Positions 1-24,000 of a DNA stretch of 24,000 nucleotides are shown piece by piece. Origin of the DNA: Burkholderiales bacterium RIFCSPLOWO2_02_FULL_57_36 (lineage in GTDB: Bacteria; Pseudomonadota; Gammaproteobacteria; Burkholderiales; Burkholderiaceae_D); NCBI GenBank assembly GCA_001770855.1, contig MESE01000038.1, positions 15,818 through 39,817 on the forward strand, in the 5' to 3' direction. Position 1 is the stretch's first letter. Every line of letters starts with the position of its first letter. The notes under the pieces are model-generated. The model was not told where the DNA came from. It did no database searches and was given only the letters and a program-made list of their open reading frames with translations. The position numbers and the translations under genes are program-made.

Positions 1-180
1 ACTTCGTGTATTCGAACATTCAACTCGGAAGATCGACGTCATATTCAAGCGATTGACGTGCCTCAATCGCCTCCAAGTCGCAAAGCGCAGACTGGGACAG
101 CAGGGATGGCAGTTGTATCGGGAGATCATCCCGGATAGGAAAACGAACTTCGACGAGATTGGAAATCGTATCTTCCATGC

Positions 181-3100
181 ATGAATCAAATGCCGGCATA
201 TTTTCTGTCGAAGACACACCGGGTTTTTAAACGCACCGAAACCGAACCTGAAAGGAAAGCGCATGCAAGCGCGGATGCGCCCTGCAAGGATAACGCCGCA
301 AGCGGCATTTTGTTAGACGCTCTAAATACGGCCCGGCATGAATCATGCATTGCACCTGCCTCCGCATCCTATCCGGCGCAGGAATTTTCCACTTCAGAAG
401 TAATCTTCGCGATACAGAACCGGACTATCCACCTCATGCAAAAAAACCGTCAATCCCATATCGAATCGCTCACGCAAGCGATCGAGTTCTTGCAAAAAGA
501 ATTGGCTGCCAGCAAAAAAACCGAGACCGCCTTGCGCGAAAGCGAAGCGCGATTCCGTGCCATTTTTGACTACACCGCAATCGGTCTGGCGCAAATAGCC
601 GAAGACGGACGATTTGTCGAAGTCAATCCCGCATTTTGCAAACTTCTCGGTTACACCCGCGACGAATTGCTTTGCATGACTTATCTCGATATTACCCACC
701 CCGACGATCGGCAAACAGACAAAAACCGATGCAGCCGCCTTCTCGCAGGAGAGATTCGCTCAGTGATATGGGAAAAGCGCTATGTACGCAAGGACGGCAC
801 GCTTATCTGGACCACACTGAATCTCTCCGCAACCCAGCCGCCGGACGGTAAGTCTGTATATTTCCTGGCCGCCATAGAAAATATCAGCAACAGGAAAGCA
901 CTGCAGGAATCGCTGGGCCGGATGGCCACCAATCTCGCAAAGGCGGATGTGATGTCTTTATCCGGAACCTGGAAATGGAATGTCGAAACCAATGAAGTAA
1001 CGGCCTCCGAGGAAGTATTTCATCTGTTTGCGCTATCGCCTTCGCGCTCTCCCGTATCGATCGAATTATTCCTCGACCGGGTCCATCCCGAAGACAGGCC
1101 GGCCGTGAATCAGTTGTTGCGATCTGTCGCTTCGGGGCAGAATTCGTATCAGATCGAGTGTCGTTTGCTGCTCCCTGACGCCAGAGTTCGCCTGATATCG
1201 GTCATCGGCGAATGCTTTGACGAAACCATATCCGGGATGCCCCGCACCATGATTGGGATCGCCAAGGATATTACCCTGAGCAAAAGAGCGGAACAGGCGG
1301 TCGCGGAGAGCGAACAACGTTTCCGCCAGCTATTCGATTACGCCGTGGACGGCATTTTCATTGCAGACAGGGATGGAAAATATATCGATGTGAATCGATA
1401 TGCCGGACGCATGCTCGGGTATAGCCGGGATGAACTTGTCGGCAAACGTATCACGGACCTGATCAAGGAAACAGACCGGGAACGGCTCTTCAAGGGAAGA
1501 GAGTATTTTCTGGAAAATCCGGAGCACGTCCGGACCGAGGAATGGGACTTGAAGTGCAAGAACAATACATACATCGAGACCGAAGTCAGCTCCAGGATTC
1601 TTCCCGACGGTCGCTGGCTGATGATTGTGCGCGACATCAGCGAACGCAAACGGACGCAGATGGAACTGGAACGATACGCCGCGGAAGTACGCGACTTGTA
1701 TGACAACGCGCCGTGCGGCTATCACACCTTGAATCACGACGGGCTGTTCATCCAGATAAACCAGACTGAACTGGCATGGCTCGGATATGCAAGGGATGAA
1801 CTGATCGGGAAGAAAAATATCACGGATCTGCTGACCGATGAAAGCAAAAAAAAGTTTCATGCGTATTTCTCGTGCTTGATGAAGACGGGAATGGCGCGCG
1901 ATCTTGAATTCGAATTGATTCGCAAGGATGGGAGCATCCTGCCGGTGCTGTTAAGTGCATCCGCGATATTCGACGATCATGGAAATTTCGTCCAAGGCCG
2001 GGCGACGGTATTCGACATGACGGAAATGGCGGAAGCGCAAAAGAGATTGCGGCAAGCCGCGGCGGTCTTTGAACACACCAACGATGCCATCGTCATTACC
2101 AATGCCGACGATACGATCGTTGCCGTAAACAATGCATTCTCCGTAATAACGGGGTATCGCCCGGACGAGGTCATTGGCAAGCATCCCCGCCTGCTGAAGT
2201 CGGAGCGGCAAGGTGATGAATTCTATCGGGATCTTTGGCACTCCCTTGAGCAAACCGGAAAATGGCAGGGCGAAGTCTGGGACCGCCGCAAATCTGGCGC
2301 GCCGTTCCCTGCCTGGGAGAGCATCACCGCCGTGAAGGACCATAGCGGCAAGGTGACCGATTACATTTCAGTTTTCTCGGACATCACGAACATCAAGGAA
2401 TCCGAAGAAAAATTGCTCCAGCTTGCCTACCATGACCCGCTGACCGGCCTGCCGAACCGCCTGCTATTCAACGACAGGATGACTCAGGCAATCGCGCACG
2501 CGAAACGGCACTGCGCGCGCGCGGCGCTGTTGCTGCTCGATCTCGACCGGTTCAAGTTCATTAACGATACGCTCGGCCATGCGGCTGGAGATCAGCTTTT
2601 GCAGGCGGTCGGCACCCGGCTGAAAGCGGCAATTCGCGAAGAAGACACGGTGGCTCGTCTGGGCGGCGATGAATTTGCCATCATCCTCACGCAACTGGAG
2701 CACGCGGACGATGCGGCGCTGCTTGCGCAAAAGCTGACCAGGCTGGTCTCGGAACCGATTCATATCGAGGATCAGGTGCTCACGGTGTCCACCAGTATCG
2801 GCATCGGGATCTATCCGGACGATGCGCCCGATCCGGCGGCGCTTTCCAAGGCTGCCGACATGGCCATGTATGGCGCCAAGGACCATGGAGGAAATTCCTA
2901 CGCGTTCTATAAACTGGAAATGACCAGGGCAACCACGGAAACGCTCACGGTGGACCGTGACTTGCGGCTCGCAATCGAACGCAATGAACTGGTGTTGTTC
3001 TACCAGCCGAAAATCAATCTTGCAAACGGGCGCATCGTCGGCATCGAGGCCCTGGTGCGCTGGAACAGTCCTGCCCAGGGATTGCAGCTTCCCGGCAGAT

Positions 3101-3753
3101 TCATACAGATAGCCGAAGAAACCGGCCTGATTGAATTGATCGGCGATTGGGTGTTTGACGCTGCATGCGCGCAAATAAAAAAATGGCACATGGCCGATCT
3201 TCCTCCGATTCGGCTCGCAGTCAATGTATCCGCGCGTCAAATCAAAAAACCGCGCTTTGTGGATGAAATGCGCAGGCACGTCCTCGCATGTCAACCTCTG
3301 ACCGGCTTCGGCCTGGACCTCGAAATTACCGAGTCCGTGTTGCAGACCGACCCGGATATCGTGGATGCACTGAAAGAGCTGAAGTCGCTCGGAATCAAAA
3401 TCGCGATCGACGATTTCGGTACCGGATACTCATCGCTCAACTCCCTGAAGCATCTTCCGATCGACGTGCTGAAGATAGACCGGTCTTTCATCCATGGCAT
3501 TCCAGGCGATTCCGATGATAAAGCGATCAGTTCCGCCATCATCGCCATGGGACATAGCCTGAACATGAGCGTCATCGCGGAAGGCATCGAGACGCAGGAG
3601 CAGCTTCAATTCGTCATGGAGCAGCATTGCGACGAAGCGCAAGGTTTTCTGTTCTTCCCGCCGCTGCCAATGGAAGAATGCGAACACTTTCTGAGGTTCG
3701 GCGGCACGCGCTCGATATTCAAGTCACATGAAGCGCAGCATGGGTTTTCTTAA
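181..3753 (+). CDS. Multi-PAS sensor diguanylate cyclase/phosphodiesterase (about 5 PAS - GGDEF - EAL)
   Basis: 1190-codon ORF. Five PAS/PAC-like repeats by eye (e.g. ESEARFRAIFDYTAIG, AESEQRFRQLFDYAVDG, RQAAAVFEHTNDAIV). The GGDEF domain has an intact ARLGGDEFAIIL and an RxxD I-site (REED) five residues upstream. The EAL domain has EALVRW, DDFGTGYSSL, EGIETQEQ and QGFLF. The start is uncertain: no clear RBS at 181, and the in-frame ATG at 433 is an alternative. Confidence 0.9.
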   Translation: MNQMPAYFLSKTHRVFKRTETEPERKAHASADAPCKDNAASGILLDALNTARHESCIAPASASYPAQEFSTSEVIFAIQNRTIHLMQKNRQSHIESLTQAIEFLQKELAASKKTETALRESEARFRAIFDYTAIGLAQIAEDGRFVEVNPAFCKLLGYTRDELLCMTYLDITHPDDRQTDKNRCSRLLAGEIRSVIWEKRYVRKDGTLIWTTLNLSATQPPDGKSVYFLAAIENISNRKALQESLGRMATNLAKADVMSLSGTWKWNVETNEVTASEEVFHLFALSPSRSPVSIELFLDRVHPEDRPAVNQLLRSVASGQNSYQIECRLLLPDARVRLISVIGECFDETISGMPRTMIGIAKDITLSKRAEQAVAESEQRFRQLFDYAVDGIFIADRDGKYIDVNRYAGRMLGYSRDELVGKRITDLIKETDRERLFKGREYFLENPEHVRTEEWDLKCKNNTYIETEVSSRILPDGRWLMIVRDISERKRTQMELERYAAEVRDLYDNAPCGYHTLNHDGLFIQINQTELAWLGYARDELIGKKNITDLLTDESKKKFHAYFSCLMKTGMARDLEFELIRKDGSILPVLLSASAIFDDHGNFVQGRATVFDMTEMAEAQKRLRQAAAVFEHTNDAIVITNADDTIVAVNNAFSVITGYRPDEVIGKHPRLLKSERQGDEFYRDLWHSLEQTGKWQGEVWDRRKSGAPFPAWESITAVKDHSGKVTDYISVFSDITNIKESEEKLLQLAYHDPLTGLPNRLLFNDRMTQAIAHAKRHCARAALLLLDLDRFKFINDTLGHAAGDQLLQAVGTRLKAAIREEDTVARLGGDEFAIILTQLEHADDAALLAQKLTRLVSEPIHIEDQVLTVSTSIGIGIYPDDAPDPAALSKAADMAMYGAKDHGGNSYAFYKLEMTRATTETLTVDRDLRLAIERNELVLFYQPKINLANGRIVGIEALVRWNSPAQGLQLPGRFIQIAEETGLIELIGDWVFDAACAQIKKWHMADLPPIRLAVNVSARQIKKPRFVDEMRRHVLACQPLTGFGLDLEITESVLQTDPDIVDALKELKSLGIKIAIDDFGTGYSSLNSLKHLPIDVLKIDRSFIHGIPGDSDDKAISSAIIAMGHSLNMSVIAEGIETQEQLQFVMEQHCDEAQGFLFFPPLPMEECEHFLRFGGTRSIFKSHEAQHGFS

Positions 3754-3924
3754 AAAAAATCCAGCAGAATGACTCAAATCCGCACTGCCAAATTTATCAA
3801 CGAATTCAGCGCTCCATCCGGAAACTCGTACCGGAAAATGCGGTCAAACAGCTTTGCCGAAGTTCGACCCATCGCGGCACGAAAAACACGAAGGACGAAG
3901 CAATAAATTAGCCTGGATACAGTC

Positions 3925-4203
3925 GTGAATCAACAGTCCGCCATAACCGCAAGCAAACGCAGCATCTGGCTGCGCGGCTTGTTCATGCTGCTGATGGCGC
4001 TGGTCTACCAGTTGTGCGGAACGCTCTTGTTCATCATTGCCGTCATTCAGTTCGTGATTGCATTGGTGAATGACGTCCCCAACGCGCGGCTGGTTTCATT
4101 CGGCCGCGGCCTGGCGCTCTACATAAGGCAAATTGCGAACTATCTGGTCTTTGCCACGGACGAGATACCCTTCCCTTTCAGCGACTGGCCGGCGGCGGAA
4201 TGA
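3925..4203 (+). CDS. DUF4389-like small membrane protein
   Basis: 92-codon ORF with a GTG start. It has two hydrophobic helices (LFMLLMALVYQLCGTLLFIIAVIQFVIALV) and the C-terminal ...LVFATDEIPFPFSDWP ending that I recognise from the DUF4389 family. Confidence 0.65.
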   Translation: MNQQSAITASKRSIWLRGLFMLLMALVYQLCGTLLFIIAVIQFVIALVNDVPNARLVSFGRGLALYIRQIANYLVFATDEIPFPFSDWPAAE

Positions 4204-4319
4204 ATAAGGCTCAACCGGCTCCGGCATGCTCCCGGAAGCGGCGAAGTCATGAGGCATCTGATTCCTGTAAAGCATGCGATTGCGTAACGAACCGATAAAT
4301 TTTAGCGAAGGAGAACGTA

Positions 4320-4685
4320 ATGGCCACATCGAAAATCGATAAGTCGAACTGGCAAGCGTATTGCGACCAACTTTCCAAAACACTGACTGGAACAAGCGCC
4401 GAAATAGAGATCGACTCCCTGGCCATCGGGCAGCAGCTGGAAGCAAAATGGCTGCCGTTCCTGGGCATCGTCTATGAGCCAAAAACGAACACGATCGAAA
4501 TCCTGGTCGAAGGACTCGATCACATCATCCATGATCCGCAAGAGTTGTATGTCGATTACGATGCGGTCGGGCTGACCAGCCTTGAAGTGATCAGCGAAGA
4601 CGACGTCCGCCAGATCGTCAAATTGCGCCAGCCGGTCATGTTGCCGCCGCCCGCGGCAGGCACGGGGATTGGACCACGCGCCTGA
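4320..4685 (+). CDS. DUF5335-like conserved hypothetical protein
   Basis: 121-codon ORF with a strong RBS (gaaggagaacgtaATG). The N-terminus (MATSKIDKSNWQAYCDQLSK) and overall layout resemble DUF5335 proteins. A hairpin plus T-tract follows it. Confidence 0.6.
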   Translation: MATSKIDKSNWQAYCDQLSKTLTGTSAEIEIDSLAIGQQLEAKWLPFLGIVYEPKTNTIEILVEGLDHIIHDPQELYVDYDAVGLTSLEVISEDDVRQIVKLRQPVMLPPPAAGTGIGPRA

Positions 4686-4698
4686 CCAGGTGACAAGG

Positions 4699-4735
4699 GC
4701 AGGCGCAGGTTGCCTGCAATATCCTTTTCCTTTTT
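4699..4735 (+). terminator. Probable rho-independent terminator after the DUF5335-like gene
   Basis: GCAGGC (4699-4704) pairs with GCCTGC (4712-4717) around a 7-nt loop. It is followed by the T-rich tract atccttttcctttttc. Confidence 0.45.
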
Positions 4736-4778
4736 CACTCACCCTGCGCGTTCGCTCAGCCGCGTGCCGGTGCACTCG

Positions 4779-5432
4779 CTATCGGCTGATTAGGCTCTCA
4801 TTCGATCTTTGATACGGGCTTGCATACGAGCCAGAGGCGCCGTCGACAATGTTCACTAGCCGCAGCGGTTCCGCACCATGCTCGGTCATCACATCGATCG
4901 CCGCCTGGCCATCGCCGGGTTGCAGGTTGACCGCCCGTATGGCATCCAGCAAAAGCATCACCTTGAAGCCGTGCGACAACGCATCGATTACCGTATTCAA
5001 TACGCAGTAATCGGTTGCCAGCCCGCCGATGAATAGACGTTCAATGCCGCGCGACTTGAGTTGGGCGGCCAGATCGGTTCCTTCAAAACCGGAGTAGGCA
5101 TCTTTTTCCGGTGTTGTGGCTTTCGACACGATTGTGGCGGTATAAGGCAAATTCAGCCCCGCAGGAAACCGCGCTCCGGTCGAGCCTGCGATGCAATGCG
5201 GCGGCCAGATCCCGCCTTGCGGCTTGAACGAGCAATGATCTGACGGATGCCAGTCGCGCGTCGCATAAATCGGCAAAGATCGGCGATTGAACAGGTCGAT
5301 GTAGCGATTCAAAACAGGAACCACTTCATCGCCCGCCCGCACCGCCAGTTTCCCCTCAGGCAAAAAATCGTTTTGCACATCGACGATCACCAAGGCATCT
5401 TTGGGTATCGGCTGGATGGTGTCCGTAGGCAT
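4779..5432 (-). CDS. pncA: Nicotinamidase/pyrazinamidase (isochorismatase-like hydrolase)
   Basis: This is the C-terminal 217 codons of the 440-codon ORF, starting at the internal ATG (MPTDTIQPIPKDALVIVDVQNDF...). It has the Asp-Lys-Cys triad context (VDVQNDF, IVSKAT, GLATDYCV) and the metal-binding motif TRDWHPSDHCSF typical of PncA. The upstream 223 codons of the ORF are antisense to the next gene and are not coding. Confidence 0.85.
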   Translation of the reverse strand: MPTDTIQPIPKDALVIVDVQNDFLPEGKLAVRAGDEVVPVLNRYIDLFNRRSLPIYATRDWHPSDHCSFKPQGGIWPPHCIAGSTGARFPAGLNLPYTATIVSKATTPEKDAYSGFEGTDLAAQLKSRGIERLFIGGLATDYCVLNTVIDALSHGFKVMLLLDAIRAVNLQPGDGQAAIDVMTEHGAEPLRLVNIVDGASGSYASPYQRSNESLISR

Positions 5433-5633
5433 ATTAATTGAGTTCGCAAATGGATAATCGGATAACAGGACGGCGAGCAATTCTTTGCCGCTGCTATCAG
5501 CATATTGATATCGGCCCAAGCGTGAAGACTTCGATACCGTGCGCTTGATGCATGTCAAATGAACAGCCCCGACACCGGAGTATTCGTATGCTGGAGAGTG
5601 ACCAACACAATCATGGCAAACAAGGAGCTGCAA

Positions 5634-6128
5634 ATGAAAAAAATTATTCTCGCAGTGGCATTGGCGGCAACGGCTTTTCCGGGCATGACGCAGCAGCCTG
5701 CGGAAAAAAAACCGCAGGAGCAACAGTCCGCACCGACGCCGGAAGAATTCGACAAGCAATCGGCGCAGATCCAGGAAAACATGAACAGGATGCAGCAGCA
5801 GATGGACAAGATCCGCCAGACCCAGGATCCGCAGGAACGCCAGCGATTGCTTCAGGAACACTGGACCACGATGCAGTCCACGATGACGGCGATGCATGCG
5901 CTGGGCGGCCCCGGTATGATGGGAGGCCGGGGAGGAATGATGGGCGGACCGGGGATGATGGGCTGGGGACGCATGGGCGATTACTACAACAAGCTCACGC
6001 CGGAACAGTTGAAGCAACGCCAGTACATGATGGACCAGCGGCTGCGCCTGCACCAGACGATGATGGAGCAAATGATGCAGCGTCAATACTGGATGGGCCA
6101 ACCGCAGCCGGCGCCGAAGGCGAAATAA
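5634..6128 (+). CDS. Periplasmic Met-rich LTXXQ-motif protein (Spy/CpxP/ZraP-like)
   Basis: The start is moved to ATG 5634, giving an aaggag RBS at 5622-5627 and a signal peptide (MKKIILAVALAATAFPGMTQQ). It carries an LTPEQ (LTXXQ) motif and the GGPGMMGGRGGMMGGPGMMGWGRMG repeat. I count about 22 Met in 164 residues by eye, and it is also Gln-rich. Confidence 0.75.
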   Translation: MKKIILAVALAATAFPGMTQQPAEKKPQEQQSAPTPEEFDKQSAQIQENMNRMQQQMDKIRQTQDPQERQRLLQEHWTTMQSTMTAMHALGGPGMMGGRGGMMGGPGMMGWGRMGDYYNKLTPEQLKQRQYMMDQRLRLHQTMMEQMMQRQYWMGQPQPAPKAK

Positions 6129-6345
6129 TCCGGCCCGGTTCCAGCATGCCCAGCATTACGCGGGACTGCCTTTAAAGCGGACCTCCCTACAGGAGTTCAT
6201 GAACAGCATCATGCCGAAAAAATGGTGACATGCCTGCAAACCGGCCGGCAATCCATTCTCGGAGAATTAATTTCGCGACCGCATTTTTTATGTAATCCAC
6301 ACAGTCTGCAAATTAACGAATGTTGCATTGTGAAAGGATATCGCG

Positions 6346-7158
6346 ATGACTTCAGTCGACCCCTTTGGAAAAACCGACCAGCTTGATGACGCGATGCTGG
6401 AGGCCCTCGCGGTTCGGTTCGAAGCCCGTGGAAAACATCCTCTGTTCTCGAAAATGCTGAACGAGTACCTCGATGCCATGAACCCCGCCAGTACCGCCAC
6501 CGTCCTCGACATGGGCGGTCTGGCGGCTCGGGCCATCGCACGCCGCCCCGGTTTCTCCGGAAGCATTACCGGCGTTGATCTCAGCCCTTACCTCGTGGCG
6601 TCAGCGAATCGTCTGGCTGGCGAGGAAGGTCTTGCCGAACATCTGCATTTTCAAGTCGGGGATGTTCGCAGGCTCGCCTTTGCCGACGGGACATTCGACG
6701 CCCTCGTCGCGCATACGCTGTTGAGCCACGTCGATGATCCATTGCCGGTACTCAAGGAGGCGGCAAGACTTGTGCAGCCCGGCGGAATGATCGGCATCTT
6801 CGACGGCGATTATGCATCCTTGACGTTCGACCAAGCGAACCCTGTCACGGCAAAGGCCTGCGACGAAGCCCTGATTGCCGGCGTGGTCACGAATCCGCGA
6901 ATCATGCGCCAGATGCCGCGAATGCTCCGCGCGGCCGGCCTGGATCTGGCCGCGTCGTTCTCATACGTTCTATCGGAAGCGGGAACAGCCAGCTTCTGGT
7001 CGTCAGCCATCGAGACATATCGGAAGGTAATCCCGAAGGCCGGAACAATGACGGAGGACGAGGCGAATGCCTGGGCGGCGGCCCTGCGCGGTGATTCCGT
7101 CGCGCATGTCTTTTTCGGAAGTTGCAACTACTACGCTTACCTCGCCAGGCGCCCATAG
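6346..7158 (+). CDS. Class I SAM-dependent methyltransferase (Methyltransf_11-like)
   Basis: 270-codon ORF. It shows post-motif-I features (ITGVDLSPYLV, acidic loop FQVGDVRRLAFADGTFDALV, LKEAARLVQPGGMIGIFD). Motif I itself is atypical (VLDMGGLAARA). Confidence 0.8.
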   Translation: MTSVDPFGKTDQLDDAMLEALAVRFEARGKHPLFSKMLNEYLDAMNPASTATVLDMGGLAARAIARRPGFSGSITGVDLSPYLVASANRLAGEEGLAEHLHFQVGDVRRLAFADGTFDALVAHTLLSHVDDPLPVLKEAARLVQPGGMIGIFDGDYASLTFDQANPVTAKACDEALIAGVVTNPRIMRQMPRMLRAAGLDLAASFSYVLSEAGTASFWSSAIETYRKVIPKAGTMTEDEANAWAAALRGDSVAHVFFGSCNYYAYLARRP

Positions 7159-7512
7159 AAGCTGCATGCTGCATGCAGTGCACGACATCAAGCGCCGCCA
7201 CGGATGCAAAGCGCGAAATCCACCCGTGAACATTTTGCTTCTTTTCAATCGGAACGGCGAGGAGAGCCGCGACGTCATAACGACCGTGCTGGCCGATGAG
7301 GAATATCTTGTTGCTACGGCAACTTGTTCATGGCAGGATACGTGACCGGTTTACAGGATTTCATGGGAATTGCTATACCGGTGAAAATTCACATCACGTA
7401 TCCCGCGAAGTCAGCAGGCAAGCCATTTACAGAAGATTCGGATGACCAATGACTGCCCCTATGCCTTTTTTTATTCCGCAGATGCTGCGGAATACATTTC
7501 GTTAAAGGGCTT

Positions 7513-7815
7513 ATGGATATGCTAGCCGCTGTAATCCTAAGTTTAGTTTCGCTCGCGCTAACGGGGGCTGCCTGGGGTCGGATACTTCGAAGGAAAAATC
7601 CGTGGCCGAGCAAGCTGGGATATTTGGTTTTGACCGCCGTCCCGCTTGCCGGACCGATGTTTTATATGATTATCGACCCACCGGAAAACGGCCCCATCGC
7701 GACTGCTCCTGAGAAGCTGTGGACTCGGACGGAAAGGCACGGAAATAAGGTGTGGCCGTCTTTTTCTCCCCTGATTAATTTTCTCGCTCGGCTTTTCGGT
7801 GATCGCAAAGGGTAG
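7513..7815 (+). CDS. Small two-TM membrane protein (PLDc_N-like N-terminal part)
   Basis: 100-codon ORF. It has two hydrophobic segments separated by a basic loop (WGRILRRKNPWPSKLGYLVLTAVPLAGPMFYMII), a pattern like the PLD-nuclease N-terminal small-membrane-protein family. The RBS is weak. Confidence 0.45.
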   Translation: MDMLAAVILSLVSLALTGAAWGRILRRKNPWPSKLGYLVLTAVPLAGPMFYMIIDPPENGPIATAPEKLWTRTERHGNKVWPSFSPLINFLARLFGDRKG

Positions 7816-7929
7816 GATGGACACGTATAAAAGAAGAAATCACGCCTTTAGCTTGTCACTGAACACGGATGCGCAATCACATCCGTCGGTTCCACTTTGC
7901 CCATATCAGCAACCGGAGGCTACCACTCA

Positions 7930-8973
7930 ATGTTGACATTGCCGACTATCCGCACTCTGACCATGCTTGCGCTCAATATCAGTCTCGGTGCATTCGCCCC
8001 CGGCCTCGCGCATGCCGCGCCCTGCAAGTGCAAGGACATCGATGCCATCGCATCCGAAATCCAGCGTGTGAGCACTGGCGAGGCAGCATGGAAAGAAATT
8101 TTCGCATGGGCGCGAGGTTTGCGCAGGGACGTGGCGATGCCGCAATCAAACGACGAAATGAACACCAAGTTTCTGCAACTGGCTCGCACGCCGCGTTCCA
8201 ACTGGGACCGCACCATGCGCGAACCGATCGTGCAGGTTGAGACGCCGGAAAAGGCCGGCGGGCTTAACGACGATGGCGAGGTCATCATCAACGAGGATTT
8301 TGCCCAGTCACATTGCGACGAGATCGTTGAGGGCGTTCGTGTACACGAACGCGCCCACCGTGACTTCTTCCTGTCACCGGGCAACTTCCTCGAGGGTGGC
8401 CTGATGAGTTCCCGGCATATGAGGCTCCGCTCAGAATCGGAAGTAATCTCTTATAGAACGCAAAAAGCATTTCTCGAGCAGAAACTCGACGCGCTTAAGA
8501 AGCAATGCGGCAAAGTGAGCTTTAAAGACGTCACCATCGATTGCACGATCAAAACACCCGTCTGCTCGATACGCACCGGCCAAAAGATCGCCGGCTCCGT
8601 GTGCGGAGACCCGCTCAAGGAAACCTGGACCATCACCCCGCATTATTTTGCCGAAGGCTGTGGCGCACCCTCCGGCGGCACGCGCGGCGATAAGCCCTTC
8701 GACAACGATTGCGTGAAGGCCGGCAGCGATGAAGAAAAGCGGCGCGCTTCAATTTACACCAATGCGCGAGCCATGGGCGGCGGCGGTTGGATGTGCGTCT
8801 ATAGCGAGGGGCCGCAGCCGAAAATTACCATCCGGTCGTTCCGCTTGTCCATGTGCGATGGCGCGGCGGAACAAACGATAACCGTCAACGCTGAAGTCTC
8901 AAAGAGTTGCGGCGATCCATCACAGCCGCCGGTCGTACCCGCGGCGCCACCGAGTTTACCGCCGAATTCCTGA
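7930..8973 (+). CDS. Secreted Cys-rich hypothetical protein with HExxH motif
   Basis: The start is moved to ATG 7930, with a ggagg RBS at 7915-7919. It has a signal peptide ending ...PGLAHA/AP. HERAH lies at nt 8344-8358. The C-terminal half has many Cys, and the tail is Pro-rich (PSQPPVVPAAPPSLPPNS). I recognise no family. Confidence 0.65.
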   Translation: MLTLPTIRTLTMLALNISLGAFAPGLAHAAPCKCKDIDAIASEIQRVSTGEAAWKEIFAWARGLRRDVAMPQSNDEMNTKFLQLARTPRSNWDRTMREPIVQVETPEKAGGLNDDGEVIINEDFAQSHCDEIVEGVRVHERAHRDFFLSPGNFLEGGLMSSRHMRLRSESEVISYRTQKAFLEQKLDALKKQCGKVSFKDVTIDCTIKTPVCSIRTGQKIAGSVCGDPLKETWTITPHYFAEGCGAPSGGTRGDKPFDNDCVKAGSDEEKRRASIYTNARAMGGGGWMCVYSEGPQPKITIRSFRLSMCDGAAEQTITVNAEVSKSCGDPSQPPVVPAAPPSLPPNS

Positions 8974-9189
8974 TGCGCCTCTCACTTGAAGCCAGCGGCC
9001 GGCTTTGGCGCCATGGTGCTGTGCGGACAGAACAGCAAGCGCGGCGGCATCTTCGACTATTGGGGCGCACCGATCCCGGCAGCCGGTGAAGTCCGGGCTG
9101 AAGCCGAACGCCTGCGAGGCGGTTAGAATTGCAGCTCATCAAACGCTGATGTCCTCAGACAGCAGCACTCCGCATAGAGGATCTTCATC

Positions 9190-9585
9190 ATGGCCAAGAC
9201 AGAGCTTGAGGGCGCTGCAAGCAGGTTCTTCGACGATTTTGTCGAAGCATTCCGATCTTTCGACGGGATCACCATAGCCCAACGTTATCTGACGCCGTAC
9301 CTCGCATTCCATACTCACGGTGCAGCCGACGTCTTCTTGTCGCATGCGGACACGGCCGACTACTTCCAGCGAATAGTCAGTGCATATCATGCCAAGGGCT
9401 GCCGATCCTGTCGCTACAACGATCTGGAAATCGTCCCGATTGGCAGGGAATGCGCGTTGGCTACCGTCACCTGGGAACTTCTCTCGGAAGACCAGGCAGT
9501 GCTTGAAACCTGGCGCGAGTCGTACAATCTCTGCCTTGTTGAAAGCAGGTTCCTGGTCTTCGCATCCACCGACCATGTCGCATAG
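9190..9585 (+). CDS. NTF2/SnoaL-like fold protein (DUF4440-like)
   Basis: 131-codon ORF with an agagga RBS. The N-terminal FFDDFVEAFRSFDGITIAQRYLTP... and the alternating beta-like C-terminal half are typical of NTF2-like small proteins. This is a pattern-level call only. Confidence 0.55.
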   Translation: MAKTELEGAASRFFDDFVEAFRSFDGITIAQRYLTPYLAFHTHGAADVFLSHADTADYFQRIVSAYHAKGCRSCRYNDLEIVPIGRECALATVTWELLSEDQAVLETWRESYNLCLVESRFLVFASTDHVA

Positions 9586-9937
9586 CCTGATGTGTACAAG
9601 TTGAAATTTGATCCGGCAGCGTATTCCGGCTCAATTGACCAGGTATTCCGTTAAAGGTTGACACCGGCACCGAGAGCCACTGCCCACTAAATGACGAGCG
9701 TCTGCTTTCGGCCAATTCCGCCCTTGGACAAACCTTGGTTCAGCGGCGGCTTCAGACTGATTGCGGTCATTCGGCATCGGAACGTGACGGACAGGACCCG
9801 ACCCATAAGAGACAGTGGCATCTGCCTATTGCGGACGCTCAACCTCTAACACTACCCGTCGTTCCCTAACGAGTCGACTTTGGGTCGCACTCGCCTTCGG
9901 AATTTTGCTTGCCCTGCCTTCAAGGACTACCGCCGAA

Positions 9938-10897
9938 TCATGCTGGTTCGCCACGTGGAATGATCTGTTGTGGACCGTGCATTGCCGTCACCTTGGCCCG
10001 AACGACAGGAACTAGCTTCTTCAGATGTGTCGTCAAAAATTCAATCTGGTCCGCGACCAATTGTTCCACCATCGGTGAGTGGTACACGCCAAAGTGGCCT
10101 GCAGGATAGTGTTTGGCAATACCGCGCGGTGCGTCGGCAGCCACCTTCACCGCGATCGCAGGATCCATCAACTCCTCCTCATCGCTAACACATACAAGGA
10201 GCGGACAACGAACGCGCCCTGCCATTGCAGCGGCGTTATAGAAGAGCACCTTGAGAAGGCTTGCGCTTGCCAGTACCCGGTTATCAAACTTATAGTCATT
10301 CGGCACTACAGAGTGCCAGCCTTCGTAGGCCCCTGGCCGATTCACAAATGCGAGTTCTCCAGGACGCCCTACCATTTGAACATATCGCCGTTCAAGCCGC
10401 AGGAGCGCACGTATTCCATCCGAGATGATCGGCCATGTGAAACGAAGAAGATGCCGCCAGCCTGACTGCAAGGTAGACGTCCGACCATTCAGGATTGGAC
10501 ATTGGATCACCGCAGCGGCAATATCCGGACGGCGAGCGGCGGTGGCAACTACGTGACTTGCGCCAAACGACGTTCCCCATAGAGCCACGCGATTGGCGTC
10601 CAATTCCGGTCGAGTCCGAATAAAAGCGAGCGCTGCGTCAATGTCTTCAAAATACCGTTGCAGGCTGAGCAGCTGACGCGGCTGACCACCGGATTCGCCA
10701 AGATGGCGGAAGTCGAAAGCAAGCACCGCCAGGCCGGCAGCCGAAAACCACCTTTCATACTGATCCAGCATCATTGCGTGGGTCGCTCCTCCGCCTTGGA
10801 CGAGTAGGACTACCGGGTGCGGGCCCTCGCCCTTCGGTAGGGTCAGCCAAGCTGCGCAGTAATCGGAGCCTGATGGGAACTTCGTTTGTATGGTCAT
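9938..10897 (-). CDS. Alpha/beta hydrolase
   Basis: The start is moved to the ATG at 10897 (MTIQTKFPSG...), with an aaggaga RBS at 10903-10909. It has HPVVLLVQGGG, a nucleophile elbow WGTSFGASH (GxSxG), and a C-terminal ...AGHFGVYH histidine region. Confidence 0.85.
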   Translation of the reverse strand: MTIQTKFPSGSDYCAAWLTLPKGEGPHPVVLLVQGGGATHAMMLDQYERWFSAAGLAVLAFDFRHLGESGGQPRQLLSLQRYFEDIDAALAFIRTRPELDANRVALWGTSFGASHVVATAARRPDIAAAVIQCPILNGRTSTLQSGWRHLLRFTWPIISDGIRALLRLERRYVQMVGRPGELAFVNRPGAYEGWHSVVPNDYKFDNRVLASASLLKVLFYNAAAMAGRVRCPLLVCVSDEEELMDPAIAVKVAADAPRGIAKHYPAGHFGVYHSPMVEQLVADQIEFLTTHLKKLVPVVRAKVTAMHGPQQIIPRGEPA

Positions 10898-10936
10898 GTT
10901 TGATCTCCTTTGGGGACTGCAAGCAAAAGCGCTTAT

Positions 10937-10976
10937 ACGTACATTGTACGTAAACAGTATCACGTACAATGTACGG
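10937..10976. promoter_or_regulatory. Duplicated palindromic operator, probable TetR binding sites
   Basis: ACGTACAtTGTACGT (10937-10951) is a perfect 7-1-7 palindrome. ACGTACAaTGTACGg (10962-10976) repeats it 25 bp away. Both lie in the 101-bp divergent gap between the hydrolase and the tetR-family gene. Confidence 0.55.
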
Positions 10977-10998
10977 CGTCAACATCGAAAAACTCAAC

Positions 10999-11658
10999 AT
11001 GCCGCCACGACCAAAATACACGCGCGCACAAGTCCAAGCCGCAGCTCTCGCAATTGCCGACGAACATGGTGTCGCCGCACTCACGATGCGCAGTCTCGCC
11101 AGTGCCTTAGGGACTGGGCCGATGACTATTTACAATTACGTTCGGAATCGTGATGAGCTCGACGCGCTCGTTGTGGAAGCCGTAATGTCCGAGGCAGTTT
11201 GGGGCAATACCGGCCAAGGCGATTGGCAACAGGATGTGCGGACGATTTGTGAGGGCATGTGGCTAGGCATCCGCACGCATCCAAATGTGATTCCGCTTAT
11301 CCTCACCCGGCGCAGTCTTCACCATGCAACATTGGCGCCAGCAGAAGCGATGCTCCGGGCGCTCGCCGATAGCGGGCGTTCAGGGCTGGAACTGCTCATG
11401 GCATTCCGCACAGTCTTCGGTTTTGTCATCGGGTTAGCCCAAGCACAGCTCGCCGGGCCGCATCCCCCGTCGCATGAGGGCGAGACCGACCCAACCATAG
11501 CCCGCGTACAGGCCCTGCCACCGGAACGATTCCCCAAACTCGTCGAGATTGCCCACGCGGCATCTGGAGTCGCGCCCGAAGACGAGTTCCATACCGGGCT
11601 GGATATTATTCTTGCCGGTCTTGATGCACAGACGAAGCAGCCTGCACATGAAAATTGA
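10999..11658 (+). CDS. TetR/AcrR family transcriptional regulator
   Basis: The start is moved to ATG 10999 (MPPRPKYTRAQV...). It has an N-terminal TetR HTH (ALAIADEHGVAALTMRSLASALGTGPMTIYNYVRNRDEL). It is divergent from the hydrolase gene. Confidence 0.85.
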   Translation: MPPRPKYTRAQVQAAALAIADEHGVAALTMRSLASALGTGPMTIYNYVRNRDELDALVVEAVMSEAVWGNTGQGDWQQDVRTICEGMWLGIRTHPNVIPLILTRRSLHHATLAPAEAMLRALADSGRSGLELLMAFRTVFGFVIGLAQAQLAGPHPPSHEGETDPTIARVQALPPERFPKLVEIAHAASGVAPEDEFHTGLDIILAGLDAQTKQPAHEN

Positions 11659-11930
11659 TATACCGGTATCGAAGTGGTCGGACACCTGAGTGACTGCTCT
11701 GGGCCGAGTACTGCCTGTGGCTTTCAAAGTCGTATGGTCCGCTTTCGCTGCATTGGGGACATTCATCAGTTCCGCGTGACAGTCTCCTGAGGGTCGGAAG
11801 AGGTCACTCGGTAGATCGAATTACTCTCGGCAGCCTGGGCAATGAAAACCGGAATGGGCGGTCAGTGACGTTCGGATTCGGTGGCCAAATTATGGCCGCA
11901 TATTCAATCCGGCAGCATGTGCCGGAGCCT

Positions 11931-12830
11931 CTATGTCCGCGCCGTGTAATGTTGATCCAGCAGCGTCACGAACTGCTGCGCGAAGGTATGCACGTCGCCA
12001 GGCCAGCGCGCGGAAATATATTGGCCGTCACGTACCACCCACGCAGGCCGCGCATCATCAATTCGATCACGCGCCATGCCACTGGTTTTAGCCCGGTAGT
12101 CCGGCGCATCGGCGGCGACATCGACAAAATCGCTGTCCTGCGCCAGCGCACGTTTGATTTCCATTTCCACGCTGCGATAACCGGCCGGTTCGCCGGGCGC
12201 CTCGTCATACGTTCGGTAATAGCCAGCATCCCAAAACCGGACCAGGTATTTGCTGAGCCGCCACGCCGTACTTTCAAGCTTCCAGGTCAATGCGGTGGTT
12301 TTGCGGCCGAACAGAACTGACTTACCGGTTTTCTTCGACAGCGATCGAGCAGCCAGCACGACCCCATGGCAGACCGCCGCTACCGGCTTGTGCCTCCCCC
12401 GCGCATCGGTCGTGTCGAAAAAGTCGGCGACGAAATCCTGCAGCACTTTGCTTTCCAGGTACGGCTTCATGCCCTTGGCATGGCCGCCGGCAAGCACCAT
12501 GGCGTCGTAGTCGTCCACTTTCAGCGCATCCCAGCTCTTGGGATTCAGAAAGCGAGGATCCTGTTCCAGTGCGCGGTATGCTTGCCGGCCGCAACGGTCC
12601 GCCCGCAGCAAGAGACCGATCAGGCGGATTTTTTTTAACCCGGGAAGCCAAGCCCACGGATCGAGTCCTTCGCCGCTGATCATCATCGGATCGGCATGAC
12701 CTTGTTTGCCGTCGGGCGTGGCGAAGTCGATTTCATGGCCTGCGTCGCGCAAGATCCGCCAACTGACCGCGACTTCGGTCGGATCGAAATCACGACTGGG
12801 AATCGGCATGATTATTTTCAGCTTTGTCAT
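11931..12830 (-). CDS. DJ-1/PfpI-type (class I glutamine amidotransferase-like) protein
   Basis: 299-codon ORF. It has a nucleophile elbow (KPVAAVCHGVVLAA), YDAMVLAGGHA, and an N-terminal IIMPIPSRDFDPTEV. Confidence 0.8.
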   Translation of the reverse strand: MTKLKIIMPIPSRDFDPTEVAVSWRILRDAGHEIDFATPDGKQGHADPMMISGEGLDPWAWLPGLKKIRLIGLLLRADRCGRQAYRALEQDPRFLNPKSWDALKVDDYDAMVLAGGHAKGMKPYLESKVLQDFVADFFDTTDARGRHKPVAAVCHGVVLAARSLSKKTGKSVLFGRKTTALTWKLESTAWRLSKYLVRFWDAGYYRTYDEAPGEPAGYRSVEMEIKRALAQDSDFVDVAADAPDYRAKTSGMARDRIDDARPAWVVRDGQYISARWPGDVHTFAQQFVTLLDQHYTART

Positions 12831-13064
12831 CGCGGCGCTTTCAAATTGGACGGCCCATCAGGAATGACAAAGCATAACAGAGCGCGCACCGTCGCCAACC
12901 ATGTCTACTCCTGTAATACGAACGCCGCCGTTGAATCAGCCCTGCTCCAATTGCCGATTCCGGAAATTCGTATATGGGTTAGTTCGAACCGAATCGGACA
13001 CGGTAGGTAAGATCAAATCGAAACTACTGCAGCTCCGCCACTCTACAACTCCGACACAACACGC

Positions 13065-13571
13065 TCAATCCACCTTGATGTTCATCTTGCGCGGTGCACC
13101 TATGCTTGCCTTGGGCAGCTCCACGCGCAGCACACCGTTTTTGTAAGTTGCCTTGGCCTGATCGATCAGGACCGCGGCAGGCAACGGCATCGCGCGCTGG
13201 AAATTGCCGTAGGCGCATTGCAGCACTCGATAGCGGCCTTCGGTGCTTTCACGCTCAAAATGCTTTTCGCCGCTGACGACAAGCATGTTGTCCTGCACCT
13301 CGATTTCCAGATCCTGCTTTTCCATTCCCGGCACTTCCATTTGGACAACGACGCGCTTGTCGTCTTCAAACAGGTTTCCACCCAGCATCGACCACGTACC
13401 GGACGGGATGTAAAACATGTCATCGACCGCGTCTTTTGCGGGCAGATTGGTTTGCTCTTTTGGCTTGAACCGGGTGAGTGCGCTCGCCGCCGATTGGCGC
13501 AAATGCTGCCAACCCTCGGTGACGGAGCCCAGGAACGAATTGAAACCCTGCCGGATGTCATCCATGTTCAT
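13065..13571 (-). CDS. Small heat-shock protein, Hsp20/alpha-crystallin family (third in operon)
   Basis: 168 codons with an aaagga RBS. It has an alpha-crystallin core (VVVQMEVPGMEKQDLEIEVQDNMLVVSGEK...GNFQRAMPLPAAV...ATYKNGVLRVELPK) and a C-terminal I-K-V motif. Confidence 0.9.
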   Translation of the reverse strand: MNMDDIRQGFNSFLGSVTEGWQHLRQSAASALTRFKPKEQTNLPAKDAVDDMFYIPSGTWSMLGGNLFEDDKRVVVQMEVPGMEKQDLEIEVQDNMLVVSGEKHFERESTEGRYRVLQCAYGNFQRAMPLPAAVLIDQAKATYKNGVLRVELPKASIGAPRKMNIKVD

Positions 13572-13592
13572 CGCAGTTTCCTTTCAAATCAG

Positions 13593-13621
13593 GATTGCCC
13601 CGCGGCGGACCGGGGGCAATC
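13593..13621 (-). promoter_or_regulatory. Intercistronic GC-rich stem-loop between sHsp genes 2 and 3
   Basis: GATTGCCCC (13593-13601) and GGGGCAATC (13613-13621) form a perfect 9-bp stem around an 11-nt loop. It starts 4 nt after the stop of the middle Hsp20 gene. On the transcript it is followed by CUGAUUUGAAAGG. Confidence 0.4.
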
Positions 13622-13625
13622 ACCG

Positions 13626-14009
13626 TCATGTCACGTTGATCTGGATCTTGCGCGGCTGCGCGTGCGCCGCTTTCGGAATTCGCAGCTTGAGCACGCCGTT
13701 ACTGAGTTCGGCCGAAGTCTTTTCGCCGTCCAGGTCCTTGGACAGCGTGAATATGCGGCGGTAGCGCGGCACTTTCACTTCCGCATAGCTCGACTCCATG
13801 TCTTGCGGAAGATTCAACTCGACATCGCCCTCGATCGTCAGGCTGTCGGTTTCCAGTTGCAGCTTCAGTTTGTCCTTGGATACGCCGGGCAGATCGGCAA
13901 ACAGGGTAATGCCGCCAGCGTCTTCAATGACATCGACCAAAGGCAGCAAGGCGGCCTCGGAAGAAACCGCATTGCTCCGCTTCTCCGTCACATTGGTATT
14001 CTGGTTCAT
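13626..14009 (-). CDS. Small heat-shock protein, Hsp20/alpha-crystallin family (second in operon)
   Basis: 127 codons with an aaggag RBS. It has GITLFADLPGVSKDKLKLQLETDSLTIEG...YRRIFTLSKDLDGEKTSAELSNGVLKLRIPK and a C-terminal I-Q-I motif. Confidence 0.9.
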   Translation of the reverse strand: MNQNTNVTEKRSNAVSSEAALLPLVDVIEDAGGITLFADLPGVSKDKLKLQLETDSLTIEGDVELNLPQDMESSYAEVKVPRYRRIFTLSKDLDGEKTSAELSNGVLKLRIPKAAHAQPRKIQINVT

Positions 14010-14039
14010 GATTTTTTCTCCTTGATTAATGGGCAGAAA

Positions 14040-14492
14040 TTAATGGACAGAAATACGGCGCGGCTGGACCGCTTCGCGCCGCTTGACACTGACATGCAGC
14101 ACGCCCTCGCGATAATTGGCGGAAACGCCATCCGGATCGACATCGTCCGGCAGGCTCACTACACGGCGGAACGATCCGGCAAAACGCTCGTTGATGTGGA
14201 CGGCCGCATTTTCTTCCTGACTCGACAGGTCATCGGGCCGCTCGCCTGCGATGGTGAGCACGCCGCGTTCAAGATTGACTTCAATGCTGTCCGGATTCAA
14301 TCCTGGCACAAACGCATACAGTTCCACCGATTGAGCAGTGCTGCCGATATTCAAAGCCGGAAATCCGCCGCGTCCAATGCCGCGGATGGTGGGTCCGAAT
14401 TCAAATGCTTGCTGCAGTTCCCGCTGCAGGCGATCCATTTCAGAGAAGATATCCCGAGAGAACATCGATCGTTGCATCATTTCATTCTCCAT
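14040..14492 (-). CDS. Small heat-shock protein, Hsp20/alpha-crystallin family (first in operon)
   Basis: 150-codon ORF. It has VELYAFVPGLNPDSIEVNLERGVLTIAGER...GSFRRVVSLPDDVDPDGVSANYREGVLHVSVKR and a C-terminal I-S-V motif. The ATG at 14480 (MMQRS...) is the likelier start, since ggaga sits 5 nt upstream of it. Confidence 0.9.
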   Translation of the reverse strand: MENEMMQRSMFSRDIFSEMDRLQRELQQAFEFGPTIRGIGRGGFPALNIGSTAQSVELYAFVPGLNPDSIEVNLERGVLTIAGERPDDLSSQEENAAVHINERFAGSFRRVVSLPDDVDPDGVSANYREGVLHVSVKRREAVQPRRISVH

Positions 14493-14566
14493 TCAGTTAG
14501 GTTGATTGAGTTAGACCGGTCTGGTGATCCTGGTTCGTGTATTAAAAATATGTTTTAAGCGCAGGA

Positions 14567-14606
14567 TTTCAAGGGCTTGATATTCAGTCTATCGAGAACC
14601 ATGTGT
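14567..14606. promoter_or_regulatory. Back-to-back divergent heat-shock-like (sigma-32-type) promoter core
   Basis: TTTCAAGGG (14567-14575) reads CCCTTGAAA on the minus strand, which matches the sigma-32 -35 consensus. It abuts CTTGATA (14576-14582) on the plus strand. The plus-strand -10 candidate aaCCATgT (14597-14604) lies after a 14-bp spacer. The minus-strand -10 is weaker (aaaCATaT, or a sigma-70-like TATTTT at 16 bp). Confidence 0.35.
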
Positions 14607-14643
14607 TGTAAAACAAGATGAAGCGAAAAAAAGGAGAACTCGG

Positions 14644-15591
14644 TTGGAATTCAAGGACTACTACCAAATCCTGGGGGTCGCGCGGGACGCGCCCGCGGAC
14701 GACATCAAGAAGGCGTATCGCAGGCTGGCGCGCAAGTACCATCCCGACGTTTCCAAGGAGCCTGACGCCGAACGAAAAATGAAGGAACTCAACGAGGCGA
14801 ATGCCGTACTGTCCGATCCGGAAAAGCGGGCTGCCTATGACAACGTCGGTCAAAGCTTCCATGCCGGCCAGGAATTCCGGCCGCCGCCCAATTGGGATGC
14901 CGGATTCGAGTTTTCCGATCGCGGCTTTTCCGGCGCCGAGTCCGCCGATTTCAGCGATTTCTTTTCCGAGCTTTTCGGCAGCCGCATGGGACGCGGCTCC
15001 CCTCGCGAGCACGGCCATTTTCGTTCTCGCGGAGAAGATCACCATGCCAAGGTTCTACTCGATCTGCAAGATGCCTACCATGGCGCATCGCGCACCCTGA
15101 CCTTGCGCACACCGCAGACGGATGCGCGCGGCCATGTGAAGCTGTCCGAGCGCGCCCTGGACGTGCGCATCCCGAAAGGCATCCATGAGGGACAGCTGAT
15201 TCGCCTGACCGGTCAAGGCAGCCCCGGACACGGCGGCGGGCAATCCGGCGACTTGTACCTGGAAGTTCATTTCAAGCCGCATACGCGCTACCGCGCCGAA
15301 GGCCGCGACGTGTATGCGACGTTGCCGATCGCGCCATGGGAAGCGGCGTTGGGCGCCAGCGTCAAGGCGCCGGTGCCGGACGGCGCGGTCGAGGTGCGCA
15401 TTCCCGAAGGATCGCAGTCGGGCCGCAAATTGCGCCTTAAAGGACGTGGAATTCCCGGATCGACGCCCGGCGATCTTTACCTGGTGCTGGAAATCGTGCT
15501 GCCGCCTGCCAGCAACCCGAAAGCGCGCGAACTTTATCAAGCGATGGAGCGAGAACTCAACTTCGACCCGCGCCGGGGTCTGGGAGCATGA
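14644..15591 (+). CDS. cbpA: Curved-DNA-binding protein CbpA (DnaJ-like co-chaperone without zinc finger)
   Basis: TTG start 7 nt after aaggag. It has a J-domain ([63 protein letters not shown]), a G/F-like linker, no CxxCxGxG repeats, and DnaJ C-terminal domains. It overlaps the next gene by ATGA. Confidence 0.9.
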
Positions 15592-15905
15592 CCATGGCAC
15601 AAGAACATATTGCCCTGCTGCTTGACGACGCATGCCTGACCGTTGATGAACTTGCGGTAAGCTGCAGCGTCAGCCGCGAGTGGGTCATTGAGCACGTGCA
15701 AGCCGGCGTGCTGCCCGCCGAGTCCGGCGCAGACCCGGCGCAATGGTCTTTCACCGGACGCGACCTGTTGCGCACCCGCCGCCTGTTTGATCTGGAGCGC
15801 AGTTTCGACGCCAATCCGGAACTGGCAGGCCTGGTGACGGATCTTCTTGATGAAATGGAGCGGTTGCGGGTTCGCTTGAGGCGCGCCGGCCTGCCGCCCG
15901 ACTGA
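15588..15905 (+). CDS. cbpM: Chaperone modulator CbpM (MerR-like)
   Basis: 105-codon ORF overlapping the cbpA stop. The ATG at 15594 has better spacing to gggag. The size, position directly after cbpA, the [29 protein letters not shown]-like segment and the C-terminal [12 protein letters not shown] helix all fit CbpM. Confidence 0.75.
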
Positions 15906-15940
15906 AATCACGATATTGAATTTACAGAGGAGTCCGTCAT

Positions 15941-16372
15941 ATGTCGTTGCATATAGTTTGTCCGGAATGCCAGGCGGTCAATCGCGTTCCCGATGAACGT
16001 GCCGGCGAGTCTCCCGATTGCGGACGCTGCCATCGTCCGTTGTTTTCCGGGAAACCGGTCAACCTGAGCGCAACTGATTTCGACCGGCAACTGAATCGCA
16101 GCGACATTCCGCTGCTGGTCGATTTCTGGGCGCCCTGGTGCGGACCCTGCCGCACGATGGCGCCTGCATACGAACAGGCTGCCGCCCAACTGGAGCCGAA
16201 TTTCCGGGTGGCCAAGATCAATACCGAGGAAGAACAATCGCTTGGGGCGCATTATGGGATACGCAGTATTCCGACCTTGGCTTTGTTCTCGCATGGACGG
16301 GAAATTGCGCGCCAGGCCGGCGCCATGGGAGTGGCCGACATCATTCGATGGGCGCGTGCCGCGGCAAAATGA
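15941..16372 (+). CDS. trxC: Thioredoxin 2 (zinc-finger thioredoxin)
   Basis: 143 codons with a gaggag RBS. The N-terminal double CxxC zinc finger (CPECQ...CGRC) followed by the WAPWCGPC active site is the TrxC architecture. Confidence 0.9.
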   Translation: MSLHIVCPECQAVNRVPDERAGESPDCGRCHRPLFSGKPVNLSATDFDRQLNRSDIPLLVDFWAPWCGPCRTMAPAYEQAAAQLEPNFRVAKINTEEEQSLGAHYGIRSIPTLALFSHGREIARQAGAMGVADIIRWARAAAK

Positions 16373-16576
16373 CGCGAAGCTCCCGGACATGCCCGTTTCC
16401 CGTTCGGCTGAACAAGCGATGATTATTTACCGACGAAGTGATGAAATTCAGAACAAAAACATTTGATTTTGCGAGAGATCAAAATCCATCGGATATGCTG
16501 AACTTCCCATGCTCATTGCACGACAAATCGAATATAAAGTAAGGAAACAACTGCCGATTGCAAAAGGAGAATGAAA

Positions 16577-16810
16577 ATGAGATCTACCTTTCATGAAGTT
16601 GAATTGGGTAAGGCTGTTTTACAGAATGCAACGTCGATCGGGACGGAACAACTGATCGTCAAATTGAAGCCAGAGGACCAGTCCGGGATTCAAATCCAGA
16701 TCAAACAGAACACCAACGAGCAAAGCTCCACGGTAAGTTCGATTTCGATTGACCAGCATGGCCTGCAAAAGCTTTTCCTGTGGCTGCGCGAAGAAGGCGC
16801 GGTGCAGTAG
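16577..16810 (+). CDS. Hypothetical small protein (orphan, AT-rich patch)
   Basis: ORF 16571-16810. The ATG at 16577 lies 7 nt after aaggag (16564-16569). I recognise no family. Local composition is visibly more AT-rich than the flanks. Confidence 0.45.
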   Translation: MRSTFHEVELGKAVLQNATSIGTEQLIVKLKPEDQSGIQIQIKQNTNEQSSTVSSISIDQHGLQKLFLWLREEGAVQ

Positions 16811-17012
16811 ATTTCACCCGATTGCCTGCGCGAACTTCGAAGCATGGCGACTGCTTGACGGCGCAAATATCGAGAAAATCATGTGCAGGAATCCGCATGG
16901 ATGGTGCGACTGATTTCTCTTTGAGCAACGCGGCTAAAGCTTGCCGCCGACATTCGACCGGGAACGAACGCTTCCCGGACGCTTAATATGTCCTGCATTT
17001 CAGGAGATGAAT

Positions 17013-17228
17013 ATGGCAGCTGCAACTTATGAAAAAGGAAAATGGAGAGCGGAAGCCAGCTTCGAGGAATTGGCCAGCGGAAAATATCAGGGCATTGTTT
17101 TACTGTTTCATGAAGGCGGTCCTGCCCATGAACAAGTGGTGCACAGGGCCGTTGATGTCTCGGATACGGTAGACGGTGCGCTGGCGGAAGCCAAAATACT
17201 GGCGCGCCATATTTTGAGCGATCTCTAA
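17013..17228 (+). CDS. Hypothetical small protein
   Basis: This is the inner part of ORF 16941-17228. The ATG at 17013 (MAAATYEKGKW...) lies 6 nt after aggag (17002-17006). No recognisable family. Confidence 0.45.
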   Translation: MAAATYEKGKWRAEASFEELASGKYQGIVLLFHEGGPAHEQVVHRAVDVSDTVDGALAEAKILARHILSDL

Positions 17229-17301
17229 ATCCCGGATATTCGCTCTTCTGCGGGCGGCGGACAACTTTCGGGCGAAATTTGATGCCGCCCCGCTCAAACG
17301 T

Positions 17302-18321
17302 TTATCTGCGTTGCGGCAGCTGATGATAAGCCCGTGCGGCTGGAATTTCCTCTTCCGAATACAGCTGGCCTAACAGGGCCTCTATTCTTCCCAGTTTCTG
17401 CTGTTCGCTTAAATTCATTTGCGTGATGATGTTTTTCTGCTGTAAAAATTCCTGCTGCCTTCGCTCCCAGTCCAGTTTCTGGACCTCCATCTCGCCGATG
17501 CTTTTGGCGGCTTCCGCACCGGCATGCCGTTCCCGCAGCTGCTGCACCTGTACCTCCGATGCACCTTGCTGACGCAGCGCCGCAACGCCCTGCTCCATCA
17601 GTAACGCGGATCGCGATGCGTCGAGATCCGAATTGAGATCGGCAGCCCCTTTAGGAAGCGTGTTTTGCAGCACGTCGATTCGCGCCAGCTTTTCCTGCAC
17701 CGTCAATTTCGGGTCCGCCTCCATCATCGCGATCTGGATACCATAGCGGTCTTGCGCCTCTTGCACGGCGAACAGCGCATCGGCCACTGGCGCACCGAGA
17801 TGCTGACGGCGCAGCGCAATCACTTTGTTGAACATATCTTCAGGCGCTATCGTGTTCCCGGCCGCGAAATCGGCACTGAGCGCCATCTCCGCCTTGAAAT
17901 AGCGCATATATCCATCCAGAATACGCGATGCCTGTTGTGCCGCATGCTGCGGCAACCCCGCGATGGCGGATCGCTCAATAGCCTGCAATTCATGCCCTGT
18001 CGCATTCATCGGCAATTCCGAAATCAGCATCTCGAGCCTGACTCTGGTGTCGGCATCGAGAATGAGATTGCCTTTCCCGTCAAGCTTGAACACACCCGTG
18101 TCGGCAACCGCGGATTCGGCACGCGATGCGATCGGCGCCATATACTCGCCCTTGGCAAAGGGATTGGCGTCGACCGTGCCGGAGCCTTGCACCGCGGCCG
18201 ACGCGGAAGGCGGCGCCGGTTCTTCCTGCGGAGATGAACGCATCAGCCAGGCCGCGCCCGCCACGATCACGAGGGCGGCCGTTGCCATCAGAAAACCGTA
18301 TAACAGGCGCTTGTCGTTCAT
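17302..18321 (-). CDS. Lipase-specific foldase (Lif / lipase chaperone family)
   Basis: 339 codons with an N-terminal membrane anchor (LLYGFLMATAALVIVAGAAWLM) and a Pro/Ala-rich linker. A long helical domain aligns by eye along its length with Pseudomonas LipH. Examples: GNLILDADTRVRLEMLISE vs GNLLITRDIRNLFDYFLSA, LTVQEKLARIDVLQNTLP vs LSAEEKAAAIDRLRASLP, and LSEQQKLGRIEALL vs LSEADRRAAIERLA. It is the last gene of the lipase operon. Confidence 0.8.
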   Translation of the reverse strand: MNDKRLLYGFLMATAALVIVAGAAWLMRSSPQEEPAPPSASAAVQGSGTVDANPFAKGEYMAPIASRAESAVADTGVFKLDGKGNLILDADTRVRLEMLISELPMNATGHELQAIERSAIAGLPQHAAQQASRILDGYMRYFKAEMALSADFAAGNTIAPEDMFNKVIALRRQHLGAPVADALFAVQEAQDRYGIQIAMMEADPKLTVQEKLARIDVLQNTLPKGAADLNSDLDASRSALLMEQGVAALRQQGASEVQVQQLRERHAGAEAAKSIGEMEVQKLDWERRQQEFLQQKNIITQMNLSEQQKLGRIEALLGQLYSEEEIPAARAYHQLPQRR

Positions 18322-18354
18322 GTCGCTTGCCTTGATATCCTCATCGTTCCCGAT

Positions 18355-19233
18355 CTATTGCGGCGCAGGCACTTCAACCTTGGCCGCGTGCCTTATCTGC
18401 TGCACACGGGCAGTGACTTTCTCATGCAGGATTTCCTGACGCAGCCAGGTTTGCGCCTGTGCAAACGGCGGCTTGTCCAGAAAACGCGCCCCATGCAGCT
18501 GAATGATATGCCACCCGTACTGCGTCTGCACGGGAATCCGGGAATAGCCATCGGGCTTCAGTGTTTCGATGCCGGCGACAAACGATGGTTCCAGTTGGCT
18601 GGCCATCATCCAGCCGAGCATGCCGTCTTTTTTTGTATTCGCGTCCAGCGTGTGTTTGCGTGCGGCGGCCTGGAATTTTGCGCCCTTGTCGAGTTCCCTG
18701 ATCACGGCTTTGGCTTCCTGCTCGCTATTCAAAAGGATATGACTGACGTGATAGGAGCGCTCCGGTTTTAGCGCGTCGTAACGCACCTTGATTTCTGCCG
18801 GCTCGATCCGGATTTCCGCGATGATGTCGCGCACCAGTTCCTGCTGCAGCAATGTCTTGTATTGCAATTCGGCTTCGGCGGCAATTTCCGGCCGCAGATG
18901 AATACCGCGCTCGCGTGCTTTTTGCGACAGGATTTCCATGCTCAGCAAATCCTCGAACACGACCTTCTGATCGATGACCGGAGCGCCTTTCGGCTTGTTT
19001 GCCGCGCCCTCGTCCGGCGCGTCATAGGGATTGGCAATTTCGGTACGCGCCTTGACCATTCCGTCGAACAGTGCGCGCCGCACCGGCTGGCCGTTAACCG
19101 TGACCAGAATCGTGTCGCCCTTGACTGCTGTCTGCGCCGGTTTCGTTTTGTCGGCGGCATATGTCGGCAGGCTGACCGTGAATAGAACCAGTGCACCGGC
19201 AAGTTGCCTGCGTATTGCGCCGGGGATTTTCAT
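18355..19233 (-). CDS. Secreted PpiC/parvulin-type peptidyl-prolyl cis-trans isomerase
   Basis: 292 codons with a ggagag RBS and a signal peptide (...LFTVSLPTYA/ADK). It has a parvulin domain (YHVSHILLNSEQEAKAVIRELDKGAKFQAAARKHT...GMLGWMMASQLEPSF...YGWHIIQLHG). Confidence 0.85.
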   Translation of the reverse strand: MKIPGAIRRQLAGALVLFTVSLPTYAADKTKPAQTAVKGDTILVTVNGQPVRRALFDGMVKARTEIANPYDAPDEGAANKPKGAPVIDQKVVFEDLLSMEILSQKARERGIHLRPEIAAEAELQYKTLLQQELVRDIIAEIRIEPAEIKVRYDALKPERSYHVSHILLNSEQEAKAVIRELDKGAKFQAAARKHTLDANTKKDGMLGWMMASQLEPSFVAGIETLKPDGYSRIPVQTQYGWHIIQLHGARFLDKPPFAQAQTWLRQEILHEKVTARVQQIRHAAKVEVPAPQ

Positions 19234-19318
19234 ATCGCGACTCTCCAGAAAAACGCCTTGATCGTTAACTGCGCAGCTCGCTGCGAAAATGCGGCATTGT
19301 GCGCAATGGCAAACGGAA

Positions 19319-19356
19319 GCGGAAAGCGGCGACGCAACAGCGCCGCCGCTTTCCGC
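19319..19356 (-). terminator. Strong stem-loop between lipase and PPIase genes (internal terminator/attenuator candidate)
   Basis: GCGGAAAGCGGCG (19319-19331) and CGCCGCTTTCCGC (19344-19356) form a perfect 13-bp stem with a 12-nt loop. It begins 15 nt after the lipase stop. On the transcript it is followed by UUCCGUUUGCC, a modest U-tract. Confidence 0.45.
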
Positions 19357-19371
19357 AGTTACGCGCAGTTG

Positions 19372-20025
19372 TTATTGCAGACGCTGACGTACCAGGTTGT
19401 ACACGCTCGCATCACTGAGCAGACCGAGGTGGCTGACGTTGGCGGTTTGAGTGCTCCATCCGCATTGGGCGTTCGCCGCCGGAATCACGATGCCGTCAGT
19501 TGCGGACCACAGGGAACGATCGCATCCTTGACCCGCCAGTTCATTGATGAACGAAGAACCGTAGCGCATGTCGAAGCAAGCCGGCGAAACGCATCCATAG
19601 GCCCACGATGTACCTTTATGCGGAGTACCCAGGGTCACAAAGCGGCGCATTTTTGCGGCACCGCCCAGCTTGACACGGAACCAGCGCGATACCAGCCCGC
19701 CGTTGGAGTGCGCAACAATGTCGACCAGTGCATTGCCGTTGTTGGAACGCACGGTATTGACATAGCTGCTCAATTGGCTGGCACTGCTCTTATTGCTGTA
19801 CACGAACGAGTTGTAGCTGAAGCGGTACAGCTTGGATGACGGATACCCGCTGGCGGTAAAGCGAGGGACCATGGTATTCCAGTTGAAGTTGCCGCCGGCA
19901 TAACCGTGTATGAACACGATCGGTCCGGTTTGTGCGTTTGCCGCCGCCATCCCTGACAGCGATAAAACCGCTGCGGCCGCGAATGACCAGAATAGTTTTT
20001 TTGTTGTTTGTGCTAATTGATGCAT
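19372..20025 (-). CDS. Secreted minimal triacylglycerol lipase/esterase (lipase class 2, Bacillus LipA-like)
   Basis: 217 codons with an aagaggaga RBS and a signal peptide (...LSGMAAANA/QTG). It aligns by eye with B. subtilis LipA: PIVFIHGYAGGNFNW vs PVVMVHGIGGASFNF; VDIVAHSNGG vs VDIVAHSMGG (AxSxG nucleophile); SATDGIVI vs SSADMIVM (Asp); SHLGLL vs GHIGLL (His). Confidence 0.85.
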   Translation of the reverse strand: MHQLAQTTKKLFWSFAAAAVLSLSGMAAANAQTGPIVFIHGYAGGNFNWNTMVPRFTASGYPSSKLYRFSYNSFVYSNKSSASQLSSYVNTVRSNNGNALVDIVAHSNGGLVSRWFRVKLGGAAKMRRFVTLGTPHKGTSWAYGCVSPACFDMRYGSSFINELAGQGCDRSLWSATDGIVIPAANAQCGWSTQTANVSHLGLLSDASVYNLVRQRLQ

Positions 20026-20497
20026 GTGTGTCTCCTCTTTAAGGATATTTGAATTGGTAGTGTTTTAGTTACGCCTTGTAGACCTCTCTTGCATTCCTGT
20101 GTAGCCTCCTCCTTTCTTGTTTAACAGCAATCTTCTCGTCTTATTGATATGGTGCAACTACTGAACTGAATTACCTCTTGCGAGAATTTTTATACATTGA
20201 CCTTCGACGTTGATCGAAGCTCTCGATATCTCATGCCGTCTCGACGCCCCCTGCATCATCCAGCGTTGCGTGCTACACGTTGCAGCATTCGGGTAGTTGC
20301 AGCTAGAATTAGAACGTTGTAAGAATGTACAGCTGTGTCTTCATGTAGTCATTGACAATGCCAGCCAAGATTTCGAAAGCTTTTGGCAGATTTGGCATAA
20401 AACAAATGCAAGATTTTGGAATAATCATTTTCCATTTCCTCCTTTGACATCCAAAGAGCAAATTGCAATTGCCATTACGGATTCCGCTGGATGACCT

Positions 20498-21526
20498 ATG
20501 TCTCAACTCGCGCCTACCCTTTCATCCGGATTTGTCAATGCGTTCCTGGACGCAGCCGAAGTCGCGCCGGAGAAAAGGGATCCACTGCTCAGCCAAGCGG
20601 GAGTTCCGTCAAGCCTGCTTCAGGACGACGCAGCACGCGTCACGGAAGATCAGTTCGCCACCCTGTATCGTTTGCTTACGGTGAAGCTCGATGACGAGTT
20701 GCCGAATCTGCTGTCTCATCCGCTGCGAAGCGGTGCGATGAAGCTTGCCGGACTAAGCGTTATCGATGCGCCGACAATCGAAGTTGTGCTTAACCGTTTC
20801 TCGCGTTTTCAGCGCTTGATCATTCACGATTTTGAAATGCATTTCGTGCGCGGGGCGGAGCTCAGCGTGCTCGCGATCAAGGAACCTGAATCGGGGCGGC
20901 GCTGCAAGACCATGGGAATCGTAATGATCCTGAAGGTAGTGCACGGACTCACGTCCTGGCTGGTGGGCCGCGAAGTCCCGCTGGTACGCCTCGATTTTGC
21001 ATTTGCACGACCCGCATATGCGGACGAATTCCAGAATCTTTTTCCAGGTCCGGTATTCTTCGACCAGCCATGCAGCCGACTTGTGCTGGAATCCAGGCAG
21101 ATGAACCTGCGCGTGCAGCGCAACGCCGGAGACCTGAGGCAGTTCATGTCGAGGCTGCCGCGCGACTGGATGTTTGTCCGCATGAAGGAGCGGCTGGCCT
21201 CGCATCAAATACGCGAACACCTGCTGCGCCATGGCATGGAAAAAGCGCATGTCGAGCAGGTGGCCAAGGCGTTGAATGTTTCGGTGCGCACCCTGAGCCG
21301 CAGGCTGGAAGATGAAAACACTGTGTTTCAGACAGTCAAGGATGAGGTGCGGCGCGATATCGCGATAGACCGTTTGACCAATTCGGCTGCGCCGATTTCC
21401 ACGATTGCCGCTGAGCTTGGCTTCGGCGACGCATCCTCATTCCACCGCGCGTTCCGCACGTGGACCGGTATGACGCCGAGCGCATACCGTCAGGCAGCGG
21501 ACGAACAGCGGCCGGCCAGCATTTGA
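20498..21526 (+). CDS. AraC family transcriptional regulator (Arabinose_bd-type N-terminal domain)
   Basis: 342 codons. It has a C-terminal dual HTH (VAKALNVSVRTLSRRLEDENTVFQTV...ISTIAAELGFGDASSFHRAFRTWTGMTPSAYR). The N-terminus (SSGFVNAFLDAAEVAPEKRDPLLSQAGV) is typical of this subfamily. It is divergent from the lipase operon. Confidence 0.85.
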   Translation: MSQLAPTLSSGFVNAFLDAAEVAPEKRDPLLSQAGVPSSLLQDDAARVTEDQFATLYRLLTVKLDDELPNLLSHPLRSGAMKLAGLSVIDAPTIEVVLNRFSRFQRLIIHDFEMHFVRGAELSVLAIKEPESGRRCKTMGIVMILKVVHGLTSWLVGREVPLVRLDFAFARPAYADEFQNLFPGPVFFDQPCSRLVLESRQMNLRVQRNAGDLRQFMSRLPRDWMFVRMKERLASHQIREHLLRHGMEKAHVEQVAKALNVSVRTLSRRLEDENTVFQTVKDEVRRDIAIDRLTNSAAPISTIAAELGFGDASSFHRAFRTWTGMTPSAYRQAADEQRPASI

Positions 21527-21538
21527 AATGCCATGCTG

Positions 21539-21570
21539 CTTCCGGCTTGCGGGTGCAAGCCGGAAGTTTG
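21539..21570 (+). terminator. Rho-independent terminator after the AraC gene
   Basis: CTTCCGGCTTGC (21539-21550) and GCAAGCCGGAAG (21555-21566) form a perfect 12-bp stem with a gggt loop, followed by TTTGG. Confidence 0.6.
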
Positions 21571-21626
21571 GACGGCATCGATAGATGCGCGGCAGCATTC
21601 AAATGCATGCGCGCACGCCGTAAAAT

Positions 21627-22202
21627 TTACGCGGCTCCCGGTTTGTAAGCTGCGAAACGTTCATCGATCCTGGTGTCGAACAGGTGATTGGAATAATTGC
21701 TCAAAGTCTTGACCGCAACGGCGAGAACAATGTTCATGATGTGCTTCTCGGTATAGCCGGCGGCGAGAAACGCCGCGGCGCCGACGATCGATGGGCGGCC
21801 GCGGCTTTCCGTCATCTCCACCGCAAACTGAAACAGCGTCGCCAGCTTTTCATCGGGAATCGCATCACCGGTCCGGATCGCATCGAGATCCGGAGCAGGC
21901 ACGTTCGATACCTTGGCGGCCATCATGCTGTGGGCAGCCGTGCAGTACGAACAACCGTTGACCTGGCTGATCGCGAGAAAAACGACCTCCTGTTCCGCCG
22001 ATGAAAATTCCGACTGCCTGCGAAAAAAACCGTAACCATGCAAATAGGTGTCGAGCACCGCAGGCACATTGACCATGTTGGCATACATGTTCGGTATGAA
22101 GCCGATCTGCTTTTGCGCCGCCTGCAAAAGCTTGCCCTGCGCTTCGTCCGCCGTGCTCAAGGCGACCGATGACAATTGCTTCATTACATAGTGATTGGAC
22201 AT
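21627..22202 (-). CDS. Carboxymuconolactone decarboxylase / AhpD-like alkylhydroperoxidase family protein
   Basis: The start is moved to the ATG at 22202 (MSNHYVMKQL...), with ggaga 6 nt upstream. It carries the AhpD-core CxxC-H signature NGCSYCTAAH. Confidence 0.85.
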   Translation of the reverse strand: MSNHYVMKQLSSVALSTADEAQGKLLQAAQKQIGFIPNMYANMVNVPAVLDTYLHGYGFFRRQSEFSSAEQEVVFLAISQVNGCSYCTAAHSMMAAKVSNVPAPDLDAIRTGDAIPDEKLATLFQFAVEMTESRGRPSIVGAAAFLAAGYTEKHIMNIVLAVAVKTLSNYSNHLFDTRIDERFAAYKPGAA

Positions 22203-22341
22203 GCGTATTCTCCATTTCGTTTTGGATTGAAAGGACTGCCACACCGTGCTGCAGTCGTGCAAAACGATCATAGAGTTTTGAATTCACGGGAAATCATCTA
22301 TAGTCCACAATACATATCCTTTCATCCAGCAACGCATTGTC

Positions 22342-23169
22342 ATGGACCAGTTATCCAGCCTTTTACGGCGTTTCAAGCTGAGCGCGCGCGTTTTCCATAC
22401 CGGTGAATTATGTGGGTTAAGCGACTATGGCAAGGAGGGCGACGTCGGCCACCTGCATCTGGTGCGCGCCGGAACGGTAACGGTTCATCACCCCGGCAAT
22501 CCGTCGCTGCATATTGATACACCGACCCTGCTCTTTTATCCGCGCGCATTGAGCCACCGTCTCGTGGTGCCGCCGAATAGCGCCGCCGAAGTTCTTTGTG
22601 CGACGATCGCATTCCAGAACGGCGCACAAAATCCGCTGGCAAGAGCCCTGCCTGATTATCTGCAGATCGCGCTGGATCGATTGGCGGAGTTGGCCCCGAC
22701 ACTGGGACTTTTATTCGATGAAGCATTTCGCAGCCGCAGCGGCAAGCAATTGATTCTCGACAGGTTATGCGATGTATTGGTGGTCCAGGTCATCCGCCAC
22801 GCCATCGAAACCAATCAGGTCGCTACCGGCATGCTGGCGGGAATGGCCGATGCCGGCCTGGCGCATGCGCTCATGAGCATGCACGACGACCCGGCGCAAC
22901 CGTGGAATCTGGAGCAGCTTGCGAAACTCGCCGGTATGTCGCGCAGCAGATTCGCCGCGCGTTTTCATGAGGTTGTCGGAACCACGCCGGCCGATTACTT
23001 GACCGGCTGGCGGATCGTATTGGCGCAAAGTCTGCTTGAAAAAAACAGGCCTGTGAAAACCGTTGCGCTTGACGTCGGCTACGGCAGCCAGCCGGCCTTT
23101 ACCAAGGCGTTCACATCGAGAATCGGCATGTCGCCCCGGGCATGGCTGCAACGCACTCGCAGCGGTTGA
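22342..23169 (+). CDS. AraC family transcriptional regulator (cupin-like N-terminal sensor)
   Basis: 275 codons. The N-terminus (MDQLSSLLRRFKLSARVFHTGELCG...HLHLVRAG) is typical of the AraC cupin_6 subfamily. The C-terminal HTH is LAKLAGMSRSRFAARFHEVVGTTPADYLTGWR...DVGYGSQPAFTKAFTSRIGMSPRAW. It is divergent from the AhpD-like gene. Confidence 0.85.
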   Translation: MDQLSSLLRRFKLSARVFHTGELCGLSDYGKEGDVGHLHLVRAGTVTVHHPGNPSLHIDTPTLLFYPRALSHRLVVPPNSAAEVLCATIAFQNGAQNPLARALPDYLQIALDRLAELAPTLGLLFDEAFRSRSGKQLILDRLCDVLVVQVIRHAIETNQVATGMLAGMADAGLAHALMSMHDDPAQPWNLEQLAKLAGMSRSRFAARFHEVVGTTPADYLTGWRIVLAQSLLEKNRPVKTVALDVGYGSQPAFTKAFTSRIGMSPRAWLQRTRSG

Positions 23170-23191
23170 ACCCCGTGCGGGCCGGCGACAG

Positions 23192-23833
23192 TTACCAGCG
23201 CAGCAGGCGCGGGCCGATCATGGCGCCCGCAAATGCCGGGATGGACATGCCGACCACATACCAGATCGCGATGAACGGCGCTTCCAGTTCAGGGCAATGC
23301 AGGGCATACACCGCGGCGCTTACCGCACCGGCGAGCAATCCCGCAGCACCGCCGGCGAGCGAAAGGCGCGTCGGTGCAAGGCCTTTCATCGCCCAGATCA
23401 CCGCGATGAACACCGGGATGGACAGCAGCGGGATACTGATCAGGCAGAATATCCAGGTATCGCCGAAGACAAGATATTTGCGCTCTTCAGGCGCCGCGCC
23501 GAGCAGTGCAAATATGCCGAGCACCCAAACCACGGCGACCAGCACACCCAGCATTGCAGGCGCACGGCCAAGCCGCGCGCCTGGGCGGGCCAGCCGAGTC
23601 GCCGCATACAACATCGTCACGGCAACCAGTGCCGGAAACATCAGCTTGACCCAGAACATCGGAACCGACAACACCGCGACAATATCCGGCCGCACTCCGA
23701 GCGCCATCGCCATTGCCAGCGTGGTGCCTGCCATGCCCCAGCCGAGCGCCATCGCAAAGCGGCGCCTCGCCGCATCGGGCTCAACCGGGCCGGCGCCCTT
23801 CGCCAGCAGTGTCACCAGTTCATCAGTGTTCAT
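23192..23833 (-). CDS. nrsF: NrsF-family (DUF1109) membrane anti-sigma factor
   Basis: 213 codons. The N-terminus is [19 protein letters not shown], followed by six hydrophobic segments. Its start overlaps the end of an upstream ECF sigma gene. Both the architecture and the pairing match NrsF. Confidence 0.8.
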
Positions 23834-24000
23834 TGCTTACCCTCATTTTTTCCGCCAGCGCCTTCAAACCGCGATGCACGCCGACCTTGATGGCGGACTC
23901 GGACATTCCCGTCAGGCGCGCAGCCTCCACCACAGACAGTCCGTCCAGCTTCACGTACTGGATCGGCAGCCGCTGACGGTCGGGCAATTGGGCCAGCAAT
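23823..24000 (-). CDS. ECF (sigma-70 family) RNA polymerase sigma factor, C-terminal part only (truncated by window edge)
   Basis: The minus-strand translation reads ...[58 protein letters not shown], which is a sigma region 4 HTH. The stop at 23823-23825 overlaps the nrsF start by 11 nt. The ORF track does not list it because fewer than 60 codons lie inside the window. Confidence 0.7.

Follow-up and report, generated by a model that had tools for sequence, protein, structure and literature searches.

A conserved lipase–parvulin–Lif gene module as a candidate maturation route for minimal LipA-like lipases of Proteobacteria

Three neighboring genes for a minimal lipase, a parvulin, and a lipase-specific foldase (Lif) probably constitute a conserved secretion-maturation module for a lid-less LipA-like lipase or esterase of Proteobacteria. 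They were found in a 24,000-nt stretch of DNA (the window) from Burkholderiales bacterium RIFCSPLOWO2_02_FULL_57_36. What sets the arrangement apart is that Lif adjoins a lipase that is, as judged from its sequence, of the class-2/LipA-like type instead of the subfamily I.1/I.2 type. In a survey of 2025, Lif is regarded as confined to subfamilies I.1 and I.2 (PMC12096544). The original prediction knew of no description of the combination, and the full-text literature, with most subscription journals outside it, likewise yielded no published account of a lipase–parvulin–Lif combination and only work on I.1/I.2 lipase–Lif systems. The locus is a real, conserved variant of the lipase–Lif system that is apparently undescribed.

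Gene layout of the locus

The three ORFs follow each other as class-2 lipase, parvulin, and Lif (Table 1). As had been predicted, they share one strand with Lif as the third gene, and the ORF coordinates give gaps of 138 nt between lipase and parvulin and of 33 nt between parvulin and Lif. All three expected Pfam families (Lipase_2, Rotamase, and Lipase_chap) are matched. When genes were called independently on a metagenome contig that is nearly identical (L080), the same three products resulted, and the whole module occurs a second time in the source MAG as a paralogous copy.

Table 1. Features of the lipase locus, in positions of the window
Feature	Position	Strand	Basis
Secreted minimal lipase/esterase, 217-aa precursor	19372..20025	-	ORF, Pfam, PDB, AF2
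Parvulin chaperone, predicted periplasmic, PrsA/PEB4/HP0175-type, 292 aa	18355..19233	-	Pfam, PDB sequence match
Lif, membrane-anchored lipase-specific foldase, 339 aa	17302..18321	-	Pfam, NCBIfam, PDB, AF2, Foldseek
Terminator-like hairpin in the 138-nt lipase–parvulin gap	19319..19356	-	Terminator scan
AraC-family regulator (Arabinose_bd and HTH_18), divergent	20498..21526	+	Pfam

The minimal lipase

Lipase_2 (PF01674) matches the window lipase with 45.9 bits against a cut-off of 20.3 (6.5e-12), covering only residues 35–134. Among PDB sequences, LipA-type lipases match over the full length at 1e-13 to 1e-16, and a profile search reaches them at 1e-20; in these searches, LipA-type lipases score about 75 bits versus about 45 bits for I.2 lipases. 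The profile search gave no alignment of the C-terminal half to any solved lipase. The AF2 model (pLDDT 85, pTM 0.81) has its best Foldseek matches in the LipA-type structures 6nkc and 1i6w, with target-normalized TM scores of 0.78–0.83. Hence, the fold is that of a lid-less minimal α/β-hydrolase of about 19–20 kDa. Residues 1–30 are of low confidence or helical, which fits a signal peptide, and a Sec-type signal peptide ending ANA/QTG can be read from the sequence.

The oxyanion region PIVFIHGYAGG is followed by the nucleophile box AHS107NG, D177, and H199. The three catalytic residues are invariant among 23 family members and can be aligned with the triad of LipA over residues 32–216. The oxyanion and nucleophile motifs named in the original prediction, as well as the four cysteines that it placed in the C-terminal half (C145, C150, C168, and C188), are indeed present and invariant in the same 23 proteins. 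Two Cys pairs are invariant in the lipase clade, and one of them is specific to it: C168/C188 occurs in 74 of 74 clade lipases versus 0 of 19 distant homologues without helpers. The B. subtilis LipA sequence that served as a probe for homologue comparisons agrees with the PDB-aligned segments. The window lipase further contains the motif GTPHKGT (GTPHxG in the clade), which we take to be a feature of I.1/I.2 lipases as well.

By sequence, the enzyme represents a distinct proteobacterial LipA-like clade. The predicted placement in class 2/I.4 therefore holds insofar as Pfam, PDB matches, and predicted fold are all LipA-like, yet the protein is not simply an I.4 member. LipIAF5-2 was considered as a named relative and rejected, since it is an unrelated 32-kDa lipase; LC-Est3 (AIT56389.1) and the "clone F5-11" lipase (ADR10200.1/E5KC17) are not mentioned in the full-text literature searched.

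The parvulin

The second protein, which is 100% identical to A3I66_04880 of the source organism, matches the Rotamase families PF00639, PF13616, and PF13145 above their thresholds with 40–51 bits. Its residues 11–287 align over the full length with H. pylori HP0175 (6bhf, 9e-19), and further PDB matches are SurA, PrsA, and PEB4/Cbf2. A signal peptide ending TYA/ADK is followed by the N-terminal chaperone region, the parvulin domain (about residues 145–261), and a C-terminal helix.

The protein had been called a PPIase. Its membership in the parvulin family stands and alignment finds both catalytic histidines in the window copy (SHILL and GWHII), but the pair is absent from the orthologues of Massilia and Telluria and from essentially all gammaproteobacterial ones. 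This loss in many orthologues suggests that the conserved role is chaperoning, not isomerization.

Relatives with at least 41% identity lie inside modules (L082 and L085), whereas the next ones show about 30% identity and are housekeeping genes linked to BolA. Because of this break in context, a general housekeeping parvulin was rejected, and the window protein is assigned to a clade dedicated to the lipase module. Some loci contain two parvulin copies, one on either side of Lif.

The Lif foldase

The prediction that the third protein is a Lif homologue is supported alike by Pfam, by sequence matches to solved foldases, and by the predicted fold. Lipase_chap (PF03280) matches with 97 bits against a cut-off of 25.7 (1.8e-27) over profile positions 2–191 of 192, and PDB sequence matches are 9g8u_B (1.8e-9) and 2es4_D (5e-4). 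The NCBIfam lipase secretion chaperone family also matches, at 7e-38, yet below its equivalog cut-off; the best score against the PRK01294 models is 130.6 bits versus a cut-off of 285, and all four equivalog cut-offs are missed. The protein thus belongs to a distinct subfamily and is not an equivalog of a characterized Lif.

In the AF2 model, a transmembrane helix (about residues 4–25) is followed by a low-confidence, disordered linker (26–73) and 11 helices at 90–338 with pLDDT >90. Its only significant Foldseek matches are 9g8u_B and 2es4_D/E, and the MD1 domain is matched as well. At the MD1 position, TRVRLEMLISE is aligned with TRDCFEYFITQ of 9g8u_B. Compared with the lipase-binding motif, presumably Rx1x2FDY(F/C)L(S/T)A, Arg and Ser are kept, whereas Leu, Glu, and Met stand in place of Phe, Asp, and Tyr. 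The clade consensus at this position is aLD[IV][LF][LV][AS]; the clade also keeps W285, R288, and R171. A short Lif-like protein is encoded in L085.

Conservation of gene order and co-divergence

The order lipase(s)–parvulin–Lif is kept in 42 of 53 informative proteobacterial loci, so the predicted triad is syntenic far beyond chance. The module is found in Burkholderiales and several gammaproteobacterial families, with carriers among Oxalobacteraceae, Caldimonas, Rhizobacter/Rubrivivax, Alkalilimnicola, Marinobacter, Oleiphilaceae, Allohahella, Halomonas, and Bermanella. The exceptions are six stand-alone clade lipases, three lipase–Lif loci without the parvulin (L022, L052, and L060), and two lipase–parvulin loci without Lif (L026 and L028), which means that neither helper must be encoded in cis. 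A failure of search sensitivity was rejected as the cause of the missing Lif, because L026 has an integrase where Lif would be and, in L028, the parvulin gene is followed by one for a GspE-like ATPase. Around distant homologues from Actinobacteria, spirochaetes, and others, neither helper was found (0 of 18).

The three proteins co-diverge with r = 0.91–0.96, a correlation that partly reflects shared phylogeny. Relative to the window proteins, the lipases average 60% identity, the parvulins 28%, and the Lifs 25%; hence, both helpers evolve much faster than the enzyme. Such co-divergence with fast helper evolution is as expected for chaperones that track one client.

Intergenic hairpin and regulation

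The hairpin begins 16 nt past the lipase stop codon and consists of a 17-bp stem with 13 G-C pairs, a 4-nt loop, and the tail TTCCGTTTGC. The lipase–parvulin gap folds with -63.9 kcal/mol (z = -3.17 versus shuffles, a comparison made for the window gap). In most related loci, the last lipase gene is likewise followed by a strong hairpin, in many cases with a T-run. The genes for the parvulin and Lif are adjoining or overlapping. The hairpin therefore sets the lipase gene apart: of the predicted single operon, the common strand and the tight packing of the helper genes are confirmed, while the terminator-like structure after the lipase stop codon qualifies the idea of an undivided unit. A scan for sigma-70 promoters on the minus strand between hairpin and parvulin found none, which is a weak negative.

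The divergent AraC-family gene lies 472 nt upstream of the lipase and is a possible, if unproven, regulator of the module. Massilia and Telluria loci (L007, L008, and L010) likewise have a similar divergent AraC gene immediately before that of the lipase. As a general part of the module the regulator was rejected, since it occurs upstream only in these two genera.

Proposed maturation pathway and alternatives

In the pathway that we infer from these data, the lipase would be exported by Sec and gain two disulfides in the periplasm, presumably C145–C150 and C168–C188. The dedicated PrsA/SurA-like parvulin would bind it there and keep it folding-competent; in the source organism, it might also isomerize a prolyl bond. 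The membrane-anchored Lif would then contact and activate the lipase by the steric chaperoning known from I.1/I.2 lipases, and the enzyme would be set free and secreted, with a type II system as the probable route, to act on a presumed lipid or ester substrate. The hairpin probably attenuates transcription behind the lipase gene, giving much enzyme and little helper. For P. aeruginosa LipA, the holdase Skp acts ahead of the foldase LipH (PMC9638971). That the lipase depends on its helpers at all is suggested by gene linkage. Several points weigh against it: Bacillus LipA, the closest solved relative, folds unaided; clade lipases occur without one or both helper genes nearby; Lif misses the canonical MD1 Tyr and the NCBIfam equivalog cut-offs; and neither SurA nor PpiD assisted P. 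aeruginosa LipA in vitro (PMC9638971). The chances are about even that Lif is not confined to I.1/I.2 lipases and that a widespread minimal LipA-like clade of Proteobacteria depends on a Lif of its own together with a dedicated parvulin-derived holdase.

Lif, and perhaps the parvulin, could instead serve mainly secretion, with the lipase folding by itself like Bacillus LipA. Lif would then retain the lipase, hand it over to the type II machinery, or keep it inactive in the periplasm and so spare the cell's own lipids. The LipA-like fold of the enzyme fits this idea, given that LipA needs no helper, as do the NCBIfam name "lipase secretion chaperone," the degenerate MD1 motif, and the GspE-like secretion ATPase directly after the parvulin in L028. 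We consider it unlikely, because the solved Lifs that are matched (2es4 and 9g8u) are folding catalysts embracing their lipase, the full 11-helix scaffold is kept in the high-confidence model, and the rapid divergence in step with the client is consistent with a large interface for binding. An assignment of the parvulin to another client, be it Lif, some other exported protein, or outer-membrane proteins, would leave lipase and Lif as the only functional pair. It would account for the three loci that keep lipase and Lif without a parvulin and for the poorly conserved catalytic residues, and it agrees with the finding that SurA and PpiD, both general parvulin chaperones, give no help to P. aeruginosa LipA in vitro (PMC9638971). 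This reading is quite improbable in view of the 42 loci with the parvulin between lipase and Lif, the duplicate parvulins flanking Lif, the separation of the clade from the BolA-linked housekeeping parvulins, and the two loci in which lipase and parvulin persist without Lif.

Finally, the genes might share no function at all, being neighbors by accident or hitch-hiking, with Lif serving a remote canonical I.1/I.2 lipase. Lifs can act in trans, given that the one on which P. aeruginosa LipC relies is remote (PMC12096544), and the search for I.1/I.2 lipases was confined to the loci. Nonetheless, gene order is conserved in two classes of Proteobacteria, a second paralogous module exists in the same MAG, and none of the 18 distant homologues has helper genes nearby. 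In addition, no I.1/I.2-type lipase was found in any of 79 loci with a P. aeruginosa LipA probe of approximate sequence, for which reason Lif as a chance neighbor of a canonical lipase was rejected. Accidental linkage is therefore strongly disfavored and hardly credible.

Implications

Why some lipases depend on Lif is debated in structural terms, and this dependence is the main obstacle to heterologous expression of I.1/I.2 lipases. If the proposed maturation route holds, a 19-kDa lid-less client would widen the scope of Lif beyond the larger Pseudomonas and Burkholderia lipases and provide a natural minimal system for asking why a hydrolase needs a steric chaperone. Being so small, the client would lend itself to study far more readily than the larger I.1/I.2 lipases, with Bacillus LipA, which folds without helpers, as the natural comparator. 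A client-dedicated parvulin would be unusual, since such chaperones are normally generalists, and the repeated loss of catalytic His would offer a natural experiment on chaperone versus isomerase function. The family includes metagenome-derived esterases as well as enzymes of polyester- and oil-degrading genera (Caldimonas, Rhizobacter, Marinobacter, and Oleiphilus); helper co-expression may be key to producing these enzymes.

Comparison with known systems

The nearest systems are the I.1/I.2 lipase–Lif pairs, i.e., LipA/LipH of P. aeruginosa, LipA/LipB of B. glumae (2es4), and LipA/LipB of A. baumannii (9g8u). The window Lif shares with their foldases the N-terminal anchor, the variable linker, and the 11-helix scaffold, being homologous in sequence and fold, and here, too, a gene for a Sec-exported lipase precedes that for Lif, and a single Lif may serve tandem lipases. 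The differences lie in the client, which is lid-less, about 19 kDa in size, and closer to Bacillus LipA, in the dedicated parvulin gene between lipase and Lif, in an MD1 without the canonical Phe and Tyr, and in the hairpin that parts the enzyme gene from the helper genes.

With the family I.4 lipases B. subtilis LipA (1i6w) and Lip_vut1 (6nkc), the window lipase has in common its size, the missing lid, the A-H-S-x-G box, the oxyanion region, the triad, and the best fold match. Unlike LipA, it is proteobacterial, predicted to be routed through the periplasm, and linked to two chaperone genes; it also contains GTPHKGT and four invariant cysteines, none of which LipA has at the aligned positions.

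The parvulin resembles PrsA, PEB4 (Cbf2), HP0175, Par27, and SurA in being exported and in having a single parvulin domain with flanking chaperone segments. These proteins are generalists for secreted or outer-membrane proteins, whereas the genes of the window clade are tied to a single lipase module, and the clade has lost the catalytic histidines in many lineages. The proposed two-step logic of an anti-aggregation holdase followed by a specific foldase is that of the Skp-to-LipH route (PMC9638971). In that route, the general, trimeric Skp, whose gene lies elsewhere, serves as the holdase, whereas the candidate holdase of the window is of the parvulin type and encoded within the module itself.

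The lipase belongs to a proteobacterial clade of its own

The lipase of the window falls into Pfam Lipase_2 (PF01674, 45.9 bits), as had been expected. In a PDB sequence search, minimal lipases of the Bacillus subtilis LipA type align to it over the full length (1e-13 to 1e-16), and I.2 lipases align in the N-terminal half only (about 1e-6). The profile of the lipase family scores LipA-type enzymes at about 75 bits versus about 45 bits for I.2 lipases; for both groups it aligns only the first ~110 residues, and hence the C-terminal half is specific to the family. The AF2 model (pLDDT 85, pTM 0.81) is nearest to 6nkc and 1i6w in a fold search (TM about 0.8), with P. aeruginosa lipase and A. baumannii LipA at ranks 42nd to 46th. 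The family shows no variation at S107, D177, H199, and four Cys positions. The C168/C188 pair is present in 74/74 lipases of the proteobacterial clade versus 0/19 distant homologues, and the C145/C150 pair in 74/74 and 13/19, respectively. GTPHKGT, of a motif type characteristic of family I lipases, I.1/I.2 among them, occurs where LipA has GGANRLT. Taken together, the lipase is I.4-like in size and fold yet belongs to a separate proteobacterial clade; thus, the proposed I.4/class 2 placement stands for family and fold, but the enzyme is not a plain I.4 member.

The two helper proteins

The lipase-specific foldase (Lif) belongs to Pfam Lipase_chap (97 bits). Its alignment to the NCBIfam model "lipase secretion chaperone" spans the full length and scores 130.6 bits, below the equivalog cut-off of 285. 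The top PDB matches are A. baumannii LipB (9g8u_B, 1.8e-9) and B. glumae Lif (2es4_D), and these two foldases are also the only significant structural matches of the AF2 model, which comprises a transmembrane helix, a ~50-residue disordered linker, and 11 confident helices. The third gene is hence confirmed as a Lif homolog. Its lipase-binding motif (MD1) is alignable in position but variant (TRVRLEMLISE versus TRDCFEYFITQ), the Tyr being replaced by an aliphatic residue across the whole Lif clade.

Residues 11-287 of the parvulin align with H. pylori HP0175 (9e-19), and SurA, PrsA, and PEB4 are matched too, so it is more than a bare PPIase domain and belongs with the chaperone-type parvulins. 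The window, Noviherbaspirillum, and Caldimonas proteins retain both catalytic His; Massilia/Telluria and essentially all gammaproteobacterial orthologues have lost the pair, and this loss suggests, from sequence, that chaperoning is the conserved function. In seven Rhizobacter and Rubrivivax-type loci (L009, L012-L015, L017, L082), two parvulins flank Lif in the order lipase-parvulin-Lif-parvulin, the second copy having the more canonical catalytic motifs.

Organization and surroundings of the module

The open reading frames match the original prediction in coordinates, size, strand, and spacing, with gaps of 138 nt (lipase/parvulin) and 33 nt (parvulin/Lif). The same three genes are called on L080, a near-identical metagenome contig, and the parvulin is 100% identical to the A3I66_04880 product of Burkholderiales bacterium RIFCSPLOWO2_02_FULL_57_36.

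Features of the window and of related loci
Feature	Position	Strand	Remark
Lipase	19372-20025	minus	217 aa
Parvulin	18355-19233	minus	292 aa
Lif	17302-18321	minus	339 aa
HSP20 genes (3)	13065-13571, about 13626-14009, 14040-14492	minus	stress cluster
cbpA	14644-15591		stress cluster
cbpM	15588-15905		stress cluster
Thioredoxin 2	15941-16372		stress cluster
446-aa ORF	13218-14558	+	no Pfam match; antisense to the HSP20 genes; most likely spurious
Signalling protein	181-3753	+	1190 aa; multiple PAS, GGDEF, EAL
358-aa ORF	7897-8973	+	no Pfam family at E <= 1e-4
Second module	L085:4224-6875		same MAG as the window
Lipase	L085:4224-4859		A3I66_18110; about 67% identical to window lipase
Parvulin	L085:5001-5882		A3I66_18115; about 46% identical to window parvulin
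Lif	L085:5895-6875
Hydrolase	L085:8095-9012		305 aa; secreted; GMSSGG box
Lif-like protein	L085:9131-9871		short; membrane-anchored; PF03280 26.5 bits; RKVFDDFL motif
Integrase	L026:8145-9650		phage-type; at expected Lif site

A GC-rich hairpin of 17 bp with a weak T-tail begins 16 nt past the lipase stop codon, and the fold of the lipase/parvulin gap has z = -3.17. Nearly all loci have a comparable hairpin behind their last lipase gene, often in the form of a textbook terminator, and the parvulin gene directly adjoins or overlaps that of Lif. We therefore infer attenuation that would set a high enzyme-to-helper ratio. A single operon is accordingly plausible but needs qualifying, as the terminator-like hairpin divides the lipase from its helper genes.

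The surrounding genes have no relation to the module: a PAS-GGDEF-EAL protein of a make-up typical of cyclic-di-GMP turnover, AraC regulators, NrsF, and a heat-shock cluster. The latter is a compact stress/chaperone cluster adjoining the module (13065-16372).

Conservation and spread

An alignment-based scan with one genome per species yielded 79 loci, whose genes were assigned by iterated profile searches of ORFs. The predicted gene order is kept in 42 of the 61 loci of the proteobacterial clade (six with a second parvulin after Lif, several with two or three tandem lipases); three have lipase-Lif only, two lipase-parvulin only, and six the lipase alone, while eight are cut by a contig end and uninformative. 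Among the six stand-alone lipases, at least L040 and L048 belong to MAGs that, judging from contig names, have helper-linked copies on other contigs. In the lipase-parvulin loci, the Lif position is held by a GspE-like ATPase (L028) or an integrase followed by foreign-looking genes (L026), suggesting that a mobile element displaced or destroyed Lif in the latter genome. Neither helper lies near the distant lipase homologues (0/18 loci), and no I.1/I.2-type lipase was found in any locus of the scan. Conservation is far higher in the lipase (mean identity to the window protein 60%) than in the parvulin (28%) and Lif (25%), and the three proteins co-diverge (r = 0.91-0.96).

The source MAG holds a second, paralogous complete module. 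Just 3' of it lie a secreted hydrolase, without a match in Pfam and PDB searches, and a Lif-like protein; these may form a further hydrolase-foldase pair whose client is not a lipase but perhaps mcl-PHA-depolymerase-like. In L016, a gammaproteobacterial Alkalilimnicola MAG, lipase, parvulin, and Lif are 61%, 28%, and 30% identical to those of the window, and all three are nearer to Burkholderiales than to Marinobacter/Oleiphilus versions, a hint that the module was transferred horizontally as a whole. The L016 parvulin retains one catalytic His, and by visual comparison of parts of the sequences the L016 lipase appears identical to E5KC17, the "clone F5-11" lipase from functional metagenomics.

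Proposed maturation route and comparison with known systems

The lipase would be exported by Sec and acquire two disulfides in the periplasm. The dedicated parvulin would keep it folding-competent, with prolyl isomerization possible in the window organism, and Lif would activate it as a steric chaperone before release and secretion. Instead of activating the lipase, Lif could act in its secretion or retention, which we consider unlikely. It is slightly less probable still that the parvulin serves not the lipase but another client; parvulins at least 41% identical to that of the window always lie within modules, and the next relatives (about 30% identity) are BolA-linked housekeeping genes. Linkage by accident is strongly disfavored.

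Existing annotation pipelines name the genes one by one as esterase/lipase, peptidylprolyl isomerase, and lipase chaperone. A full-text literature search found no publication that pairs Lif with either a class-2 lipase or a parvulin, and a genome survey of 2025 presents dependence on Lif as a feature of subfamilies I.1/I.2 (PMC12096544). As a combination, the module appears to be new within the lipase-Lif system, the helper dependence of its lipase being putative.

Two or three tandem lipases before one helper set, mainly in Oleiphilaceae (L022, L034, L042, L024, L039, L045, L050, L051, L053, L001), resemble the lip1-lip2-lipO cluster of Burkholderia vietnamiensis. The proposed passage from parvulin to Lif parallels the Skp-to-LipH hand-over of P. 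aeruginosa LipA, a study in which SurA and PpiD, both general parvulin chaperones, had no effect (PMC9638971).
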